Sequence record: NC_061441.1
DNA: 64,000 nt
Strand: one strand, 5' to 3'
Shown here: piece by piece, positions 1 through 64,000 of the stretch
How positions within the stretch are numbered: position 1 is the stretch's first letter
Layout: every line of letters starts with the position of its first letter
Notes under the pieces: model-generated
What the model was told of the DNA's origin: nothing
Seen by the model: only the letters and a program-made list of their open reading frames with translations
The model's database searches: none
Translations under genes and position numbers: made by a program

Positions 1-43
1 GCAGATGCCCACCCCTTTATTATGTTACGGCTGTCGTTGTCGC

Positions 44-1669
44 TTAGGCTTCTGGTTCAACGTAGGTGTTGGTGCCAGTTACGAATGCGATTGCAACTTT
101 CTTCGCGGTGGTCAGCTCTACACGCAGGCTGTTCGCGTCGATGAACACAACTTCGTCAGGGATGATCTGGTAGCCAGTATCATCAACAACGGTGACGGTA
201 CCGAACTTGTGGCCAGCGTTGTGGGTGAAGGTGTGTGCAGTAGCAGCAACGTCACCGCTCGCAGTTTTGTCGTACTGGTAAACTTTAGCAGCAGAACCGC
301 TAGAGCCAGCAGCGATTGCATCGGTAACGAACTTCTTGCTCACCGCAGAGTTGTCGGTGTAGTCAGCGCTGTCGCCAGTCAGAGTAATCTGAGCAACGTC
401 ACCACCAGTAGCGTCGATGAAGCCACCAGCAGTTTTAACAGCAGCAACATCAACGATGATTTTGCTGTTATCAACGTCCTGTTTCAGGCCGGTACCCAGG
501 GCAGCAGCAGCGATCTGGCCGTAGCCCACACCGCCGTCGGCGATTGCGATACCGTCAACAGAGCGAGACAGAGTAGCGCCGTCCAGTTTAACGCGAGTGC
601 TGCCTGCGTTATCCTCCAGACCGCCGTTAGCGTCCAGTTTAGCAGTCACGGCATTGCCGGTGATCTGAATACCAGCGCCGACTTTAACGTTAACAACGTT
701 ACCAGCTTTTTCCAGACCGTCACCAGCGTTGAACTCAGAAGCACCGCCGAAGGTAGTCCACTCAGTACCATCGAAACGACGATACTCTTTGATATCTTTA
801 ACCCAGGTAACCGCACCACCAGCTTCGCTGTCAGTTGGGTCGAACACGATAACGAACGCAGTGCCGTTATAGCGAACGATCATGTTGTCAACCAGACCAG
901 TGATAGAACCGAAGTTCGGGTTGATGGTATCAGCAGACAGGATGATGTACTGCTTACCATTTTCCAGAACAGGGTCCAGAGTGCCGTCTGCCTGAATACC
1001 ATCAGAGTCTTTCAGCCAGTCGATGCCTGCGATAGCGTTGTCGATATCGATCTTACGAGCAGCGTCGTTCGGGTTAGCAGGAGCGGCCAGGTTAGCAACG
1101 GTATTACCGTTAGCGTCGAGGTCGCCAGTCAGTTGACCGTTAGCCGCATTCAGCTTACCACCCAGCGCAGTTTCGTTTGCGTTAGCTTTGTTGCTGACCG
1201 CAGTGATCTGAGACTGGATGTTAGAGCTTGCGCCAGACAGGTAGCCCAGCTCAGAAGCAGTGATGGTAGAGCTTTGCAGTTCAGAGTCAGCACCAGCGAT
1301 AACAACCGCGTTCTCTGTCAGGCCGCTGATTTTGTCTTGCTTGGTAGCAACAACGGTTTCAACGTGTTTCTTGGAAACAGCCGCGTTGTCAGCAGAAGCA
1401 GACTGGTCAGGACCAGACAGTTCGAGGTCAGCAGTCATTGCCACAGAACCGTCAGCCAGGATAGCGCCTTCTACAGAACCGCCACCAGCGCCCAGTTCCT
1501 GAATTGCAGTACCGTCGAAGTATTTGTACTTCTTATCGGTGCTGTTGTACCACATGCGGGCTTCTTGTGCCGCGACCAGATCACCAACTACAGGGTCGGC
1601 TGCAAGAACTTCTGGGCGGAAGTTCTTAATAGAGGCGCCGAGCATTAAATCAAGATTACCAGTACGCAT
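44..1669 (-). CDS. Tail fibre/whisker-type virion structural protein (541 aa)
   Basis: Long Gly/Ala-rich ORF with an RBS (AGGAG) upstream. Fibre-type repeats (AAVSKKHVET, DAARKIDID, SAVSKKFVTD), beta-repeats (GAGIQITGNAV) and a C-terminal 'HTFTHNAGHKFGTVTVVDDTG' module shared with 4194..5021. Confidence 0.7.
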   Translation of the reverse strand: MRTGNLDLMLGASIKNFRPEVLAADPVVGDLVAAQEARMWYNSTDKKYKYFDGTAIQELGAGGGSVEGAILADGSVAMTADLELSGPDQSASADNAAVSKKHVETVVATKQDKISGLTENAVVIAGADSELQSSTITASELGYLSGASSNIQSQITAVSNKANANETALGGKLNAANGQLTGDLDANGNTVANLAAPANPNDAARKIDIDNAIAGIDWLKDSDGIQADGTLDPVLENGKQYIILSADTINPNFGSITGLVDNMIVRYNGTAFVIVFDPTDSEAGGAVTWVKDIKEYRRFDGTEWTTFGGASEFNAGDGLEKAGNVVNVKVGAGIQITGNAVTAKLDANGGLEDNAGSTRVKLDGATLSRSVDGIAIADGGVGYGQIAAAALGTGLKQDVDNSKIIVDVAAVKTAGGFIDATGGDVAQITLTGDSADYTDNSAVSKKFVTDAIAAGSSGSAAKVYQYDKTASGDVAATAHTFTHNAGHKFGTVTVVDDTGYQIIPDEVVFIDANSLRVELTTAKKVAIAFVTGTNTYVEPEA

Positions 1670-1692
1670 TGTAAATCTCCTGTTGCGTGGGA

Positions 1693-2436
1693 TTAGAAGA
1701 ACTGACTGTCACAACCATCAAGGCTACAGCGTAACGCTTGATATGCGGTGGCACGTTCTTCCGTTAGATTGATATACTTATCGTCAATATTGTACTTCAC
1801 TCTAACAGGCACGTCGTACCCATCGAGCAGGCCGTGTCGCTTATAAGCATTCAGGCGTAGCACAGGTGAACTGACCTTAGCATGTTCCATGATGTTCAGG
1901 TCAATCTTGTCGGCGTAAATGAATGGACGCTCTCGCTTACACATGATGTAATCAATCTCATGCAAATTAAAGAGTGTGAAATTCATATAGCCAATAATGA
2001 ACTCCGCAATCAGCCTGAATGAATCAAACATATCAGGCCTAAATTGTTGTGTGAGAATATGATCAACGTACGGTCTGATCTCGGTACGCATCTCATACCA
2101 ACTCTCACAGAACAATGCAGGGAAGTCTTCAGGGTGATGGGCCATAAGGCCCAACACTTCTTTCTCTGTATCTGCAAAGGAACTTAAAATGTCTGAGGCA
2201 TCGTCAGACGCCTCGACACCACGACCGGTCGAAATAAAACGACGCTCAATGTCTCTCAACCAAGATTCCGAAGCAGATAGGTATTGGAGCAGTGTTTCTC
2301 TCGCGGCAGCCGAGAACTCATGCCTGTCGGAGTCAAGAACCTCACCGAGCATGAAGGCTTTCGCTTTGTAGAAATCAATATAGCGCTCGGCGGTAAATCG
2401 TCGAAACCCTATGTTATTCCTCAAATAGCCCATCAT
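1693..2436 (-). CDS. Hypothetical soluble, mostly alpha-helical protein (247 aa)
   Basis: Uninterrupted ORF translationally coupled to the upstream gene (4-nt ATGA-type overlap); no recognisable family. Confidence 0.75.
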   Translation of the reverse strand: MMGYLRNNIGFRRFTAERYIDFYKAKAFMLGEVLDSDRHEFSAAARETLLQYLSASESWLRDIERRFISTGRGVEASDDASDILSSFADTEKEVLGLMAHHPEDFPALFCESWYEMRTEIRPYVDHILTQQFRPDMFDSFRLIAEFIIGYMNFTLFNLHEIDYIMCKRERPFIYADKIDLNIMEHAKVSSPVLRLNAYKRHGLLDGYDVPVRVKYNIDDKYINLTEERATAYQALRCSLDGCDSQFF

Positions 2437-2948
2437 CGCAATGCCCTCAGATCATTCAACTCCGTGTTGCCTTGAGCGTTTGGAGTTGTGTAGAGAGAAC
2501 TGGAGATGCTCTGCAATCTCAGCCCGAGCTTCTCAAGTTCTTGCTGGTTGCCACCTAACTTCTCAAGGACTTCACGCATAAGTTCAACGGAGCCTTGATG
2601 GTCGCGGGATTGCTGGGAAATGATTCGTTCGAAGCGCTGCATAGCACGGAGAACAGAGTTCAATCCCTCTTTCATATCCAAATTATCGACTGGTGCAGAA
2701 TCAGAAATTGACTGAATCATTCGCATCATCTGCGCCAAGTCGGCTTGCAATTCATCGCTATCTGTATTGATAGGACGACCTGCTTCTAGCTCTGCGTTAC
2801 GCGCTTTCAATTGCTCCAGTTCTTCAAGCTGAGGCAGTAGCTTCAACCAAACGTATGCACCACCTGCGATTAGCAGAACTACAGAGAAGACAGTCGCGTA
2901 GTTGGACGCAAGCAACTTGTCTAAAATTTCCGCCCACATTATATTCAA
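2433..2948 (-). CDS. Single-pass membrane protein with long coiled coil (holin/i-spanin-like architecture, 171 aa)
   Basis: N-terminal hydrophobic helix (YATVFSVVLLIAGGAYVWLKLL) followed by heptad-rich helical region; 4-nt overlaps with both neighbours. Confidence 0.65.
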   Translation of the reverse strand: MNIMWAEILDKLLASNYATVFSVVLLIAGGAYVWLKLLPQLEELEQLKARNAELEAGRPINTDSDELQADLAQMMRMIQSISDSAPVDNLDMKEGLNSVLRAMQRFERIISQQSRDHQGSVELMREVLEKLGGNQQELEKLGLRLQSISSSLYTTPNAQGNTELNDLRALR

Positions 2949-3229
2949 CCCTTACAGGTGTTATCGTTCAGATCAACAATGACCCTCTCGGCACCTGGTT
3001 CGTTTACGTCAGTGGTTTTGTACGTGTGCGCCATCCTAGGCTTGAACTCTAAGCAGCTCTGACCGTAACGTCCATCGACAACACAGATGGCGGACAGGCA
3101 ACTCACATCTTCCTTGAGAATTAAATTTTCAGGAGACTGGTTGACACTCCTAACGGCAGTGATTACAAACCCAACCACAGCGATAGCAATGACAACCACA
3201 ATGGCAATCCTAATTCGCTTGGCTTGCAT
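2945..3229 (-). CDS. Small membrane-anchored protein with four Cys in the soluble domain (94 aa)
   Basis: Basic N-terminus (MQAKRIR) plus one TM helix (IAIVVVIAIAVVGFVITAV); Cys in SCLSAIC, QSCLE and NTCKG; RBS GAGG upstream. Confidence 0.7.
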   Translation of the reverse strand: MQAKRIRIAIVVVIAIAVVGFVITAVRSVNQSPENLILKEDVSCLSAICVVDGRYGQSCLEFKPRMAHTYKTTDVNEPGAERVIVDLNDNTCKG

Positions 3230-3264
3230 TTTTGGTTCTACCTCACAGTCCTTTTATCTGACTG

Positions 3265-3272
3265 AAATTAGC
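3265..3272 (-). promoter_or_regulatory. Putative phage late-promoter motif GCTAATTT
   Basis: Intergenic copy 36 nt upstream of the 3229 start; same octamer recurs upstream of several structural operons. Confidence 0.5.
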
Positions 3273-3294
3273 GAACCACACGCCCTGCGAGGAT

Positions 3295-4323
3295 TTATTC
3301 CTCCAATACGCCACTAATCTCCGTAAACATATTTTTGTACACTAAACTCCCACCAAGTTTGTCCAATCTGTCCACCAGCACATATAGCTTCGGTGTCGTG
3401 CGCATGTTAGCCCACGTCTTCTCGTTCGGGTCGAGTCCGCCTACAGTAGGCACAATCACCAGACTGAGGTTTTTATTGGCTCGAACGAAACCGATATCCA
3501 GATGCGTCCTGTTTATAGTCCTGATAAGCCTATTGATTGCGTCCAAACCAACAGGCTTGTTGAATTCCGTATCATTGACAGTGTTGACCAAACTAATGAG
3601 AATTCCTTTGTCTTTCGTGTCGATATCAAACAGGTCTGCTTTCAGATCTGCCACAGTTGATGCCGAGAAGTATGACACGTCGTGGTTAAGATCTTTCAGG
3701 CAGGAGCCTAAGGCACGCGCCGATTCGATGTGAGCCACGTTGTCATCCCGAAGAATATACACAGGCGCATCTGGCTGGTGGGTGCGTTTCGATATCAAAT
3801 CAATAAGCTCGCAAGAGGGTCGACCAACAGTAGCCAGCCCCTTGTTAGCAATATAGAATTTGTCACGATACACGTCGTATATGTTAGGAGGCATATACTT
3901 CATGTAGTCATCGTCCAGACTAAGAATCATTCGAGGCTTAGTTAATTGAACGACCAATTGCATACTACGGAGCGAAGCCTTGTACTCTGTATCGGAGAGC
4001 ACACGGCTAATCGGCAGATACTGCACAACCACAAAGCGTTCGTCGATTGAGTCAACGACAGACCGTATGAGTGTGCTGCCTAATGTAGGTCCAGCAGAGA
4101 ACTGGGTAACGATCATCAAACTACCTGCAACCAAGCTACGTGTCTTAGCTACCGTCTGACCGCTACCCAGCTCGACTACGGAGGACTCCCACGTTATGGC
4201 TGGATCGTCTCGTCCGCTATCGGCATGTACATAAGCTGCGCCACACCAGAGACAGGCTCCAAGAATGTAAGCAGCAATACGTTGTCCGGATCGGCCTCTG
4301 CGGGATTGACCGTTTCGGGCCAT
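3295..4323 (-). CDS. Secreted periplasmic-binding-protein-like (ABC substrate-binding/sensor-domain-like) protein (342 aa)
   Basis: Strong RBS (GAGAGGAG, 7 nt from ATG). Signal peptide (basic n-region, AAYILGACLWCGAAYVHA|D). Alternating beta/alpha pattern with KPRMILSLDDD resembling the KPDxIIAxDD motif of type I PBP sensor domains. Confidence 0.55.
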   Translation of the reverse strand: MARNGQSRRGRSGQRIAAYILGACLWCGAAYVHADSGRDDPAITWESSVVELGSGQTVAKTRSLVAGSLMIVTQFSAGPTLGSTLIRSVVDSIDERFVVVQYLPISRVLSDTEYKASLRSMQLVVQLTKPRMILSLDDDYMKYMPPNIYDVYRDKFYIANKGLATVGRPSCELIDLISKRTHQPDAPVYILRDDNVAHIESARALGSCLKDLNHDVSYFSASTVADLKADLFDIDTKDKGILISLVNTVNDTEFNKPVGLDAINRLIRTINRTHLDIGFVRANKNLSLVIVPTVGGLDPNEKTWANMRTTPKLYVLVDRLDKLGGSLVYKNMFTEISGVLEE

Positions 4324-5021
4324 AGCACTTCTCCTCTCTCGTCAGTGACGTAAGGAATGCCGGCGCCTTTACCCAATCCATGTCGTAAAGCCCAAACAGT
4401 GTCGGCATTCTCCTGCACGAACACTAACCCTTTGACTTGCACATCGGACGTTGCATTCTCCAGTACCTCAACGCGCTTCTCAAGAAGCTCGGCATCGGAT
4501 TGCAGCACACGAATAGCAGACAGGTTAGAGTTAACGCGCTGGTTCATGTTGTTGAACATGGTGAAGAACGAGTTGTTCATCGCCGTGCGAACGCCGTCCG
4601 TATAGGACTTTGGAATTAGTTCATCGTTATCAAACGTTGTTACGCCTGTACGCGCGAGAACTTTACCGGTAAGACGTCCACCACTTGCGCTGATAATCTG
4701 AGGAGCAGGCAAATCAGCCTCATCCCAGATTTGAACAGTGGTCATCACCGTATTGTAGTCGGTCTCTTCCTGCCACGTATTCTTATACGGTGCAGTAGCC
4801 GTTTTGGACTTACGACGCATGACTTTCTTATAGCCAGCGTTCGATCCATCGGCGATGATCCAGAGACCGTTCAGTGGAAATACGTGAGTAATAGGTTCGG
4901 CGAACGAAAGAATAATCGTAACGTCGGCGCCTACCTTGTACGCAATATCGTTCGACGCAGAAAGCCCTTGCTGTTGGGCAAGAGCAATCAGCGTGTCCAC
5001 GTAGTTAGTCAACTGGCTCAT
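4194..5021 (-). CDS. Fibre-associated virion protein (275 aa)
   Basis: Fibre repeat (ELIPKSYTD), short coiled coil, C-terminal 'WALRHGLG..PYVTDERG' module related to the C-terminus of 44..1669. Confidence 0.65.
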   Translation of the reverse strand: MSQLTNYVDTLIALAQQQGLSASNDIAYKVGADVTIILSFAEPITHVFPLNGLWIIADGSNAGYKKVMRRKSKTATAPYKNTWQEETDYNTVMTTVQIWDEADLPAPQIISASGGRLTGKVLARTGVTTFDNDELIPKSYTDGVRTAMNNSFFTMFNNMNQRVNSNLSAIRVLQSDAELLEKRVEVLENATSDVQVKGLVFVQENADTVWALRHGLGKGAGIPYVTDERGEVLWPETVNPAEADPDNVLLLTFLEPVSGVAQLMYMPIADETIQP

Positions 5022-5481
5022 CCGAAACTCCTAACGATTGTAAAAGTGAAGAACTTGTATCGGAGAAGGCCTTAGCTATTGCTTTAGCGGCAACCTTATC
5101 GACAACGAGAGTGCTGATTCGGCCTTTGGTGTTGCATACAATTGTCTGCGGTGCATACTGTGCAAGCGCCAAAGCGAATAGCAGATGGTTGCCTAGATCA
5201 CCTGAGATAGAAACTTCCACGTCAAGTTCAGGCACGTAGATGTTCTGGTTGATTTCGGCAACAAACTGCGCCAGCGCAACAGGGTCGAACTCAGGGAGCG
5301 CTGTATCATAATCCTCAACAAGATCAATCTGTCTTGTTTCGGGATAGTAACGAAATGCAGCAGGGTCAGAGATGATGCGACCAAATAAATCGTCGCTCAC
5401 CTCGATGCAATACTCATCCGTCTTTTCACGTACACGACCAACAATGCTGTTGTTCGCTGGATTGATTCTGATAATAGGCAT
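5005..5481 (-). CDS. Probable tail-fibre assembly/chaperone protein (158 aa)
   Basis: Small acidic ORF directly downstream of a fibre gene; size and position typical of fibre chaperones. Confidence 0.5.
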   Translation of the reverse strand: MPIIRINPANNSIVGRVREKTDEYCIEVSDDLFGRIISDPAAFRYYPETRQIDLVEDYDTALPEFDPVALAQFVAEINQNIYVPELDVEVSISGDLGNHLLFALALAQYAPQTIVCNTKGRISTLVVDKVAAKAIAKAFSDTSSSLLQSLGVSDEPVD

Positions 5482-5483
5482 CG

Positions 5484-6305
5484 TTAGTCTCCCACTGCCG
5501 TGTACCAGAAGTCCCAGCCTACAGTATTGGTGCCGCTGGACTTAATGGTAAAGCCACCTAACAAGGCGTTCTCGTTCACTGCACTAGTACCATCAAGGTT
5601 GTAGAGCGTAAACGTCTTAGCCTGGTTCGTTGCAGCATTCAAGAACGTAATCTGAATGCTAAGGCAGCGGTTGATGAACGGGCTGTTGAAGATAACGTGA
5701 ATGGTATCAGTAGTTGATTTGTTCACGATGCGACCCATGTTCTGGGTAAAGCCCGTGTTCATATCTCTGTTACTACCGACCCATGCGTTTGGAATCACAG
5801 CACCTGTTACAGGGTCAAGTGCTTGCGCTGTTCGATACTCGTCGATAGCAGCATCACGCCCCGGGTTACCAGTAGGACCCGTCGCACCAGTAGGACCGAC
5901 TGCTCCAGTGTTACCAGTAGCGCCAACAGGACCAGTGTTGCCCGTAGGACCATTACGTCCTCTTGGACCACGAGGGCCTGGGCAGCCGTCTTCACCGTCA
6001 CGACCGTCACGACCGTCAGCACCAGGCAGACCGCGTAAGCCGTCTTTACCCTGCTTGCCTTCGCGCCCTGACTTGAGCTGGTCGGCAGTAGGCAAACCAA
6101 TAACGTTCGTCTGACTGCCATCAGGCCAAATGAGTGTTAACGTACCTGTTGTCGTATCGAACTGAGCACCCTGAGCACCTGGAATCTTCGCAGCTTCTTG
6201 CGGACTGATAAACGCGACCGCAGTAGAAGTCTTCTTACCTAGCACTTTACCGACGGGGTCATTACCACCGTCGATGAGTGAAGGATTAATGCGTGTTAAA
6301 GACAT
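5484..6305 (-). CDS. Collagen-like fibre protein D (24 Gly-X-Y triplets, C-terminal beta-sandwich tip domain)
   Basis: GREGKQGKD...GNPGRD repeat; N-terminal FDTTTGTLTL..GLPT domain; C-terminal 'VIFNSPF...GFTI...WDFWYTAVG' typical fibre-tip domain. Confidence 0.8.
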   Translation of the reverse strand: MSLTRINPSLIDGGNDPVGKVLGKKTSTAVAFISPQEAAKIPGAQGAQFDTTTGTLTLIWPDGSQTNVIGLPTADQLKSGREGKQGKDGLRGLPGADGRDGRDGEDGCPGPRGPRGRNGPTGNTGPVGATGNTGAVGPTGATGPTGNPGRDAAIDEYRTAQALDPVTGAVIPNAWVGSNRDMNTGFTQNMGRIVNKSTTDTIHVIFNSPFINRCLSIQITFLNAATNQAKTFTLYNLDGTSAVNENALLGGFTIKSSGTNTVGWDFWYTAVGD

Positions 6306-6315
6306 GGGTGAGCTC

Positions 6316-6519
6316 CTAACCAGTCAGTGTTGTCCAATCAGGTTGACCCGATTGCCCGGCTTCTGGGTTTTTGACTTTCGTGTTATTGATTGTCATACGA
6401 ACCCAACGGACAGTACCGTCCGCATCTTGCCACCGAACCTTCGTGCCACCGTATGCTAAATTAGCTACCCATCTGTCTCTGCTTGGGTCTTTGAATGCTA
6501 AACGTGCATATGCAGGCAT
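6316..6519 (-). CDS. Small Trp-rich fibre adaptor protein (67 aa)
   Basis: RBS TAAGGAG; three short (R/K)xxxxxxW repeats like the N-terminus of 9449..11467. Confidence 0.7.
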   Translation of the reverse strand: MPAYARLAFKDPSRDRWVANLAYGGTKVRWQDADGTVRWVRMTINNTKVKNPEAGQSGQPDWTTLTG

Positions 6520-6528
6520 AAGTTCTCC

Positions 6529-9405
6529 TTACTCGATCTCACTTGGTTCCCAGCACAGAATAGGACGGCGCCATACTTGGAACACACCGATAGGGTTAGA
6601 ACGGAAGTCATCAATGTACGCATCGAAAGTACGACCGCCACTGTTACCGCTTTTCATCAGTGTCCGTAAGTCCTGATACCAAGAAGCACGTCCACCTGAG
6701 TCTGCTTCGAACAGTCCTTCCCACACCATATCAAAAGCGCCATTCCATGCGTTGAAGTGATGAGAAGAATATGCACCATCACCAACAGAACACAGCACCA
6801 TGTACTGGTAGTCTTTCACGCACGGAATCATGTAGTCATTACCGCGTGGAATAGCCGTGCCATTGTTGTTGAAGATACACTCCCAACCAGTACGGTCTGC
6901 GGCGCCCGTGGTCAAGAACAGAGGACGACGAATGATCATCATAATCCCGTTCGCCCAGCCGTCATTGCTTGACTTCTCGCAGTACGCATTGCAGCGTAAC
7001 GCACGGTCTACCGTAAACGTGGTAGAGTTTGAGAAGTCGCGGCAGTAATAGTTCGAACCCCACTTAGGCAGATACTCTGCTGGTGGCACGAAGAAGTGAC
7101 GTTCAGCCAATTCAACTTCACCGTAAGCATCATACGCAAACACGATGTACTCGAAGCCTGCTTCAATCTGAATGTTATGGCCCTGTGAGCCATAGCCACT
7201 CCACTTCCACACAACCTGCCAATCGTTTGTGTCTCGCTCAGGCATTTCCGTGATGAGCTGATACGGACGCTCGTACACATGCCACACCTTCCCTTCTTCT
7301 GTCGTGTTGATGTACAGAGAGTTAGGGTCGTTGATGTTACCGTTAGACGTACCACAGTAAACTTTATGCGATGCACCAGCAGTGTTGTAGATAGTGCCTG
7401 AGCCGATACCTGCGAACATATCCCAGTTCATCATCAGGTGCGATGTACACATTTCGTTCTGGCCTGCACCATCAGATGTTGAGAGCAGATACTCATTGAG
7501 GTCTTTGAACGCATAGCGCACATAGTTAGAGCCAGCACGGTTAACGCGGTGTACCCAGTCATGCGATTGAACTTTCGGCACAGGGAAGCATGGGTTAGTG
7601 ACAGACACGACGAAGTTTTTAGTTTCGTACATCGGCAGTTTCTTGAAGCGGTTATCACGAATTGTTACCGTGTGCTTCATGCCATATGTCTGCGCACCGT
7701 CCATACCGCCTAACACTTTATAGTACGACTCATGCGCACTCTTGGTGTTTTCGTACAGACTAGTGATGCCAAGCCCAACGTTGCCGTCACGGTCAGTGCC
7801 GCAGCAGAAGGGCACGTTACCTGAATCGAAGTCAAAGCCAACAGAGTAATAGCTGTCAGGTGAACTTGATTTAGGGCCCCAGTAGAGTTCGGTGTAAGCA
7901 GAACCCTCACCGATACCTGGCTCACCGAACACGCAGTATGCAGCACGATACACATACTGACTGCCCTGGAACACACGGCGTGATGCGCCAATGCGATACA
8001 TAGCAGCAGGAAGACCGCCCTGTACACGGTTAACGTCAGCCGTATCATACGACACAACGAAGACATAACAGTCGGTGCCGATTGAGTTGAGAAACGCAGC
8101 ACAGGCAGCAGCGTTAGTTGCACCTGGAGCTGTACCTTCGGCCGATGCGTGAATGTCGAACACACGGCGCTCAAGCAACGCAAGGTCAGACTTACGAATC
8201 TTATAGACGTTCAGGCCACGCGTATCTCGGTACGTCACACCATTATAGACAGTGTAGCCATAGTCACCAGTGTCTAGGTAACGCTGATAACCAACTACGT
8301 GCGAGAACAGTTTACTACGTGCTTGCAGCGACTGACCATTCTGATTCGACCAACTAACCGATACATCACCAGCAGCCATACGTGCTGCCCAGTCATCAGG
8401 CTTGTATGGGTATGTGGTAACATCGAAGTTCACACCGTACGCGGAGCCTGGTTCTACGCAGCATGGATTACGATAGATGATTGGTGGATCAATCACTATG
8501 TCATCAGGGATATCGACTTGACCGCAGTACAGTTGCTTCCACGTACCAGGCTGACCTCCGAGCGAACTAGGTCCAGCAGCAGGTGTTGTGTTGAACTGAT
8601 AGATAGCAGACGTGCGGTAGTTAATCTGGTTGTGAAGCTGAGGAACGTTCGTCCACGCAATGTGATTACCGAACGAGTTAATGCTTTTGTCGTGTGCGGC
8701 AGGAGTCGAGACAACATAAGCCTGACCGTTACTGCGAATGCCGAGTGGGTTGAAGATAGCGTTGAAGTTAACGTTACCCTCGTAGGCATTCTTCTGCAAT
8801 ACAATCAGGTGAACTCCATTGCGGTGCGCCTCACGTAAAGCAGTGAGCATCGCTGTAGGCATACTCTGGTTAGTCGCAGACAACAGCAGCATGACACAAC
8901 TGAACTGTTTGAAGTAGCGATAGTCACCGTTGTAGCCATAGGCGCCTGCGTTAATCTCTTGCCAGCTATGCGCCAACATATCGAGAGGCATACGTTGCAT
9001 GTAACCAACGAGCTGGCCCCACGACTCCATGGCCGTATCATCGTTGACAGGAGCAAGGTCGGAGATGACCAGCATCGTACTGCCGTTTGTGATGTTTGCG
9101 TTGAAGCCACGCTGGGTCAGCAGGTGGCGGAACACACCCATGTTGTTGATAGACTTGTTACGGTAGTTGCCCATCCACCCGTAGTTAGAATCTACAAGAG
9201 GGCTACCGTCTCGAACAAATCGACCATTCATATAAACAGAGGCAAAGCCGCAGACGTATGCTTGCGCGTGTCCGTCCACTACGAACGAAGTAAAGCGGGA
9301 AGCATCTACCGCCATCGCATTAACAGCAGCCTCAGAGCCATTGCCGGGACTACCACTAAACACAGGAGTGATGCCTCGTGCGTACAGGCAACTTTGTTGC
9401 AGCAT
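6529..9405 (-). CDS. ILEI/PANDER (GG-lectin)-domain virion fibre protein (958 aa)
   Basis: ILEI-like segment RGLNVYKI...FDIHAS...CYVFVVSYD...YRAAYCVFGEPGIGEG; C-terminal tandem aromatic-rich repeats. Confidence 0.7.
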   Translation of the reverse strand: MLQQSCLYARGITPVFSGSPGNGSEAAVNAMAVDASRFTSFVVDGHAQAYVCGFASVYMNGRFVRDGSPLVDSNYGWMGNYRNKSINNMGVFRHLLTQRGFNANITNGSTMLVISDLAPVNDDTAMESWGQLVGYMQRMPLDMLAHSWQEINAGAYGYNGDYRYFKQFSCVMLLLSATNQSMPTAMLTALREAHRNGVHLIVLQKNAYEGNVNFNAIFNPLGIRSNGQAYVVSTPAAHDKSINSFGNHIAWTNVPQLHNQINYRTSAIYQFNTTPAAGPSSLGGQPGTWKQLYCGQVDIPDDIVIDPPIIYRNPCCVEPGSAYGVNFDVTTYPYKPDDWAARMAAGDVSVSWSNQNGQSLQARSKLFSHVVGYQRYLDTGDYGYTVYNGVTYRDTRGLNVYKIRKSDLALLERRVFDIHASAEGTAPGATNAAACAAFLNSIGTDCYVFVVSYDTADVNRVQGGLPAAMYRIGASRRVFQGSQYVYRAAYCVFGEPGIGEGSAYTELYWGPKSSSPDSYYSVGFDFDSGNVPFCCGTDRDGNVGLGITSLYENTKSAHESYYKVLGGMDGAQTYGMKHTVTIRDNRFKKLPMYETKNFVVSVTNPCFPVPKVQSHDWVHRVNRAGSNYVRYAFKDLNEYLLSTSDGAGQNEMCTSHLMMNWDMFAGIGSGTIYNTAGASHKVYCGTSNGNINDPNSLYINTTEEGKVWHVYERPYQLITEMPERDTNDWQVVWKWSGYGSQGHNIQIEAGFEYIVFAYDAYGEVELAERHFFVPPAEYLPKWGSNYYCRDFSNSTTFTVDRALRCNAYCEKSSNDGWANGIMMIIRRPLFLTTGAADRTGWECIFNNNGTAIPRGNDYMIPCVKDYQYMVLCSVGDGAYSSHHFNAWNGAFDMVWEGLFEADSGGRASWYQDLRTLMKSGNSGGRTFDAYIDDFRSNPIGVFQVWRRPILCWEPSEIE

Positions 9406-9425
9406 GTTATGTCCTTAAGATCGGC

Positions 9426-9450
9426 AAGAGGGGCCGAAGCCCCTTCTTTT
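9426..9450. terminator. GC-rich hairpin with C(UUCG)G loop on the minus strand; T-tract on the plus strand
   Basis: AAGAGGGGC-CGAA-GCCCCTTCTTTT lies between two fibre genes. Confidence 0.6.
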
Positions 9451-11467
9451 AGTCGAATACTACGTTTGTGATTGCGATGTAGTCCATGTTGATACCATCA
9501 CCCCTATCCCAACCAGACGACACGTACAGCCAAATCTCTTGACCGACAGGTACGTCTACGTTTATCGTGTAGGTCTGAATTGCGGTGGTATTCAGTGGAT
9601 GGAAGACATTGTTCGGCGCAGTGCGCTCGTACCAATCAAGGCCACTGTGCCATGAACCCTGTTTACCTGAGTAGCGAATATCAATAGTGATTTGAGTAAT
9701 GCGGCGCGTGAAGAAGTTGTTCCATTTGAACCAACCTTTCGAGCCACCCCAAAGAACACCATAATCACCATCAGGCGAACGTACCTGCGACCAGAAGTCA
9801 CCAAAGCCACGACCACCAGTATGTTCAATCTGATAGCAGTACCAAGGGAAACTATCTGCAACAGGAGGTTGTGCGTTGTCGCCTTCAATCGTCACGCAAC
9901 GATAAGGAACCGTGAAGTCACTAACGTTGATATGTGGCGGCTGAATAGGACAGTACACATAGTACGACCAATCACATCCGATAGGTGCAGTCACGCGTAC
10001 AGTGATGTTGGCGCGAAGCACATGCTCAGGGTATTTCCAAAATTCGAGTGTACCAGTTTTCCCAGCTACAACGATTGACGTATCGAGCAGGTTCATGTTC
10101 TGGTCAAACACTTCAAACTTCGTATCAAACGAATTGGCTACACAAACAATAAGCTGTGCGCGAATGTCCGTTTGAGTTCCTAATGCAAAATTATCTTCTG
10201 TAGTTGGATGCCCGGCAGAGTACACGCTATAACTCTGACATGGGTGCATAAACTCACGCGCACCACGTTCACCAGGACAGTACAGGCTGTAGAAACAGCT
10301 CGCAAGTGATGCAGCGTTACCGAAGTCCTTGCTAACCACACGCACCATGATATCACACGCAACACCTTTCGGGTCGAAGTAGAAGTACAGGTAACCTTCT
10401 CCTGTCTGTGCGTCAAGTGTTGTTGCGATACGTCTGCCTGATTGATAGACCTCGATGAAGTCGAAGGTTTCCCATGACGTGTAATCGAGATACATCCAGC
10501 CAGCTACCCAACCGATGAAGTGATAATACTCAAACGCGTTCGAGTTCTGAATGCGTTCTGTAATAGGCCAGACAGTTGCATGACAGGGCGCTGGGAAGAT
10601 AGGGCTGCCGATATAATCTGGATGAATGACGTCAGGGAAGTTGATAACGTCATACGCTGCCTGACTATCGAGAGCCAAACCGCCACGGTCAGAAGGTGCT
10701 GCAAGACGAGGCGGATAGACTTCTAAGCTCCAGCTATAGCCTTGCGTAGTACGCACACGCACCATGATACGCATATCAGCAGCGTCAGGGTCGAACTGGA
10801 ACTTGATACGCGAACGACCAACAACCTTACCGCATGTCGAAGCAACACGCACACCCATGTGGTACACGTCAACGCTTGCACCAGCAGGAGCATACGATGC
10901 AATCATCAGCTCCACGTAGCCTTCAACAGCAGGCATTGCGTAGATTGTTTCAGTGATTGTTGCACCACGACCATGAGTGGACGCATACGGTACGTTAGGG
11001 TTAGCATATGTACCAAGCCCTGAACGCGAGGCCACGCCGACAGGGTCGTAGGTCTCAATAGTCTTAATACCAGGGCGATTGATAGATCGTCCAGTAGGTG
11101 GAGCAAATGAGTTAACAAGGCCGAAGCCAGTACGCCCAGCATCAGGCAAATCAAAGCCAGCAGGATAGCCTTTAAGAATATCATACTTCTCACGACCACC
11201 TGAGCCGATGCCATTACCAGAGCCTTTAGTTGTCGATGTAGGACCGCCGCCACACGCACCAGTTTCGAGATTCGAACAAGGGTCATCGTAAGTGGGATCG
11301 AACGAGTCATCAATTAGATGCCAGCGTTGACCCCACTGATTTCTGACGCTGAACTTCTCAGGAGTAAGAGGAGTCCAGTCACCTTCTTGTGTGCGTATGA
11401 ACATAGGCGTGTCAACACAATCGTGCCAACCGTTATTCGCAGCATTACGAACGCGAAAACGTGCCAC
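9449..11467 (-). CDS. Multi-domain fibre tip/receptor-binding-like protein (672 aa, GTG start)
   Basis: RBS TAAGGAG. N-terminal triple (R)N..W motif, three tandem ~90-aa beta-sandwich repeats each ending YPP/YCP, C-terminal lectin-like domain. Confidence 0.7.
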   Translation of the reverse strand: MARFRVRNAANNGWHDCVDTPMFIRTQEGDWTPLTPEKFSVRNQWGQRWHLIDDSFDPTYDDPCSNLETGACGGGPTSTTKGSGNGIGSGGREKYDILKGYPAGFDLPDAGRTGFGLVNSFAPPTGRSINRPGIKTIETYDPVGVASRSGLGTYANPNVPYASTHGRGATITETIYAMPAVEGYVELMIASYAPAGASVDVYHMGVRVASTCGKVVGRSRIKFQFDPDAADMRIMVRVRTTQGYSWSLEVYPPRLAAPSDRGGLALDSQAAYDVINFPDVIHPDYIGSPIFPAPCHATVWPITERIQNSNAFEYYHFIGWVAGWMYLDYTSWETFDFIEVYQSGRRIATTLDAQTGEGYLYFYFDPKGVACDIMVRVVSKDFGNAASLASCFYSLYCPGERGAREFMHPCQSYSVYSAGHPTTEDNFALGTQTDIRAQLIVCVANSFDTKFEVFDQNMNLLDTSIVVAGKTGTLEFWKYPEHVLRANITVRVTAPIGCDWSYYVYCPIQPPHINVSDFTVPYRCVTIEGDNAQPPVADSFPWYCYQIEHTGGRGFGDFWSQVRSPDGDYGVLWGGSKGWFKWNNFFTRRITQITIDIRYSGKQGSWHSGLDWYERTAPNNVFHPLNTTAIQTYTINVDVPVGQEIWLYVSSGWDRGDGINMDYIAITNVVFD

Positions 11468-11476
11468 ATGTTCTCC

Positions 11477-11968
11477 TTATGGGCGAACCCAAATAGCTCC
11501 TGGAGCTACTTCGTTGTCTATAGCAGGGTCAGTGTCTTGAACAAACACCTGTACTGCACCAGGATTACCGGGAGCACCCGTTGCGCCAGTAGGACCAGTT
11601 GGACCGGCAGGACCACGATTACCCACATAACCCTGTTTACCCATCTGACCATCAGAACCACGAGGACCTGGGCAACCGTCAGTACCGCGACGACCATCGT
11701 TACCCATGAGACCGTCGATACCGTCACGACCAGAAGGACCAACACCACCAGCAGGGCCATAGCCTATGCTGTGAATGGTAGGCAGCCCAGCAATCTGCAA
11801 CTTACCAATCGACGGTATATTCAGAGCAAGCACACCCGTCAGAGCATCAAACGAACCGTTGAGTGTGCTGTCATCTTCGGCAGTGTCTACTGTCAGACCG
11901 CCTTGAGTCGCTACGACAGGACCAGATGCGTTGGTCTTGACTAGCGCTATATCAACTTTTTCTACCAT
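11477..11968 (-). CDS. Collagen-like fibre protein C (23 triplets)
   Basis: GPAGGV...GNPGAV repeat; N-domain FDALTGVLAL..GLPT; ends QDTDP..APGAIWVRP. Confidence 0.85.
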   Translation of the reverse strand: MVEKVDIALVKTNASGPVVATQGGLTVDTAEDDSTLNGSFDALTGVLALNIPSIGKLQIAGLPTIHSIGYGPAGGVGPSGRDGIDGLMGNDGRRGTDGCPGPRGSDGQMGKQGYVGNRGPAGPTGPTGATGAPGNPGAVQVFVQDTDPAIDNEVAPGAIWVRP

Positions 11969-11977
11969 GATTACTCC

Positions 11978-12610
11978 TTACGGCCAGGTAGTGCCTTGAT
12001 CTTTTGTCGGGTCAACCCAGATTGTTCCAGCAGCAACTGCGCCTGGCTGGGTAGCACTCACAATGATAGACAGACGACCAGCAGGACCCGCTGCACCAGT
12101 AGGACCTGTAGGACCTGTAGCGCCAGTCTTACCAGTAGGGCCTGTGCCACCACGAGGACCAGTAGGTCCTGTAGGCCCCATAGGACCTGTGCGACCGTCT
12201 GGGCCAGTAGGACCAACAGGTCCAGGCAGACCATCACGTCCATCTGGACCTGGAATACCCTGTTCCCCGTCAGGACCTATCTCACCGTCACAGCCCTGTT
12301 CACCAGGATTACCGTCACGCCCATCACGACCGTCTTTGCCGTCTGCACCAGTTTCACCACGACCACCCTGACGACCTTCTGGTATGTCAGCAGCAGTAGG
12401 GAAACCATTGACCTTAACAGTCTGGCCATTAGCAAACTTGAGCGTTAGAATACCGCTGGTGGCATCGAACGACGAGTCGGCAGTAAGCTCGGACGGCACG
12501 TCTGCATCAGAAGGATTGATAGTCAGCGTACCGCGCGAAGCTCTGATTGGAGTGGGCGTAGAGGACGAACCAGCTTGAATGAGGCCCGTGTTTACTTTAA
12601 TCAGACCCAT
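11978..12610 (-). CDS. Collagen-like fibre protein B (about 34 triplets)
   Basis: GRQGGR...GPAGRL repeat; N-domain [14 protein letters not shown]; ends [17 protein letters not shown]. Confidence 0.85.
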
Positions 12611-14052
12611 TACGTTTTCTCCGCTTTAGCAACGATATCCGTATTGTGCACCAACACATCTCCTACGAAGTAACAGTCAAACGGGTCAACGTCAATATCA
12701 ACCGTCTGCACCTGCTCATCGACACGAACAAATTCAGATACAGCGATAGGTCCTTTACGACCTAAGACAGTTTGGCCCATGCGAACATCACGCGCAGGAA
12801 CATAGCGCCATACGGACTCATCATAAATCAATACTGGGTGTTCGTGAGTGAACTTCTGACCATTGATAACATAGTAATGATCTTCTTGGCCGAGCTTCAA
12901 CGCTTTCACCGTAGCGTACACGGTGTTGCCTTTGAGACTAGGCGAAGACCAATTACGAAACTCCTTAGGCTGGTTCGAGTAACCAAGCAGCGCATCGCCG
13001 ACACGCAAGTTCTCTACAGCTTTAGGACCAACGATAGTGTTCACGGTACTGCCAAACACGATACAACCAGATGTTGCAGTGTTGATAGGGTTACGCGCCA
13101 CGACAGTCAGAGCAGAACGCACCGTAACAGTCGGACGTGAAGGTTGACCCATATCAGTTACGAGACAGCTAATGGTGCCTTTGATTGTACGATCAGCACC
13201 TAAGCCTAAACGCAGATAGAAGTTAACAATGCAGGTGTTTGTCTCGACGGCATCCAGAGTCACACCTTCTGTGGTTGTGATAGTCCATTTATACTTATAC
13301 GGACCAACGCCACCACGAGCATTGACAGGCAGATACGCCAGCGACGTAAACACATCAGAGCCTTGCACTGTACGTTGACCCACCATGTACAGATTAGACA
13401 CTGACGCAGCAAGAGGTGTGATTGTAGGCAGAGGCGGCGCAGGAGTAACGTTGGCTGTAGGGTACAACCAAACGAACACTTTACCGTCTGTAGGCTGCGT
13501 GTTAGATAGCACGGCTGTAGTGATAGGCGCTGGACCAGTAGCACCAGTAGCCCCCGCAATACAGCTAGGACCATCATTACCACGAGGGCCGATAGGACCA
13601 GTAGCACCAGTCGCGCCGTCAGGACCAGTAGGACCGTCAGGCCCTTGACGCCCTGTATCTCCTGGAGGACCGTCTTCACCGTCACGTCCAGGGTCACCTA
13701 CAGGACCAGTCTTACCTCTATTGCCTACACCGCCCGGACAACCTTGTTTGCCGGTCTCACCATCACGCCCGTCACGACCATCTCGACCAGGAGAACCCGG
13801 AGCGCCTCGACGCCCAGGTTTACCTTCGCCAAACATCGCAACAGTGGGCAACCCAGGGATGTTCACCACATCCCCGTTCTGCTTGATGAATACCAACACA
13901 CCTGTCTTGCTGTTAAATCTTACGCTGGCGAGCTGTGTTAATGTTGCCACATCGGAGTTTTCAAACTTAGCCACTCCGTCAACACCGATCAATGATTTAC
14001 CTTCATCGTTCGGAGTTGTTTCGACTTGCGAAAGTTTTAACTGTGTTGTCAT
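12610..14052 (-). CDS. Collagen-like fibre protein A with Ig-like domain and C-terminal Hint (intein-like) domain (480 aa)
   Basis: 29+3 Gly-X-Y triplets; PKD/Ig-like segment ([11 protein letters not shown]); Hint motifs SG|CIVFGS, FTHEHP, TVDIDV, VLVHN|T. Confidence 0.85.
12643..13065 (-). other. Hint/mini-intein domain (141 aa), no endonuclease
   Basis: Cys1 codon at 13063-13065, block B TxxH (THEH), block F Asp, penultimate His-Asn ending at 12643, +1 Thr. Confidence 0.8.
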
Positions 14053-16391
14053 TTCGGTTCAACCTTAATGCACAAGTTACCAGTCAGCTTCGAACCATAG
14101 CTAGTGATCTGCGAATCAACGATACGCACCTTAGCGACGATATCAATGAAGCCTTGTGGTTGGTTCTCTTTCAGCACCGTGAACATCTGCGTCAGGCTCA
14201 CGTTCGAATACGCAATCACTTCTGTCAGACTCGTATCAGAGGTAACTACGTTGAAGCCTGCGCTGCCAGTACCTTTGAGTCCACGGCCATATTCAGCTTC
14301 GGACACGCCAGGCATCTTAAACGACAGGACGTATTCGATATGCTCTTTGCCACTCGTAGCAGCAAAGCCTGGACCAAGTTGACACTGGAAGTCAGCGATG
14401 CACGTCAGGAACACACCCTTAGAGAAGTCGATACGTTGAACGATGGTCAGTTCTTCGGAGTCTTCGACGTTCTGTTGGATGTTGTACATGTTCTTAGGGT
14501 CAGCTTCTTCGGCCAGTGCCTGTGTATTGCTGATCGTAATCTCTGGCCATGTGCCTTTGATAACGATACCTTCACCCTGAATGATTGAAGGAGCAGCGAT
14601 AGGTACGTCGATCGGAGGCAGACCTTGACGCTTGAACATGTAGCCTGTTGGCGTAGGAATAGCGTCGATGATAACACCATCAACTGAACTATCTTTTGAA
14701 CCTACAGCCATGACGTTCTCGAAGATTGTTATCTCAACGAGTGTATCGGCAGGTACCTGCGAAGTTGTTTTCAGTACGTTGCCAGCTACCGTGAAGTCAA
14801 GCGGATGAACGGTCAGACCGCCCATTGCCATTACACAGTGCGCTTTATTCAGTGGTGTAGTTGGCAGAACAAATGTATCAGCATCATAAGGCAGGCGATA
14901 CTGAGCAACACGAATACGAGTAGACCAGTTGGCGCGTTCTTCATAGCGAGCCACGTAGAATGAATACTTCTGACCCGATGGAATTGCTTCGGTCAGCGTT
15001 ACCTTGTTACCAGCATTGAGCTTATAGACCGTCGTTGGCTGCCAAGTAGAACCGACAACGCAGAAGATCATGTCAACGCTATCAATCGGCTTGTTGCCAA
15101 GAGTGAACGTAGTAGTCTGGCCGTCACCTGTGCCTTCGTAGGTATCGAACAACACCACATGGCCCTGCGACGGTTCAATACGGAACTGTCTGAGGTCAAG
15201 CGTCATACGCTGTTCAGGATAGGACGAAAGCAGAAGCTGATCATCAACAACGCTGTATGCAACACGAGGCTGCAAGACACCCGACGTACCTACCAGAAGG
15301 TCAGTAGAGCTATCAAGAATCTCGGACAGCGTGTAGCGCATCTTATCAGGAGTTGCTGTGGTCACGACAGAACTAAACAGCATCTTGCCTGGAGGTACGA
15401 ACAACGTTGCCATTGTCTGACGAGAGCTACCACCAACAGGCGCCCAATAAGGCTTCGCGTCTTTACCGCGCATCAATGCCCATGCTTCAGGCACGTCATT
15501 GTTATCAGGCCAAGGTAGACCAGCAGTAGGCGTAGTCGGGTTAGTGATTCGACGCCATACAGCAATCGTTGTCTGGGCAGATACGAATGGAATCGCACCG
15601 TCTTGGTTAACAAGCTGTCCGCCTATGAACTTGAAGTGACGACACGCACCAGCGCCTGTACCTGAGATTGTTTGAATAAGCACAATCTCATTCGCTTTCA
15701 ACACGGTAGACAGCGAAGCAATCTTGAACGTGTTAGCGTTAATGAATCCAGACGAGGTAATCTGACCACTGAACACACGGTCATGCTCGCTGAATGCCCA
15801 GTAGTAGGAGCCTGCTCCATAACGATACGCAGTTCCTGGGGAGCGCGAGCCATCAGAGTTAACGTGCATGTCGAGTACAGACACGGCATTGAACACGTTG
15901 TCGCTCAAGCTCGGCAAATTTTCAAGCGTGGCCACACTCGGAATAGAAGTGTAGTCGGCCATCTTAACAGCAAGAATCTTTTGAATGTCCTGCTGAATAT
16001 GAACGAGTAAGCTCACACGGCTGATACTGTTAGGTACAGCGATGATAGGCTCTTGCAGGACAATGTGACCAAACGGTCTATTGTCAGAAAGCATAATCAG
16101 TATTTCACCGACACGCTTCAACTGCTCCCCAGCGGCGTAGCTGAGTTTTATGTCAAAGATAAAGCGAGCGCTGTTCTCGGTAAGAACCTGAACATATGAC
16201 AATGCGCCCGACGCAAGCTCGTTGCCAAGTAACTGCTCTGGAACCACTGCTGGGTTAGAGCCTACAAAGTCACCTGCTTTAAACGACACTGGCTGGACAG
16301 CGAGTCCGCCAGAGTTAGCGTTCGCAACGGCCTGTTCTCCCTGAGGCGTTAGACGCAAAACGTCAACGTAGATAGATTCAGTGGCCATCAA
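14049..16391 (-). CDS. Baseplate/tail-collar fibre-attachment protein (780 aa)
   Basis: N-terminus 'LRLTPQGEQAVANA...' resembles tail-collar/fibre N-domains; repeated 'GDGQTTTFTL / GVLQPRVAYSV..LLLSSYP' Ig-like modules; follows the wedge genes. Confidence 0.6.
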   Translation of the reverse strand: MMATESIYVDVLRLTPQGEQAVANANSGGLAVQPVSFKAGDFVGSNPAVVPEQLLGNELASGALSYVQVLTENSARFIFDIKLSYAAGEQLKRVGEILIMLSDNRPFGHIVLQEPIIAVPNSISRVSLLVHIQQDIQKILAVKMADYTSIPSVATLENLPSLSDNVFNAVSVLDMHVNSDGSRSPGTAYRYGAGSYYWAFSEHDRVFSGQITSSGFINANTFKIASLSTVLKANEIVLIQTISGTGAGACRHFKFIGGQLVNQDGAIPFVSAQTTIAVWRRITNPTTPTAGLPWPDNNDVPEAWALMRGKDAKPYWAPVGGSSRQTMATLFVPPGKMLFSSVVTTATPDKMRYTLSEILDSSTDLLVGTSGVLQPRVAYSVVDDQLLLSSYPEQRMTLDLRQFRIEPSQGHVVLFDTYEGTGDGQTTTFTLGNKPIDSVDMIFCVVGSTWQPTTVYKLNAGNKVTLTEAIPSGQKYSFYVARYEERANWSTRIRVAQYRLPYDADTFVLPTTPLNKAHCVMAMGGLTVHPLDFTVAGNVLKTTSQVPADTLVEITIFENVMAVGSKDSSVDGVIIDAIPTPTGYMFKRQGLPPIDVPIAAPSIIQGEGIVIKGTWPEITISNTQALAEEADPKNMYNIQQNVEDSEELTIVQRIDFSKGVFLTCIADFQCQLGPGFAATSGKEHIEYVLSFKMPGVSEAEYGRGLKGTGSAGFNVVTSDTSLTEVIAYSNVSLTQMFTVLKENQPQGFIDIVAKVRIVDSQITSYGSKLTGNLCIKVEPK

Positions 16392-16417
16392 AGAACTCCT
16401 TGGGTTTTAACTCATCT

Positions 16418-16425
16418 AAATTAGC
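16418..16425 (-). promoter_or_regulatory. Putative late-promoter motif GCTAATTT
   Basis: Immediately downstream of a terminator and 27 nt upstream of the 16391 start. Confidence 0.55.
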
Positions 16426-16432
16426 GTAAATG

Positions 16433-16469
16433 AAAAAGGGAGCCGGAACATGTGCTCCAGACTCCCTTT
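16433..16469 (-). terminator. Rho-independent terminator
   Basis: GGGAG/CTCCC stem followed by a T5 tract on the minus strand, just after the stop of 16473..21008. Confidence 0.75.
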
Positions 16470-16472
16470 ATT

Positions 16473-19400
16473 TTACTGATAGCGCACTGTGATTACTGCG
16501 GTTCCGAACGCACGAGCGTTTGTGCGATAGATCAAGACGTTCTCCGTCAAGTTATCGTACACAACCTTTCCTACGATTGGTCCCTTCTTACCGTTATCTC
16601 CAGTGACAGGCCATTGAGCACCATCGAACCCAAGCCACCCCTTGTTTACTGCGCCTGTGCTGTCTGCGGCTGCTGCGAAAACAGCTTGACCGTATGACTG
16701 CCTAACAACAAAGTAACCGTATTCATCTGTCTTGGTAGACAACACGAACTGACCACCGTTGTTAGAACGCAAGCGCGTCGGCAATTGAGCGAGAGCAATG
16801 CTAACGCCTGTTATACCAAATGGTGCAATGCCGAAGCGTGGATAGGACGACATAGCTTTCATGAAGTGCGTCTGTGTTAAGCGTTGCTGACCTTCAATGT
16901 ACAGTGCTTTCACACCGAAGTCAGTATCGTTCAACAACAGGCCGATGGTTAGGCGTCCAGTCTGCGCGTTGATTGAGATGCCTTGCACGTCAACCACGTC
17001 ACCCTTACTGTTCGTTATCTGCCACAAGCATTTCGCACTAACATCATCTTTGACGAACGTACCAGTACGGCCTAACAGCGCATTCATCTGCATAGAGCTA
17101 TCATCACGAACGTTGGTATAACCGCCGACTGTAAGGTCTTGCGGGAAACCTACGCCCGGACAAGTAATCTCTTGCACCAGACTGATTTCAGTACGCTGCT
17201 CGGTAATGATACATTCCACCTTAACTGTCTGTGGGTCTTTCGAGGCAGGGAAACGGAACGTGCCGTCTTGAGCCAAGCTGAATCCACTTACAGAGTTGAT
17301 GACGTTCCATTTAAACTTAACCGAGTTCGCATCTGGAATCGCGGACGAACCACCAGCACCAGAACGACGCTGATAGTAGGCGATAAAGCGATAGTCAGTG
17401 TTCGGGTTAATGTTGCCTGCAGGATTCTCGATGTAACCGTTAAGAATCGTGTTCTGCGTTTGCAACTGAATGGTACGAGTGCCGGTGATTGTCTCGTCTG
17501 CTAACGACTGAGGGTTTTGTTTGGTGAACACCGCACGTAGCCCAATCTGACCGTCAGAGAGTTGCGACTGACCGATAAACAGGTGACCATTAAGCGGGTC
17601 AATAGACACACCGTCCACGTTAGTCTCATCACCAATAGACCAGATAGCATCAGTAGACAGGAACTCATCGTCAGGGTCAATGATGACACGCAGCGAGTAA
17701 GGCACATACCAGCGACCGTTCTCATACCCAATCGTTGGGTTTCTGTCTGACACATCCCAAACAACGTCTGGGCCTACGATACCAATCTGACGGAGATACG
17801 TGTTTGCCTGTACAAGGAACACAAGCAGGGTCTTCTCAATCTGATATTGATCGCAGGTATAACGAGCACGAAGCATTACAGCACCGTTGACGTTCTGGCT
17901 TGGCGTGAGAGTACCTTCCGCATCAATCTCCGCAACCACGTCAGTCGTAGGAATCAGGACTTGCGTGTTATTCGGACCATCTTGCGTGTAGTAGTTCTGC
18001 ACAACAGACCATTCAGAATCAACTTCGAGGTCAAACGTTCGAGGAGTTTCTTCTGCATACGAACCATCGAGAGTACGCATTACACCACCGGTCTTATATG
18101 TGTTGACCAGAGTGTAGGACTCGTTCAACACACCAGCAGAGATTTGCGTGGCACCTTCGATGCGGCTGTTAATGATATTGTTTATGCTTTGCTTAGGTGC
18201 AGGCGAAACAATCAGGTCGATCTTATTGCTCACTCGGAAGAATGAAGCAATGACCTGCGTGTACGTGTCGTAATCAGTCAGGCTCTTACCTGTCTGGAGA
18301 ATCGCACCATCGTAATACGCTTTATCCAGATCTGCCAGACTACCGATAGCGTTGAACATAGGCAGTTTGCTTACGTCCATACTACGGAAGTCTTTGTAGT
18401 CAGCAGGCGCACGTCCTTCGATGATCTCAACCACAGCAGAACCAGAGTAACGACCGGGCGAGAACTGCAAGAACTTGTACTCGTCTTCGTTTTTCTCAGG
18501 CCAGTTGCCTGTCCACTCTGCGGCTGTCACGTATTCCTGTGAGCCATCAACATAAGTTGCAAGCAAACGGACGAACGTGCGAGACTTCTCGTACATCGTG
18601 TCTGGACATTCAATCGTGATACTATCCACCAGCGAGCGCACAGGGATAAGCTGTAAGTCACGATAGTTGGTGAGCGTTGTGCCTTCGAACTCGTAGGTCA
18701 GATGAACACGCGCAGAACCATGCAGGTCACCCTGATAGTAAAGCACATACTCTTTGACGCTACGTTTCATCACAGGGTCATAAACATCAATCGTGGAGAA
18801 ACTGATATTCAACGTCACCCAGCGAGCGTAGTCAGGATTGTCTGGGTCAAATTGACTTGGGTCCTGTCCTTGTTCGACTGCCTGTTGTTGTAGCCTGATA
18901 GTACGAGCGCGAGCTTCTTCACGCGCACTATCTGATGGAAGATACTCAACCGTCGCAGCAGCCGCAGCAGCGTAAGACAGGCCGTTATTCCACAGGCACA
19001 TAATCGGCAGCATGAGCGTAGAGCCGCTACTGATTGTTGGTGAGCTACGCAGGTCAACCGATTTAGGAATCATGATCGTATCGTTAATCATGATGATGCG
19101 ATTGAACGTCTGCACACCAGAGCCTTCGATGTACGAGAAGTTAAGTGCATACGGCAGGGCGTTCCCATCAACCAATGGAGCTTCGAACTCACCTGTCTGC
19201 TGGTCAACACGAGGCAGAGCGTTAACGCCAGTAGCAGAGTCTTCGCTACTAAACCAGACGCCAAACACTTCGGTATATGCAACCACGATTGTAGGGTCAC
19301 GCGCAGCAATCTGTTCAGCCGTAGCAGAAGCCAGCACATACAACGCCATTGCTTTGGGGCGAATGATATCACGTTCAACCACAGTATCAGGAACAATAAT

Positions 19401-21008
19401 GTCGATTGTCGCAAGATTAATCTCTGGCGCTTTCAACACAACCTGCTTAACTGCTTCGACAGGCACAACATCACCGAATGCTGCATAGATGGACGTCATG
19501 TAGTCTTGGCGCATCACCTTAGATTTGAGAACGTTCTCCACAATCTCAGTGTGCTCGCTGGTGGTACGTGCTTGAGCCACGCCCAGCTTAGACGTTCCAT
19601 CGTTGTACGTCACGGCGTAACGCAGACTGAACTCCTCGCCTTGAGGAATCTCATCATCAACAATGATACGCAACTCGGTCGGCACCAAATCTTTCACGCT
19701 ACGATTAACGTCAAACTCTTTGGTCTGGGACATATCAAACTGTCCCTGATACTTGACGTTGATATCAATCTTCGTATCGGCATCCACGCTAGGCAGATTG
19801 AGAGTTGTACCATTGAACGTGCCGAGAGAAGATGACAGAGCGATCATGCCACTATCGGTCAATTCTTTGGTCGAGCCTGTTGCAAGGTACTTACCATACA
19901 CCCGCACCTTAGCGCTGGCGTTACCGTACAGCGTTGGGCATTCGATTGTCAGTTCATCAGGGTCAGGCTCAACACCCATAGGATAGATGCGAGACTCAAG
20001 AGGCTGACTGGTTCCGTTGTACGTTAGATTCAGATTGATAACAGAGATGGCCAGAGGCTCATTGAAGCGCACTGCATTACCGTCACGTTCTGCAATCCAA
20101 TCAGAGTCTTCTACCCACACTTCTACCGTTTCTTCCGTATTATCACTGTAGCTGATAACAGCGCCAAACGTAGTCCACTCGCCACCGCGAATGAACTCAG
20201 GCTGGATGAATGCGATTGAGGACTGGATAGGTCTACCAATGTTGAAACGACGTACTGGTTCGACAACGACGTGAGCACCGAGATACAGCTTCGCACCGAT
20301 ATTAATCGCGGCATAGACACCCTCCAATACTTCTTCAATAGGTGCCCACTGATAGAACAGGTCTGCAATACGGCGCTGGAACATTGCGCTTCGTGCCGTG
20401 TACTGTTCAACATCGTTATTCACAGGCTCAAAGCCGATATGGTTGTTGAACCAATCTTCCGCTTCTTGCTGCGTCATGCCAACTTCTTGCAGAGCGTTAA
20501 CAACATCCTGTTCCGCATCTTTCGTAATCGTCAGGTCAAGGCCACCGTCAATTAGATGTGCATCGACTTCGAGATTCACCTTGTTCGTTTTGTACCACGT
20601 ACCTCCGTCCTGAATGAGAGTACCAAGAGGTGTGGGCACGAATGTCTGATAGTCCGCCGTATATAAGCGCGTAGAATCAAACTGACCACCTAGAAGCATA
20701 CCAACGAACTTAGGCCATTGAGTAGTACCAGACACCTGCTGCCAATCAGGCAAACAGTCAATGACGCGTTTCAGCGAAGGCAAACGATACTGCATCAGGT
20801 CGCGTGTGATGTTGATGCCAAGCTGGCGAATAGCAGCTTCGGCCAGCTCGTCGTTTGTGTCTGCGGTGATACGACGAAGGTCCAACAGTTGTTGAATGAC
20901 TGTCAGGTTCTGTTCGTCGTTGTGCGCGTCAAGCATCTCGAACAACTCTGCCCATGCTGGATTGCTTTCAATGAAGTCAATGTTGAAGGCTAGAGTGTTT
21001 GTCTTCAC
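16473..21008 (-). CDS. Large baseplate wedge protein with multiple Ig-like domains (1511 aa)
   Basis: Follows the gp6/J-like gene; N-terminal tail-I/gp7-like region, many Ig-like repeats (V.ATY.DGS..., W....). Confidence 0.65.
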   Translation of the reverse strand: MKTNTLAFNIDFIESNPAWAELFEMLDAHNDEQNLTVIQQLLDLRRITADTNDELAEAAIRQLGINITRDLMQYRLPSLKRVIDCLPDWQQVSGTTQWPKFVGMLLGGQFDSTRLYTADYQTFVPTPLGTLIQDGGTWYKTNKVNLEVDAHLIDGGLDLTITKDAEQDVVNALQEVGMTQQEAEDWFNNHIGFEPVNNDVEQYTARSAMFQRRIADLFYQWAPIEEVLEGVYAAINIGAKLYLGAHVVVEPVRRFNIGRPIQSSIAFIQPEFIRGGEWTTFGAVISYSDNTEETVEVWVEDSDWIAERDGNAVRFNEPLAISVINLNLTYNGTSQPLESRIYPMGVEPDPDELTIECPTLYGNASAKVRVYGKYLATGSTKELTDSGMIALSSSLGTFNGTTLNLPSVDADTKIDINVKYQGQFDMSQTKEFDVNRSVKDLVPTELRIIVDDEIPQGEEFSLRYAVTYNDGTSKLGVAQARTTSEHTEIVENVLKSKVMRQDYMTSIYAAFGDVVPVEAVKQVVLKAPEINLATIDIIVPDTVVERDIIRPKAMALYVLASATAEQIAARDPTIVVAYTEVFGVWFSSEDSATGVNALPRVDQQTGEFEAPLVDGNALPYALNFSYIEGSGVQTFNRIIMINDTIMIPKSVDLRSSPTISSGSTLMLPIMCLWNNGLSYAAAAAATVEYLPSDSAREEARARTIRLQQQAVEQGQDPSQFDPDNPDYARWVTLNISFSTIDVYDPVMKRSVKEYVLYYQGDLHGSARVHLTYEFEGTTLTNYRDLQLIPVRSLVDSITIECPDTMYEKSRTFVRLLATYVDGSQEYVTAAEWTGNWPEKNEDEYKFLQFSPGRYSGSAVVEIIEGRAPADYKDFRSMDVSKLPMFNAIGSLADLDKAYYDGAILQTGKSLTDYDTYTQVIASFFRVSNKIDLIVSPAPKQSINNIINSRIEGATQISAGVLNESYTLVNTYKTGGVMRTLDGSYAEETPRTFDLEVDSEWSVVQNYYTQDGPNNTQVLIPTTDVVAEIDAEGTLTPSQNVNGAVMLRARYTCDQYQIEKTLLVFLVQANTYLRQIGIVGPDVVWDVSDRNPTIGYENGRWYVPYSLRVIIDPDDEFLSTDAIWSIGDETNVDGVSIDPLNGHLFIGQSQLSDGQIGLRAVFTKQNPQSLADETITGTRTIQLQTQNTILNGYIENPAGNINPNTDYRFIAYYQRRSGAGGSSAIPDANSVKFKWNVINSVSGFSLAQDGTFRFPASKDPQTVKVECIITEQRTEISLVQEITCPGVGFPQDLTVGGYTNVRDDSSMQMNALLGRTGTFVKDDVSAKCLWQITNSKGDVVDVQGISINAQTGRLTIGLLLNDTDFGVKALYIEGQQRLTQTHFMKAMSSYPRFGIAPFGITGVSIALAQLPTRLRSNNGGQFVLSTKTDEYGYFVVRQSYGQAVFAAAADSTGAVNKGWLGFDGAQWPVTGDNGKKGPIVGKVVYDNLTENVLIYRTNARAFGTAVITVRYQ

Positions 21009-22468
21009 TGGTTCATCTTCCTTTCGCTGTAGGTGATGTTAATGCGAAGGTTGCGCAGCGCCACATACTCAAGCATCGTGTTAGGAATGATATCCTGAAC
21101 AGGGCTTTCGATGTTGCAGTAGTCCACTACAGCTCTACGCTTAGGCTGGTCTACATCAGTCCAGTCATACAGCACACGGTCTGTAATGTCAGACAGAGCA
21201 AGGCGTTTACCCAGCATACCAGGACGGCGCTCAAACAGTTTAAGCACGGACGCTTCGAGTGTAGCCTGATTTGATTCACGCGTACCAGGTGCGTCGGCGT
21301 ACAGAGCCACATTCAAGATGCAGTCAATCTGGAGCTTATCAGGGTTCCACGATTGCACATCGAGAGGACTGTGGTACTGTGCAAGCCAATTCAAGAACTT
21401 CGTCCATTGCGCAGACGTAGGATTAGGATTAATGCCTCCCCACGTGCTGGTGTTACGGGGCAGAATGCAGCAGCGCACAACGCCTTGCCATTCACGATCA
21501 TTTGGTGCAATCTCCGCCTGACCTTGAACGACAACATCAGCAACGTCTGGATAGAGTGCGATGGCCGCTTTCCATTCGTCACGGCGAATCAGCTTCTTAC
21601 GACTGCGGCCGACGATAGGGCTGTAGTTGCGGTAGTAGTCCACAGGTGTTTCATCAGAACCACCGAGACACGCGCTAACAGTTTTGCCTTGCAGTTGTGA
21701 GTTAGACAGGCACTGCACTTTCAGGCCGATACTGTCTGTGTTGCTCGACGCACCAAGTGCTTTGATTCCCTGCACTTTCATCGTATAGCCAACAGGAGGT
21801 TGTGCTCCCCACTGCTCACCGCCGAATTGAATCTCAACGTCGCCTTCATCCGTTGTCACGTCGAGGAAGATTTGCTGGTCAGCATACGCTTCAAACAAAC
21901 ACTTGTCGAAACGCTGGAACTCAATCTTCGTGCCAGTGGGATGTTCGAACCACACACGCAGTTCATCGGTCAACTGGAAGTTCTCGGTACCAAGTCGAAT
22001 CGACATGTAATCGACAGCGTTAGGCACTACCTGACTGAACGTGAATGTTTCGGCAATGATGAAGTCCACGTTTTTAACTTCGCCTGGTTCCCACTGCGTA
22101 ACTTCCGCCAACAGAGCGTTGAAGTTACCTATAGTGAACGGCGTGTACTTATCGTATGACTGTTTGATAGACGACAGGTTAGCAACCGAGGCCGTTACTG
22201 TAGATACGGATTTGCGTCCAATATCAACGCCGAGATAGCGGGCGTTAGCGAGGATTGAAGTATTACGTCTGGCCAGACGACTGAACGCTTCACGCGCAGC
22301 AATCAGGTTAGCGTATGAGTTCGTTACACCGATATCGCCGAGCGCATCCGCAAGCAATGACGTCAGGGAACTTACCTGCGCATCCGTCCAGTAACTCGAT
22401 TTGTTGATACGCGAAAGGAAGTCTTGTGCAAACTCCTCGTGCGTGGTGTAGGTGTTAAGCATGGACAT
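21005..22468 (-). CDS. Baseplate wedge subunit (T4 gp6 / baseplate J-like, 487 aa)
   Basis: LARRNTSILANARYLGV, EIQFGG..WG..PP.G, GGSDE..DYYR..P motifs characteristic of gp6/J proteins. Confidence 0.8.
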   Translation of the reverse strand: MSMLNTYTTHEEFAQDFLSRINKSSYWTDAQVSSLTSLLADALGDIGVTNSYANLIAAREAFSRLARRNTSILANARYLGVDIGRKSVSTVTASVANLSSIKQSYDKYTPFTIGNFNALLAEVTQWEPGEVKNVDFIIAETFTFSQVVPNAVDYMSIRLGTENFQLTDELRVWFEHPTGTKIEFQRFDKCLFEAYADQQIFLDVTTDEGDVEIQFGGEQWGAQPPVGYTMKVQGIKALGASSNTDSIGLKVQCLSNSQLQGKTVSACLGGSDETPVDYYRNYSPIVGRSRKKLIRRDEWKAAIALYPDVADVVVQGQAEIAPNDREWQGVVRCCILPRNTSTWGGINPNPTSAQWTKFLNWLAQYHSPLDVQSWNPDKLQIDCILNVALYADAPGTRESNQATLEASVLKLFERRPGMLGKRLALSDITDRVLYDWTDVDQPKRRAVVDYCNIESPVQDIIPNTMLEYVALRNLRINITYSERKMNQ

Positions 22469-22470
22469 GG

Positions 22471-22893
22471 TTACTGGGACCTCATGGCAAACGTAACGGA
22501 TTCTTTCGATTCGAGCTTAGGACAGCGCCACGTAACGATACACACGTAGGTCTGTTCGTATTGCTCGCTCATTGTACACGCTGTCTGCACGTTGGTCACA
22601 TCATTCGTAAGACCGTTAGCTGGGTCTTCGAGCGCAAGACGCATGTACGTTGCAATCCAGTCGGCTGTAGTCTGGTCGAAAGGTTCAAATAGGTATTGAT
22701 ACACGTCAGCACCAAACGACTCACGCCATTTGCGAGACTTTTTGCGAGTACCAATGACCATTAAAATCTTCTGGACAATGCTGTCCATGTTCTGCACGTT
22801 ATCACGCGGTTCAAGTTGAATCCACGCATTGATATCACAATAGACTCGCTCGCTGATAGGAACGTCTATTAGTCTGACTCCGATTCCTGCCAT
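22471..22893 (-). CDS. Baseplate wedge/sheath-initiator protein (T4 gp25-like)
   Basis: SIVQKILMVIGTRKKSRKWRESFGADVYQYLFEPFD matches the gp25 pattern (I..T..GER...P.FG..L...LFEP). Confidence 0.85.
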   Translation of the reverse strand: MAGIGVRLIDVPISERVYCDINAWIQLEPRDNVQNMDSIVQKILMVIGTRKKSRKWRESFGADVYQYLFEPFDQTTADWIATYMRLALEDPANGLTNDVTNVQTACTMSEQYEQTYVCIVTWRCPKLESKESVTFAMRSQ

Positions 22894-23183
22894 TAGCCAA
22901 ATCTCACGTTAGAGCTACCGTTAGAAGCTGTGTCGCCACAACTGTTTCCATCACCAGCACGTTGAGCGGGCTTGCCGTTAACACGCACACTTGAGCTTGA
23001 TGTTGCTTTACCAACATGCGGAGGTTTCTTAGGCTTCCAGTGTGGCTTATAGGCGTCACCGCTGCGAACGCTTCCCTTGCCGTTGACAAGCACATTCGTT
23101 GATGCCTGTGCTGGGACGACAGGGAAATAACCGCTGTGACCTGTAGACAGATCTGTGCCAAGTCGAATAGCTTTCTGACCCAT
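22893..23183 (-). CDS. PAAR-repeat spike tip protein (gp5.4-like)
   Basis: RLGTD..GH, STNVLVNGKG..RSGD, VRVNGKPAQRAGD..CG..SNGSSNVRFG; RBS GAGGAG. Confidence 0.9.
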   Translation of the reverse strand: MGQKAIRLGTDLSTGHSGYFPVVPAQASTNVLVNGKGSVRSGDAYKPHWKPKKPPHVGKATSSSSVRVNGKPAQRAGDGNSCGDTASNGSSNVRFG

Positions 23184-23206
23184 GATTATTCTCCTCTGTT
23201 AGACAC

Positions 23207-23214
23207 AAATTAGC
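23207..23214 (-). promoter_or_regulatory. Putative late-promoter motif GCTAATTT
   Basis: Between a terminator and the PAAR start (24 nt upstream). Confidence 0.55.
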
Positions 23215-23228
23215 TTGTTAGGCCGCAG

Positions 23229-23263
23229 AAACAAAAACGGGCAGCCTCATGGCCACCCAGTTT
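23229..23263 (-). terminator. Rho-independent terminator closing the non-coding locus
   Basis: GGGTGGCC-ATGA-GGCTGCCC followed by GTTTTTGTTT on the minus strand. Confidence 0.8.
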
Positions 23264-23292
23264 CTGTGCTTGGATTTGTGTCGCTCATTCCC

Positions 23293-23451
23293 TCACACCC
23301 GAAGCGAGTGCCCGACGGCTTTAGCCGATGAGCCGGAATGAATGTCCGAGAGTGACGATACACCTGGTATCGACAGCATGTGACTCTCGGGCCATGATAG
23401 CAATAGACCAAGCATCGCTATTGCCACCAGCGACACTAAGAACAAAAGCAT
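23293..23451 (-). CDS. Unannotated small membrane peptide, 52 aa (MLLFLVSLVAIAMLGLLLSWPESH...HSLRV)
   Basis: GAGGAG RBS 6 nt upstream of ATG; first 19 residues form one TM helix; below the ORF-track length cutoff. Confidence 0.5.
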   Translation of the reverse strand: MLLFLVSLVAIAMLGLLLSWPESHMLSIPGVSSLSDIHSGSSAKAVGHSLRV

Positions 23452-23510
23452 GTTTCGCTCCTCGTGTCTTACTTTAAATAACTACGTTTGATCAACTGGT
23501 ACTTTGTTCT

Positions 23511-23538
23511 GCTCGTCGCCCAACATCACTTGAGTATC
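23511..23538. repeat. 28-nt direct repeat, copy 1 (GCTCGTCGCCCAACATCACTTGAGTATC)
   Basis: Identical to 23900..23927; flanked by complementary GTTCT/AGAAC. Confidence 0.95.
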
Positions 23539-23899
23539 AGAACGTTTCTCTGTCTTTACCGCCTACGTTGCGGTTATACCGCGCACGACACTCACATATC
23601 AAGGGCACTCGGCGGAAAGGGTAAGTTCCGAATGTCCTAACAACATGAGTGAAGCGAAGGAGGTCCCGTATCGGTGATCTGCAGGGGTTCACGCACTTTT
23701 AACATTCGCTTCTTTGTGCATTAGATCTTTCGTGGACTCGAATGCCCTGCTAATCATTCCACTAAGATATTTCACACCCTATTGTGAACGGGTCAAGCTA
23801 TGGCAGCACGTCAGCACGGCAGGCAGCGGACACACTCCATTAAGCATTGTTAAGGGCAATGCTCAACAGGCTGTGAACAGCTTGGTCGGAATAGGTTTC

Positions 23900-23927
23900 G
23901 CTCGTCGCCCAACATCACTTGAGTATC
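23900..23927. repeat. 28-nt direct repeat, copy 2
   Basis: Identical to 23511..23538; flanked by complementary TAGGT/ACCTA. Confidence 0.95.
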
Positions 23928-24497
23928 TCGACCTAAACTTTTACTCTCCACACGACTACAAGGAAGAATCGCGTTTCTGTGACCTGCGGATGTTTATCAC
24001 TCTCAGACTCTTGAGCCACTATCTGGAAGCTAACACGCTGAGTCGTCCGCTGGATGACGTGTTAGCTCTCCTCTCCTCGTCGTGCGAAGGCCAGAGTGGT
24101 AGCTGATGGATTGTCATGAAGGAATCCCTGGGGGTCATCGCTTCCCAATGCACACAGGGTGAAAGCCTATGCACATCAGGCAGCGTCTGCTGCGGTACTG
24201 CTGTCCCCTTGAGAGTGGCCATAGCGTTGAGTTTGCGCTTCGCCAGTCTACGTGCCTGGAAGGTATCTGCCGTGCCTATGTCTGCATTCAGCATGGTTCC
24301 TTTGCTGGGCCTTTTGGGCGTCAGCGACAGAGCAGATATTCATCACGTGGGTGCCGGGGTTGTCCTCACGATTACAGAGCGAACTCAAACCGGCTGGAGG
24401 CCCATATGCTCAGGAATGCACATACGAGTTTACCAGAAGAACGGCCCCGCTATGGTAGCGTTCTTCCGAGACATACTGATATTACTATCTGCAATTT

Positions 24498-24507
24498 TTA
24501 TTTACAG
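24498..24507 (-). promoter_or_regulatory. Putative promoter element CTGTAAATAA
   Basis: AT-rich inverted-repeat context (ATCTGTAA..TTGCAGAT); identical decamer upstream of the ligase gene. Confidence 0.35.
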
Positions 24508-24514
24508 ATTTTTC

Positions 24515-24577
24515 TTAACCTTCGCCCCAACCACAAGAAGCAGGTTTACCGTCACCGTAACCGATTTTAAACAGCAT
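24515..24577 (-). CDS. Unannotated 20-aa peptide (MLFKIGYGDGKPASCGWGEG)
   Basis: AAGGA RBS overlapping the stop of the upstream gene; codon choice (GGT, AAA, GCT, TCT) like the highly expressed genes. Confidence 0.45.
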   Translation of the reverse strand: MLFKIGYGDGKPASCGWGEG

Positions 24578-24586
24578 AGTTAGTCC

Positions 24587-26347
24587 TTAGAACGCTTTAC
24601 GTTCGATGTTGGAGTAGTACGTGTCATATGGTTCGCTGTACAGCTCTGGGCCGCGCTGCGCACGAATGGTCACGTAACCAGTGTGTCGGTTGAACGCGAT
24701 GATTTCGACTGTAGGCTGTTTCGGCTTGATGGTCGAATAAATCGGAGCGTTCATGGTTGGTTCGTCTGTCTGAATCTTATTTACAGATTGCAGAGCAGCA
24801 CCAGATAGCGTAGGCAGATTGAATCTGATTTCCGCACGTTTCTGGCCGAACGCAATTTTGATTACACCAGCAGGAAGCTCAACGCCGTTCTGTTTCAGAT
24901 ACGCGCCAATGCGACGAGCGATACCAGTCAACTGATCGCGTGTGCGAGGGTCGAATGTACCTTCGAAGCTGATTGCTTCTGCTGGCTGGCGCACGGACAG
25001 ATGCAGACCTGTGTTGAAATAGCCTTCGGTCAGCAGTCGCAGCACTTCCTTCACGACTTCTTTCGTGTTGGATTTGATGGCAGCGATTTTGAGTTCAGGC
25101 ACGTCAACCTTAATCGGGTCACGCAGTTCGGTCTGGTTGTCCATGTAGCCGAGTGATACGTGTTTCGCTTTGGTGTACGTGTGCTGCAACACACCAGTAG
25201 CGCGAATCAATACAGAGCCAGACTTAGACTGATCGTACAGTTCGTCGCTGGTGGTTGTGCTAAACAGGTAGTAGTCTGTAGGCACTGCCATGCGATTAAC
25301 TGCTTCAACTGCTTTCGTCTGTACTTCTTTTACAGTTTTACCGAAGACAACACGACTACGGTTAGGCTGTGCGGCCGAGACAGGGAAGAAGGCGCCGTAT
25401 ACAACCTGCACGTTCTTCTGAATAGGCTTGGAAGAGTTTACCTTGATACCGCCTTGCAACGGAGGTAGCTTCACGCCCACCAGCTTACCGTTAACGATAG
25501 CTTTGTTTGCTACAACAGGCTTGAGGCCAGACAGCAGTTTCTGCAACTCAGCGCCATCAAGAATCTTCTCAAGCGGAACAGCAAGGTTCTGCGGCAGATA
25601 GTGTTTCTTGCGGAACGAGTAGATAACCGTGTCTTTCTTGATCTGCAAAGGCGTAGCCATGTTGCGACCAATCTGACCTACAGGCTGGAACGTGTTCTTC
25701 TTGTCATCCGCAATGGTACCGAATGCTTTCGTGAACTCAGACTGTCCGATGATGTTAGCCACACGCTGGTGACCACGAACGATAAACACGATCTTCGGTT
25801 CATCTTTCAGGCGCAGTTCGTAACGGTCACGGTTCAGATAAACCATGCTGTACTTATCGCCTTTCTCCAGCTCAAGGTCATACTCATCGTTGGCGTCATC
25901 AACCACGACTTTCTTACCTTGATACGTTGCGTACTGACGAGCAGCAGACTCGGAGGCAATCTCCATAGCCTTACCAGTATTCGACAGCGCAACAGCAAAG
26001 TCAGTTACAGCAGGCATCAGGTCAACAGACGATGCAACCGCATAACTGTTACGGCGTTCACCGAGATGCAAATGCACGGCACTTGAAGCAGACATGAATA
26101 CAGTGTTACCTGTGTCTTCATGCTTACCTGCAAAGTTCATGCCGCTAATGCGTTCGATGATGTTGGCGCTTAACGCAGGAAACGCGATATCGCTACCAGC
26201 AGTGAAGTCAAAAATCTCACCGTGACGCCATGCGTATGCCACGTTGTTCGAGCTAAGACCGACAAACGCATCGCCGATCTGCTTAACAGTCATCGGCATG
26301 ATACTCAAGTCACGAATGACCGAGTTTTGCTTTTGAATAAGATTCAT
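24587..26347 (-). CDS. Putative internal head/virion protein (586 aa)
   Basis: N-terminal region with S-x-S motifs, followed by the repeated YxYxG..l..GD.. domain shared with three other ORFs. Confidence 0.6.
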   Translation of the reverse strand: MNLIQKQNSVIRDLSIMPMTVKQIGDAFVGLSSNNVAYAWRHGEIFDFTAGSDIAFPALSANIIERISGMNFAGKHEDTGNTVFMSASSAVHLHLGERRNSYAVASSVDLMPAVTDFAVALSNTGKAMEIASESAARQYATYQGKKVVVDDANDEYDLELEKGDKYSMVYLNRDRYELRLKDEPKIVFIVRGHQRVANIIGQSEFTKAFGTIADDKKNTFQPVGQIGRNMATPLQIKKDTVIYSFRKKHYLPQNLAVPLEKILDGAELQKLLSGLKPVVANKAIVNGKLVGVKLPPLQGGIKVNSSKPIQKNVQVVYGAFFPVSAAQPNRSRVVFGKTVKEVQTKAVEAVNRMAVPTDYYLFSTTTSDELYDQSKSGSVLIRATGVLQHTYTKAKHVSLGYMDNQTELRDPIKVDVPELKIAAIKSNTKEVVKEVLRLLTEGYFNTGLHLSVRQPAEAISFEGTFDPRTRDQLTGIARRIGAYLKQNGVELPAGVIKIAFGQKRAEIRFNLPTLSGAALQSVNKIQTDEPTMNAPIYSTIKPKQPTVEIIAFNRHTGYVTIRAQRGPELYSEPYDTYYSNIERKAF

Positions 26348-26355
26348 ATAAATCC

Positions 26356-26790
26356 CTAATACGAAACAAGGCGGAAGGCGTTCTGCTTGAGCAGATTGAG
26401 ATTGCCCAGCATTAGGCTGTAGGCCAGAGTGCCGTGCTGCGCGATCAGACTATCAGGAACGATAGTCCCGAAGTAAATCGAGTTGTCTGGTCGCGTGTTA
26501 ATCTCCTCACCAATAGACTTCATTGCGTCAGGGACAACGAAGCACCACGGTTCAGCAACGTATCTACCACGCACGTACTGAACTCTATAGCCAACAGCCA
26601 TGTGCTGGCCTTCGGTAGGGCGGCACGAAAAAACATCCGCGTTCTGGTTGCGAGACTTACGAACCGCGAACAGCACCATAGTCAGAAAGCGTTGTTCGAA
26701 CTGCGGAATGAATGCGTTATCTTCGCAAATCTTTTTCAGAACCGCCTCTTGTCGAGCTTTAGGCATCGACGAGAACAAGTTTAAGTTCAT
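26356..26790 (-). CDS. Hypothetical protein (144 aa)
   Basis: ORF coupled to tmk by a 4-nt overlap. Confidence 0.7.
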   Translation of the reverse strand: MNLNLFSSMPKARQEAVLKKICEDNAFIPQFEQRFLTMVLFAVRKSRNQNADVFSCRPTEGQHMAVGYRVQYVRGRYVAEPWCFVVPDAMKSIGEEINTRPDNSIYFGTIVPDSLIAQHGTLAYSLMLGNLNLLKQNAFRLVSY

Positions 26791-27401
26791 GATAGCTTGG
26801 CGAGAATCTGACGAACAACGTCCGACACCGAATTGACCTCAGTATCAATAACTAAATCAAAGCCGCCAGGCACTTCAAGGTAGCGCTGATTGTATTGCTC
26901 GAACACTTCTTTGGTCTGACGCTTTTCAATGCGGTCTTCACCACCGATGCGGATCTTACGACGCTCAACGGAAGTTTCATAACCACAGGTCAGCAGCACG
27001 GTCAGTCGGTTCTCAGGAGCAAGCGCTTCCCAAGTGTGCTGATAGATGTGTGCGTTAACATCTGACTCACCCGCCTGATAGACGTATGTTGATGGGTACC
27101 CACGGTCAGCAATGATAACGGTATCTGGTTCGTTTTCCAGAATACGCTCATAGGCTGTCATCGTGGAGGAACGTGCAGCAAGGAAAAGCAGCAGTTCCGT
27201 ACGCGGGTCCATACCTTCGTTAAGAGGGTTTGAATTGGACAGCAGAACATCACGAATGTGTTCGGCTAAAGGCGTACCACCAGGCTCTCGCAAACGCAAA
27301 GTCTTTGCGCCGCGTTGTGTGAGAATCTCAGACAGAGCAGTACATACAGTAGACTTACCGCTACCCTCTGGGCCTTCGACTAAGAGATAGATTGAGTTCA
27401 T
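26787..27401 (-). CDS. tmk: Thymidylate kinase
   Basis: P-loop EGPEGSGKST, REPGGTPLAE, ELLLFLAAR, DRGYPSTYVYQ. Confidence 0.93.
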   Translation of the reverse strand: MNSIYLLVEGPEGSGKSTVCTALSEILTQRGAKTLRLREPGGTPLAEHIRDVLLSNSNPLNEGMDPRTELLLFLAARSSTMTAYERILENEPDTVIIADRGYPSTYVYQAGESDVNAHIYQHTWEALAPENRLTVLLTCGYETSVERRKIRIGGEDRIEKRQTKEVFEQYNQRYLEVPGGFDLVIDTEVNSVSDVVRQILAKLS

Positions 27402-27410
27402 AATGAGTCC

Positions 27411-27899
27411 TTAGGCAAATCGCCCACCTCGCCATGCGGCCTTGATGAGCAACTTCGCCACGATTTCGTTCTTCATTGTCTTTCGCTTGGCGTTGCTTCT
27501 GACAAATGCAGAGCCGAACTTATTCACGACGATTAGGCCGCAGCCTAACTCTTTTATGCGACCAATTATTTTGTCGCCGTGAGTTTCAAACAGTTGTTCG
27601 TCAATGATGAAGTACATGCGCATACAGAAAGGCAAATACTTGTGCCACTTCTTATCGGTATTGAAGTCAGCCCAGCAACTCTTAACCTCAGTGATAATCA
27701 TATCACACTTGGTATTCAGGCAGAACACGTCGGCCCTTAAGTTACCGTGCTTTATCAATCCGAGTTCAACGTGACAGGAATAGCGTTTGTCAATCCAGTA
27801 GCGCTGTGCGGCTTCGGTGAGAAAGGCCGTCTTATCAGGACGGCTCATTGATTTGAATACTGCTTGAATGGGTTCAGCCTTGCGCCGCTTATAAGCCAT
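27411..27899 (-). CDS. mmcB: MmcB-family PD-(D/E)XK DNA repair nuclease
   Basis: LRADVFCL...ITEVKSCWADFNTDKKWHKYLPFCMRMYF matches the MmcB pattern (RAD..., EVKSS.ADF..D.KW..Y..CD..YF). Confidence 0.8.
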   Translation of the reverse strand: MAYKRRKAEPIQAVFKSMSRPDKTAFLTEAAQRYWIDKRYSCHVELGLIKHGNLRADVFCLNTKCDMIITEVKSCWADFNTDKKWHKYLPFCMRMYFIIDEQLFETHGDKIIGRIKELGCGLIVVNKFGSAFVRSNAKRKTMKNEIVAKLLIKAAWRGGRFA

Positions 27900-28347
27900 A
27901 CGATTCGATAATGTCCAGGGCTTGCTCTACAATTGGACGGAGTTTCCTGTCCAGTTTACGCAGAGCCTTATCCGCTTTGAACCATTTGCGTTCACGCGTC
28001 AGGGCTTCATCATACTCGGTCAGCATAGTCTTGACCTTCATGACGTACCATTCAACGTGTTGCTCACGGCCAGTTTTGCCTTTGACGTAACGCATGATAT
28101 CTACGAAGTCTTTAGGCTTACCGAGAACACCAGCTTCTTCCATAGCTTCTTTAAGCGCACTGTCGAGTGCAGTCATTCCCTTCTCCACGCCGCCTTTTGG
28201 GAGACCCCAATTGCCTGCATGGGTTGTACGAATGAGCAAGAGTTCAATCGTACCATCCTTTTTCTTGCGATATGGGATAACGCCAGACTGCTTACGAGGT
28301 TTCTTCTCGCTTGGCAGCTTGGCTGACAATGACACGTTGATCATCAT
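27889..28347 (-). CDS. Nudix hydrolase
   Basis: QSGVIPYR...LLIRT...WGLPKGGVEKGMTALDSALKEAMEEAG (Nudix box). Confidence 0.92.
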   Translation of the reverse strand: MMINVSLSAKLPSEKKPRKQSGVIPYRKKKDGTIELLLIRTTHAGNWGLPKGGVEKGMTALDSALKEAMEEAGVLGKPKDFVDIMRYVKGKTGREQHVEWYVMKVKTMLTEYDEALTRERKWFKADKALRKLDRKLRPIVEQALDIIESYGL

Positions 28348-28847
28348 AATGAATCAAGTCCTCTCGGGAGGTCAACATCCCACGAGCCAGCGTTGTCTTT
28401 CCACAGACCCTGATGCTGTAACTCTTTATAAGCGTCATAAAGAGAAACACGAGCCTGTACAGAGACTTCGTTGATGCCCGCAGCACCTAAGCTGTAGCAA
28501 TACGTGCAGCCTGGGAAGTATTGTGTACGGGTCGCCTCATATGTGTCAAACACAATTTGGCCTTCACTGTTAGAGATAACAGCGTGTGACGCCATACCAC
28601 CGTGACCGAGAATGATGATATCATAGTCGGGATGCTGTTTATAGCAGCGTTGAATGAACTCGGCGCAGTCTGCAAATGGTCGAGCTACAGCAGCAGCGCG
28701 ATTGCAGTTGAATTGTGCGGCAGACTCAGAAAGAGAACGCGCACCAGTAAGATTCATAGCCGAGGCAAAGATAAGAGTTGCGAGCGATTCAGGCTCAACG
28801 GCAGTGGGGAAAAACTTTGTGCCCCACGCTTGTGATAGCGAAAGCAT
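28344..28847 (-). CDS. Hypothetical protein, possible papain/transglutaminase-like fold (167 aa)
   Basis: Cys (DCAEF), His (SHAVI), Asp (VFDTY) in triad-like order; RBS GGAG. Confidence 0.6.
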   Translation of the reverse strand: MLSLSQAWGTKFFPTAVEPESLATLIFASAMNLTGARSLSESAAQFNCNRAAAVARPFADCAEFIQRCYKQHPDYDIIILGHGGMASHAVISNSEGQIVFDTYEATRTQYFPGCTYCYSLGAAGINEVSVQARVSLYDAYKELQHQGLWKDNAGSWDVDLPRGLDSL

Positions 28848-28876
28848 GGACGTCTCCTTATACGATAGTCTCAGCT

Positions 28877-28884
28877 AAATTAGT
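28877..28884 (-). promoter_or_regulatory. Putative late-promoter motif variant ACTAATTT
   Basis: Intergenic, 30 nt upstream of the 28847 start. Confidence 0.45.
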
Positions 28885-28888
28885 GTGC

Positions 28889-29176
28889 TTAGTCTTCTGG
28901 GCAGATAAGCACCTGACGACCCTGTTGATAATAAGAGTCTGGTGCTCGCCCTATTACGATAGCGCGTTTGCACATAAAGGCAGGCTTGCGCAGAGCAACG
29001 TTACACCCACCGTGCGACAGTACAGCCATAGCTTCTGCTTTAGCAGGGCCTGTCAGACACAACATATGCGAGTAAAACGGCTTTTGTGCTTTCTTCATCG
29101 TGCGTGACATTAAAGCACGGATGCGCTCGGCCTGGCCGGATGTAGGTGCATGATCGCAGTACACGGCGATATTCAT
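28889..29176 (-). CDS. Hypothetical protein (95 aa)
   Basis: ORF in the co-directional run, 4-nt overlap with the upstream gene, RBS GGAG. Confidence 0.7.
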   Translation of the reverse strand: MNIAVYCDHAPTSGQAERIRALMSRTMKKAQKPFYSHMLCLTGPAKAEAMAVLSHGGCNVALRKPAFMCKRAIVIGRAPDSYYQQGRQVLICPED

Positions 29177-29898
29177 TTGCCAGCTCCTTTGATGTTCAGA
29201 ATGCCGTTGAAAACAGTGAACTTATCAGAGAAATGGCCGACCACGTTACCGAGACTATGCACATCGCCATGGCCACCGTAAGGATTAAAATCTGCGAGGT
29301 CGATTTGCAGATGCGATGCACTGATGGGATTGAATCCTGTTTCTTTAATGAAGATGGTATGGCCATCATAACGAGGCTTATCAGTAAAGAGCACACCCAT
29401 GTTAGACCACGTATTGGAGCTGGACTCCAGCACGAAGACAGACGCCTGGTAAAACTTCGCTCCCAGGTCTGGTGCCGTGTCTTGGACGTAGTGGTAATCT
29501 TCATGATCAGCAACGATAACGTCCACAGTAATGAGTTCCGCTTCATTTCTACGGTTGCGCAGCCAGCTTTGCATACAGCGCGTAAAGTAGTCCGCCATTG
29601 CGCAACAAATGCAGCTACGGTTCGTCGGGTCTTTTTCGGCGCGAGGGATTGCAGTGACGTTGCGGTCGGAGAATTTCCATGTGACATGATCGGTTACCAG
29701 ATTACCAGATTGAAACTCAAACTCCTCGTCATTGATAACGAAGATGTTTTTACGCTGCATTACGATGTTCGACAATACATGGGCCGCGCTGTTTTGCAGG
29801 CCCAATGGATATTGAAGCAATACGCGAGCAGTGACGACACGAGGAACCCCGTTTTCGAGATAAGCGAAGTTCATTGTGCGATGCGCTACAGAAAGCAT
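29173..29898 (-). CDS. Hypothetical protein (241 aa)
   Basis: Fills the space between neighbours on the coding strand; no family recognised. Confidence 0.7.
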   Translation of the reverse strand: MLSVAHRTMNFAYLENGVPRVVTARVLLQYPLGLQNSAAHVLSNIVMQRKNIFVINDEEFEFQSGNLVTDHVTWKFSDRNVTAIPRAEKDPTNRSCICCAMADYFTRCMQSWLRNRRNEAELITVDVIVADHEDYHYVQDTAPDLGAKFYQASVFVLESSSNTWSNMGVLFTDKPRYDGHTIFIKETGFNPISASHLQIDLADFNPYGGHGDVHSLGNVVGHFSDKFTVFNGILNIKGAGK

Positions 29899-29908
29899 GG
29901 TACGTCCT

Positions 29909-30697
29909 TTAGTTCAGGTTGATTGTCTGTCCATTTACAGTTACATCCTGACCTGCCTCGATATTAACAGCGCCCCTTACATCCAACACGTCATCGCCCT
30001 TAACAGTAACTTTACGACTCCCACCAATCTCAACAGTCTGGTTGCCTGTGATCTTAGTGTACTGATTGCCTGCATCGTTCTTCTGCGTACCTTTGAACTT
30101 GATACGCTTCTTCGGGTCAGGCTTCAAGGACTTAGGCGTCATCACAGGGTCATTCAAGATGTAGTCTGGAATGTCGTTCTTACTGCCTGTGATAATCAGT
30201 TGCTGATTGCCTACGATAGTCTGGTTAACGTCTCCCATGATTGTCATGTTGAAGTCTCCCGACGTCACAAGGAAGTGCTCGTTGGTCAGGCGGTCAATGA
30301 TGAGCTGGGTGCCAGTAGACAGACGCACACCTACGCGATGCGGATAGTTCACGAGGAACTCAGGCAGTTGGTCAGCTTCTGTCATGCGCACATTGGTGCT
30401 ATACATACCTTCATGCAATTGACCAGTAGGGAACTTCACATTGACCTTAGCACCACGCGTAGGAATGAATGAAGCACCGAACGTCACACCCTGTGAGCCG
30501 CCTTTAAGCCCTTCGAGATGACCAACAGCAGGGCGAATCCAGGGTATCATGTCGTCGGCAATGTCGTCAGTCAGACCCATGATACGTGCTCGAATCTGAC
30601 CTATGCGTCGAGGGTCGTTGTTGTCGATTACGATTGCCTCATAATCCATTTGAGGGTCGATGCCTTTCTTGGCATTCACACTATTCAGAGGAATCAT
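29909..30697 (-). CDS. Baseplate central spike (T4 gp5/VgrG-like OB fold plus beta-helix, no lysozyme domain)
   Basis: YEAIVIDNNDPRRIGQIRARI...PWIRP OB-fold motif; C-terminal octad repeats (GNQTVEIGGSRKVTVKGDDVLDV). Confidence 0.85.
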   Translation of the reverse strand: MIPLNSVNAKKGIDPQMDYEAIVIDNNDPRRIGQIRARIMGLTDDIADDMIPWIRPAVGHLEGLKGGSQGVTFGASFIPTRGAKVNVKFPTGQLHEGMYSTNVRMTEADQLPEFLVNYPHRVGVRLSTGTQLIIDRLTNEHFLVTSGDFNMTIMGDVNQTIVGNQQLIITGSKNDIPDYILNDPVMTPKSLKPDPKKRIKFKGTQKNDAGNQYTKITGNQTVEIGGSRKVTVKGDDVLDVRGAVNIEAGQDVTVNGQTINLN

Positions 30698-32589
30698 TTA
30701 TTCACCCGTGGCATATACATTTCAAGACGCTCACCGTCAGGCGTGCCGTGCGTACTTGAACCATCAACAGTACCGTCACCAAGAGAGCACAGGAAGTTAC
30801 GCAGGTTCTCTTCCTGCTGGCGAATGAGCTGGCTCAGGTTCGTACTTGGACCAAGCAGCTTGCTGATAGACAGAGCATCGAGACACTTATCAGGCAGAGC
30901 ATCGCTCATCATACGGTTCATATCGTCCAGCTTGTTGCTTACGCAGCGCTGGTTGATTTGAGGACCGTCGAGATACTCAGCAGGGATATCGCCGTTAGCA
31001 ATCAGACCGTTCACGTCATTGGTGAAGCCACCAAGCATGTTCTCCATGCTATCAAGACGTGAGGCGAGACCATCGAGTATGCCACCCTTGTAATTGATCG
31101 CAAGGTTGACACTCAACTTCTCCAGACTGTTCAGTGCGCTACAGATACCAGTCAGATACTTCGCCATATTGAACTCTTGCATCAGAGCATTCAGGTAGTC
31201 AACACCTTCACCGTACTTAGCAGCCAGCTCAGGGAATTTGAACGCTTCTGATTCTGTCTGGAACTGGTCGAGCATAACGTCCAGCTGGAGATTGTGTTGT
31301 TGCGAAAGCCAGTCGATAGGGTTTGAGCCATCAAGAGCCTGTTTGATGTTTGCGTTAATCTGGAACGGACGCAGAACGTTAGCAACCGTAGACAGCGGAG
31401 TCTGGATGATGTTCGAGCCACCACCAATGTTCGACGTACCCTCAACAGGAGTGAAGTTACGACTCAGCAGGAACGCTTCGCTATACATACCACCAGAGAA
31501 GACGCGAGTACGGCCGATGACCAGCCACTTGCCTGACACCTTGATATCAGTTTCGACTTCACGATGACCGTTAATCACACCAGCAGATACATCGACAATA
31601 TCAAAGATATCGACTTCTGGACAACCGCCTAAGATGAGAGCGCGAGCAGTCTCGGTGTAAGCCATAGACTGGCGTTTGTTGTTGTAGTACGCCTGCATGT
31701 ACTTATCGTGAATGTTGATATCGTTCGTTGGTCGAGCGTAGGCCTTACGAGCACCAGCAATATCACCCCGCGTGTCGCTGTTAATGTTCAGCGGGTCACG
31801 GCCTTTGACAGTCACTGAGGACAGTTCGTTCGTCTTGCCCTTGCTATCGGCCCACAGCAGCTTCTCGCCATAGTTCGACATGCCGTTGAAGATACCACTC
31901 ATAGACTTCGGCCTGAACTCATGCAGGTTATAGAGCGGCGTGTCGCCTGTAGGCTTATGGTTGAATAGCCAGTACGCCTTAGGGTCTTCGTCAAACAGCT
32001 TGTTGATATCGCGCACTACCATACGCTTGTCGGCAGTGATGAACATCTTAGGCAGCGCTTCTTCACTTACCCACATGTGCTGTTCGATTTCGTGAGCGAA
32101 CTTCTTAGGCGAACACGTTGCAGATACCCAGCTCATGATATCTGACGTTTGAATGTCACCGAAGTCAGGCGTCAAGCCACCGAAAGAGGCAACTTGTTTT
32201 AAAGCATCAATGGAGGTTCCGCGAATGGAGAAACTACGCGTATCAAAGAGAAAAGCAGGTGCGTCGAGAGCACACAGCACGTTAAGCATTGGTGCGCCCC
32301 CCTCACCATATTCGCGCACAGCAAACACAGAGAACGTGAACGTAGACGCCGATTCTTGATCAGGCCCCATCATCAATGTTATTTTCGTACCGTCCACAAT
32401 CGCGTGGGTAGAGCGTAGTACGTTCGTCTGGTCAGAGAATTTGATCAGAGCGCAGGGCACAGCGAAAGTGTTTTCAAACACTTGGACGGAATTGATTAGG
32501 TTCGGCATAGACGGCGGTGCTTTGCCGTCTAACAAAAGACCAAAGAAGCCTTGGTCTTTTACGCCGCCAGATGTTGCTTGGTCAGCCAT
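30694..32589 (-). CDS. Baseplate hub protein (gp27/VgrG-N-like, 631 aa)
   Basis: Position just upstream of gp5; hub-like features (V.V.EN, C.LI.F.D; 'GKWLVIGRTRVFSGG.YSE.FLLSR'). Confidence 0.65.
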   Translation of the reverse strand: MADQATSGGVKDQGFFGLLLDGKAPPSMPNLINSVQVFENTFAVPCALIKFSDQTNVLRSTHAIVDGTKITLMMGPDQESASTFTFSVFAVREYGEGGAPMLNVLCALDAPAFLFDTRSFSIRGTSIDALKQVASFGGLTPDFGDIQTSDIMSWVSATCSPKKFAHEIEQHMWVSEEALPKMFITADKRMVVRDINKLFDEDPKAYWLFNHKPTGDTPLYNLHEFRPKSMSGIFNGMSNYGEKLLWADSKGKTNELSSVTVKGRDPLNINSDTRGDIAGARKAYARPTNDINIHDKYMQAYYNNKRQSMAYTETARALILGGCPEVDIFDIVDVSAGVINGHREVETDIKVSGKWLVIGRTRVFSGGMYSEAFLLSRNFTPVEGTSNIGGGSNIIQTPLSTVANVLRPFQINANIKQALDGSNPIDWLSQQHNLQLDVMLDQFQTESEAFKFPELAAKYGEGVDYLNALMQEFNMAKYLTGICSALNSLEKLSVNLAINYKGGILDGLASRLDSMENMLGGFTNDVNGLIANGDIPAEYLDGPQINQRCVSNKLDDMNRMMSDALPDKCLDALSISKLLGPSTNLSQLIRQQEENLRNFLCSLGDGTVDGSSTHGTPDGERLEMYMPRVNK

Positions 32590-32591
32590 GA

Positions 32592-33035
32592 TTAGCCCTC
32601 AGCGTCAAGCTCAATCGCAATGGCTTTCAACTTCGCTGCAAGTAACTTTATCTCGGAAGACTTGGGTTGAATGTTGAAGCCACCGCGACCTGGCTTGATC
32701 TCAGAATCGTTTTTGGTGTTGTACCACTTACGCACTGCAACGACACGGTTACCGGCATCATCGCCCACGAGGCCAACAGACAGGAAGCTATGTTCACCAA
32801 TCTGAATACGGAAGACTTCAGGCTCCGAAGTCTCTTTGCGAGTCTCTTTTACCTTCTTCTGCTTAGGACGCTTGAGTTCAGTGTCCTTTCCAGCAGGCTT
32901 CTCAGACTTCTTGGCTTTCTTAGCCTTGACGCGCTTGAGTTCTTCTGCCTGTTCGGCAAGAGGCTTATCACGCTTCAATGTCCGCTTGATCTTCTTCGCT
33001 TTCTCGCCTACGATTTTGCCGTTAACCATTGCCAT
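32592..33035 (-). CDS. PC4/YdbC-like ssDNA-binding protein with Lys-rich N-terminus
   Basis: C-terminal FRIQIGEHSFLSV...VVAVRKWYNTK..EIKPGRGGFNI matches the PC4 fold; highly basic N-terminal half. Confidence 0.75.
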   Translation of the reverse strand: MAMVNGKIVGEKAKKIKRTLKRDKPLAEQAEELKRVKAKKAKKSEKPAGKDTELKRPKQKKVKETRKETSEPEVFRIQIGEHSFLSVGLVGDDAGNRVVAVRKWYNTKNDSEIKPGRGGFNIQPKSSEIKLLAAKLKAIAIELDAEG

Positions 33036-33328
33036 TAGATTTGCGTCCTCTTAACTTTCTTAATAGCAGCACTAGGCCGCTTTTGTGGGAACACGACTAG
33101 CATCCCCGCTTTAAGTTCAGAGGGATGCAGCAGTGCGTTTGCGATCAGTATGAAATTCCAGTAACCGTTAGAGCCGTATTTGTTCACGGACAACAGCTGC
33201 GGGTTACCCTCAAGTGCGGCATCAATACGCTCGGACGTTCCCGTCTGGGCAGCATCAACATCATCAAAGATCTTCATGGTCAGAGGATCAATGCCCCACT
33301 TGTCGATTACGCCGATTGTTTCAGCCAT
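33035..33328 (-). CDS. LysM-like baseplate wedge protein (gp53/tail-X-like)
   Basis: GNPQLLSVNKYGSNGYWNFILIANALLHPSELKAGMLVVFP. Confidence 0.75.
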   Translation of the reverse strand: MAETIGVIDKWGIDPLTMKIFDDVDAAQTGTSERIDAALEGNPQLLSVNKYGSNGYWNFILIANALLHPSELKAGMLVVFPQKRPSAAIKKVKRTQI

Positions 33329-34119
33329 TTACGAAGGTCCTCACGCGTCACAGCGAAGTAGCTACTCACCTGCAGGATGAAGTCAACGCTGATAGGGTTA
33401 CCTGTCCCGTCTTCCCACACGTTGTCGAAGTTCGCGCTAACGTTATCGACTACGCAAGGACTCATCGAGAAGAAATTACCAATATCAACAAAGAACGCCT
33501 CACTGTCTTCAAGGATGCCGCCCATTGCAGCATTCGCCGCGTCAGCAGTACCGCCACCAGCGGCAGCAACCATTGCTTCCATACTAACGGACTTCAAGGG
33601 ACTTGGGCCAGGTGGAAGCAGCAAGCCTCCATTCTCAGAAGGAGCACATAGCGACAACAGGTTGATTGTTGTATCTACCACTTCGCTTTTCGTATCAGAG
33701 TAAGCATCGACAAAGATAGGTAGGTCGACCTGCATATAGCTTGGGCCGCCCCATACGCGAGCACTCGCCAACTTGTGCATAGAACTTGCACCAGCGAACT
33801 TGAGCGCTTTATCTGCCATGCCTGCATTATTCCCGACGAACCCAGCAATAGCACCAGTCTTACCGCCAACGCCAGCTAACGCATTACCTGCGTTACCAAC
33901 AACGTCTGCGACTGATGTATTCATGAACGGTGATTCCCAGGAAGAACCTAAGCTGAACGTGAAGTCAGGAGGAATGAACCCCGTGAACTTAATCGTGCCA
34001 CTCTTGTTATAGATCTTTACTCGGTACATGTTATCGACAGAGATGATATCGTCACGCGACCGAGCAGTACCTATAGCAGTGGCTTGCCCACCATCGGCAG
34101 GCATTAAGTAGTTAGCCAC
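33307..34119 (-). CDS. Baseplate tube-initiator/hub protein (gp48/gp54-like, 270 aa)
   Basis: Tube-protein-like signature (IGNFFSMSPCVVDNVSANFD..W..GNPISVDFILQV); next to the LysM gene. Confidence 0.6.
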   Translation of the reverse strand: MANYLMPADGGQATAIGTARSRDDIISVDNMYRVKIYNKSGTIKFTGFIPPDFTFSLGSSWESPFMNTSVADVVGNAGNALAGVGGKTGAIAGFVGNNAGMADKALKFAGASSMHKLASARVWGGPSYMQVDLPIFVDAYSDTKSEVVDTTINLLSLCAPSENGGLLLPPGPSPLKSVSMEAMVAAAGGGTADAANAAMGGILEDSEAFFVDIGNFFSMSPCVVDNVSANFDNVWEDGTGNPISVDFILQVSSYFAVTREDLRKWLKQSA

Positions 34120-34131
34120 ACAAACTCCTTA

Positions 34132-36792
34132 TCACATATAGCCCATAGTAATCATGTTCAACATCGGGTCGTCCATGAAGATTGGAATCGAATCGAGTGA
34201 ATGACCAGCAGCAGGACTAGAACCACTATTGCCCGAAGCAGCAGGACGAGATACAGCGCCGCCTTTAGGCTGATTAGCAACAGGTGCTGGCGGTGCAGAA
34301 GGAGCTGGAGCAGCAGGTGCTTCCGTTCGAGCGATATCGCCCTCTGTTACGAGAGGCTGACGATCAACAGGAGCTTCTGGCTGAACTACAGGCTCGATGC
34401 GATTGGTATCTCGTGTCATCCCTTTAGGAAGAACATCCGTAGATGGTTTCTTCGTAAATGTCTCGGCCATGACTTCTTTGCGGACCTGTTTATCAAGTTC
34501 CTCAGAGAATGGCTTGCGACTATCAGCGACACCAGATCCACCAGAAGCAGCAACAATGTCTTTAGAAGTCTGACTGGAAGGAGAAGGTGATTGGTCTATA
34601 TTTACAGCTTTCTTCCTGTCAGCTTCGGCCACTTTGAGCAGCACGTCCTTCTCATTCTGCGCTCGCGTTGCCACAGATTGTTGCGTCTGCGCCGAGCTTG
34701 ATTTGAAGTAACGATCAGTCGTTGCTGCCTTGTAGTCCTGAATAGTCTTAATCAACTCTTCATCGGACATGCCGTTAACGTCTTTGCCTTGAAGTGCATT
34801 GGCGATGACGCTTGTACCTGCACCGTACTGTACAGCCGTACTGTACATCAGTTCTTTGACACCAGCACCACGCTTCGTCAAGTCCACACCTACTTCGTTC
34901 TGCATCTTAGCCACGAGCGGTGCGTAATGAGTACGCGTGATATAGTCAGACTGCGCTTTATCGAAGTCGGCACCTTGAGTATTCGCAACATCCTTATAGA
35001 CGGAGTTGAACTGAGCAGTGCCTGGAGCGAGTCCACCGAAACGTTGCAGGAACGGTTTACCTTCAGGGCTGTTCAGGAAGTTCATCATGCTGCCGTTGTT
35101 CGTAGCGAGCTGGTGCTTACCGTACGACACGCCACCAGCATCACCCTGACCAGTAGATACAGTACCTACACCGCGACCACCAGACTCGAACTGTTCTGAC
35201 ACTGAACCGAGACCGCCTTCTGCGATTGCACGATTAGCGATATCGGTTACTTGCTTACTGTCCATACGTCGAGCAGGCTGTGCTCGCATCGGACCAGCAT
35301 ACGTACCAGCACCAGAGCCGGGCATTGCGCCCATACCACCAAAGCCAAAAGGCATAATGACAGGCTGAGGGAATTTCGCTTTGTTCTGATTCTCTGCCGT
35401 AGTGTCGTTGTACTCGTCCATCTTCTCTTTGCGGTCTTTCTCACCGTCAGCGAGCATCTTGTCCGATTCATCAGTAATCTTTTCAGCGACATATTCGCCT
35501 ACAGAACTACCGAAGTAGTCACCCAGTATGTTACCGAGCAGACCGCCCAACGCAGCGCCAGCAGCAGTACCAACAACAGGAACAACTGAACCGAGTGTAC
35601 CGCCTATCCATGCACCAGCAATAGCACCAGTAGTACCGCCAGCAGCACCACCGAAAGCAGAGCCGCCCGCTTTCTTCTTCTCTTTGGCCTTCTCTGCATC
35701 AGTCAGCGTTTCGTCTGCGTCGATGTGTTGCGTTTCGTTCGCATAAGACAGGCCGTTACCTAATGCAGGACCGATGATAGGAATCTTCTTCGACGCACCA
35801 GCCAGCAGTAGACTCGCGCCAGCTACAGCAGCGTCCTGTGTCGCAGATGGGGGCGTTGGCGCATCGCCCTTAGCAGCTTCTTCCGCACGTTGAACTTCTG
35901 GCGCAGTAGGCATAGGTGTGGGTTTTGCATCCGAGTCAGGAGCAGCATCGGTCTTCTGATAATCAGGAGCACCAACACCTCCATTCTCCGCGTTCTGCTC
36001 CTCAAACTTCTCTTGTGATCTGTGCTTCAACCACAAACCACCAGCCACAGCAGCTCCAAGAGTCAACGCTAGACCCAGCTTACCTTTGAGCTTAGGTAAG
36101 CGGCTACGACGAGGTAGATTACGGCCAGGGCCTCTGCGTTCACCGCGATTGCGTCCGTAGCGTCTGCCACGTTTACGACGAGGGCGATTATCTTCTGGAC
36201 CAAAGTCTGGGCCAGCACCATTGTCAGGCCCGTTATCGTCATTAGCAGAATCATCAGGACCGTTGTTACCGCCACCGGCGCCAGGCTGATTGCCGTGTGG
36301 GTCTGACTTAGCGCGGTTCTTCTCTTTGAATGCTTCGCGCTTCTCCCACTCCAACCAATCTTCAAGGGCTTTCTGCGTCTTCGCAGATACTGCGTTGCCC
36401 TCTTTGATCGCGTGAACGATATCTTCACCAGACTTCTCGCCTGCAATAAACAGGTCTTCCAGTGCGGATTCTACTTCACGCGGATTAGGCTGTTGTGGTA
36501 CGGCGCGCGGTGCAGCAGGAGCAGCATCATTGTTCTCCTGCACGTAGCGCACACGCGTGTTGGCCATCTTCTCACGCGCAGCTTTAGCCGCACGGTTCTT
36601 AGCCCTTGAGCCTGGACCAACATAAACGATTTCGTCATCAAGCAGTTCGGGATCGTAATCGTCCTCAATGTCATTGGCAGCACGCCGTCTACGTTTCGGC
36701 TTAGGCATACCAGCGACTGAACCACTAATGCTGTCCGCATGTTCGATCATTAGTTCGAGTGCGGACAGCTCTTTCTCTTTTGGCTTAGCCAT
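34132..36792 (-). CDS. Tail lytic/tape-measure-like protein with VgrG3-C-like peptidoglycan hydrolase domain (886 aa)
   Basis: Gly-zipper hydrophobic helices; LGSVSEQFESGGRGVGTVSTGQGDAGGVSYGKHQLA..G motif; located between chaperones and hub genes. Confidence 0.7.
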   Translation of the reverse strand: MAKPKEKELSALELMIEHADSISGSVAGMPKPKRRRRAANDIEDDYDPELLDDEIVYVGPGSRAKNRAAKAAREKMANTRVRYVQENNDAAPAAPRAVPQQPNPREVESALEDLFIAGEKSGEDIVHAIKEGNAVSAKTQKALEDWLEWEKREAFKEKNRAKSDPHGNQPGAGGGNNGPDDSANDDNGPDNGAGPDFGPEDNRPRRKRGRRYGRNRGERRGPGRNLPRRSRLPKLKGKLGLALTLGAAVAGGLWLKHRSQEKFEEQNAENGGVGAPDYQKTDAAPDSDAKPTPMPTAPEVQRAEEAAKGDAPTPPSATQDAAVAGASLLLAGASKKIPIIGPALGNGLSYANETQHIDADETLTDAEKAKEKKKAGGSAFGGAAGGTTGAIAGAWIGGTLGSVVPVVGTAAGAALGGLLGNILGDYFGSSVGEYVAEKITDESDKMLADGEKDRKEKMDEYNDTTAENQNKAKFPQPVIMPFGFGGMGAMPGSGAGTYAGPMRAQPARRMDSKQVTDIANRAIAEGGLGSVSEQFESGGRGVGTVSTGQGDAGGVSYGKHQLATNNGSMMNFLNSPEGKPFLQRFGGLAPGTAQFNSVYKDVANTQGADFDKAQSDYITRTHYAPLVAKMQNEVGVDLTKRGAGVKELMYSTAVQYGAGTSVIANALQGKDVNGMSDEELIKTIQDYKAATTDRYFKSSSAQTQQSVATRAQNEKDVLLKVAEADRKKAVNIDQSPSPSSQTSKDIVAASGGSGVADSRKPFSEELDKQVRKEVMAETFTKKPSTDVLPKGMTRDTNRIEPVVQPEAPVDRQPLVTEGDIARTEAPAAPAPSAPPAPVANQPKGGAVSRPAASGNSGSSPAAGHSLDSIPIFMDDPMLNMITMGYM

Positions 36793-37670
36793 TATCCACC
36801 TCTACGACCTCGCTTCGCTGCTATCGCAAGCGCTCGCTGTTCTTCGGCTTTGTTCTTATCGTGAACATAAGCACTATGCCAGTACAGCAATTTGTTGATC
36901 GTTATATCATCTGGCACGTAGATGTTCTTGGCACTAGCTAGGTCCAGCGTCATGTTCATCATTGATGTGTCAGAAAACACACGGAAGTAGCCTAAGATAT
37001 CAATCGGACTTTTATACGTGTAGGAGCGGAAGCACTTGTTGCATTTGTGCGTTGTCTCCAGCTCACAACTAACGTACACGTAATTGCCTGCGTTCATTAT
37101 CTCAATGGGGTCAGCGTATTCGAGCGTCTGCTCCAGTGGCAGGTCGCTGTCGATGTACATGGCATTCATCACCTGTGTAGCATCGCGCTCCTCACTAAGT
37201 AACACGGCTTCAATCCAGCGCTGAACGGTAGGATGGCGCAAGCCTTTTGGAAGGTCGCGCCATTTGTGTTCTACGATTCGTTGTCGCATGACTTCTTCGG
37301 TGTTAAGCAGGTTGCAGTCTACTTCTACGAATTTGCAACCACGCGGCCTGTCATAGTAACGCTCTCCGCGCATATCAACGAAGAACGGTTGTGTGCATCG
37401 CCATTCGTATAGACGGTGCGACTGCGGCCAACTATTTCTATCGAACATCGCAAGCATATAACGGAAGTCTTCGAGGTACATGTCTCTGATCTTCACATTG
37501 GTGAAATGCTGCAACGTATCGACAAAGAGTTCAGGCAGTTTATACTTCTGGGCGTTGAACAAACTGGACATAGCGTTCGCAGTGATTTGCTCAATACGCG
37601 CATCGGACCTGCCTGATGGGAGATATATCTCTAACATTAGCGCACGAACATCGAAGGGTTCATATCCCAA
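36792..37670 (-). CDS. Baseplate hub/tail assembly chaperone (gp26-like); likely true start 37637
   Basis: 'MYLEDFRYMLAMFDRNSW...EWRC' and CNKC zinc motif; ATG overlaps the upstream stop (TAATG). Confidence 0.55.
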   Translation of the reverse strand: MGYEPFDVRALMLEIYLPSGRSDARIEQITANAMSSLFNAQKYKLPELFVDTLQHFTNVKIRDMYLEDFRYMLAMFDRNSWPQSHRLYEWRCTQPFFVDMRGERYYDRPRGCKFVEVDCNLLNTEEVMRQRIVEHKWRDLPKGLRHPTVQRWIEAVLLSEERDATQVMNAMYIDSDLPLEQTLEYADPIEIMNAGNYVYVSCELETTHKCNKCFRSYTYKSPIDILGYFRVFSDTSMMNMTLDLASAKNIYVPDDITINKLLYWHSAYVHDKNKAEEQRALAIAAKRGRRGG

Positions 37671-38320
37671 GCACGGACGCTTTTGCGTTTACATGCAGGG
37701 CATTCGAGGCTGATATCAGTCAACACACCGTGACGAGAAGCAAGCACCCACTCAGATAATTGCAGCCACAGTTTCAGGTCTTCCTGTTCTTCCAGTAGCG
37801 CAACGTTCGCATCGAAGTTACGACCCATGTGCGCTACGTGCCAGCTAAACATATCCTCCGAAGCGCGTTCGAAGTGACGCATACGAGGCAGGTCAAACGT
37901 TTCATGCTCGGCAGCCAATACAGCCACAGTCATGGAAGTCTCATCGACAATGCCGACGTTGTTTGCTGCACAAGGGAACGTATTGATAGCACCACCTTCA
38001 GGGCGCATCTCGTTAACGATTCCATCGGAATATTCAAACAGCGGTTTGTTGCAACGCCAGTGTGTCATCAGAGGCATTACGGAGTTCATCCACATGCGCT
38101 GCTGGAAGACGAGCGCATAGGCATCAGGCACAGTCAGTTCATCGAGAGGAATAGACAGGCACGGAGCCAGTGCATCGAGAAGGATATACTTCATGTCCTT
38201 CTTATCAATCGCTTTCGCAATCGCACGGTTCTCTTTACCGCCAAAACGACGCATCGTAAAGGCTGGTGGGAGTTGTGCTTTGTAACCATGCGACGGTAAA
38301 CTCGCTGTTTGAATTTCCAT
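37637..38320 (-). CDS. Baseplate hub/tail assembly chaperone (gp26/gp51-like paralogue)
   Basis: LPSHGY...LTVPDAYALVFQQR...HWRC; C-terminal CPAC. Confidence 0.55.
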   Translation of the reverse strand: MEIQTASLPSHGYKAQLPPAFTMRRFGGKENRAIAKAIDKKDMKYILLDALAPCLSIPLDELTVPDAYALVFQQRMWMNSVMPLMTHWRCNKPLFEYSDGIVNEMRPEGGAINTFPCAANNVGIVDETSMTVAVLAAEHETFDLPRMRHFERASEDMFSWHVAHMGRNFDANVALLEEQEDLKLWLQLSEWVLASRHGVLTDISLECPACKRKSVRAWDMNPSMFVR

Positions 38321-38331
38321 TTATTCTTATC

Positions 38332-38844
38332 TCATATCAAAGGACGGGAAACATCAAGAGCCATTTGAACACTCCACATACCACGACCTCCTGTGCCATT
38401 AAGCGTAATGCTTTGACCGCCAATAGGCCAACAGTTGCGGAGTTGTTGTTCGCCAACCATTTGCCCCTGGTTGTCGTATAGCTCAATGATAAGATTTTTC
38501 TTGTACACAGACGGCAATCTAAAGCCGCCAGTATACGGGTTCTGAATCAAGTTCTGCCACGCGTTCATATACTTCATGACAGCGAGCTTTTGGTCGAGGC
38601 CAAACAGCAAACTGAATCCATCAACACTTGAACCGTGTGGCCAGTTGATTTGCACAGTGGCCACTTCTTTCGATTTAGATTGATAGACAGAGAACGGTAA
38701 GTCTACCTCTTCACATGCGAACGGGCTTAACGATATATTACCAATAACAGGAAATTCTCGCACACGCCACTTGTCCTGCATGAAAGGATCATCAAGGCCA
38801 GGAGCAGAAGAATCATTCAGATCGTCAAGTGTTGGCAGCGGCAT
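38332..38844 (-). CDS. Tail tube-like protein (gp19/gp54 family paralogue)
   Basis: CEEVDLPF, NAWQNLIQNPYTG...YKKNLIIELYDNQG....LRNCWP signature. Confidence 0.75.
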   Translation of the reverse strand: MPLPTLDDLNDSSAPGLDDPFMQDKWRVREFPVIGNISLSPFACEEVDLPFSVYQSKSKEVATVQINWPHGSSVDGFSLLFGLDQKLAVMKYMNAWQNLIQNPYTGGFRLPSVYKKNLIIELYDNQGQMVGEQQLRNCWPIGGQSITLNGTGGRGMWSVQMALDVSRPLI

Positions 38845-38846
38845 GA

Positions 38847-39521
38847 TTATTCCTCTACTATGATAAGCACAGGTCGAACATCGCTATCGAGCTTGAGGAA
38901 CGTAGCACCAACCAGATAGCCGTCATTCTCAATTTGCTTGACTACGGCTTTCTCGTAGTCCGTTTCCCACTTCTCACGCTGCGAGGCTTTGTAGCCTTCG
39001 AACGTTTCAGTCGCATCATAGTAGTTATAGACACCACCAGTAGGCATAGGGATACGTGCAAGGAACTGAATACGACCAGCGTTCTTAAACTTGGTCTTAT
39101 GCAGCGCTTGAGTCAGCTTGGTGTTCTCAGCTTTAGAGCCAGGAACAGCTTTAAACGGTTTCTTCGGTTGAGGCTCTTTAGGTGCAGCAGGAAGTTTCTC
39201 ACGCGCAGGAGTATTCTTGTCTGTAGCTTTCTTAACGCGAATGCCAGAGACAGTTCCTGTGAATGGACGACTACGGCTCAACAGTGAACGTGCGGTCGCA
39301 GCGTCTACCGTGAATACCACAGACGGGTCATCCTTATGCAGCACATAGAACAGGTTGCGCTTTGCAGCCTTGATACCGAATACGTCTTTCTCCTCGATAT
39401 CAGCCTCGTGCTCTTTGTTCTCAATGCTGACCTTGCGCTTACCTTCGAAGCGATACCAGTCACAATCCATAATGGACGCGACAGGCAGTTTACGTGCGCT
39501 TTCGCTCAGTAAAATAAGCAT
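38847..39521 (-). CDS. Putative internal head/virion protein (224 aa)
   Basis: Starts MLILLSESA; carries the shared WYRFEG..DVFGI..SRPF domain. Confidence 0.65.
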   Translation of the reverse strand: MLILLSESARKLPVASIMDCDWYRFEGKRKVSIENKEHEADIEEKDVFGIKAAKRNLFYVLHKDDPSVVFTVDAATARSLLSRSRPFTGTVSGIRVKKATDKNTPAREKLPAAPKEPQPKKPFKAVPGSKAENTKLTQALHKTKFKNAGRIQFLARIPMPTGGVYNYYDATETFEGYKASQREKWETDYEKAVVKQIENDGYLVGATFLKLDSDVRPVLIIVEE

Positions 39522-39530
39522 AGAGTCTCC

Positions 39531-39565
39531 AAAACGAAAAAGGGCCAGAACGAATCTTGGCCCTT
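39531..39565 (-). terminator. Rho-independent terminator after the tube gene
   Basis: AGGGCCAAG...CTGGCCCT followed by TTTTCGTTTT on the minus strand. Confidence 0.8.
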
Positions 39566-39572
39566 GTGTTTC

Positions 39573-40085
39573 TTACGATACGAGTTCGGCGTAGTCGAAG
39601 GACCATTCGATTGAGACCGGAACAGCCTGTGCAGCACCAGAGAAGTTCAGGTCTGGTACCTGCTTCGGCCACACGCCGTAGATGTTGTACTCAGCAACTA
39701 CAGAACCATCCATATCGAAGATACGGAAGATTGCTTTGGTCGCGTAGTCTGCTTTACGTGCGCCCAGCTGGGTTTGAGTAGCACGAACAAACTCATGCCA
39801 TTCTTCCAGTTGTTTATACACGGCCATCTCGGAGTTTTCGTTGTACTCGGTAGAGAGCGCGTGAGAGAAGATCTTACGACCAGCGTAGTTGAGCTGGTGG
39901 CCGAACGCTTCTTTCAGAACTTCTTCCAGAGTAGAACCTGGCTTGATACCAGTCTTACAGAACAGACGCAGAGTACGCGCGTAGTCCGCACCACCGACAG
40001 GCGGGTTAGGAATCAGGAACTCGAAGTTGTCATCGAGTAACGGATCTTTAGTAGACGAAAATTCGTCAAGAGTTACCTTTGGCAT
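39573..40085 (-). CDS. Major tail tube protein (gp19-like)
   Basis: Directly after sheath; QLNYAGRKIF, EEWHEFV, YNIYGVWPKQVPDLNFS, VSIEWSFDY. Confidence 0.88.
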   Translation of the reverse strand: MPKVTLDEFSSTKDPLLDDNFEFLIPNPPVGGADYARTLRLFCKTGIKPGSTLEEVLKEAFGHQLNYAGRKIFSHALSTEYNENSEMAVYKQLEEWHEFVRATQTQLGARKADYATKAIFRIFDMDGSVVAEYNIYGVWPKQVPDLNFSGAAQAVPVSIEWSFDYAELVS

Positions 40086-40096
40086 CTAAAAGCTCC

Positions 40097-41782
40097 TTAG
40101 AGTGCACCAGAGTTGATCAGTTGCAGCGCGTACTGGATATCACCAACAGGTGGTACGATAGCCGTTACGTGGATGCGTTTGGTGTAGCGAGTCGGGTCAA
40201 GGAACACGTCGATGATCAGATCGCCACGCGCTTCGTCTTCTGCGGTGTTGTTGGTGTAGTCACAAGTAACTGCATACCAACGTAACCCACGACCTGTCTT
40301 AATCGGTTCGAGGATTGCTTCCATCGCAGACTTCTGGCGCTGTTTCAGAATGTCGTCGTTCGGTTCGAACACAGCACTCAAGTTGTTAGCGCGAGCAGAG
40401 GCGTGAAGCATCGCAAGCAGACGACGCACACCGATATCTTGCAGCGGAGACTTCGTAGTGTAGGTGGTATCAGCACCCCACATGAAGATACCTTCGCCTT
40501 CGAAGATAGCAATCGGGTTAATCTGGTTATCCACCAGAATGTCGCGGTCACCCTGCTTGAAGCGATAGCGCACGTCAGTTGCGAAGTCCAGCTTACCGCG
40601 TTGCATACCGCCAGGCGCAAGCCAGGAAGCGACTTGGTCCGCAGTCAACATGCAGTATGCCATACACACAGACGCTGGTACGTAGAAGTCACGAGCGTTG
40701 GTGTTGTCACGCGCTTTAACGTCAGCATTCGACAGCGCAGACCAAGAGCCGATGATAGAGAACTCAGCTTCTTTGTACGGCTTGTTACCACGACGATACG
40801 CCACAGCGTTGTCACGCGCTTGATACAGCACAGGCACACCATGCGTTGCGATACAGTCCATGCGGCTCTCAGCCAAGTCATCGATCTTGTTCGCAATAAC
40901 AGGATGCTCCAGACCGCCTGAACACAGAATGCCCGCCTGAATGTCTTCCCAGTCGCGGTAGTTATCCCACGCAGTCAGAACAGCAGACAGAGAACGGTTA
41001 GCAATCAGTGCATCGTTGTGATCAATGTCAATCACATCGCCGTCGCTGCCGCCAGTGAACTGACCGTTAGGTGCAGTAGGTGCTGTTGGGTCAGCAGGGC
41101 CACCACCGATAGAGTTGATGACCACGAAGTTCGGGTCTTCCACCAGCTTGTAGTGATTTTCATTCAGCTTAACGCGAATGTATTTCGAGTTCACATTGAT
41201 AACGTCTTCAATGTAGAACTGGTTGCCTGCTTCGTCTTTGTAGTAACGAGTAGTCACCACATGCGTTTCCAGCGGCGTCAGGTAACCAACGCGATACACT
41301 TTGATGATGGACTTAATGCCCAGCGCATCAGTCACGTCAGGTTCAAACGTGATGTACATGTTGTTCGCGTCAGCGTACTGCGACATGGCGTAGATCAGGC
41401 AGATATCACGATCAGAGAAAGCAATCTGCTCAGGGTCTACCAGACCAGCGTCACCGAGAGGACGGCAGGTAGCGAAGTTGTTATACGTTGTGAGATACAC
41501 ACCTGCATACTTCACGGAGAGAGCGACACGCGTGATGTTCAGCTTGGTCGCTTTCGTCATCAGAATCTTGGCGTTCTGGACGTTGTTAGCGTACTTCCCA
41601 GTTGCTGGACCAAAGATTGCGTCGATCTCATCTTTAGAGGTAACAGTTGTGTTCACACCCACAGGACCACGAGGGAACGGCAGAACCAGAGTACACATGC
41701 CATACTGGACAAGTGACGCCTGATTCGAGCGGTCGTTCTCCTGCGTGTAGACCCCCGGAGAGGGGTGATTTGGTTGTAGCAT
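40097..41782 (-). CDS. Tail sheath protein (gp18-like, 561 aa)
   Basis: SPGVYTQENDRS N-terminus; WLAPGG..RG; L.DNQINPI, MWGADT, IGVRRLL, VFEPNDD, DVFLDPTR C-terminal sheath motifs. Confidence 0.95.
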   Translation of the reverse strand: MLQPNHPSPGVYTQENDRSNQASLVQYGMCTLVLPFPRGPVGVNTTVTSKDEIDAIFGPATGKYANNVQNAKILMTKATKLNITRVALSVKYAGVYLTTYNNFATCRPLGDAGLVDPEQIAFSDRDICLIYAMSQYADANNMYITFEPDVTDALGIKSIIKVYRVGYLTPLETHVVTTRYYKDEAGNQFYIEDVINVNSKYIRVKLNENHYKLVEDPNFVVINSIGGGPADPTAPTAPNGQFTGGSDGDVIDIDHNDALIANRSLSAVLTAWDNYRDWEDIQAGILCSGGLEHPVIANKIDDLAESRMDCIATHGVPVLYQARDNAVAYRRGNKPYKEAEFSIIGSWSALSNADVKARDNTNARDFYVPASVCMAYCMLTADQVASWLAPGGMQRGKLDFATDVRYRFKQGDRDILVDNQINPIAIFEGEGIFMWGADTTYTTKSPLQDIGVRRLLAMLHASARANNLSAVFEPNDDILKQRQKSAMEAILEPIKTGRGLRWYAVTCDYTNNTAEDEARGDLIIDVFLDPTRYTKRIHVTAIVPPVGDIQYALQLINSGAL

Positions 41783-41824
41783 CGTGAATCTCCATGAGAA
41801 TGGGCATCGTGAAACGACTATAAC

Positions 41825-41832
41825 AAATTAGC
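41825..41832 (-). promoter_or_regulatory. Putative late-promoter motif GCTAATTT
   Basis: Intergenic, 43 nt upstream of the sheath start. Confidence 0.55.
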
Positions 41833-41838
41833 GTATTG

Positions 41839-42183
41839 TCAGTAGCAAATCACATTAACACGCTGATCAACGTCACTTACGAGAACCGATTGCGCCATCT
41901 TACCAGTGAGAGTGAATTGGCCTTCGATGATCATCTGGCCACCAGCGAACTGCAAGATGATTGGCTCAGCCGTATCAATGTACAGCAGACCTTTAATCTC
42001 AGGCAGTTGATATCCTTTAGGACCAACGATGATCGATTGCTCCATGAACAGGCCATCGAGAGGGATACCTACAGGATGTGACTGTCGCTTGAGCACAGAG
42101 TTTTGGTTGGAGGTGACTGAACGCACACGGCTATCAATCACAAGAGTGCGGTCGAGCTTACGATACTTCTCGCGTGTGTACAT
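41839..42183 (-). CDS. Hypothetical virion protein (114 aa)
   Basis: Coupled to the upstream gene (TAATG); beta-rich. Confidence 0.7.
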   Translation of the reverse strand: MYTREKYRKLDRTLVIDSRVRSVTSNQNSVLKRQSHPVGIPLDGLFMEQSIIVGPKGYQLPEIKGLLYIDTAEPIILQFAGGQMIIEGQFTLTGKMAQSVLVSDVDQRVNVICY

Positions 42184-42923
42184 TAGTCATCGTCCTCTTC
42201 TTCTTCCTCTTCTTCGGTCTCCTGAGCCTTAGTTGCACGAGGCCCTAAGTCCATGTCGATTTCAACGTTCTCGGTGATCTCACCGTAGTTGTTAATCTTG
42301 GCCTGCTCCATGTTGAAACCAATCTTGGTCATGATAGTGATTGGAATCTCCAGTTCGAAACTGCCCGGCGTACTGCCTTCATCGAGGTCATCAATGTTAG
42401 GCAGAGGGATAGAGTCATCAATCTTAACGCGCACAGTCCATTTAGCTGTAGGCATCTCAATAGAGAAACTCATCAGGTCAGTCAAGCCAGCAACCATTAG
42501 CTGTTGCACACACAGCAGCGCCTGATCGATGTTCATGAACTTGAGGTACAGGGAACCTGTAAGAGTGATAGGGAAGTAGTAGTTCGTTACTACAACGGCA
42601 TTCGTACCATCGCTGCCTATAGCCCAGCCAGAACCGTGACGTGCAATGTTCTTAATGTTCACGGATTCTTCGCGGTTGAAAGCCATAGTAGGTAGTTTGA
42701 ACCAGCCGTACGGATAGTCAGTGCTTTGATTGTTCGTTGCACGAATACCCTGCTTAGGGTTGTTATGCACAGACCAAACAAAACGCTTTAGGCCGAAGCC
42801 TTGTCTGAATTGGCGTTGAAAGCCAAAGATGGTTGCTCGTAACGATGTGCTGTTCTTGAGCAAGCCTGCAACGTTTGCGCTCATGTGGAGCTCCAGAGAC
42901 GAAAAAAGGGCGGCCGAAGCCAC
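42183..42923 (-). CDS. Neck/tail-terminator protein (gp15-like); likely true start 42884
   Basis: Position between capsid and sheath. The track's start overlaps a terminator; MSANVAG at 42884 has a GGAG RBS. Confidence 0.55.
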   Translation of the reverse strand: MASAALFSSLELHMSANVAGLLKNSTSLRATIFGFQRQFRQGFGLKRFVWSVHNNPKQGIRATNNQSTDYPYGWFKLPTMAFNREESVNIKNIARHGSGWAIGSDGTNAVVVTNYYFPITLTGSLYLKFMNIDQALLCVQQLMVAGLTDLMSFSIEMPTAKWTVRVKIDDSIPLPNIDDLDEGSTPGSFELEIPITIMTKIGFNMEQAKINNYGEITENVEIDMDLGPRATKAQETEEEEEEEDDD

Positions 42924-42929
42924 CCTTTT
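42902..42929 (-). terminator. Rho-independent terminator (C-UUCG-G loop)
   Basis: AGGGTGGC-TTCG-GCCGCCCT-TTTTT; 24 nt identical to 60831..60854. Confidence 0.85.
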
Positions 42930-42948
42930 GGTTACCCGTAGTCGGGTG

Positions 42949-43368
42949 CTAGTCGTCGAGTCGTAAGCGAATCAGAGAAGACGCGGCGGCAGAGTCGGAT
43001 TCAACGGTAGCGTCGTCCTCATCTTCCAGGTCTTCTTCATCGTCTAGGTCTTCATCTTCTTCCTCATCGGAATCGGAGTTCAGACTGATGATTTCGTCAT
43101 CGCCATACAACGCAGCGACTTGTTCTTCCTCGGCATTAAGCGCTAAAGCAGCAGATAACGCAGCAACGGATTCGTTCATACCTGATGCGCTACTCACAGA
43201 GTTAACGAGGCATGACGCTTCGAAGTTATCCGTGAGTTCACAACAAAGAAAGTCCTCAGTGTCTGGCGCTACAGCAGCTTGAGCAAGCAAGCGGGAAGCA
43301 TCCATCCACTGTCCGTCACGCGCTGCGACGATTGCCAGTGCAGCTAAGGAACCAGATAAAGTCTTCAT
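42949..43368 (-). CDS. Small acidic head-associated/core protein (139 aa)
   Basis: After the capsid gene; Asp/Glu tract bounded by S-x-S motifs; RBS GAGG. Confidence 0.7.
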   Translation of the reverse strand: MKTLSGSLAALAIVAARDGQWMDASRLLAQAAVAPDTEDFLCCELTDNFEASCLVNSVSSASGMNESVAALSAALALNAEEEQVAALYGDDEIISLNSDSDEEEDEDLDDEEDLEDEDDATVESDSAAASSLIRLRLDD

Positions 43369-43420
43369 GCTTGGTCCTCAGTTAAGAGGGCAACACTATG
43401 CCGCCCTCAATGCACTACAA

Positions 43421-44521
43421 TCATCCGCGAACTGCTTTGGCCACAGAACGCACGTTCGCCAGAGTGAAGGAGAAGGTGCTAGACAGCAACCAGCCGCGGT
43501 CGGTGTTACCCTGGTTAGCGCCAGAGGTCGGAGTAGACTGGGTGCCGCCACGAGTGGTGTACACTGCGTGGTAGTCCTGGTCAGCCAGAACGTACAGCTC
43601 GCCGTCTTGCAGAACGCGGTGCTCTGGAGCACGGAAGCCGTCAGTTACCAGTTCCATACCCAGCAGGGTACCCAGACGACCGGTGGTGATCAGGTCATAC
43701 TTAGACACTGGGTCCAGAGCAGAGCTGAACTGATCGTTACCAACGATATCGTTCCAGTAGTCCTGCGCCATCACGGCAGTGCTGACAGGCAGCGGCCAGG
43801 AAGACACAGAATTTTTCAGGGTAGACAGCAGACGCGGAGTCAGGTCACCGTGAACGAAGGTCATCGGGTTAGCAACGCCGACTGCCTGGTCACAAGCACG
43901 TTTCCACAGACGGTCTTCTGCAACCATGATAGAAGACAGGCCGTCTTGCTGCGCACGGTCCAGCAGGTCGCCGTTGATCTGGTCCAGATCCATTTTGCTG
44001 ACGCGGATGTTGGATTTCAGTTCGAACTCAGCAGGCGTGTATACACGACCGCGGAACTGGTAGTAACCCATGTCAGAAGGACCGGTCGCGATGATTGCTT
44101 CCGCCTGATGAATTTTCAGTTCGATACGAGCGATATCGCCCTGACGAACGGTAGCGCCTTTACACACTTTGCGCAGCAGGCCAGCACGTTCAGCACGGTC
44201 TTCGATAGATGCAACGATAGAAGCACCCAGAGAAGCCCACTTCTCACCAGAGCTGTCAGCCACAGCTTCCTGGAACAGTTCGATCTTCTCTTGCTCTGAC
44301 AGGCCGCCAGCATTTGCAGAAGTAGAGTGAACCAGTTCGCCGTTCTGGAATGCGCCCATCAGCTTAGTGATTTGGCCCAGCAGGTCTTTTTGGCTCGATG
44401 CGTTGATCTCACCAGTGGAAGAGGAAAGCGCCAGCTCACCTTTACCACCAAAACGCAGGTCTTCGATAGGCGCGCCATTACGCAGGGTTACTTTAGCGCC
44501 GCGCATTAAAGAGTTGTTCAT
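43421..44521 (-). CDS. Major capsid protein (HK97 fold, 366 aa)
   Basis: Strongly biased codon usage; order protease-scaffold-decoration-capsid. Capsid-like motifs (AEDRLWK, MAQDYWNDI, GRLGTLLGMELVTD, GELYVL). Confidence 0.8.
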   Translation of the reverse strand: MNNSLMRGAKVTLRNGAPIEDLRFGGKGELALSSSTGEINASSQKDLLGQITKLMGAFQNGELVHSTSANAGGLSEQEKIELFQEAVADSSGEKWASLGASIVASIEDRAERAGLLRKVCKGATVRQGDIARIELKIHQAEAIIATGPSDMGYYQFRGRVYTPAEFELKSNIRVSKMDLDQINGDLLDRAQQDGLSSIMVAEDRLWKRACDQAVGVANPMTFVHGDLTPRLLSTLKNSVSSWPLPVSTAVMAQDYWNDIVGNDQFSSALDPVSKYDLITTGRLGTLLGMELVTDGFRAPEHRVLQDGELYVLADQDYHAVYTTRGGTQSTPTSGANQGNTDRGWLLSSTFSFTLANVRSVAKAVRG

Positions 44522-44583
44522 TAGTTGCTCCTGAGATTAATCTCGTAAGTTTTCAGATACTAAACAGTCACGGTGCGCGACGA

Positions 44584-45306
44584 TTAAGCGCCGTAAGAGG
44601 AAGTGGTTTCGATGATCAGGTAGCCGCGCTCAGTAGTAGGCGCTTGCTTGATGATCAGACCTTTCAGCACGGTGCCGTTACCACCGATGGTCAGCAGGCC
44701 GTTTGGACCCAGGCTTGGGTGCAGCACGTTGTCAGCAGACCAGTCAGCAGTCGGGTCAAACATGGAGGTAGCAACGTTACCCAGTTTGATGTACGCGATG
44801 CGGCCTTCAACGTTAGACGGCAGACCACCGATAGGAGCATCAGCAGTGTAAGAACGCGCTTCGGTCACGGTCAGTTCGTAAGCATACTGGATGCGAACTT
44901 TCTTACCAATGTCGTCAGCGTGGAAGTACAGGTCAGCACCCTGAACACCGACTTTACCTTCGGCAGTAGGAGCTGCGTTAGCTTCCTGATCTGCTTTAGT
45001 ACCGTCGATTTTAACCAGCAGTGCGCCAGCGTTAGGAACGCGGGATGCAGTGAATTTTTTGGTAGCGTCGATAACGAACTCTTCCACACGGTTCATGTTC
45101 GCAGGCGGCATAGAGCGAGCCAGAGCGAAACCGGCGAATACTTCGTCAGCAGCACCAGTAGACAGACGCAGGAAGGAGTGACCGCCTTCGCGAGTCCAAA
45201 CCAGTGCGACGCCTTCTTCGTGGATTACTTCACCCGGCAGCAGATCAGCTTCCTGGGTCTGTACGATTGCGGTAGCGTTTTGAAACAACATAATCAAATT
45301 CTCCAA
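44584..45306 (-). CDS. Capsid decoration/structural protein (240 aa)
   Basis: Highly biased codons; between scaffold and capsid; 'FAGFALARS' and beta-rich body typical of decoration proteins. Confidence 0.65.
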   Translation of the reverse strand: MENLIMLFQNATAIVQTQEADLLPGEVIHEEGVALVWTREGGHSFLRLSTGAADEVFAGFALARSMPPANMNRVEEFVIDATKKFTASRVPNAGALLVKIDGTKADQEANAAPTAEGKVGVQGADLYFHADDIGKKVRIQYAYELTVTEARSYTADAPIGGLPSNVEGRIAYIKLGNVATSMFDPTADWSADNVLHPSLGPNGLLTIGGNGTVLKGLIIKQAPTTERGYLIIETTSSYGA

Positions 45307-45342
45307 TAAGAGATTGCGAGATTAAACTACTGTCTGCCTGTA

Positions 45343-47382
45343 TTAGCGCAGACGAGCCAGTTTATCAGCGAAGGATGAGCCAGTGGAAGCTGAACTCTGG
45401 GAAGAAACAGACTCGAGGTCCTGATTCAACAGGTCAGCAGCAGTCTGTTGTTTGACTGGTGCAGTGGTAACCTGCTGTTGAACAACTGCCTGGCGGTCGG
45501 CACTAACAGTACCAGCAGCGGCGTCGATCGATTCAGAAATTTCGTTCTGGGCTACTTCGGACTTGCTCATCAGGTCCATCGCTTTTGACAGCGAAGCTGC
45601 GAGGAAGTCTTTACCGTGAGCGATAAACGCACGTTCAATCAGAGCGCGTGGCTCTTTGAGACCGGCAGCAGTCAGAGAACTCGCCAGAGACTCAACGATT
45701 GGGTTACGCACATCACCCCAGAAGTTTTTGGTAACACCCAGCTGGGCAGCAGACAGCGCAGCGACCAGACGATCAGCGTGAGCTGAGGTAGCTTCTTCGA
45801 TAGTCGCAGTGACGTTCGAAGTTGCTTCGTTGATACGCGCGTCGGATTCAGCTACCAGCAGTTTGTCTACCGGCATTTCGAACTGATACGGCATAAAGCC
45901 GAACGATTCACAAGTACCAGCAACACCAGTCTGATTCAGAGAGTGTGATACGGCACGGATGAAATTATCAGTATCGAAAGATTTAACCGCATTTTCTTCG
46001 CCGACTGCATTAGATACAGAAGCGAGAGTAGCGCGGGCCAGAGGTTCGCCATCGTAGTACATGTGAACAGTGTTCACTTTACCAGCAGCGCGGCTCAGGC
46101 TAACGAGTGACGGGTCCAGCGTGCCGTGGTTGGCTTGCGCAGTGGACAGACTGTCGAAGGTGCGGCTGACGGCCTTACTTTCAGAATCGAAATCGTCTTC
46201 GTCATCGAGGTCGAGATCATCTTCTTCCAGTTCTTCGTCGTCGAGGTCTTCGTCTTCATCGCTAGATGATTCGGAATCGAAATCGTCGTCGAGGTCTTCG
46301 TCATCCAGATCTTCGTCGTCGAGGTCTTCCTCATCGAGGTCGTCTTCGTCGAGATCTTCGTCGTCTTCCTCGTCGTCGTCAGAGCTGGATTCAGAATCGA
46401 AGTCGTCTTCGTCTTCTTCCAGGTCTTCGTCATCCAGATCATCTTCATCCAGATCTTCGTCGTCGAGGTCGTCTTCGTCGTCGATATCATCTTCATCATC
46501 GTTAGAAGATTCGGAGTCGATATCGTCTTCGTCCAGATCGTCATCTTCATCGTCGAGGTCATCTTCCTCAACAATGTCGATATCGCTGTCGTCGCCAGAT
46601 TGAGATTCAATCGGCTCATCAACCAGCGCGGCAGAACAGTGAGCGCAGAACACTGGCTCTTCATCGGAAGATACAGTGAATGGCTGGTCGCAGTTAGCGG
46701 AGCAGCTATAGATATGCGCTTCAACTTCACCGCCAGCAGAAGACAGAGCAGCGATTGCCTCTGGAGCTTCTTGCGGGTCACAGGAAGTTACTTCCTGGCC
46801 TGTGTACGGGTCGAAGTTTGCGGCAGTAGCAGCGTTAAAGCTACCAGTACCAGACACAGCGGTAAACGTGTGTGCGTTGCTCAGTGCCAGTGCGAAGTTG
46901 CGTTGTGCAGCTTCGGCAGTCTCGCCGGTAGCAACCAGACCAACGTGTTCAACCTGTTCGTCAGCAGAAGCTGATTCGGCCAGGAATTGAGTAACGCGTT
47001 CGTCAGTGATTTCGGACAGGTCAGCAGAGCACGATGGGCAGCAGCCCTGAACCAGAGCAGAGCTATCAGAGATAACGTGGCTACCACAACCATCAAGACA
47101 GATGGTGTAATGCGCTTTCACGTCACCTGCAGAAGACTGCGACTGGACTTCGGCTTTCTCAACCAAATCAGGATGCTCTACCAGCAGTTCTTCACCGCCG
47201 TTAGGATTGTAAAGGTCCGCGCCGCTCTGCGAAGCAAAGCCCACACCGGCAGAGTTCCCGAAAATCATCAGGTTCTGACCGAGTGCAGTACGGCGAAAGT
47301 TCTCTACTGCCTGATTATGGTTTTGACCGACACACAGGATACCCGCGAGTTGGGTAATCTTTGGCATGGTTAAAACCCTCAT
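45343..47382 (-). CDS. Prohead scaffold/core protein with two Cys/His zinc-ribbon repeats and acidic tract (679 aa; likely start 47368)
   Basis: Between protease region and capsid; tandem HY.C...C....C..C repeats, about 140-aa D/E tract, helical C-terminus. Confidence 0.7.
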   Translation of the reverse strand: MRVLTMPKITQLAGILCVGQNHNQAVENFRRTALGQNLMIFGNSAGVGFASQSGADLYNPNGGEELLVEHPDLVEKAEVQSQSSAGDVKAHYTICLDGCGSHVISDSSALVQGCCPSCSADLSEITDERVTQFLAESASADEQVEHVGLVATGETAEAAQRNFALALSNAHTFTAVSGTGSFNAATAANFDPYTGQEVTSCDPQEAPEAIAALSSAGGEVEAHIYSCSANCDQPFTVSSDEEPVFCAHCSAALVDEPIESQSGDDSDIDIVEEDDLDDEDDDLDEDDIDSESSNDDEDDIDDEDDLDDEDLDEDDLDDEDLEEDEDDFDSESSSDDDEEDDEDLDEDDLDEEDLDDEDLDDEDLDDDFDSESSSDEDEDLDDEELEEDDLDLDDEDDFDSESKAVSRTFDSLSTAQANHGTLDPSLVSLSRAAGKVNTVHMYYDGEPLARATLASVSNAVGEENAVKSFDTDNFIRAVSHSLNQTGVAGTCESFGFMPYQFEMPVDKLLVAESDARINEATSNVTATIEEATSAHADRLVAALSAAQLGVTKNFWGDVRNPIVESLASSLTAAGLKEPRALIERAFIAHGKDFLAASLSKAMDLMSKSEVAQNEISESIDAAAGTVSADRQAVVQQQVTTAPVKQQTAADLLNQDLESVSSQSSASTGSSFADKLARLR
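46170..46610 (-). repeat. Low-complexity acidic repeat (DDEDL)n punctuated by xDSES motifs
   Basis: Directly visible in the translation and in the DNA (tcgtcgtcgaggtcttc units). Confidence 0.9.
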
Positions 47383-47411
47383 AAATTTTTAGTCGTTGAA
47401 TCGACAGGTTA

Positions 47412-47419
47412 AAATTAAC
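47412..47419 (-). promoter_or_regulatory. Putative late-promoter motif variant GTTAATTT
   Basis: AT-rich intergenic gap upstream of the scaffold-capsid operon. Confidence 0.45.
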
Positions 47420-47444
47420 GATTGCAGAAAAAATTCAGGTATTT

Positions 47445-48620
47445 TTAAACTTTTCTGCTATCAATGTCAGCTTGTGGAATATAGCGATTTTCGAAGTATT
47501 TATTGACTACTTCTACTCCGTTTAACGTATAAACGTTACGCATACTATCACCCCAAACCATTAGCTCTGCGAGGGTCGCAAAGTGTTCTGCGGGCACTGT
47601 ATTTATGGTACGTGCGTTCAAGCTATCTGGGTGGATTTTCTTACCACGGATGGCCTGATCGAACTTCATACGGTCAACATTTCGTATCATCGTATGGTCA
47701 ACAAAGTGCGCCAATTCGTGGGTCATTGCATGGCCAAATGAACGGCTATTATAACCCCCGAACAAGTCCACCAACTGCTTTGGACTCATTGAAATTACAC
47801 CATACAGGAATCCTGACACGGTATAAGTAGCAATATGTGACCCACCAACATCGTTACCCTGTTTAACGATACCCACATACAGGCGTTTAAACGGCAGCGG
47901 CACATTAAGACCTATGCCTGGCATGACATTTTCCTGAATGTCTTTGAGAACATAGTCAGGAGGACTCACGCCGTCCAGCAGGATTTTCTTGCCACCTATA
48001 CGCAGTTCGTCAGCACCCAATACCTCAAGATGCACATTGCCACAACGTGGTATCTTCTGGACTGCGTAGTTATTTGGCGTACCACCCGGATAGTTAGCGT
48101 TTGCATACACCAAGGCTTTCATATCACCGAACTGCGGCATGTCCATTAGACGGCGCTGTTTGGCTTTGAGCGACTCTGGCGTATCTACACCGAACTGATC
48201 AAGAGGGCCATCGGCTGGTGTATCTTGTTCGGGCGCTGGAGCTTCTACTTGCATGGGTTTCGCTTTGACAGACACAGGCTTCGGCTTTGGTGCAGCAGCT
48301 TTCTGCTTTTCCTCGTAAGGAACGAAGTCGAATCCAGGCTTGAAGAGGGCGTCAGGCTTAGCCGTGAATGGGCGACTCTGCGATACTACGCGGTCACCGT
48401 CTTCTCCACTGATTGCATAAGCCATGTCGTATTTAGGATGGGCTATGTAGTACAGGTCGTCACTCACTTTGACCAGACCTACAACCTCGCGTGTATGCAG
48501 ATGCACACCGTTTGAGATCATAGCGTCCGGCCCAAGGTAACGATAGTACGAATAGTCTGCTATGGACATATCGGACATCAAGCCATCCGCAGCAGATGTT
48601 CTTTGTACGTTGCAGCACAC
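47445..48620 (-). CDS. Zincin-like HExxH metallopeptidase-domain protein with shared N-terminal domain (likely start 48578)
   Basis: HAMTHELAHFVDH, downstream PAEHFA; TGATG coupling to the protease stop suggests the start is MSDMS. Confidence 0.7.
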   Translation of the reverse strand: MCCNVQRTSAADGLMSDMSIADYSYYRYLGPDAMISNGVHLHTREVVGLVKVSDDLYYIAHPKYDMAYAISGEDGDRVVSQSRPFTAKPDALFKPGFDFVPYEEKQKAAAPKPKPVSVKAKPMQVEAPAPEQDTPADGPLDQFGVDTPESLKAKQRRLMDMPQFGDMKALVYANANYPGGTPNNYAVQKIPRCGNVHLEVLGADELRIGGKKILLDGVSPPDYVLKDIQENVMPGIGLNVPLPFKRLYVGIVKQGNDVGGSHIATYTVSGFLYGVISMSPKQLVDLFGGYNSRSFGHAMTHELAHFVDHTMIRNVDRMKFDQAIRGKKIHPDSLNARTINTVPAEHFATLAELMVWGDSMRNVYTLNGVEVVNKYFENRYIPQADIDSRKV

Positions 48621-49357
48621 GCGAATGCTGGATCATCAACCGAGCTACATTCGAAGCCAGTCAACATCTTGCAATCACGATACACCAGACGGCCTGTACG
48701 ACCATCGAGGTAAGTAGGCTTATTGAATGCCGTGTGCGAACAGAAGTTACGATGACGCGGTGTAACCAACTGACCACAGATACTGCACTTATATGCCTTG
48801 TACGTTGTGCCTTTAGAGTACGTGTTAAGCTCGCCGCTCAGAATACGGTCGCAACGCTCTTTGCAGCGTGTACGGTCGAACGCCAGCAGCAGAGTCAGAC
48901 GCGCATGGTTGCCACGGAAGTTTTGCAGCTTCGACAGGTTCGAGTCAAAGATCATTCCCATTGCCTGGCGGTAATCTTTGTTGTTGTGCTCGATGAACGT
49001 AGGCTTACCGATGAACGTTTGATAAGCAAGACGGCCTTGGTCTGGATTGAATGTCAGCCATTCTTGCAGTGAGAACGCATCACCGTTAGTGTTCGGCAGT
49101 TCAGTGATATTCACAGGAACAGGCACGATGATGTAGTCACGAATATCTCGCGAGGTGTTGTACTGCTCGGCCGCTTTAGGCAGCCACACGTTCACGTCAA
49201 GATTAAACGAGCCTGATTGAATGCCGAAACGCGACGCATCTACACGAATGGATTTAGCATCACGGCTAACATCTTCTTTGTGCATATCAATCGCGTTTAG
49301 ACCAACAAGGCCCATATCCGAGGTATCAAAAGACTCGGAGCGAATGGACTGGTCCAT
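48578..49357 (-). CDS. Prohead (capsid maturation) protease
   Basis: FIGKPTFIEHNNKD...AMGMIFDS, ELNTYSKG (catalytic Ser region), C..CG, FECSSVDDPAF: HK97/herpes-assemblin-type pattern. Confidence 0.8.
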   Translation of the reverse strand: MDQSIRSESFDTSDMGLVGLNAIDMHKEDVSRDAKSIRVDASRFGIQSGSFNLDVNVWLPKAAEQYNTSRDIRDYIIVPVPVNITELPNTNGDAFSLQEWLTFNPDQGRLAYQTFIGKPTFIEHNNKDYRQAMGMIFDSNLSKLQNFRGNHARLTLLLAFDRTRCKERCDRILSGELNTYSKGTTYKAYKCSICGQLVTPRHRNFCSHTAFNKPTYLDGRTGRLVYRDCKMLTGFECSSVDDPAFACAATYKEHLLRMA

Positions 49358-49367
49358 CGTGTTCTCC

Positions 49368-49829
49368 CTATTGGAAATTGTTGATGTTATCGGCGCTTGC
49401 GTTAGCCAAACGAACGCAACCCTCTTCGACTTGGAAGCCGTTGAGTCCGTCCATAGTGCTTAGCCAGTAGCGCAGCCGTCCATCTGAAATTACTGCGTTT
49501 TCAACATACGCAGGAACTTCTTTGCCCGAATCTTTGAACGTGGCAATGACTTCAACGCCAGGGTAGAACACGTCGAATGACTTCGTGCTGAATATAGGCT
49601 TGACGATATCGGTCTCGGTCACTGGGTGCATTGCGTAGCGACTCTGAATCATGTACAGAGCCTCAGTTGCTCCGATAAGAATCGAGTTGATTGTGCCACG
49701 CAACTGACAACGTTCAGTACCCTCTAAATTGCGCCCGTGATAGAACGTCACGATATCGCCGATGTTATAATCAAAAGAGAACTGGGCCATGTTAACCTCG
49801 CAGCGCACCACGTGCCCAAGACTTGGCAA
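49368..49829 (-). CDS. Hypothetical protein with two SH3/KOW-like repeats (likely start MAQFS)
   Basis: Repeats YNIGDIVTF...G.I..I.I...LY.I and FYPGVEVIA...AYV..A.I...RYWL. Confidence 0.6.
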   Translation of the reverse strand: MPSLGHVVRCEVNMAQFSFDYNIGDIVTFYHGRNLEGTERCQLRGTINSILIGATEALYMIQSRYAMHPVTETDIVKPIFSTKSFDVFYPGVEVIATFKDSGKEVPAYVENAVISDGRLRYWLSTMDGLNGFQVEEGCVRLANASADNINNFQ

Positions 49830-50730
49830 GAGCCAGAGTCATACGGCTTGGGTTTTGCAGTTTGACTTCACCTTTATGTACGGCAGTGAATGGCTCATGA
49901 GCATTCTCACCACGGCCTGAACGATATGCAGCTTCATTGAAACCGTCGAATAGCGTTACAACCCAGCCGGTGGACTTATCAGAACATTCACCACACGCTT
50001 TGTCCCAGCTAATCTTACCGCAAGTACGTCCACCAGCATTCACTGCATAACTTACTTGCTCGGTACCTTTATACAGGTCCTGAGCTTTCATCGCTTTGAA
50101 CGTCACGCGAGTAGAAGATTCCGAGCGAGGCATCATCTTCTCTTTCAGTGCTTCAATGTCCAGAGAACTCCAGAACGATTCAAACAGCGCAGCGAACTTC
50201 TGCTCAATAGGCAGGCCGATTGTGTTGATCTGTGCGATAGTGCTGGAGCTGTCGTTCAGCACACGGTTAAGGAAATAGCCACCGAGAATTACAGGCATCT
50301 GGGTGCCTTGTGCGCCAGCCGTAAGGCCAGCACGTTTCGCGTACATATCACACATACCGATAGCAAGACGCGCCAACGTCATGAACGTCTGCTTCTCGGT
50401 ACTGTTAGCGATCTCCGTGTAGATACGCGCAGCGATTGCAGGCACTACAGTACGTTTCGCCACGCTTAGGATATCTTCTGGAGAGATGGCCTGACCGAGT
50501 TTCTTCTTGGCAGCCAGTTCGAAAGCATTAATCAGGCTTGCTTTGTTCGCTGGTGTCAGAGACTCGCTCAACTTGATAGTCGTCTGCTCGGAGCTGTTCA
50601 CCAGACTCGGCTGCGGTGCTACTTTCAGTCTGCGGACTCCCGTCGTGTTCAATCGAGCTACTGTCATTTGTTTCTTCCTGAGTAGGAGCCTGTAGATATT
50701 GCAGCAGGCCAGAGTTAATGATCTCCTCAT
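49792..50730 (-). CDS. Hypothetical (putative head-associated) protein; likely start 50667
   Basis: RBS AGGAAG before MTVARLN; contains LSES and RSES motifs. Confidence 0.65.
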   Translation of the reverse strand: MRRSLTLACCNIYRLLLRKKQMTVARLNTTGVRRLKVAPQPSLVNSSEQTTIKLSESLTPANKASLINAFELAAKKKLGQAISPEDILSVAKRTVVPAIAARIYTEIANSTEKQTFMTLARLAIGMCDMYAKRAGLTAGAQGTQMPVILGGYFLNRVLNDSSSTIAQINTIGLPIEQKFAALFESFWSSLDIEALKEKMMPRSESSTRVTFKAMKAQDLYKGTEQVSYAVNAGGRTCGKISWDKACGECSDKSTGWVVTLFDGFNEAAYRSGRGENAHEPFTAVHKGEVKLQNPSRMTLALAKSWARGALRG

Positions 50731-51772
50731 TCACATCCTGACCACGAAGCGTAGCGAGATGTGCGAGGTAATTGAGTGCGGGTTCGACCATACCCAGATT
50801 GCGACAGCCCCAATAGGCTATGTCATAACACAGGTCTAAATTAATAGCGGTCTGGTCGAACAGGAAACCTTTTGGATTCTGCTTGGTCGCTTCAATGCCC
50901 TGAACAGCCATACCGATAGCATTGATGTTATCGCCGTGTCGGTAGAAGATATCGGCCAGCATCGAATACGCTTCAATGCGGTCAGGACGGAATGCTATAG
51001 CGCGATAACACGCACACACCGCTTCCTGAGTGAAGCCCTGCTTGTATGCGGCTTTCGCTAGTTCGATGTTGGCGATTGTAACGTAATCCGCCCACTTAGC
51101 AATGCCTGCCAAGCGGTCTACTTCGCGCCGTGCGTCTTCGAGCAAATCAGGACGTTCGTAATACGCAACGGCATAGCAGAGTTCACGCGCATAGTAGAAA
51201 CTGCAACGGTCATCATGCGGATAGTCACCAACATCACGTCCAAGCTCCAGCAGATAGTTACGGCCTTTGCTGTGGTCTGGATAGTGATCGGTGGCGAACG
51301 GAGCTTCAACCGTTCTGAGTTGCTGTCCAGGCTTACGCGAGGTCAGCACTTCATGCGCACGATATTTCCAGAAATAAGAACGACGGCGGTAGGCCTTCAT
51401 CTGACTGTAGTGGCTGTCACCATTGCGCATCAGAATCCAAACAGCTTCTGCCTTCTTAATGCCTTGCATTGTGCGCAGCTTCTCAACCCAATCAGGGTCA
51501 TCGAAACGCTCATCAATATCAAGCCACACTACAAGGTCATCTTCGGAGAATGGCGTAGCGGCCAGTTCACGACTTGCACCAAGGTTACGCTCTTGACTAA
51601 CATCAAACGTGTGGTAGATGTTAGGGTGCGGGAACGCCGAGATGATGTTTGTGGTTTGGTCTTCGCTGCCTGTATCGACAATGCTAATCGCATCAGCCTT
51701 GGCTACGTGCTTCAACCACTCACCCATATTCTTTTCTTCATTGCGACAGATAGCCGCTACGCAAATTCTCAT
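50528..51772 (-). CDS. GT2-family glycosyltransferase with C-terminal TPR repeats
   Basis: ICRNEEKNM, IVDTGSEDQT, WLDIDE (DxD), WKYRAHE, DDRCSFYYARE, TPR helices (YRAIAFRPDRIEAY). Confidence 0.9.
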   Translation of the reverse strand: MRICVAAICRNEEKNMGEWLKHVAKADAISIVDTGSEDQTTNIISAFPHPNIYHTFDVSQERNLGASRELAATPFSEDDLVVWLDIDERFDDPDWVEKLRTMQGIKKAEAVWILMRNGDSHYSQMKAYRRRSYFWKYRAHEVLTSRKPGQQLRTVEAPFATDHYPDHSKGRNYLLELGRDVGDYPHDDRCSFYYARELCYAVAYYERPDLLEDARREVDRLAGIAKWADYVTIANIELAKAAYKQGFTQEAVCACYRAIAFRPDRIEAYSMLADIFYRHGDNINAIGMAVQGIEATKQNPKGFLFDQTAINLDLCYDIAYWGCRNLGMVEPALNYLAHLATLRGQDVNEEIINSGLLQYLQAPTQEETNDSSSIEHDGSPQTESSTAAESGEQLRADDYQVERVSDTSEQSKPD

Positions 51773-51787
51773 ACATGCCTCATTGGG

Positions 51788-52705
51788 TTATACTAAAACG
51801 TTACCACTATCCCACCAGCGCTTACCGTAGATATCAGACACACGGTATTCGAGGATGAGAGGTTGGTCCAGGTCGACTTGTGTTATGTATCGCTGTAGAG
51901 AAGGACTCCACACTGTTTTCTCCTCAGTGTAAAGTCGTATCTCCAGCTCAACGTCGCCTTGAGAGTTCTTCGGTACGAACGGATGAGAATAGTCCCCATC
52001 GAAACCCGCACCAAGAGAGTCGTCGAAGTAAGTGAATGCGCGAACTTCTTCACCAGTGTTGATGATCGTGGGTGCATACACTTGACGGTTATAATACGCA
52101 GTATAGTCGGCAACAGTTGTCTGCCAAACTGTACGGCGCTTATAGATACGCGTCACGCCTTTGCTGTCTGTCTCCGCACGATATTGGTTGTAGTACCAAG
52201 TTATCTGTGCGAACTTAACAGGCTTCAACGGTGTTTGACCAGACGCATATTTCATGAACGGCTTCGCAGTGAAACGGTGATATGTCTTCTGCGTGTTCAA
52301 GCGATAAAGCAGAACCTGATACGTGTACCACTGATAAACATCGAGGGTAATCGTACCTGAGTCTGATTGCTGCGTACCGTTAGTAAGGATGTATGCGAAA
52401 CAGTCCGTACCTACGTAGCCGCTGCGTGGGTTATAGAGGAACGCATCGCTAAAGTTGTTCAGTTGCACTGTGCCTACCATCGGGTCATTGACCTTGATCG
52501 CAGAAAGGCGCCAACCCCTTTGAGCTGGCACCTTATCAAGCACACCCTCAGTCGGGCTATGCAACGTCACTTCATCACGAGCGCCTTGTAAGATCTTTTC
52601 GAGCGTTATCTCGGTCTTACCCGAGTTACGCACTCGCACCGTAAGGTTCGGAGCTAATGGTTTGTAATTGCGCCAATAGTCGAACGTACAAGGCAAAGAG
52701 AGCAT
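51788..52705 (-). CDS. Virion protein with cadherin/Ig-like (Big_9-like) domain (305 aa)
   Basis: P..GTV.L....FLYNPRSGYVGTDCFAYILTNG. Confidence 0.65.
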   Translation of the reverse strand: MLSLPCTFDYWRNYKPLAPNLTVRVRNSGKTEITLEKILQGARDEVTLHSPTEGVLDKVPAQRGWRLSAIKVNDPMVGTVQLNNFSDAFLYNPRSGYVGTDCFAYILTNGTQQSDSGTITLDVYQWYTYQVLLYRLNTQKTYHRFTAKPFMKYASGQTPLKPVKFAQITWYYNQYRAETDSKGVTRIYKRRTVWQTTVADYTAYYNRQVYAPTIINTGEEVRAFTYFDDSLGAGFDGDYSHPFVPKNSQGDVELEIRLYTEEKTVWSPSLQRYITQVDLDQPLILEYRVSDIYGKRWWDSGNVLV

Positions 52706-52707
52706 AG

Positions 52708-54681
52708 TTACTCCAGTTTGTACTTGCTCTTAAACTCTGCGAGTCCCATAACAGGGATGCCTTTGTCCATCGCTTTCTGGAGTTTCGCAGAACCAGAGCC
52801 AGGGTCTTTTGCGATCAGTATCGTCGTATCGGCTTTCATGCTATCAGAAGCAGTACCACCAAGTTCAACGATACGCTTCATCAGGTCGCGATCACGAATG
52901 CCTGTGAATGCTACGTTAACGCCTTTTAGCTTGGAGCTAACCACTTTCACTTTCTTCGGAGCAACGAGAGTCACGCCCATATTCGCGGCCATCATGTATG
53001 ACTTAACAGCAGCTTCTGCGATGGCAGGACCGAGCTTGTCGATGCCGTGCATACCACTAATCTTGAGAACAAGGTCTGCGGTATATCCACGCTTGAGGTA
53101 ATACTCAAGGTTAGGAATGGCGTCAACAACTTTGTCGAACGTAGTGTTAGCACCGCGCATGAAGAATGACGCTGTAGCTTTCAGCCACGTATTCATCGGC
53201 ACACCAGCTTTCAACGCTTTGAGGTCTTTAGCCAGTTGACGACCGCGAGAGTCGCCTACGATTTCACGCAGCGCACTCATTGAAGCACTAAACAACTGCT
53301 CAGGAGTTTTGATGCCGGACTCAACAAGCATCTTACAAGTACCAGGGCCCGTGTTCGCAACGTCCAGTCCTTTCAAGAACGAGCCAAGCATACGAGCATC
53401 AGCAGCAGACGACTTCGTTTTGACAACGAACTCTACACCACTAATCTTGTACGGCACGTCAGGCAGCTTAGGCTTCTTAGCAGGCTTGAGAATCTCCATG
53501 ATGTATGGGATTACCTTACCGCTTCGAATCAACTTAACCTTAGCACCAGGACCAAGCGGGCGTTTAGGGCCAAGCACTGCACCTTTCTTCTTCGGCTTGA
53601 GATAGCCGTGCTCAACGTAGAAACCGTTGTGCGCAGAAGCACGTTCGACAGTCACTCCACCAGGCATAACAGTAGGTGGGAACAGTGCGACAGGCGCCAG
53701 TACGCCGTACTTGGACTCTTGATAGATAACGTCTTTGACAGTCACGATCACCGTGTCCGCTTCAACGTTCATCTTGAACTTAAAGGCATGTCGTGGGTTG
53801 CTTGCCGTAGCTTTCGGCGTGGCCACATCACGAGTCATCACGATGCCGTCGAGTTCATACTTCGCTTTGGCTATACGCTTGTCTAACCAAGGAATGAGTT
53901 CTTCCTGATTGTCGAAACGTAATGGACCAAAGTGACGCACTACCTCGAATCCCCACTTGTCTAACAGTTTGAACTGTTTCGACTGCGAGAGCGTGGCACC
54001 TTTACCACCGATGATACCGAAGCATACCATGTGGACGTACTTGAACTCTTTAGAAGTTTCAAAGTTACGGATGAGTCCTGACGCAGCGTTACGTGCGGCC
54101 TTAAAGCGACCACCAGCAGATTCGTGCAGCTTCGCCATAAAGGTCTTGTAGGGAATCAGCGCTTCACAGCGTATAACCACCTGACCCTTTTCTGGGATTT
54201 TCTGAGGAATGCGCATGGCCGGAAGGTGCTGAGACACATCCTTACCGTGAGTAGCATCGCCGCGAGTAAGCGCACGAACAGGCACACCCTTCTCGTAAAC
54301 GATTTCAATACTCAAGCCATCGAGCTTATCTGTCAGAATCCAGTCAACGTCTTCGGCCAGTGCCTTAGACAGTTGCTTACCGCCGAGCGTGTACTGATCG
54401 AGACTCGCCATAGGAACAGGCAGCTTAACATCGGAATCATCACGAGCACCGATCTTACGAGCCAGCTTGGACTTAGGCCAGCGCGTGTCGATATAGCGAC
54501 GAATATGGTCATAGACCGCATCCGATATCAAGCCTTCCGAATCAGTGTGGAACGCATCATCAAGATGCGCCACAAGTTTCGTTGTCTGCGTCAGATTGAG
54601 CGTGTCCAGAACCTTATCAGGATTCCTTTCGAGCCGCTTCAATGAGATTTGCATGTTGTTTTCTCCGATCGTCATCAACAC
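52708..54681 (-). CDS. ligA: NAD+-dependent DNA ligase (likely start 54654)
   Basis: ISDAVYD (Ia domain), MASLD, KLDG (adenylation motif I), TRGD..GKDV, ARNAASG, ELDGIV, FKFK, OB fold, C-terminal BRCT (VAFTG, TTILIA, GSAKLQKA). Confidence 0.95.
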   Translation of the reverse strand: MLMTIGENNMQISLKRLERNPDKVLDTLNLTQTTKLVAHLDDAFHTDSEGLISDAVYDHIRRYIDTRWPKSKLARKIGARDDSDVKLPVPMASLDQYTLGGKQLSKALAEDVDWILTDKLDGLSIEIVYEKGVPVRALTRGDATHGKDVSQHLPAMRIPQKIPEKGQVVIRCEALIPYKTFMAKLHESAGGRFKAARNAASGLIRNFETSKEFKYVHMVCFGIIGGKGATLSQSKQFKLLDKWGFEVVRHFGPLRFDNQEELIPWLDKRIAKAKYELDGIVMTRDVATPKATASNPRHAFKFKMNVEADTVIVTVKDVIYQESKYGVLAPVALFPPTVMPGGVTVERASAHNGFYVEHGYLKPKKKGAVLGPKRPLGPGAKVKLIRSGKVIPYIMEILKPAKKPKLPDVPYKISGVEFVVKTKSSAADARMLGSFLKGLDVANTGPGTCKMLVESGIKTPEQLFSASMSALREIVGDSRGRQLAKDLKALKAGVPMNTWLKATASFFMRGANTTFDKVVDAIPNLEYYLKRGYTADLVLKISGMHGIDKLGPAIAEAAVKSYMMAANMGVTLVAPKKVKVVSSKLKGVNVAFTGIRDRDLMKRIVELGGTASDSMKADTTILIAKDPGSGSAKLQKAMDKGIPVMGLAEFKSKYKLE

Positions 54682-54683
54682 TG

Positions 54684-54693
54684 TTATTTACAG
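54684..54693 (-). promoter_or_regulatory. Putative promoter element CTGTAAATAA
   Basis: 30 nt upstream of the probable ligase ATG; identical to 24498..24507. Confidence 0.35.
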
Positions 54694-54694
54694 T

Positions 54695-56605
54695 CTAGCT
54701 GGCGATTGGGTCTTTGTTGACAGGATAATCTTCCACCATGTCGATTACGCGATTGAACAGCTTAGGCGCCATATCTTTCACATGTTCGGCATAGTCAAAG
54801 AGGTTTTGTTTACGCGCACGGTTCACACGGACCTGACGCACTTCATCAGGGCTATTGGTGATATCGTACAGCGTATAGACCACGATGTTATCAGAGGCGT
54901 TGTGCGTACTAACACGGACGATAACCCAATCACGATTGAGTTTGGCATCTGCTCTGAATCGCAGCACGTCACCTTCCTCCGCTTCTTCTGCGCGAGCATT
55001 AGGAGTGGATTTGTTGGCGGCAGCAATCTTCTTCGCAGTCTCTTTAGCTTCGGCCTCTGCGGCAGCAACGTCAGAGTCTTGGTCTTCCTCTGCGTCATTC
55101 TCATCTACCGCGTCAGTGGCGTCGGCTTCTGGGTCATCATCGGAGGCTTCGTCGTCTTCTGCTCCAGAATCTTCTGAGTCAGCTCCTTCGTCGTCAGCGC
55201 CTTCATCATCCACGGATTCGGAATCATCGTCGGCAGTGTCGTCCTCATTTGATTCATCATCAACATCTGGATCGCTATCGTCAACGTCTTCTTCTGCATC
55301 TGGGTCTTCCTCTTCCTCTTCACCGTCAGTAGAGTCTTCTTCCTCTTCTTCTGGTGCAGGCTTAGCAGGCTTGGCGCCTTTCTTAGGACGCACTTTAGGC
55401 GGCGGAGTATCTTCTTCGTCGTCTTCTGGTTCATCAATATCAGAAAGGTCGAGCGCAGGTTCTTCGTGGTCTTCTGAATCATCACCACCAAACAGCGAAC
55501 CTACAGAATCTTCGATGTTGAACATGTCGCCTGCAAACGGGCTGCGAGATAACACGTCTTCGAGTTTCTGCTCATCGAAGTCCAGATCGATTTCGACTTC
55601 TTCAATCGCATCGTCCAGTTCTTCGTGCTCGATGACACGCACACGCTTACCACGTTTGTCGATACCATCTTCGTAGACAGTACGCACTTCTGCTTTAGGC
55701 GCTTCAATCTCACCAGACTTAACCTTACTACGCAGGTCTTTCATCTCGGCGGCACGGGCCTGTTGCTTCTTACGTGTTTCCTTCGCAAGCTCTTTGCGTT
55801 GCTGCTTCTGCTCAAGAATCTTCGCATTGTTGGCGAGGCGTACAGCTTCTTCCTCTTCCAGTTGCGAGCGCTTACGATGACGGCGCACCTGCTTGCGATA
55901 TGCTTTCAGCGTATCAATGTTCACTTCACCTTTCGGCCAATCATTGAATGGGAGAATGTTGGTGTCGTGAACAAGCAGATCGTATTGCGCGTCATCAATC
56001 TTAACGAACAGGCCTTCGGTGTTAATGACCACACCGCCTTTACCTTGCCGCAAGAAGCGTACACCGATCATGTCGTTTTTGTACAGCTTGAGCATACCCT
56101 TAGAAGTCTTAATAGGATATTCCATGCTCGGAACCATACGCCACTGATAGTTATCGAAGTTAACACCGTACACAGCCTCAGACTTCACAGACTTAGGCGA
56201 GAAGCGGGCAGCATCGAACTGCACACGATTGATTTGACGCTGCATGGTTTTAGCACCAGCAGTCTTCGTGCGCGTTTCACGTTGAACAACATCGGGGACC
56301 TTGCGCAGTTTGGAGCTACGCTCAATCAGGAACAGGCCTGTTGTTTTATCGAGAGGGAAGTCAACGTGAGGCATGTCGGCAAAGATTAATGTGTAGCGAC
56401 CGCCATTGCGCAGCGGGAGAATGCCGAAAGTATCTCCATCACGAATCATACGCTTATGAGTTCGTTGGGATACTTCCTTGCCGCGTGAACCTTTATACTT
56501 CATCCACGCGTACTTCGTTACTGCATCTTCATGAGATGCGGACACGGAAAGTATCATGTTCTTGTCTCTATGTTGTCTGTCACTCATTGAAATTAGCTTA
56601 CGCAA
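54695..56605 (-). CDS. Putative internal head protein with two shared N-terminal domains, coiled coil and acidic tract (likely start 56557)
   Basis: MILSVSA start; two copies of the shared domain; about 200-aa D/E-rich region; C-terminal SH3-like domain. Confidence 0.7.
   Translation of the reverse strand: MRKLISMSDRQHRDKNMILSVSASHEDAVTKYAWMKYKGSRGKEVSQRTHKRMIRDGDTFGILPLRNGGRYTLIFADMPHVDFPLDKTTGLFLIERSSKLRKVPDVVQRETRTKTAGAKTMQRQINRVQFDAARFSPKSVKSEAVYGVNFDNYQWRMVPSMEYPIKTSKGMLKLYKNDMIGVRFLRQGKGGVVINTEGLFVKIDDAQYDLLVHDTNILPFNDWPKGEVNIDTLKAYRKQVRRHRKRSQLEEEEAVRLANNAKILEQKQQRKELAKETRKKQQARAAEMKDLRSKVKSGEIEAPKAEVRTVYEDGIDKRGKRVRVIEHEELDDAIEEVEIDLDFDEQKLEDVLSRSPFAGDMFNIEDSVGSLFGGDDSEDHEEPALDLSDIDEPEDDEEDTPPPKVRPKKGAKPAKPAPEEEEEDSTDGEEEEEDPDAEEDVDDSDPDVDDESNEDDTADDDSESVDDEGADDEGADSEDSGAEDDEASDDDPEADATDAVDENDAEEDQDSDVAAAEAEAKETAKKIAAANKSTPNARAEEAEEGDVLRFRADAKLNRDWVIVRVSTHNASDNIVVYTLYDITNSPDEVRQVRVNRARKQNLFDYAEHVKDMAPKLFNRVIDMVEDYPVNKDPIAS
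56590..56597 (-). promoter_or_regulatory. Putative late-promoter motif GCTAATTT
   Basis: Just downstream of a hairpin and 33 nt upstream of ATG 56557. Confidence 0.5.
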
Positions 56606-56607
56606 GG

Positions 56608-56633
56608 TAAAGCGGGGATTAACCCCCGCTTAA
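56608..56633 (-). terminator. Hairpin/terminator overlapping the stop of the 1395-aa gene
   Basis: AAGCGGGG-loop-CCCCGCTT; short T-tract only. Confidence 0.6.
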
Positions 56634-59600
56634 ATACCCTCTTGCAGCACATGACATAGAGCCACAAGATTCTTCGCACACGGTGATTTGTGCCCACGTC
56701 CAGTAACCGTTAGGCTGCTGAATCGCATACACCACAGACGGGTCAAAGCCCCAGACCTGCGTAGCATTTTGAAGTGCCAGCAATTCTGTTTCGAAATAAC
56801 CTTCTTCGAGTGGCTTATCAATTGAACCGTGGTTAGGCTCAACAGTCCAGGCCTCAACTACAGGCGCAACAACAGCATATGACTTGTTGTTATCTGCTTT
56901 ACGTGACGTCCTAATCTCGACTGAAATAGGAGGACGTGTTGCAGGTGCGCCAGGAGTACGCGCAACAGGAATGATTCTCGGTGCCTTGATAAGATCTGGC
57001 TCAAGTACATCCGTGTCGATTCGTGGAGCACTTTGAATGAACTTACCTTCTATCAGATGCAGATAGACAGTAGGTGCATCCTTAGCAGACGGCTTCGCAA
57101 CGTCAACAGGAGCAGCAATCAGCTTGAGTTGTTCGAACTCACCAGCAGCAGGACTCACAGGGTACTTAACAATATGCTCCATACGCACAGGCGTAGCTGG
57201 GTCATAGTGATAGATCTGTGAAGGCTTCAACCAACGAGTGAACGGGATCTCAGGCATGAACAGCACGGCCGGATGGTAGTCAGGATCGACATACTTCGCG
57301 GTCATCGTCTTGGCTTTATATGTCACATAAGCAGGGCGCCATAGAGGACGCGCCCAACCCACATGATAAACAGCAGACGGTTCGATATACTGCGGACCAA
57401 ATGCGTCTGGATGGAACAGTCCACCGAGATTAGCCTGACGCGGCTCTGTCATGCCTTGCTGGAACAGGCCACCAGCATCTACCTTCTTGACCTCAAGTGC
57501 TTCTACTGGATAGATGCCTTTCGTGTCGGAGAATCGCGGCAGAATTTGGTCAGACTTCGTTTTAACACCGGTGCGGTATACAGGACCTCGAAGATCGAAA
57601 TACTGTGGCGCATCGTCCATGTGCTCAACAAAGTTGTTGATGAACGTGTCATTGACAGTAGCAACATCTGTAGCGAAGGTCGGCCAGAACCAATCAGAAA
57701 CAACATCATCGCCAACAGTCGCTTCAAACAACGGGAAGTCCGTTGCAGTATCGACTTGTCCTTGCGTCAGCTCAAACAAAGGGAACGTGGCAGTCGCTGC
57801 ACCTTCGTTCGTACCGATGAAAGCAGGAAGAGGTGTAGTGACAACAACATCCTTCTGACCCTCAGTGAGTTCAAACAGAGGGAAGTTATCGGACGCAAGT
57901 GCTGGTGCTTCTGTCAGTTCAAACAGAGGGAAGCGGTCGTAGATGATATCCGAACGGTCAATCAAATCGGCCATGCGGAAGTTATCCACAAAGTCCTTAT
58001 GACCAGTATCGAAGTCATTCCCTTTGATGACCTGCACAACGTCACGATCACCAGTAGCAATCACACGGTCGGCAGCAACCACAGCGTGGGCAGCAGCGTC
58101 TTCGAAGTCAAGCCACTGTAGTTGAACGTCCAGTTCTGGGTCGTACACAGGCGTGAGGACAATGTTCTGGTCAGACGCAGCAACATAGGTCTTAGCATCG
58201 AACACAGACACTGCATCGGTGGTAGCGTCCAGATATGACACGCCAAACAACTGAACAGAGTCAGTGCCATACGCCGCGTACGTGGGATCGACAGTCATGT
58301 TGTACAGCCAGCCAACTGACGCATCACCAAACTTCAACGAGTGAGGTTGATTCTGCGAAGGCAGGCCGTAGATCTTGAGCATCGTGTCTGCACATTCGAA
58401 CGGACCTACTACAAGGCCTTGCTCTTTGTACACACCACGACTATCAAGCTCTTGTTCAACCCGCACACCATCAATGTCCAGCAGCATACCCGCAGGAATC
58501 GTGAAGTACGTCCAGAAGTTATCTGGAATGTTGTCGATGAAGAACGTACCGCTATCGCCCATGACATAACGTTCAGCACGTTTAGCAGCAGGTGTCGTGC
58601 CCAGCCATTGCCTATCTGCCCACACATACCATTCATAAGTGAACTGGTCTGAATGGAACTTAACGGCATACTGCTTGTTCTCTTTAGGCGTGAACTTAAT
58701 GCTGGTGGTCGCACCTACTGCCAGAGTAATCGTCTGCGTACCGTTCGGGAATACAGCATCGGTATCAGTGATTGTCAGGACGAGAGGGATGGTGCCTGTG
58801 TTCTTCATCACATCGGACTGGACTTCTTTGCCAACAGGCACGTATGCCCAGTGACGTCCAACATCCAATTGCGCTTCGACGATAGTGAACACGCTGAAAC
58901 GAGAAGTGCCTTGTCCTACATCAACATCAATGCGTGACGTGTCGTTCTCATGCAGAATCTCAAAGCCGAGTGTCTGATTGTTACGGATAAGCACAGGCAT
59001 TGCTGTCTCTACACCGTTAACGAAGATCTTCACACGGTCGTAATCTTCCACACCATCGACAAACACTTTCACAGGAACGGACACGTTGATGCCAGTGATG
59101 GCTACGTCTTCCGTACGGTTCCATGTGTCATTATCAACACCAACGATGTTCTGCCACGAGAAAGCATTAGGCGTATCGTCAGCTTTCATCTCAAACTGGT
59201 AGACAGTATGACCGATTGTAATCGGGAACGATGAGCTGGTGATGTACTCATGGCTTAACGTGATAGTGACTTCCTGCCCATCATACACTTTGGTCACAGG
59301 CACGGTCGTAACCGTAGTGACCTCTTTACCGTCTACGATATCAGTCGTGGTGACGTCAATCGTTGCAGCAACAGTAACGCCTGCAGGCGCAGTGATAGGC
59401 AGAGGGATATCAGGGTCGCCAGCATCGACGAGAACCTTGAACTTGACAGTCGGACCAAGCTGGACAGAAGACAAGTCAGGCCACACGATATCGTAATTGC
59501 GAATCGCCAAATGCTTTAAGCCAGTAGTTGGTCGCGCAACGTAATAGAACAGGCGATCATACGTGTCGGCTTGAGTGTACGGCGGGGTGATGAGTTCGAT

Positions 59601-60806
59601 GTAGGGCCAACCAGAACGAGTCTGCGTAGGCGTTTCAGCAGATGCGAAGTTGAACAGTGCGTTACTACCGTTCGTGTCCATACCTGAAACGAGCTTACCA
59701 CCCTTATCAGTCCATGCAGCAGTCGTGTTAAACACAACGAGGTCGTTAGCGACAAGTGGACGAGCCGCTACGTTCTGAACGTTGTCACGCAGGTTGAACT
59801 GATAAATGTTTGTACCGTCATGACCGAGCACCAACAATGAACTCGGAACGAACTGGTACCAGAAGACAGACGCAGGAGCAGCGGCAGTGTTACCGCCCAC
59901 CAGCTTACCGTCCAATGTTGACAGCACATCGTAGCTGTCGGAGCCGTTAACGTAGAATTGGTCTGACTTAACAGAAGTCTCTACGAAAGATGCGTTAAGG
60001 TAATGCGCACGGCCATCTTTATCGAAAGCCACATAGCTATCGACTGTGTTTGTACCGACGCCAGCACGACGACAGATAACGCGATTGACTTCGTAGCCCA
60101 ACTGCTTAGGTTCACCGAACTGCGTCATCGCTTCATCGAGAACATCAACCTGACCAGACGTGTGGAAGACTACCGCGCTGCGTTTGTTGTTCGTGTCGTA
60201 ACTGACTTTATAGCCAGCGATATCAACGTCATCCATGCTACCGAACACTTTCGTATTCGAAGCATCGCCGTCAGTGTGCAGATAGTACAGTCGGCGGCCT
60301 TGGCGGTCATAGACGATAGATATTGGTTTGGTTAAATCAAAGAACGTACCTTCAAAGTCCGAGAACTTCGCTACGCTACTTTGCTGCATGTCCTGTGTGG
60401 TAGGGATGCGTACACCGCCACCAAGAACAAGACCACCATAGGTAGGATTGAGTGCGCCACCAAGTGGCATAGCATCCATACCCTGTGTGACTAAACGATA
60501 GTCCAGCTCTTTCGTCTGTGGACGGACAAAGATGCGAGACAGTGAATGCACAAGCACCCACGTATCACCGTCAAGATAATACAGCACAACAGGTTGCGTA
60601 GCAGCGGCAGAGACCGTTACGTTAGCGATAAGACTAACATCATAGTCAGAGCCTGAACTCGGCGTGATATCTTTCTCTGTGGAAGCATCAGCAAATGTCC
60701 CGCCGACAACACGGAACTTGAGTGCATCAGTATGGCCGTTAACTGAAACAGTACCAGACCAAGACTGCGCCCCCGTCGCTGATACGACAGGAATCATTTC
60801 AGCCAT
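56619..60806 (-). CDS. Very large virion structural/fibre protein (1395 aa)
   Basis: Beta-rich modular ORF with propeller/Ig-like segments, FPLFE repeats and a Cys-rich C-terminus; RBS GAGG. Confidence 0.7.
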   Translation of the reverse strand: MAEMIPVVSATGAQSWSGTVSVNGHTDALKFRVVGGTFADASTEKDITPSSGSDYDVSLIANVTVSAAATQPVVLYYLDGDTWVLVHSLSRIFVRPQTKELDYRLVTQGMDAMPLGGALNPTYGGLVLGGGVRIPTTQDMQQSSVAKFSDFEGTFFDLTKPISIVYDRQGRRLYYLHTDGDASNTKVFGSMDDVDIAGYKVSYDTNNKRSAVVFHTSGQVDVLDEAMTQFGEPKQLGYEVNRVICRRAGVGTNTVDSYVAFDKDGRAHYLNASFVETSVKSDQFYVNGSDSYDVLSTLDGKLVGGNTAAAPASVFWYQFVPSSLLVLGHDGTNIYQFNLRDNVQNVAARPLVANDLVVFNTTAAWTDKGGKLVSGMDTNGSNALFNFASAETPTQTRSGWPYIELITPPYTQADTYDRLFYYVARPTTGLKHLAIRNYDIVWPDLSSVQLGPTVKFKVLVDAGDPDIPLPITAPAGVTVAATIDVTTTDIVDGKEVTTVTTVPVTKVYDGQEVTITLSHEYITSSSFPITIGHTVYQFEMKADDTPNAFSWQNIVGVDNDTWNRTEDVAITGINVSVPVKVFVDGVEDYDRVKIFVNGVETAMPVLIRNNQTLGFEILHENDTSRIDVDVGQGTSRFSVFTIVEAQLDVGRHWAYVPVGKEVQSDVMKNTGTIPLVLTITDTDAVFPNGTQTITLAVGATTSIKFTPKENKQYAVKFHSDQFTYEWYVWADRQWLGTTPAAKRAERYVMGDSGTFFIDNIPDNFWTYFTIPAGMLLDIDGVRVEQELDSRGVYKEQGLVVGPFECADTMLKIYGLPSQNQPHSLKFGDASVGWLYNMTVDPTYAAYGTDSVQLFGVSYLDATTDAVSVFDAKTYVAASDQNIVLTPVYDPELDVQLQWLDFEDAAAHAVVAADRVIATGDRDVVQVIKGNDFDTGHKDFVDNFRMADLIDRSDIIYDRFPLFELTEAPALASDNFPLFELTEGQKDVVVTTPLPAFIGTNEGAATATFPLFELTQGQVDTATDFPLFEATVGDDVVSDWFWPTFATDVATVNDTFINNFVEHMDDAPQYFDLRGPVYRTGVKTKSDQILPRFSDTKGIYPVEALEVKKVDAGGLFQQGMTEPRQANLGGLFHPDAFGPQYIEPSAVYHVGWARPLWRPAYVTYKAKTMTAKYVDPDYHPAVLFMPEIPFTRWLKPSQIYHYDPATPVRMEHIVKYPVSPAAGEFEQLKLIAAPVDVAKPSAKDAPTVYLHLIEGKFIQSAPRIDTDVLEPDLIKAPRIIPVARTPGAPATRPPISVEIRTSRKADNNKSYAVVAPVVEAWTVEPNHGSIDKPLEEGYFETELLALQNATQVWGFDPSVVYAIQQPNGYWTWAQITVCEESCGSMSCAARGYLSGG

Positions 60807-60830
60807 TGTTCACCTCACGATGTAGAAACG

Positions 60831-60854
60831 AAAAAGGGCGGCCGAAGCCACCCT
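60831..60854 (-). terminator. Rho-independent terminator (C-UUCG-G loop)
   Basis: AGGGTGGC-TTCG-GCCGCCCT-TTTT. Confidence 0.85.
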
Positions 60855-60867
60855 GTGAGGAATAGGC

Positions 60868-62049
60868 TTAGCCGCCTGTTACTTCTGGTTCTTTGTAACC
60901 CTGCAGGAAGAAGATACGCATACCGGTGTTGTTCGGACTGTTAGCAGTCAGAGCTTTGTAGGTACGTTTCTTCGGCGTGCTGCCGTCATCTTCCATTTCG
61001 TTGTACACCTGCACGTCGATCAGAGTACCGTTGGAGATAACGTCAGAAGACGCATAACCCACGATATCCATTTCGTACGGATAGCTGTAACGCTGGGTAT
61101 TGAAGCCCGCAGGCAGACGGAAGTCGAAGTGGTTATCTTCGGAGAACGGAACCATCTGATACGGGTTGATAACCGCGTAGCTATCAGCACTGTGTACGTG
61201 CGCAGGTACTGGCAGAGTCGGTGCGTTCACATCAGACTCACGCACGGTGTAGCGCATGATCTGGAACGAGCCTGGGCTGTTAGTCGCAGGACGAACTTCC
61301 AGATCGTTGTTGATAGAACCACCGCCGTTGACAGAGAACATGCAGAACAGAGGGGCTTTACCATCGACGACAACAGATCCATCAGAGTTGATAGCACGTT
61401 GAACTACCAGCCATGCACCACGGCAACCATCAGAGTCACGACCTTCAACTGCGAGATGCAGAGCGAAGCCGTGCTCAGTCAGAGCGATGTGGTAGGTAAA
61501 CGGTGATGCTTCTGGGTCTGCCCAGATCAGGCTGTCTGGGTTCTGCTGACCTGCAGTGGCGTTGGTGGCGTTGGTTGGGTACGCCATGGTGCCGCCGTAA
61601 TAAACTGCGCCGTTGCTGTTTGGAATGCCGCGATGCCAGAAGCACACGTCATAGTCACCAGCAGTACCACCAGTGTTGCCATTAAAGCGAGCACCGACCT
61701 GACCTGCGTACTCCGCGAAAGAAGTACCGCCAACGGTAACAGTACCAGTCTTAGCGATAGTGCCTGTGTCAGAGATCTGCTCTGGAGCAGCAACGTACAG
61801 GTTGGTACGCTTATCAGTGACTTTACAGGCTACACGCCAGCGCTGTTTGCCTGCACCAGTACCAGCCAATGGATCGACAGTCGCAGTAGCTTCAATAACG
61901 AATGAAGCCAGATCAGTGGATGGAATCGTCGATGCGACGGTACCGTTAACGCTCACCAGCTGGAAACCATTATCCACCAAATCCTGAAGGATAGATTTCC
62001 ACATCTTGATGTTGCTGGTGAAGCCAGATTTCACAATCAGTTTGTTCAT
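60868..62049 (-). CDS. Abundant virion structural protein, paralogue 1 (393 aa)
   Basis: Very strong codon bias; aligns by eye with 62068..63054. Confidence 0.7.
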   Translation of the reverse strand: MNKLIVKSGFTSNIKMWKSILQDLVDNGFQLVSVNGTVASTIPSTDLASFVIEATATVDPLAGTGAGKQRWRVACKVTDKRTNLYVAAPEQISDTGTIAKTGTVTVGGTSFAEYAGQVGARFNGNTGGTAGDYDVCFWHRGIPNSNGAVYYGGTMAYPTNATNATAGQQNPDSLIWADPEASPFTYHIALTEHGFALHLAVEGRDSDGCRGAWLVVQRAINSDGSVVVDGKAPLFCMFSVNGGGSINNDLEVRPATNSPGSFQIMRYTVRESDVNAPTLPVPAHVHSADSYAVINPYQMVPFSEDNHFDFRLPAGFNTQRYSYPYEMDIVGYASSDVISNGTLIDVQVYNEMEDDGSTPKKRTYKALTANSPNNTGMRIFFLQGYKEPEVTGG

Positions 62050-62067
62050 GAGTCGTTATCCCCTTAA

Positions 62068-63054
62068 TTAAGCCGCGTCGCCAGTACCGATAGGAAGCAT
62101 CAGACGCATACCACGGTTGTCTTTACCGTTTGCGTTCATGCCCAGGTACTTGGTTTTGTTAGTCGCTTTCAGCGGGTTCAACTGTACTTCTGAACCAGCA
62201 GAGAGAACGTCAGCAGAGGTGTAACCCAGCATGTCCAGTGTAGCGAAGTACACATAGCGTTGGGTGTTAATCATCTGCGGGAACAGCACAATGGCGCGGT
62301 TACCTTCTGCAATCATAACCTGTTGGAGCGGGTTGATGATTGGCGCGGAGTCAGGAGTCGGCTGCACGGCAGACAGAGGAACTGTCGCACTGTAGATACC
62401 TGCTTCGATAACAGTGAAGCGCTGAATTGCTTCAGGCTTGATGGTATCAGGGTCGCCGGCCAGACCGCCACCACAGGAGAAGATGCAGAACAGTGGGCTA
62501 TGATCGCCTGGCTTGGTATCGCCAGTCTGTACGCCGCGCTGCGCAACGAACCAACTGAACGCAGTACCAGTGTTGTCGAAACCTTCTGCGTTGATGTGCA
62601 GAGCGATGCCGTGGTCGGTGGTGATGAAGTCATAGGTCAGCGGATATGCTGCCATGTCAGCGGTCGCGTCCATCTTCCAGTCAGCAACCAGATCGATGAA
62701 GCTGTTAGCAAGCAGGCCAGACTTGGACAGACGGCCGATTTCTACGGTAGCAGAACGCTTCGCCGCAGTGTAGTCGTTCTCACTCACCTGAAGGTCAGGC
62801 AGAACGTTGATTGACAGAGTTTTGGCCGTGTCGTCAGCTTTGAGGATGATACCCCATTGCTGTGTATCGAACAGCGGATCAACTGCATCAGAAGCCATCA
62901 GGTAGAATGCTTTACCATCTGGTTTGATCTGAGTACCAGCAGTACCATCGACTGCAACGAGTTCAAAACCCGCAGCAACCATTTTAGCCACCAGGTCACG
63001 GGTCAGAGCTTCCAGACCAATGATCTTAGTGGCAGTTACACGTTGAATAGCCAT
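62068..63054 (-). CDS. Abundant virion structural protein, paralogue 2 (328 aa)
   Basis: Shares GF.LV.V.G, T.HG.ALH...EG.D..G, PLFC.FS..GG, INP.Q, NTQRY.Y, .GY.S.DV.S.G, N.GMR with paralogue 1. Confidence 0.7.
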   Translation of the reverse strand: MAIQRVTATKIIGLEALTRDLVAKMVAAGFELVAVDGTAGTQIKPDGKAFYLMASDAVDPLFDTQQWGIILKADDTAKTLSINVLPDLQVSENDYTAAKRSATVEIGRLSKSGLLANSFIDLVADWKMDATADMAAYPLTYDFITTDHGIALHINAEGFDNTGTAFSWFVAQRGVQTGDTKPGDHSPLFCIFSCGGGLAGDPDTIKPEAIQRFTVIEAGIYSATVPLSAVQPTPDSAPIINPLQQVMIAEGNRAIVLFPQMINTQRYVYFATLDMLGYTSADVLSAGSEVQLNPLKATNKTKYLGMNANGKDNRGMRLMLPIGTGDAA

Positions 63055-63061
63055 AAGTTAA

Positions 63062-63847
63062 TCACTCCATTACCAGATAGGTTACAGTGAGTTTCGGTTT
63101 CGACGGCGAGGTGCCGATATTCTTCATACGCCACGAGATTGTAGGCGTGTTGTCCTTATTGGACAAGAAGCTGTATCGGCGCAGCTTACGAATGACAGGA
63201 TTGCCTTCGCTATCCACATCAGAGAACACGCCGTCATCTTCAAGAAAATTAGCAGTGGAGCGGAATAAATACGGATTTCTGTCGTCGCGTTGCGCTGTAG
63301 GGAATGCGGAGAGTTCCACATCAAACGCATTGAGTTGAACAGAAAGCAGCATCACGGTGCGGTTCATCTGCAAATCAAAATCAATCTGCTGACCAGGAGT
63401 AATGTACGAAGGTGATTCGTACTCCACAGTCTTACGCACACCAGCACTCTCATTGCCGCTCAAGTCGGCCCAGAACATTGTACCATTAGCGCCAGACACG
63501 AGGGTCATCCCTGCGTATTCAGGCTCAGGCACTTGTTTACTTGGGTCGAGGCCTACAACAGTCAGACCTGTCTCATCCACAGCAGTAACGAAAGGCGACT
63601 CGAACTTATACTCCGAGCCACCAAATTTCGCTTCTTCCCATGTCACGTTGTCTGCACCAAGCTGATACATCTTCTTGGTCTCGGTCACGTAACACAACAT
63701 CCCAGGCTTTTTATTACCTACGGACATTGTGTCACGCAACGCGAGTGTAGCAAGACAACGCATACCCCCACGAAGATAAACATCCTCGAGGAGGTATGGG
63801 AGAGCTGCGGATGCTGGTAACAGGAACGAAGTCATCATTACCGGCAT
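63062..63847 (-). CDS. Virion structural/fibre-associated protein (261 aa)
   Basis: N-terminal 'LRGG...LRD...GMLCYVTETKKMYQL' module common in phage fibre proteins; RBS GGAG. Confidence 0.65.
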   Translation of the reverse strand: MPVMMTSFLLPASAALPYLLEDVYLRGGMRCLATLALRDTMSVGNKKPGMLCYVTETKKMYQLGADNVTWEEAKFGGSEYKFESPFVTAVDETGLTVVGLDPSKQVPEPEYAGMTLVSGANGTMFWADLSGNESAGVRKTVEYESPSYITPGQQIDFDLQMNRTVMLLSVQLNAFDVELSAFPTAQRDDRNPYLFRSTANFLEDDGVFSDVDSEGNPVIRKLRRYSFLSNKDNTPTISWRMKNIGTSPSKPKLTVTYLVME

Positions 63848-63857
63848 CTTATTCTCC

Positions 63858-64000
63858 TTACGCGGTACCTGAACCTGGGGTCGAAGAACCGTAGGTCAGT
63901 TTAAACGTATACGCCAGATTATCAAACGGGAAGTCGTTACGATAGACAACGTAATCAACACCATTGATAGTCACTTCGGCAGGACCAGCAAAGTTGAAGT
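63858..64000 (-). CDS. 3' end of a virion protein gene truncated by the window edge (...FNFAGPAEVTINGVDYVVYRNDFPFDNLAYTFKLTYGSSTPGSGTA)
   Basis: Open frame to TAA at 63858; resembles the C-terminus of the 1511-aa wedge protein. Confidence 0.75.
   Translation of the reverse strand, partial: FNFAGPAEVTINGVDYVVYRNDFPFDNLAYTFKLTYGSSTPGSGTA

Follow-up and report, generated by a model that had tools for sequence, protein, structure and literature searches.

A conserved four-gene module with a predicted secreted Venus-flytrap protein in the tail-fibre region of jumbo phages

What could be the role of four adjacent genes, lodged among the tail-fibre genes of a jumbo phage, whose products together would span the periplasm, the inner membrane and the cytoplasm of the host? 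The window that we analysed, a 64,000-nucleotide stretch of sequence record NC_061441.1, comes from Erwinia phage pEa_SNUABM_16/18 (Alexandravirus, a "hairy" jumbo myovirus). An initial annotation of the window had described a four-gene sensor module between two fibre genes, and the ORF listing of the window confirms four adjacent ORFs in the tail-fibre region, all on the minus strand and at the coordinates originally assigned. We refer to these genes as A, B, C and D. The features discussed below are as follows.

4194..5021, minus strand: gp104, the fibre-like upstream neighbour, labelled "HNH endonuclease", with PHROG tail-protein matches
4194..4323: out-of-frame overlap of gp104 and gene A, 130 nt
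3295..4323, minus strand: gene A (RefSeq gp103, extended), encoding a 342-aa precursor; based on its ORF, start codon, signal peptide, AF2 model and Foldseek matches
4222..4323, minus strand: signal-peptide-coding part of gene A, with a conserved ATG, a Shine-Dalgarno sequence and signal-peptide features
3265..3272, minus strand: promoter-like motif GCTAATTT, 36 nt upstream of gene B
2945..3229, minus strand: gene B (gp102), encoding a predicted bitopic protein of 94 aa
2433..2939, minus strand: gene C (gp101), encoding a predicted bitopic protein of 168 aa
1693..2436, minus strand: gene D (gp100, labelled "ABC transporter"), encoding a predicted cytoplasmic protein of 247 aa
44..1669, minus strand: gp099, the downstream neighbour, fibre-like by annotation and PHROG, labelled "virion structural protein"

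The four genes and their predicted products

The precursor encoded by gene A consists of a signal peptide (residues ~1–34), a variable linker modelled with low confidence (to residue ~68), and a folded domain (residues ~69–339). The signal peptide is missed by RefSeq because the gene start is placed there at 4116, which leaves 273 aa only. Several observations favour the upstream start. The ATG at 4323 follows a strong Shine-Dalgarno sequence and is kept in four genera, and in Yoloswag and SNUABM_5 there is no alternative start ahead of the conserved N-terminal strand of A. Nearly all distinct variants of A begin with an ATG, and downstream of the start all of them conserve a positive n-region, then a hydrophobic core, then small residues at −1 and −3; JA11-type variants have an apparent GTG start at the homologous position. 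Distant homologues carry their own signal peptides, which do not overlap the neighbouring gene. The signal peptide claimed in the initial annotation is thus borne out across the family, and A is predicted to be exported to the periplasm by the Sec pathway. Within the enterobacterial clade the signal peptide contains a lipobox-like LGAC; the distant members have no lipobox, while a signal peptidase I-type site is conserved.

The type I periplasmic-binding-protein pattern first noticed in A is upheld by structure prediction. In the AF2 model, residues 69–339 form alternating strands and helices with pLDDT mostly 84–95, and a Foldseek search of the PDB returned 24 matches at E≤1e-3, nearly all with the PBP-I/Venus-flytrap fold (PBP-I, LIVBP, LacI and receptor amino-terminal-domain types). 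The best matches have E-values of 1e-4 to 1e-3, a probability of 1.0 and sequence identities of 8–13%, and the TM-scores for A are modest overall (0.43–0.53), the top match being 3lft with 0.53. These best structural relatives are receptors for solutes and sensor domains, namely 3lft, 6hb0, 6hnj, LpoA, binding proteins for ribose and galactose, LacI-family sugar-binding domains, and glutamate-receptor amino-terminal domains. The predicted structure therefore supports the assignment of A as a secreted Venus-flytrap protein. Conserved polar residues (D193, D251, E253, N271, H274, N285 and R319) are located in loops and at the ends of strands in the model. By sequence, A has no Pfam or PDB match. 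Only 18 relatives were found among 1.84 billion representatives, a search that detected no bacterial homologue, and the three contigs that were read all have the phage-like gene order of the module.

The part of A that encodes the signal peptide overprints the 3′ end of gp104 in a different reading frame. Distant relatives conserve nearly the full length of the gp104 protein, and we take its C-terminus to be ancestral because the alignment with one distant homologue, encoded beside a gene that does not overlap it, is likewise almost complete. Analysis of sequence diversity revealed no extra constraint in the overlap. The "HNH endonuclease" label of gp104 is not sustained: the protein has no HNH Pfam match, has PHROG tail-protein matches instead, and is conserved as part of the fibre block. 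On the other side of the module, gp099 is homologous to Lu11 gp255, its positional counterpart in that phage.

Genes B and C are predicted to encode single-pass membrane proteins of opposite orientation. B has a K/R-rich N-terminus and a strongly hydrophobic transmembrane segment at residues 8–26 (mean Kyte-Doolittle 3.2, only 32% G/A/S/T), followed by a domain of ~65 aa predicted to be periplasmic. The four soluble-side Cys residues noted earlier are invariant in 25 distinct variants, as are a Glu and a Pro in the same ectodomain; the predicted orientation, N-in/C-out, would place the Cys residues in the periplasm. C has a short acidic N-tail, a transmembrane segment at about residues 17–35, an invariant Pro after this segment, a charged helical/coiled-coil domain of ~130 aa, and a conserved R..L motif at the C-terminus. 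The C protein of the window contains zero Cys. Summed over 27 variants, K and R residues around the transmembrane segment number 14 on the N-terminal flank versus 77 on the C-terminal flank, from which we predict an N-out/C-in orientation; the coiled coil would therefore be cytoplasmic. The positive-inside rule is the sole basis of this assignment, and a reversed orientation would make the coiled coil periplasmic. Neither B nor C contains a lipobox.

C had been described as a single-transmembrane coiled-coil protein of 171 aa. The architecture stands and the length does not, since the start is the ATG at 2939 (168 aa) and not the TTG at 2948: the sequences of relatives align from this Met onwards, with spacers of 1–6 nt. 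For the same reason, of the 4-nt overlaps that were said to couple the last three genes, the one between B and C disappears and the sole overlap in the module is the ATGA at 2433–2436, between C (168 aa) and D (247 aa). Through this overlap D is translationally coupled to C.

D, the most conserved of the four proteins, had been expected to be soluble and helical, in agreement with the confident AF2 model (pLDDT 93.3, pTM 0.90), which has five long helices and a small alpha/beta C-terminal part. Foldseek found no significant match to D in the PDB (best E=1.1), and the only other matches were four viral ones, all uncharacterised; the confidently predicted fold is thus one not seen in the PDB. 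PHROG and RefSeq tag D as "ABC transporter", and this label can be rejected: D has no Walker A motif, ABC signature, transmembrane segment, ABC Pfam or NCBIfam match, or matching fold.

B, C and D match no known family. Pfam searches of these three proteins gave no kinase, GGDEF, EAL or HAMP match, and they contain no recognisable transmitter or output domain. Likewise, A–D match no lysis, defence or signalling family. The sole PADLOC match in the module, between C and MkoA (E=0.007, 12 bits), is of the coiled-coil type and not significant.

Gene order, promoter-like motif and candidate lysis genes

A, B, C and D are contiguous and collinear in 32 of 32 loci and also in Lu11, giving 33 related loci in total, and the order holds down to ~20% identity (16–25% for A). 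The proposed co-conservation of the four genes is therefore confirmed by synteny, and with it the anatomical half of the initial reading: a secreted PBP-I-fold protein, two bitopic proteins and a cytoplasmic protein that are strictly co-conserved. The same result does not support the idea that the module was inserted into the fibre locus. Because the order is identical in all 33 loci, the module is ancient rather than recently inserted, and the arrangement is ancestral in the phage lineage. Throughout the Erwinia/Dickeya/Yersinia/NCTB/Lu11 lineage the module is found, without exception, inside the block of fibre genes, on the same strand as the structural genes and as tightly packed, and the ~8 flanking genes are likewise collinear in distant relatives. 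The phages of this lineage infect Erwinia, Dickeya, Yersinia and Pseudomonas. As judged from its sequence relatives the module is essentially phage-only, its single genome-collection match being one 7-kb MAG contig. The divergence of A tracks phage phylogeny and not host: A is 78% identical to its counterpart in a Dickeya phage versus 44% to that of Yoloswag, which is an Erwinia phage too. Outside the lineage, a C-D pair without A and B is found in the jumbo phages Vibrio pv27 and Ralstonia RsoM2USA, where no fibre homologue is detectable within 6 kb. C-D therefore has a role that needs no periplasmic receptor.

The motif GCTAATTT, which had been regarded as the module's own, is present upstream of B and is non-random (7 matches in the window versus 1.43 expected, all on the minus, coding strand), but it is distributed window-wide and is not private to the module. 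The sites are mostly intergenic, mostly ~25–45 nt upstream of start codons, and one lies ahead of a baseplate (PAAR) gene. The TAATTT core before B is kept at the same position in five genera. Together, the position of the module in the structural block and the occurrence of the motif before the PAAR gene suggest late rather than early expression. The base composition of the module (47.0% GC versus a window mean of 50.3%) falls in the lowest 0.4% of 2.5-kb windows; the dip reported earlier is real but modest in size, the values of 38% and 55% having come from tiny spot samples.

Elsewhere in the genome are genes for a 2-TM holin-like protein (gp077), a transmembrane protein (gp076), a lipoprotein (gp075) and a GH108 endolysin (gp201). 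We regard gp075–gp077 as a candidate holin/spanin cluster separate from the module, with gp076 and gp075 the candidate spanins; the Lu11 counterparts of this cluster adjoin the Lu11 endolysin. In Lu11 and HRDY3 a single fibre gene separates the module from a cluster that encodes the endolysin, a 2-TM protein like gp077 and a lipoprotein like gp075. Because this candidate cluster and the endolysin lie elsewhere, the module is not a plain spanin pair. This agrees with the lack of a lipobox in B and C, with the predicted orientation of C, opposite to that of an i-spanin, and with the absence of any embedded lipoprotein ORF: with the exception of the A signal peptide, 1693–4323 contains no coding-strand ORF with a lipobox.

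A proposed envelope relay and its alternatives

We propose, with a probability of roughly 40%, that the products of the four genes form one conserved assembly across the envelope, which relays information outside-in, from periplasm to cytoplasm. The assembly would be made alongside the late structural genes. A would be exported by Sec and fold into a two-lobed Venus-flytrap receptor in the periplasm, where the small ectodomain of B, probably stabilised by two disulfides, likely docks it. C would lie beside B in the inner membrane in the opposite orientation, extending its coiled coil of ~130 residues into the cytoplasm and holding D, which would be made in step with it through the ATGA overlap. 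Closure of A, dependent on a ligand or a condition, would then act through the B/C transmembrane pair on the C-D complex. The complex would in turn tune a decision taken late in infection, most plausibly the timing of lysis. We infer the topology of B and C, the protein-protein contacts, the direction of information and the output.

The most likely working principle would be that of the binding-protein-dependent membrane sensors LuxP/LuxQ, TorT/TorS and ChvE/VirA, without the kinase. As in those systems, a stand-alone secreted PBP-I-fold protein is encoded beside membrane partners that would reach the cytoplasm, and ligand-induced closure would be sensed by a membrane partner. However, the module has no histidine kinase, cyclase or recognisable transmitter (no HisKA/HATPase-type partner); the partners are two opposed single-pass proteins and a protein of novel fold; and the genes are phage-encoded, lie in a structural-gene block and have no sequence homology to those sensors. 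The Psp membrane-stress system (PspB/PspC/PspA) also pairs two small bitopic proteins of opposite orientation with a cytoplasmic helical protein. Psp lacks a periplasmic binding protein, though, and D has neither a significant PDB match nor any Pfam match. A bolder proposal, which we consider somewhat doubtful, is that the module represents a new class of phage sensory system, in which a secreted receptor signals through two opposed single-pass proteins to a novel-fold effector that tunes the late programme, for example lysis timing; C-D would be its old central part, to which one lineage would have added A-B as a periplasmic input. What is sensed might be a metabolite, a piece of the envelope or some indication that other phages are present.

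How do other explanations compare with this relay? The setting invites a structural one, in which C tethers D at the cytoplasmic side of the inner membrane, there to serve the neighbouring fibre proteins as a chaperone or assembly platform, and A and B anchor or position the platform via the periplasm. Residence in the fibre block throughout the lineage, a strand and tight packing in common with the structural genes, and the high conservation of D, as is often seen for assembly factors, all accord with such a morphogenetic factor, and a location in a long structural-gene block fits morphogenesis as well as a relay. It is nevertheless unlikely: Vibrio pv27 and Ralstonia RsoM2USA have C-D with no detectable fibre homologue nearby, D matches no known chaperone fold, and a secreted ligand-binding fold and a disulfide-bonded ectodomain are left unaccounted for. 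The collinearity of the flanking genes in distant relatives would also be expected if four genes of unrelated function were held together only by the rigidity of the structural block. The ATGA overlap of C and D, the persistence of the C-D pair outside the lineage and the improbable chance origin of such complementary compartments (periplasm, two opposite anchors, cytoplasm) make this very unlikely. A role in superinfection exclusion or receptor masking would follow the pattern of those exclusion proteins whose genes neighbour receptor-binding genes (T5 Llp, Cor of phi80 and N15, T4 Sp and Imm): A with B, acting in the periplasm, could block entry of a second phage, or mask or occupy the receptor. 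Both proteins are predicted to be extracytoplasmic, the module adjoins fibre genes, and the LGAC of the enterobacterial clade resembles a lipobox. However, the exclusion genes known so far tend to stand alone, to evolve fast and to occur patchily, while A–D are universal and collinear in the lineage down to ~20% identity; A diverges with phage phylogeny and not host; expression is probably late; the lipobox is missing from distant members, a signal peptidase I-type site being conserved; and PADLOC gave no significant match. We therefore consider exclusion or receptor masking quite unlikely.

A direct part in lysis, with B and C as a spanin pair, or with the module as a T4-type holin/antiholin set in which D is RIII-like and A is RI-like, has in our view a very low probability. 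The T4 lysis inhibition set comprises the holin T and the antiholins RI and RIII (PMC12162936). The module resembles it in combining small single-pass envelope proteins with a cytoplasmic partner at the distal end of fibre genes and in its proposed purpose, to time lysis according to a condition sensed in the periplasm; B and RI are of about equal size, C resembles the layout described for T (a short amphipathic N-terminus, one transmembrane segment and a long helix; PMC12162936), and an endolysin cluster is near the module in Lu11 and HRDY3. Against this, A–D show no similarity to T, RI or RIII in searches of Pfam, PHROGs, NCBIfam and PDB sequences at permissive thresholds, and no Pfam or PHROG lysis family is matched; C is predicted to be oriented opposite to T; the very hydrophobic anchor of B appears stable, unlike the SAR anchor of RI; the PBP-fold A has no T4 counterpart; and the Erwinia phage has a separate holin-like gene. 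Two-component spanins of the lambda Rz/Rz1 type likewise encode a single-pass inner-membrane coiled-coil protein, comparable to C, beside a small envelope protein, comparable to B. The module differs in having no lipoprotein partner, no embedded or overlapping lipobox ORF and a C protein of predicted opposite orientation, and the genome already has gp075–gp077 and gp201. Finally, A could be a phage-borne solute-binding protein serving a host ABC importer, with B–D as unrelated neighbours. Its best structural matches are indeed ABC-transporter solute-binding proteins (PF04392-type and ribose/galactose-type) and LacI domains (3lft, 6hnj, 6hb0, 4kq9, 5kws and 6ndi), D carries an "ABC transporter" label, and the cyanophage periplasmic phosphate-binding protein PstS (PMC1079782) is a precedent for a phage with a periplasmic binding protein. 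PstS, however, is an auxiliary metabolic gene of clear host origin whose product works with an ABC transporter of the host, whereas A, restricted to a single jumbo-phage lineage, lacks any detectable cellular homologue and is accompanied by three dedicated partners. A has neither a cognate permease nor a cognate ATPase: B and C are single-pass proteins, D has none of the hallmarks of an ABC protein, and strict four-gene co-conservation speaks against unrelated neighbours. Nutrient uptake is thus extremely improbable.

Significance of the module

To our knowledge, very few phage systems read the host envelope or surroundings, the main examples being T4 lysis inhibition, arbitrium and quorum-sensing eavesdropping. 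The module appears to be a device, not described before, that connects the host periplasm with the cytoplasm, and a stand-alone periplasmic-binding-protein fold that is kept together with its own membrane and cytoplasmic partners throughout a jumbo-phage lineage would be a concrete, testable candidate for such sensing in a lytic phage. Even if the module proves to be structural, D has a confidently predicted fold without a solved relative, and the annotation is corrected in that A is truncated in RefSeq and the labels "ABC transporter" and "HNH endonuclease" are unfounded. The overprinting of the A signal peptide on its neighbouring gene would stand in either case.

Layout, distribution and age of the A-D module

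What is the genomic setting of the A-D module? The window's first 9.5 kb is 100% identical to Erwinia phages pEa_SNUABM_16 and pEa_SNUABM_18 and corresponds to positions 62001-71500 of NC_061441.1; the whole window spans about 62001-126000 of that record. Both phages belong to Alexandravirus, have genomes of about 266 kb, and are grouped with the 'hairy' jumbo myoviruses. The module lies within a long minus-strand run of mainly structural genes and is flanked by tail-fibre-like genes, gp104-gp108 upstream and gp099 downstream. All four ORFs claimed in the initial annotation are present on the minus strand:

3295-4323, minus strand, ORF A (RefSeq gp103, extended)
2945-3229, minus strand, ORF B (gp102)
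2433-2939, minus strand, ORF C (gp101)
1693-2436, minus strand, ORF D (gp100)

The start first assigned to C, TTG 2948, is replaced here by ATG 2939, giving 168 residues, because the alignment of relatives begins at that Met and short spacers follow B. With C starting at ATG 2939, the sole 4-nt overlap is the ATGA at the C/D junction; the B/C junction, also described as overlapping, has none. The module is indeed low in GC (47.0% versus a window mean of 50.3%, within the lowest 0.4% of 2.5-kb windows), but the contrast suggested by spot counts was far too dramatic.

Profile HMMs placed A-B-C-D side by side and in unchanged order in 32 of 32 loci, and Lu11 keeps the four genes in the same arrangement. 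With Lu11 counted in, the loci represent Alexandravirus, Yoloswagvirus, Rivsvirus, Salmondvirus, Yersinia phage fHe-Yen9-02, NCTB, the Pseudomonas phages HRDY3 and Lu11, and metagenomic contigs. The B homologue is unannotated in the HRDY3 (locus L014, 6240-6506) and Lu11 (locus L039, 5157-5480) records, where profile HMMs matched open frames in the annotated gap. The fibre genes around the module are collinear in the relatives as well. Together, the shared gene order and collinear fibre surroundings argue that the module is an ancient fixture of this locus; the earlier description of it as inserted was not borne out, and a recent horizontal insertion is rejected. Vibrio phage pv27 and Ralstonia phage RsoM2USA carry C and D without A or B, in reversed order in the latter, which suggests that the more widespread core is C-D, to which one lineage has added the periplasmic A-B.

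Members of the family come almost exclusively from phages. An exhaustive search of 1.84 billion representatives returned 18 relatives of A, all of them unnamed; contigs were read for three of these and are phage-like in each case. Similarly, a word-indexed protein search, run with the single sequence and with a profile, recovered only close phage relatives and fragments, and a search of a genome collection gave one MAG contig, which is mis-binned.

Within the upstream fibre block, gp106 (5484-6305) encodes a fibre protein with collagen repeats whose match to the gp53-like C-terminal domain is weak and below threshold, and collagen-like fibre genes occupy the same position in distant relatives.

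The start of gene A and its overlap with gp104

RefSeq starts A at 4116, yielding a 273-aa product that has lost its signal peptide. Judged from start sites and signal-peptide features, the long form beginning at ATG 4323 is the real one. A strong Shine-Dalgarno sequence precedes ATG 4323 and has equivalents in relatives; in Yoloswag, SNUABM_5 and fHe-Yen9-02, the equivalent ATG and Shine-Dalgarno sequence lie 124-133 nt within the upstream gene, and Yoloswag and SNUABM_5 have no other start before the conserved N-terminal strand of the domain. In nearly all distinct variants, the ATG, a K/R-rich n-region, a hydrophobic core and a small −1 residue are retained, and JA11-type phages have a GTG start where a close relative has ATG. 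Finally, homologues at 16-25% identity (from metagenomic contigs, NCTB, HRDY3 and Lu11) have signal peptides of their own in genes that do not overlap. The long form creates the following feature:

4194-4323, 130 nt, out-of-frame gp104/A overlap, with the A signal peptide inside the ancestral gp104 C-terminal coding region

The overlap is absent in distant relatives. Over nearly its whole length gp104 aligns with its distant homologue, so in the enterobacterial clade the A signal peptide is overprinted on ancestral gp104 coding sequence, a case in which overprinting has given rise to an export signal. Compared by codon position, nucleotide diversity within the 130 nt (0.29 versus 0.32 at gp104 third positions) shows no extra constraint and speaks neither for nor against dual coding; it is the conservation of the start codon and signal peptide that supports the long form. 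An LGAC motif in the enterobacterial clade prompted us to consider A as a lipoprotein; signal peptidase I cleavage is the likelier route, since distant members lack the Cys but conserve the −3/−1 site.

The gp104 product (4194-5021) carries an 'HNH endonuclease' label in RefSeq and PHROGs that has propagated through all related records. Pfam found no HNH domain in it, its matches being to tail-protein PHROGs, and gp104 is a conserved fibre-block protein.

Predicted properties of the four proteins

Sequence and profile searches of A-D, as proteins and as alignments, against Pfam, NCBIfam, PADLOC and PDB returned nothing above noise, and the AF2 model of A was built on a 22-sequence alignment. 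Residues 1-62, comprising the signal peptide of about 34 residues and a variable linker, are modeled with low confidence, and a confidently modeled domain of alternating beta and alpha elements spans residues 69-339. Foldseek gave 24 PDB matches at E<=1e-3, nearly all of the type I periplasmic-binding-protein / Venus-flytrap fold, in agreement with the fold initially guessed for the 342-aa protein. The best is the S. pneumoniae L-Trp-binding protein 3lft (TM 0.53); others include MSMEG_1712, LacI-family sugar domains, the ribose, arabinose and galactose binding proteins, CD0873, LpoA and glutamate-receptor amino-terminal domains, all at 8-13% identity. In the model, the near-invariant polar residues, D193, D251, E253, N271, H274, N285 and R319 among them, occupy loops and the ends of strands, a placement that would suit a cleft.

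B comprises a K/R-rich N-terminus, a very hydrophobic TM segment and an ectodomain of ~65 residues in which four Cys, one Glu and one Pro are invariant among 25 distinct variants; the Cys pattern fits a disulfide-bonded periplasmic domain. C has a 16-residue N-tail nearly devoid of K/R, one TM segment, an invariant Pro and a charged helical domain, with a conserved R..L motif at the C-terminus of the protein. Across 27 variants, the N and C flanks of the TM segment contain 14 and 77 K/R residues, respectively, and the positive-inside rule consequently predicts an N-out/C-in topology with the coiled coil in the cytoplasm, opposite to the orientation of both i-spanins and T4 holin T.

D is modeled by AF2 with very high confidence (pLDDT 93.3, pTM 0.90) as five long helices and a small alpha/beta part; N7, N8, E47, E64, E160, R194 and Y198 are invariant. 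Foldseek matched D to nothing in the PDB (best E 1.1, TM <=0.24) and to only four entries in BFVD, all uncharacterised viral proteins that are probably distant orthologues. An ABC transporter assignment, suggested by a PHROG name, is unsupported, as D lacks Walker and ABC motifs as well as a fold match, and a PspA-like function is rejected because there is no structural match.

Possible function, lysis genes and promoter-like elements

We are highly confident that all four of A-D are real, are inherited together and act in the envelope and cytoplasm, and moderately confident that they form a single envelope-spanning assembly. We propose that periplasmic A would dock onto the B ectodomain, that B would pair in the membrane with C of opposite orientation, and that the cytoplasmic coiled coil of C would hold D. 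Information would most plausibly flow from outside to inside, as in LuxP/LuxQ-type systems but without a kinase. We put the probability that the module is a signal relay at about 0.4. Its likeliest output would be control of lysis timing, itself an improbable specific guess. The module passed none of the membership tests, which covered spanins, T4 lysis-inhibition proteins, ABC transporters, sensor kinases and catalogued defence systems, and literature searches on Y3, Yoloswag, Alexandra, the SNUABM phages, the JA/AD phages, PaBG and Lu11 yielded no usable virion proteomics or transcriptomics and no mention of the A-D genes. Only A, through its fold, ties the module to any described system; we rate the module as outside the known kinds of system, its proposed function being putative.

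Could A-D instead be direct lysis proteins? The GH108 endolysin gp201 (record 169776-170345) lies about 105 kb from the module, and a further cluster closes the module's minus-strand block:

NC_061441.1 44663-45739 (locus L006), gp075-gp077 cluster, at the end of the minus-strand block

Here gp077 is a 2-TM protein, gp076 an N-in single-TM protein and gp075 a lipoprotein with a classic lipobox. The cluster is about 125 kb from gp201, and the Lu11 counterparts of gp077 and gp075 directly adjoin the Lu11 endolysin, which makes gp075-gp077 likely holin and spanin genes and A-D unnecessary as basic lysis machinery. A plain spanin pair, the outcome that the initial annotation had set against its own reading, is rejected given the missing lipobox, the opposite predicted orientation and the spanin candidates elsewhere. 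In Lu11 and HRDY3 the lysis cluster lies one fibre gene downstream of D, weakly supporting a link between module and lysis.

Several other alternatives to a relay were weighed. A membrane-anchored platform for fibre assembly would suit the fibre surroundings; no fibre homologue is detectable near C-D in pv27 or RsoM2USA. Superinfection exclusion or receptor masking would suit envelope proteins, and the comparison with catalogued defence systems was negative. A nutrient-uptake auxiliary gene would account for the binding-protein fold of A, and the transporter comparison likewise failed. Finally, the four could be unrelated neighbour genes; the order conserved in every locus points the other way, as does the C-D pair found outside this lineage.

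The motif GCTAATTT upstream of B, initially described as the module's own, is genuine and not private to it. The window contains 7 copies, all on the coding strand, versus 1.43 expected:

3265-3272, minus strand, GCTAATTT copy
6458-6465, minus strand, GCTAATTT copy
16418-16425, minus strand, GCTAATTT copy
23207-23214, minus strand, GCTAATTT copy
41825-41832, minus strand, GCTAATTT copy
56590-56597, minus strand, GCTAATTT copy
63246-63253, minus strand, GCTAATTT copy

Most lie between genes, with a start codon about 25-45 nt downstream, and terminator-like hairpins precede some; the TAATTT core ahead of B is conserved in five genera. We regard GCTAATTT as a phage promoter-like element and a candidate middle or late promoter core; that copies also precede structural genes would suit a late promoter.

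A stretch of about 1.4 kb (23184-24586), between a PAAR-like gene and a 586-aa gene, lacks a convincing coding-strand ORF; RefSeq places two overlapping opposite-strand 'hypothetical' ORFs there, and neither a tRNA nor an Rfam family was found in it. Related phages have a matching stretch of preserved length (about 1.3 kb), annotated with 0-3 ORFs, and it could be a conserved non-coding element.

Follow-up and report, generated by a model that had tools for sequence, protein, structure and literature searches.

Collagen-like phage fibres are usually seen as simple spacers of variable length. From animals, assemblies of collagen rods are known, i.e., C1q, collectins, adiponectin, collagen VI and collagen IV 7S, in which rods of set length are bundled near their N-termini, tied by cysteines and then diverge to their heads. 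Collagens of the C1q/collectin type are animal proteins with hydroxyproline, and the cysteines of C1q and collectins mostly lie in the non-collagen N-terminal segment. BclA combines a C1q-like head with highly variable repeat numbers and has no fixed Cys. Among phage fibres, the collagen-like tail-fibre proteins EPclA-D of E. coli O157 prophages are trimeric (PMC3368898).

Here, we studied a stretch of 64,000 nucleotides of sequence record NC_061441.1 (the window), which belongs to pEa_SNUABM_16/18, an Erwinia jumbo phage (Alexandravirus) with the fire-blight bacterium as host. The preliminary description had reported four collagen fibre paralogues. All four ORFs are found in the ORF list on the minus strand, namely A (5484..6305; 273 aa), B (11477..11968; 163 aa), C (11978..12610; 210 aa) and D (12610..14052; 480 aa), and further features of the locus given below lie on the same strand. 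They are the only genes with the shared N-terminal domain in the whole phage record. Each follows the described layout, i.e., F[DN]xxTGxLxL...G[LF]PT, exactly 6 residues and then Gly-X-Y, with 23-34 uninterrupted triplets. All are Collagen repeat proteins in terms of Pfam (PF01391; 52-55 bits vs. a cut-off of 27.2; E 1.4e-14 for A) and match phrog_8745 (E 3e-25 to 4e-36), while D also matches phrog_38766 (E 4e-260). They fit the four-fibre family of the PaBG/Lu11/Y3 clade, which is marked by the N-domain up to G[LF]PT, the 6-aa linker and a Cys in X of triplet 10. The locus sits amid baseplate and fibre genes, and this synteny is kept in all relatives. Long antisense ORFs within the collagen genes were discarded as by-products of the triplet repeat. 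No virion proteomics data for A-D were found in the Dickeya and PaBG papers.

Like EPclA-D, the four proteins place a predicted collagen triple helix between the N- and C-terminal globular parts of a phage fibre (PMC3368898). The PfN, PCoil and PfC end domains described for EPclA-D were not detected by Pfam in A-D (PMC3368898). That is, Pfam reports only Collagen in B and C and no phage-fibre N- or C-terminal family in A or D. Furthermore, collagen length varies between EPclA-D alleles but is nearly fixed in A-D, and a register-locked Cys is not described in the available part of that source (PMC3368898).

The N-terminal anchor domain covers 6069..6305 in A, 11759-11968 in B, 12377-12610 in C and 13825-14052 in D, as given by the alignment. 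No Pfam family covers it, and an ESM Atlas look-up returned only unnamed viral clusters, with structural rows at TM <= 0.5. The AF2 model of the C monomer (pLDDT 68) is confident only for the core of the N-domain and for the C-terminal cap, and Foldseek found no match for it below E 0.7 in the PDB.

The C-terminal parts differ strongly. B and C have small caps (24 and 30 aa, respectively). A carries a beta-sandwich ‘foot’ (residues 155-272; AF2 pLDDT ~85), for which Foldseek returns the R1/R2 pyocin fibre feet and AP22 gp53 with E-values of 1e-4 to 2e-3 and probability 1.0, though with TM-scores of only 0.19-0.46. Based on this model, the domain appears to have the fold of the receptor-binding foot of R-type pyocin fibres (6CL6, 6CT8, 6CXB) and of gp53 from Acinetobacter phage AP22 (4MTM). 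The respective Pfam family Gp53-like_C (PF21882) scores 16.8 on A, i.e., below its cut-off of 24.9. In contrast to A, the pyocin and AP22 fibres have beta-helical shafts and no collagen, and their identity to A is 14-17%. A C1q head gave no Pfam match in A-D; the modelled head of A resembles pyocin fibre feet instead. Beyond Gly-X-Y, there is no sequence relation between A-D and animal defence collagens.

Behind its stalk, D has a middle domain and then, at the C-terminus, a predicted Hint domain of the bacterial intein-like type (residues 330-470; 12643..13065), after which a conserved 10-aa tail remains. Pfam’s PT-HINT matches with E 4e-5 and a score of 24.3, below the cut-off of 27.7. Among solved structures, the BIL domain 2LWY is the closest (E 9e-6), and its full length aligns end to end with the C-terminal 141 residues. 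Cys1, T-x-x-H and the terminal H-N are present. Unlike BIL domains, the predicted Hint domain of D would sit at a phage-fibre tip with only the 10-aa tail behind it. Most relatives have Thr after H-N and some have Ala, Val or Met, such that splicing is not assured. A mobile intein was rejected, since the Hint-less D of the JA11 type stops short of the Hint region, and the 10-aa tail is absent from it as well; the residue after H-N, which is not always a nucleophile, speaks against it as well.

Three neighbouring genes are of interest. Directly downstream of A, gp105 (5005..5481; 158 aa) matches phrog_32894 ‘tail fiber protein’ (E 1e-74) and is possibly a fibre assembly factor, judged only from the fact that it follows a pyocin-like fibre gene. 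Between B and A (6529..11467), gp108 (958 aa) and gp109 (672 aa) are large Cys-rich proteins (21 and 14 Cys, ~2.1-2.2%) that are syntenic in all relatives. A sub-threshold Pfam match to ILEI was found in gp108. Both proteins are candidate components of the fibre apparatus, either distal or as partners.

Stalk composition and length agree with what had been reported before. The N-proximal half is charged, i.e., triplets 1-11 of A-D hold 4-7 K/R, 4-8 D/E and 0-1 Thr, while the rest of the stalk is Thr-rich with 3-10 Thr. Thr-rich GPT-type triplets along with a glycosyltransferase in the same genome are also a feature of BclA-type Bacillus exosporium collagens. The two length classes are real and comprise 23/24 and 33-34 triplet equivalents. 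Here, B has 23, A 24 and C 34 triplets, while D shows 29 triplets, a Cys (Cys164; TGT, 13561..13563) that replaces the Gly of triplet 30, and 3 further triplets. This Gly-position Cys was found in every D-type sequence read. Over at least eight genera, the triplet counts are almost invariant for each paralogue (B 23, A 24-25, C 34, D 29 plus Gly-position Cys), with 23 triplets in 17/17 B-type sequences and 34 in 80/82 sequences of the 33-34-triplet class. Such nearly fixed counts suggest rods that span set baseplate distances. The stalk lengths also differ by exactly ten triplets (23/33 and 24/34).

The codons of the reported cysteines were checked directly. X of triplet 10 is Cys108 in A (TGC, 5982..5984; GCP), Cys99 in B (TGC, 11672..11674; GCP), Cys107 in C (TGT, 12290..12292; GCD) and Cys105 in D (TGT, 13738..13740; GCP). 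Orthologues keep it in 13/13 cases for each of A, B and C and in 12/13 for D, where JA11 has Asn. Its conservation in related phages, which had been named as a check, is nearly complete: 138/139 unique family proteins, spanning Erwinia to Pseudomonas phages and metagenomes, have Cys in this column (4.26 bits). No other non-Gly column of the family is near-invariant. In a stricter set (n=110), the Cys is located exactly 35 residues past the T of G[LF]PT in 105 proteins, at 36 in 2 (1-aa linker insert, triplet 10 retained) and at 32 in 1, while 2 are without it. The remaining X/Y positions of this set show Cys in 12/6278 cases (0.19%). There is also a position-specific conserved patch, with Asp in Y of triplet 7 in 127/139 proteins and Arg in X in 98/139. 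Our literature search found no account of the stalk register or the triplet-10 Cys.

B and C each have one Cys in the entire chain, such that any disulfide must join another chain or protein. A cystine ring had been proposed earlier; in the form of a ring within one trimer it is disfavoured, since the X side chains of the three chains of a collagen helix point outward and away from each other. Individual fibres lose the Cys while others retain it (D in the JA11 group, B in L022, D in L020), which makes an obligatory pairing among all four unlikely.

We also compared the N-proximal stalks of C and D, which are acidic and basic, respectively. The net charge of triplets 1-11 is -3 for C and +3 for D, with means of -2.2 (25 genomes) and +2.8 (19 genomes). 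Both values are anticorrelated over 20 genomes (Spearman rho -0.81, p 2e-5), which also holds for independent contrasts (r -0.62, p 0.0035 and r -0.79, p 4e-5). Triplets 1-4, 4-7 and 8-13 each show the effect when taken separately, and it disappears in triplets 14-21. In PaBG, L021 and L022, the polarity of C and D is swapped together. This anticorrelation is a new finding of our analysis; it is likewise compatible with helices of mixed chains or with selection that acts on total charge. In addition, the stop codon of D overlaps the start codon of C (TAATG). An extra Cys at triplet 20 is concordant between C and D in 22/23 genomes (L014 is discordant), which is not significant given only 3 independent contrasts (2 concordant, 1 unchanged). 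The preliminary description had taken the strict register as a sign of co-assembly. With the opposite-sign charge co-evolution, the stop/start overlap and the (non-significant) triplet-20 concordance, this reading gains support for at least one pair, C and D, though not in the form of a heterotrimer.

We put the probability at roughly 0.5 that A-D form four separate homotrimers on a common anchor, of which at least C and D lie alongside each other in register, with a probable disulfide link at triplet 10. That is, A-D would be old paralogues that equip a ‘hairy’ jumbo myovirus with homotrimeric tail fibres, each with a collagen stalk. Their common anchor module, presumably a short N-terminal strand and a single fibre beta-repeat copy ending in G[LF]PT, followed by the 6-residue linker, would set the helix start, such that triplets of the same number lie at equal height in A-D. 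The long rods at least, i.e., acidic C and basic D, would follow a parallel, in-register course that starts at the anchor and extends to about triplet 13, with complementary charge to hold them. The exposed X-position cysteines of triplet 10 would probably become disulfide-bonded once the particle leaves the reducing cytoplasm, and PaBG-like phages may have a second rung at triplet 20. Beyond the paired zone, the rods are expected to diverge to different tips, i.e., the pyocin-like receptor-binding foot for A, small caps for B and C, and a globular domain with a putative self-processing Hint domain for D. Side-by-side, Cys-tied rods of this kind would be a likeness to C1q/collectin/collagen VI-type bundles. 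More tentatively, and at less than even odds, distinct viral collagen homotrimers may form one composite side-by-side bundle that is charge-matched and disulfide-runged, with rungs exactly ten triplets apart. Such a spacing equals one full turn of the 10/3 collagen helix, which would place the rungs on the same side.

The charge pattern, the translational coupling of D and C and the equal register of their first 29 triplets could also be explained if C and D (perhaps also A and B) were chains of mixed collagen heterotrimers, chosen by opposite charge. The preliminary description had named heterotrimeric collagen as one option, against which the stalks themselves speak. Several lineages show Gly-to-Ala/Gln interruptions of D at triplets 5-6, 8 or 16, opposite to an intact Gly in C of the same genome. 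In PaBG-like phages, the D helix ends at triplet 29, at the Gly-position Cys, while C reaches 34. Since both the interruptions and the early helix end are absent from C, and with helix lengths of 23, 24, 34 and 29 for B, A, C and D, mixed chains are unlikely. In Gly-to-Cys mutant collagens, interchain disulfides form at the Gly-position Cys. By this analogy, we read the invariant Gly-position Cys of D as calling for at least two D chains per helix; it would be a lone defect if the helix held one D chain only. Moreover, C and D form the most divergent pair in the N-domain (20% identity) and differ by about 270 residues in their C-terminal parts. We thus give mixed chains only a slim chance.

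The remaining alternatives concern the role of the Cys. The most serious, though still improbable, is that the fibres act singly and use the Cys of triplet 10, along with the conserved (K/R)-D patch in triplets 4-7, to dock to one common non-collagen baseplate protein, which would grip every stalk ~9 nm above the anchor via a disulfide or a shared metal. This would account for the constant distance between Cys and N-domain across paralogues, for the position-specific patch and for the loss of the Cys in one fibre with the others unchanged. Invariant cysteines are available in the gp6-like wedge protein (C334, 13/13) and gp109 (C64, 12/12). On the other hand, the opposite joint change of C and D charges is left unexplained, and a partner-Cys search over 13 neighbour proteins and 12 relatives identified no lone-Cys loss that matches the lineages with fibre Cys loss. 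The charge co-variation is equally unaccounted for if the Cys works inside each homotrimer, i.e., as a transient or permanent staple that sets the chain register during folding, which we consider quite unlikely. Repetitive Gly-X-Y chains do need a register lock, and D additionally keeps its Gly-position Cys, a site where disulfides link the chains of mutant collagens. A parallel is the cysteine annulus of the P22 tailspike, which is reported to have a role in folding and assembly (PMC3357383). However, three Cys per level cannot all pair in one trimer, registration is already given by the N-domain and the C-terminal cap, and the outward orientation of the X side chains keeps them apart. Very improbable, finally, is a Cys that is no cross-link but a covalent modification site, e.g., for S-glycosylation by the GT2-TPR enzyme of the phage. 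Such a GT2 and TPR glycosyltransferase is indeed encoded at 50528-51772. Its only enzyme match among solved structures is GmaR, which we take to be the O-GlcNAc transferase of flagellin, while the rest are TPR proteins; no S-glycosyltransferase was matched, and the numerous Thr are more obvious targets.

In contrast to the usual picture of collagen-like spacers, the A-D family shows constant lengths, a constant register and one constant Cys across a broad clade of jumbo phages, whose members infect plant and human pathogens. We know of no earlier example of higher-order collagen assembly outside animals. If the rods do bundle and cross-link, this would be the first such assembly known to us, and a composite bundle would correspond, in a virus, to the C1q stalk or collagen VI. 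It would also offer a small hydroxyproline-free model for the design of registered collagen bundles, and it would give a way to approach the baseplate and ‘hairy’ appendages of these phages, which are unexplained so far.

The window encodes four related collagen-stalk tail fibres, all on the minus strand, i.e., A (5484-6305; 24 Gly-X-Y triplets), B (11477-11968; 23 triplets), C (11978-12610; 34 triplets) and D (12610-14052; 29 triplets). Each starts with an N-terminal domain (N-domain) of about 70-79 residues up to its terminal G[LF]PT, followed by exactly six residues and then the Gly-X-Y stalk, whose triplets we count from the N-terminal side. The ORF list and direct counting confirm each of these elements from the preliminary description and show that triplet 10 has Cys at X in every fibre (GCP in A, B and D, GCD in C). 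For B and C, this is the sole Cys of the chain. In D, a Cys takes the place of Gly after triplet 29, and three further triplets follow, which gives 33 triplet-equivalents in all, such that the two described length classes (23/24 vs. 33-34 triplet-equivalents) hold. The same is true for the charged N-terminal and Thr-rich C-terminal halves, i.e., triplets 1-11 of all four fibres are charged with 0-1 Thr, while the remaining stalk is rich in Thr and Pro. A profile of the four N-domains recovers exactly A, B, C and D from the whole phage genome.

The region 5000-15000 is 100% identical to the Erwinia phages pEa_SNUABM_16 and _18 (Alexandravirus, about 266 kb) and shares 80-99% identity with roughly 40 further jumbo phages of Erwinia and Dickeya. 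RefSeq gives the fibre genes (gp106, gp110, gp111, gp112) no more specific name than 'tail fiber protein' or 'virion structural protein'; baseplate genes surround them (PAAR, gp25-like, gp6-like and a 1511-aa tail protein). Relatives including Y3, Lu11, AD1 and the JA phages have been described as 'hairy Myoviridae' (PMC6143709). The gene at 4194-5021 (minus strand) is named 'HNH endonuclease', yet Pfam shows no HNH domain in it, and PHROG families of tail proteins match its N-terminus. It also lies within the fibre operon, overlapping gp105 (5005-5481); the name thus looks wrong. Between A and B, gp108 and gp109 (6529-11467, minus strand; 958 aa with 21 Cys and 672 aa with 14 Cys) are unusually Cys-rich for proteins made in the cytoplasm, and many of their Cys columns are kept across genera. 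For gp108, an ILEI match was found below threshold.

To assess conservation, we collected the corresponding locus by synteny from another 12 phages, which represent at least eight genera (Alexandra, AD1, Y3, SNUABM_7, SNUABM_5, JA11, Yoloswag, Yersinia fHe-Yen9-02, NCTB, PaBG, Lu11, Afa-NA1) and added 12 metagenomic contigs, word-based protein searches and an exhaustive profile search with the N-domain alone. Among 139 unique proteins bearing the N-domain, 138 have Cys at X of triplet 10 (4.26 bits); no other non-Gly column comes close to invariance. Next in conservation are Asp at Y of triplet 7 (127/139) and Arg/Lys at X of triplets 5-7. Within a stricter set of 110, the Cys is found exactly 35 residues past the T of G[LF]PT in 105 cases, at 36 in two, owing to an extra linker residue, and at 32 in one, from which a triplet has been lost, and it is absent in two; all other X/Y positions hold Cys in 12/6278 instances. 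The triplet number is nearly fixed per paralogue (23; 24-25; 34, rarely 33; 29) even at 35-45% identity, unlike the collagen length of E. coli prophage collagens, which is reported to be variable (PMC3368898). The observation of register and Cys is solid and general.

Rare exceptions come from two metagenomic phages: the B fibre of L022 (4261-4785) is without the triplet-10 Cys, and the D-like fibre of L020 (2772-3485) has its only helix Cys at triplet 29. In NCTB-like marine phages, D and C are separated by an additional gene of about 150 aa (L010 11537-11998, L017 3037-3498, L018 1250-1672), which is labelled 'intein domain protein' in NCTB and is missing from the Erwinia clade. The 78-kb record PV550095.1 (named Alcaligenes phage) shows the same order of fibre and baseplate genes as the jumbo-phage module, and Sen-NF (PV359490.1, 108 kb; named Salmonella phage) matches it by tblastn only; both may be partial or mislabelled jumbo phage assemblies.

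What could the conserved Cys do? Collagen X side chains face outward and are far apart among the three chains of one helix, so the previously suggested cystine ring is unlikely within a single trimer. Exposed thiols at equal height on neighbouring rods, on the other hand, could pair in an oxidising medium reached by the particle. Short and long stalks differ by ten triplets, and PaBG-like C and D have a second Cys exactly ten triplets beyond the first; this spacing equals one full turn of a 10/3 collagen helix and would direct the second Cys toward the same neighbour. The Cys is missing from D in the JA11 group and in L020 and from B in L022, while the other fibres of those phages retain it, and we saw no matching Cys loss in neighbouring proteins across the relatives, which disfavours an obligatory four-way Cys network. 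Our literature search on the relatives found no experiment bearing on these fibre proteins, and we treat a disulfide at triplet 10 as a hypothesis.

Next, we considered the end domains. The N-domain matches no Pfam family. Its core, F-D-x-x-T-G-x-L-x-L ... G[LF]PT, corresponds to one unit of a repeat, about 37 residues long, that occurs in 5-9 tandem copies in unrelated long fibre proteins (P0242, P0260, P0263), some of which terminate in an endosialidase-chaperone domain. We thus read the N-domain as one fibre repeat that would serve as anchor and trimerisation unit. The fold modelled for the C-terminal 120 residues of A (5487-5852, minus strand; pLDDT about 85) matches the receptor-binding foot domains seen in R1/R2 pyocin fibres and in AP22 gp53 (E 1e-4 to 2e-3, prob 1.0). 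A is probably a receptor-binding fibre. By its position just downstream, the small gene at 5005-5481 (minus strand) could be the assembly factor of A, as in pyocin loci. B and C each terminate in a short cap (… Q/S-x-x-D/Q-P … G-x-I/L-W-V), which is conserved and modelled as a hairpin. D carries a complete-looking, bacterial intein-like Hint domain (12643-13065, minus strand; Cys1, T-x-x-H and H-N present). A bacterial intein-like domain of solved structure aligns with it along the full length (E 9e-6), and a conserved tail of 10 aa, T-D-I-V-A-K-A-E-K-x, comes after it. Following H-N, most relatives have Thr, and some have Ala, Val or Met. Both the Hint domain and the tail are missing from D of the JA11 group. 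A GT2 glycosyltransferase with TPR repeats (50528-51772, minus strand) could modify the Thr-rich halves of the fibres; GmaR is the one enzyme that it matches among solved structures.

Finally, we evaluated whether the strict register reflects co-assembly, as had been proposed. Helices of mixed chains are unlikely: each chain has a roughly balanced overall charge, helix lengths are unequal, and C lacks the D-type features of the same genomes, i.e., the interruptions in which Ala or Gln replaces Gly (at triplet 16 for L014-L016, at triplet 8 for L022 and at triplets 5-6 for Lu11 and L023) and the helix stop at triplet 29 of PaBG-like D. This favours separate homotrimers. Gly-to-Cys mutant collagens form interchain bonds; by analogy, two or more D chains in one helix would account for the invariant Gly-position Cys of D.

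Co-assembly of distinct trimers is another matter. Within triplets 1-11, C is acidic and D basic (mean net charge per chain -2.2 and +2.8), and their charges are anticorrelated over 20 genomes (Spearman -0.81, p 2e-5; -0.78 for triplets 1-21). Phylogenetically independent contrasts computed on the C tree retain the relation (r -0.62, p 0.0035 and r -0.79, p 4e-5). Triplets 1-4, 4-7 and 8-13 each show it when taken alone, and it is gone in 14-21; in PaBG, L021 and L022, polarity is reversed in C and D alike. Other pairs are weak over triplets 1-11, while over triplets 1-21 (n=12) the charge of A varies with that of D and against that of C. In 22/23 genomes, C and D agree in having or lacking a triplet-20 Cys; for C-D coupling this is suggestive only, since there are just three independent contrasts (two concordant, one unchanged). 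Furthermore, the D stop and C start codons overlap. Together, these sequence signals lend real, though indirect, support to co-assembly of the C-D pair, not as a mixed helix; they point to homotrimers of C and of D standing next to each other, with registers matched from the anchor until shortly after the conserved Cys.

Follow-up and report, generated by a model that had tools for sequence, protein, structure and literature searches.

Gene and protein layout at the locus

The window analysed here is a 64,000-nt stretch of NC_061441.1. On its minus strand, 12610..14052 form one open reading frame for a precursor of 480 aa, gp112, which is annotated as 'virion structural protein' (phrog_38766) in an Erwinia jumbo phage (Alexandravirus) and is 100% identical to the protein of pEa_SNUABM_16/18. 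The phage is a giant virus infecting the fire-blight bacterium. An earlier note on this DNA had placed a Hint domain followed by a 10-aa tail at 12610-13065, and this was confirmed by reading frame, residues, Pfam, phmmer and fold alike: the interval runs from the first base of the Cys330 codon (13065) to the last base of the stop (12610) and holds exactly Hint, tail and stop codon (Table 1). Its placing at the tip of a collagen fibre was imprecise, as the Hint domain is separated from the collagen by a cap motif, then a Pro-rich linker and an Ig-like beta-sandwich.

The N-terminal domain of gp112 (residues 1-75) is presumably the virion-attachment end. In the collagen region that follows, every third residue from 77 to 173 is an invariant Gly, giving the uninterrupted G-X-Y of a collagen triple-helix repeat (PF01391), and Cys105 and Cys164 are invariant in the homologue alignment. 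The cap motif behind it is common to the paralogues as '..IWVxP'. The Ig-like region showed a weak SprB-repeat match and 44% identity to the Hint-less orthologue JA29 gp099; in the mature fibre it is likely the domain at the distal end (tip). The linker to the Hint domain is the most variable segment of gp112, yet Gly329 at its end is invariant, with Gly found in 21/21 gene sequences.

Table 1. Features of the gp112 gene and its neighbourhood in the window.
Feature	Position	Strand	Remark
N-terminal domain, residues 1-75	13828..14052	-	homologous N-termini in three collagen paralogues
Collagen G-X-Y region, residues 76-175	13528..13827	-	Pfam PF01391, E 5.6e-14
Post-collagen cap motif (..VFVWLYP..) and start of Pro-rich linker, residues 176-204	13441..13527	-	
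Ig-like beta-sandwich, residues 205-322 (~118 aa)	13087..13440	-	AF2 all-beta, pLDDT 80-93
Linker INTATSG, residues 323-329	13066..13086	-	Gly329 = -1 residue, predicted scissile bond
A-type BIL / Hint domain, residues 330-470 (141 aa)	12643..13065	-	
10-aa C-terminal tail, residues 471-480	12613..12642	-	
GGAG Shine-Dalgarno of downstream gene	12619..12622	-	within codons A477-E478, 8 nt before ATG
210-aa collagen paralogue, no Hint	11978..12610	-	start overlaps gp112 stop
163-aa collagen paralogue, no Hint	11477..11968	-	
672-aa tail-cluster protein, phrog_26008	9449..11467	-	NCTB homologue 1304 aa, same-type Hint at end
273-aa fourth collagen paralogue, no Hint	5484..6305	-	other C-terminal domain, weak gp53-like_C match

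The downstream ATG overlaps the TAA stop of gp112 (12608-12612), and given this overlap the 210-aa paralogue is probably translationally coupled to gp112. A search of the window for a second Hint led only to a weak match at 29176-29913 (E 0.003) without Pfam support; the nearest record (G001) contains a single Hint of the family and one insignificant match.

Family, fold and active site of the Hint domain

The Hint domain of gp112 aligned end to end with Pfam PT-HINT (PF07591; residues 337-470 on profile positions 2-136 of 137; E 4e-5), and Hint_2 covered its N-terminal strand. With 24.3 bits, the PT-HINT score lies just below the gathering cut-off of 27.7 required for a pretoxin HINT, and all Pfam Hint scores of gp112 are under their gathering thresholds, a point against its reading as a self-cleaving bacterial intein-like (BIL) domain. 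In a phmmer search against the PDB the best match was the C. thermocellum BIL domain 2LWY (E 8e-6, full length). The AF2 model of the domain (pLDDT ~80-91 across 330-472) led Foldseek to the same structure (E 3.9e-8, TM 0.79, 27% identity), followed by Tetrahymena BIL2 and then by mini-inteins and hedgehog; almost all of the top 20 matches were BIL, intein or hedgehog Hints with a probability of 1.00, which places the domain in the HINT superfamily fold. The match is far beyond chance.

The active site of gp112 comprises Cys330, block B T402-H-E-H405, block F D452/D454 and H469-N470, followed by T471 at +1; no homing endonuclease insert was detected in the domain, and its 141 aa correspond to mini-intein size. 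No variation was seen at G329, C330, T402, H405, H469 and N470, either among 16 homologues with identities down to 44% or among 21 distinct gene sequences. When Afa-NA1 and the 1304-aa NCTB protein were also aligned, Cys1, His-Asn and the two block-B residues (Thr, His) were still invariant, and translation of the 506-aa NCTB orthologue showed Cys1, a block-B ..TEQHP.. motif and a terminal His-Asn. The Hint domain gave a dN/dS of 0.10, while the Ig-like region gave 0.11, the N-terminal domain 0.16 and the collagen 0.19, and invariant columns make up 30% of the Hint versus 19% of the Ig-like domain. An invariant surface motif, Q361-P-K-x-F-R366, is without obvious catalytic role. It seems most improbable that the Hint goes unprocessed and simply stays in the virion, as a head domain with a structural or binding function. 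NCTB encodes in the same gene cluster a free-standing, catalytically degenerate Hint-like protein, showing that a role without catalysis is possible for this fold, but a purely structural role would need no catalytic residues and no -1 Gly that are invariant over such a deep divergence.

With a Cys nucleophile, TxxH in block B and a C-terminal His-Asn, the domain carries the residues expected of an A-type BIL (Cys or Ser as nucleophile), the type represented by C. thermocellum BIL4 (2LWY; Amitai 2003, Dassa 2004, Aranko 2013, cited in PMC7664689 and PMC7765530). Like A-type BILs, it has no endonuclease and resides in a variable, non-enzymatic protein of surface type, here the collagen-like fibre protein. 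A-type BILs have no conserved nucleophile at +1; the T/A/V/M seen across the family would fit this, but the gp112 copy itself has Thr, a possible nucleophile. Unlike A-type BILs, the domain belongs to an appendage protein of a phage virion, which it terminates with a tail of only 7-12 aa, and it is inherited vertically across phage genera. Pretoxin HINT domains (PF07591), autoproteolytic release modules of polymorphic toxins and filamentous proteins (PMC3482391), provide the best Pfam model and a full-length alignment, but the score is sub-threshold and the gp112 Hint is followed by 10 residues only, without a downstream toxin domain.

The +1 residue, the C-terminal tail and relatives without Hint

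Cys1, TxxH, His-Asn and Thr+1 occur together in gp112 and in 20/21 close gene sequences. Most of the clade has Thr at +1; the near-identical relatives P0022 and Yen9-02 have Ala or Val instead, both NCTB proteins Ala and Afa-NA1 Met. The term 'catalytically complete', used for the domain in the earlier note, therefore applies, as far as splicing is concerned, only to part of the clade. True splicing in the Thr+1 phages would excise the Hint and join the 10-mer to Gly329, resulting in a 339-aa fibre with a functional peptide cap. The complete set of residues in gp112 and its close relatives would allow this, Asp+2 is invariant and the tail has a mean identity of 0.75, and BILs reportedly become efficient splicers through one change at +1 (PMC7664689). 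Nevertheless, as the +1 Thr varies among relatives, selection probably does not act on classical splicing, and the conservation of the tail can be explained otherwise. Its invariant A-E-K codons supply the next, overlapping gene with its GGAG site and spacer, and the divergent locus L039 shows the same GGAG arrangement with the A-E-K codons in place despite its lost stop. The tail is conserved because its codons hold this ribosome-binding site, and from the comparison of the genes it appears to be mostly a coding shadow; across the family, including the second NCTB tail protein, the Hint always sits at the extreme C-terminus with a tail of 7-12 aa. Since the 10-mer is moreover absent from the Hint-less JA29 orthologue, splicing as the function of the module is unlikely, and so is the proposed capping of the fibre by a functional 10-mer. 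A Lys is present in every tail, a post hoc observation; as a BUBL-like nucleophile this Lys was dismissed, the purine-rich ribosome-binding sites of abutting genes explaining the Lys and Glu codons.

Homologues without Hint do exist in the Dickeya JA phages. In the lineages that bear the Hint, all 53 phage records have it at the same place. The JA orthologue is syntenic, and JA29 gp099 ends with ...ARNPK, 7 residues short of the junction. No trace of the C-extein or 10-mer sequence was detected in it, and there is no extein continuity over the 'empty site'. As JA29 gp099 lacks the Hint, the N-extein alone must be a complete, working fibre protein, and the fibre therefore needs no Hint in cis. 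As NCTB and Afa-NA1 both have the Hint, the most parsimonious view is that the JA phages lost it; this is read from its distribution and not from a resolved tree, as the N-extein gene tree did not settle the deep order of JA29, Afa-NA1, Yen9-02 and P0023.

The domain has persisted from the distant NCTB to the Erwinia phages with 29-32% identity. NCTB carries it on the gp112 orthologue (506 aa) and on a second tail protein (1304 aa), an arrangement that, judged from the sequences, is modular re-use as for other fibre maturation domains. Class 1 mini-inteins (gp41-1, Npu DnaE/DnaB) share the fold, Cys1, TxxH and His-Asn, and gp112 also has Thr+1; unlike in these, the Hint is not located in a conserved enzyme site and shows no extein continuity, no conserved +1 residue and no sign of homing. 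A canonical class 1 intein would have a conserved +1 Cys, Ser or Thr between two functional exteins, but the C-extein has 7-12 aa and its conserved codons are the downstream ribosome-binding site; it would also have a conserved insertion site with contiguous intein-less alleles, which JA29 gp099 is not. The earlier proposal of a domesticated autoprocessing module instead of a mobile intein is supported by the common site in 53 records, the NCTB orthologue, a dN/dS of ~0.10 and the lack of endonuclease and empty-site continuity. A related possibility is a selfish or neutral passenger, namely a mini-intein or BIL at the gene end that brings the phage no benefit and is kept active since an uncleaved Hint would harm the fibre. 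Jumbo phages often carry inteins (PMC7824862), the Dickeya JA lineage lives without the Hint and without apparent harm, and purifying selection on catalytic residues would be expected here also. However, a single stop codon could remove the terminal Hint, which was yet kept from NCTB to the Erwinia phages and in all 53 records of the lineages with Hint; no homing endonuclease is present, the dN/dS of 0.10 refers to the whole domain and not to the active site alone, and the second NCTB tail protein has the Hint too. We therefore regard a passenger as quite unlikely.

Proposed self-removal of the Hint domain and its relation to known systems

We favour, with a rough probability of just under 0.6, that a domesticated A-type BIL Hint with a vestigial tail cleaves itself off a trimeric, collagen-like fibre or 'hair', at whose distal end it sits. 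The precursor, shown here to have the order N-anchor, collagen helix, cap, Ig-like head, 7-aa linker (Gly329), Hint and tail, folds, and by homology Cys330 would attack the Gly329 carbonyl in an N-to-S acyl shift assisted by Thr402/His405 and the block-F Asp. The thioester would then be resolved mainly via hydrolysis or thiolysis, leading to a fibre subunit of ~329 aa ending in ...TATSG and the free Hint, and the former is the architecture that the Dickeya JA phages encode directly. Asn470 cyclisation may clip the tail as well, and in Thr+1 phages a fraction of the 10-mer could be spliced on as a side product. Self-cleavage is consistent with BIL domains as the closest PDB relatives in sequence and structure, the invariance of G329 and the active-site residues across deep divergence together with the low Hint dN/dS, and a variable +1 residue as in BILs, which mainly cleave (PMC7664689, PMC7765530). 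In addition, JA29 gp099 stops just before the junction, matching the predicted mature form. Less easily explained is that His-Asn is strictly kept even with tails of 1-7 residues, for which N-terminal cleavage alone gives no reason. From the sequence comparisons, gp112 most likely represents a known domain type in a new use on a phage fibre. A literature search for Hint or BIL domains on phage fibres led to no description of one, the only mentions being database annotations like 'contains intein domain', and no virion proteomics covering gp112 was found, the AD1 paper being without mass spectrometry and the PaBG paper omitting gp112.

What the removed module does is the least certain part of this proposal, the likeliest role being, by analogy to S74, that of a cap which acts in cis on the maturation or quality control of the distal head and removes itself. 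Peptidase S74 intramolecular chaperones act on phage tail fibres and spikes, e.g. endosialidase and T5 pb1 (PMC7824862), and they share with the gp112 Hint the position and the presumed logic: a removable module at the C-terminus of trimeric fibres, which cleaves itself and is re-used on different fibre proteins. The folds are unrelated, with a Ser-Lys dyad in S74 versus a Cys thioester in Hint, so that the likeness is a functional analogy only; no S74 match to gp112 was obtained with Pfam or PHROG, and the fold is that of Hint. A chaperone role would not be obligatory, as the JA phages and three Hint-less paralogues fold without a Hint.

Alternatively, the Hint might be a chemical warhead, with the Gly329 thioester being captured by a specific external amine or hydroxyl (a virion Lys or N-terminal amine, a sugar or a group on the host surface) and the fibre end tethered covalently. 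Tetrahymena BUBL BIL2 (6Y75/6TMM), the second-best structure match, is also a domesticated Hint with a productive thioester and makes Lys isopeptides (PMC8616854), and both the invariant QPKxFR motif and the strict retention of the active site would fit ligation, the latter as well as it fits cleavage. However, BIL2 has only 15% identity and lies between ubiquitin-like domains, whereas gp112 has no known acceptor. The Hedgehog autoprocessing domain (1AT0), a lower-ranked fold match, likewise is a C-terminal Hint that frees an N-terminal functional protein by a Cys thioester; it has a sterol-recognition region and no His-Asn, whereas gp112 has His-Asn and, with only 10 aa after the Hint, no sterol- or adduct-recognition region. 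As no partner was identified and the Hint-less JA29 fibre works without such a linkage, ligation is very unlikely. The N-terminal Gly of the 210-aa paralogue (Met-Gly, versus Met-Pro in the Hint-less JA29) was considered as acceptor and rejected, as the Hint-bearing Yoloswag has Met-Pro too and the downstream products start with Met-Ala in Afa-NA1 and Yen9-02 and with Met-Leu in NCTB. If ligation were true, phages would have their own counterpart of Hedgehog cholesteroylation or BUBL isopeptide ligation, and it would account for the retention of the full active site with His-Asn, and of the QPKxFR motif, on several tail proteins.

[quoted passage not shown] If the proposed self-removal is true, BIL domains would gain a concrete biological role, and Hint/BIL would be a second, chemically different answer to the fibre problem solved by S74, in a deep lineage of 'hairy' jumbo phages. 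The mature fibre would then be ~15 kDa below its annotated size in Erwinia and Dickeya phages relevant for biocontrol, affecting proteomics, cryo-EM model building and fibre engineering, and the Hint-less JA orthologue offers a ready natural comparison. Hint/BIL domains were also observed on other uncultured phage proteins, and a Ruminococcus phage match turned out to be the classical pretoxin HINT form with a WHH nuclease.

Identity and genomic setting of the terminal Hint domain

By its sequence, the Hint domain ending the 480-aa fibre protein P0001 is a domesticated A-type Hint module of the bacterial intein-like (BIL) kind, terminating a phage collagen-like appendage protein and predicted to be autoprocessing. 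The observation reported in the earlier note was confirmed, while its interpretation could be supported in part only. The coordinates of the 141-aa Hint and its 10-aa tail proved exact, with the Cys330 codon starting at 13065 and Asn470 closing the domain. Pfam PT-HINT aligned along its entire profile with E 4e-5 and 24.3 bits, below the 27.7-bit cut-off, and Hint_2 matched its first strand. The best PDB sequence match was 2LWY, a Clostridium thermocellum bacterial intein-like domain (E 8e-6, full length). An AF2 model of P0001, with an alignment of 16 homologues as input, was confident over residues 205-322, an all-beta sandwich, and over 330-472, and Foldseek ranked 2LWY first (E 3.9e-8, TM 0.79, 27% identity), followed by Tetrahymena BIL2, mini-inteins and hedgehog. 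The Hint is therefore genuine, and among characterised proteins BIL domains stand closest to it. It had been placed at the tip of a collagen fibre; the domain itself stands, but it does not sit directly on the collagen, as an Ig-like domain precedes it. A second, weak Hint-profile match in the window (E 0.003) fell in a 246-aa stop-to-stop frame without a Pfam family and is probably due to chance.

The window comes from an Alexandravirus jumbo phage of Erwinia amylovora. Its region 11400-14100 shares 100% identity with pEa_SNUABM_16 and pEa_SNUABM_18, and 79-83% with vB_EamM_Alexandra and Dickeya phage AD1. P0001, annotated in NC_061441 as gp112 'virion structural protein', aligned over its full length to phrog_38766. 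Its gene lies in a tail-appendage cluster that encodes four collagen-like paralogues, P0001 among them (480, 210, 163 and 273 aa), and three large proteins (780, 672 and 958 aa); the group has been termed 'hairy Myoviridae' (PMC6143709). C105 and C164, within or ending the collagen region, are invariant in 16/16 homologues and could form inter-chain disulfides after lysis. In phage Yoloswag, a free-standing HNH endonuclease gene has inserted into the fibre cluster, with the 163-aa paralogue on one side and the 672-aa homologue on the other; the window has no such gene in the corresponding place.

Features of the window and of compared loci
Feature	Coordinates	Strand	Basis
Hint-bearing fibre gene	12610..14052	minus	ORF, 480 aa (P0001)
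C-terminal tail after Asn470	10-aa peptide [10 protein letters not shown], then stop	minus	translation
QPKxFR motif, Q361-R366	12970-12987	minus	
C105 and C164	13528-13827	minus	
672-aa protein	9449-11467	minus	
Yoloswag and Afa-NA1 homologues of the 672-aa protein	L006:5524-6450; L002:5619-6845; L003:524-4438 for the NCTB 1304-aa homologue		
Weak Hint-profile match	29176-29913	minus	
HNH endonuclease gene, Yoloswag	L006:4657-5514		
BN7874_135, NCTB	L053:1398-1859	minus	
Overlap of fibre ORF and next gene	L039:6390-6500		

Distribution and probable loss

A tblastn search found the Hint in 53 records of the phage group (Erwinia 48, Dickeya AD1 2, Yersinia 1, Alcaligenes 1, Salmonella 1). The Ig-like domain is present in 59, and all six additional records are JA phages of Dickeya, which belong to Salmondvirus. 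Homologues can thus lack the Hint, a point the earlier note had wished to see checked: the syntenic JA29 gp099 (324 aa) comprises the N-domain, the collagen and the Ig-like domain (44% identity) and ends in ...ITARNPK, seven residues short of the Gly329/Cys330 position. The next JA29 gene follows after 10 nt, and no vestige of the P0001 tail was present in this region. In the very distant phage NCTB, the 506-aa orthologue has an unchanged domain order with a terminal Hint (GGGG/CVHED...CIHN/AVMVAKK), and a 1304-aa protein, whose first 470 residues are homologous to the window 672-aa protein (34% identity, E 2e-70), ends in a Hint as well. As both NCTB and Afa-NA1 have the Hint, parsimony favours one loss, in the JA lineage; the N-extein tree does not resolve the deep branches. 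The view that this is no mobile intein was borne out: an endonuclease is absent, there is no extein continuity, and the Hint occurs on different tail proteins, always at the extreme C-terminus. A homing intein would be patchy and leave empty sites, and this distribution is different.

Immediately after the Hint-terminated fibre orthologue, NCTB encodes BN7874_135, a free-standing 153-aa Hint-like protein (hhalign probability 96% against the fibre Hint) in which His-Asn is kept but the strand with the N-terminal Cys is absent, as are the Thr and His of block B; it is catalytically degenerate and may be a trans-acting, non-catalytic Hint. Yoloswag and Afa-NA1 homologues of the 672-aa protein are labelled 'putative large intein domain protein'. 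Neither Pfam nor the Hint profile matched the window protein, and no Hint motif occurs in the Afa-NA1 homologue, which is complete; judged on these two proteins the annotation looks like an error, and the label seems to have been copied from the 1304-aa protein of NCTB. Alcaligenes phage Afa-NA1 (78 kb) and Salmonella phage Sen-NF (108 kb) differ in stated host and are of non-jumbo size; for two queries in this fibre cluster of jumbo-phage type (H82/H83, H126/H127) they gave identical tblastn coverage, identity, E-value and bit score, which points to assemblies that are chimeric or mis-assigned, or to a common contaminant. An Erwinia-type phage fibre gene (77% identity) on a 34.7-kb contig of the actinobacterial MAG 'Raoultibacter sp.' (JAVWLC010000001.1, L041) is probably mis-binned phage DNA.

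Selection, the +1 residue and the tail

Among 16 homologues with identities down to 44%, G329, C330, T402, H405, D452, D454, H469 and N470 are invariant, and the catalytic positions are likewise invariant among 21 distinct gene sequences. Invariant columns amount to 30% in the Hint, 19% in the Ig-like domain and 8% in the N-terminal domain, the 7-residue linker ahead of Gly329 being the most variable segment. Nei-Gojobori dN/dS is 0.10 in the Hint, 0.11 in neck plus Ig, 0.16 in the N-domain and 0.19 in the collagen part; purifying selection thus constrains the entire Hint no less than the fibre proper. All five specified residues of the QPKxFR motif, on a Hint surface hairpin without known catalytic role, are invariant in the family; the hairpin may serve in contact or recognition.

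The +1 Thr did not hold as a family feature. The residue is Ala in P0022, Val in the near-identical protein of Yersinia phage fHe-Yen9-02, Met in the Afa-NA1/Sen-NF homologue and Ala in both NCTB Hint proteins. Taken across the family, this variation fits the description of BIL domains, in which a +1 nucleophile is lacking and cleavage products predominate (PMC7664689, PMC7765530); the window copy itself has Thr, a possible nucleophile. The DNA of the tail, gct aaa gcg gag aaa acg TAATG, places a GGAG 8 nt upstream of the next gene's ATG, which overlaps the stop. In the most divergent member, P0023 (L039), the stop is lost and the ORF continues 8 codons into the next gene, with the gag-gag-aaa-acg block at an unchanged distance from that ATG; the overlap is 26 nt there and the Shine-Dalgarno block keeps its position. 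Conservation of the tail is therefore largely explained at the DNA level, as the coding shadow of a ribosome-binding and translational-coupling signal, and a fibre capped by a functional 10-mer, as had been proposed, is unlikely as a selected function.

Proposed processing and terminal Hints elsewhere

From BIL/intein chemistry, a thioester would form between Cys330 and Gly329 and mostly be resolved through hydrolysis or thiolysis, giving a subunit of about 329 aa with the Ig-like head at its distal end; this released subunit would be what JA phages encode directly. Cyclisation of Asn470 may remove the tail, and copies with Thr at +1 may splice to some extent. A productive use of the thioester by ligation to a partner, another earlier suggestion with parallels in BUBL (PMC8616854) and Hedgehog, is improbable. 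Least certain is the reason for retaining a removable domain, for which our preferred reading is a cap that serves maturation or quality control and removes itself, by analogy with the S74 intramolecular chaperones of phages (PMC7824862). An obligatory chaperone role is made less plausible by three paralogues and the JA orthologue, which fold without a Hint, and a mere passenger by the retention of the domain across genera and on two proteins, although a single stop codon would suffice for its loss.

Our literature searches turned up no phage fibre described as carrying a Hint or BIL domain; there are only database labels such as 'contains intein domain'. Hint-alignment scans detected terminal Hints with minimal tails devoid of a nucleophile on viral contigs (L030, 1494 aa, HN/LKM; L038, HN/K; L031, 16-aa tail) and at the end of MAG proteins from Myxococcales (HN/Y), Saccharibacteria and Woesearchaeota. 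In large proteins of the MAGs (L042, L049, L050) and of viral contigs L030 and L038, the Hint is followed by just 1-8 aa and no +1 nucleophile, and the 'terminal Hint' architecture may be under-described. Among the fold matches in BFVD are several proteins of uncultured Caudovirales, either labelled 'Hint domain containing' or combining FN3 with a Hint. A match in a Ruminococcus phage has the classical form, PT-HINT with a WHH nuclease toxin after it.
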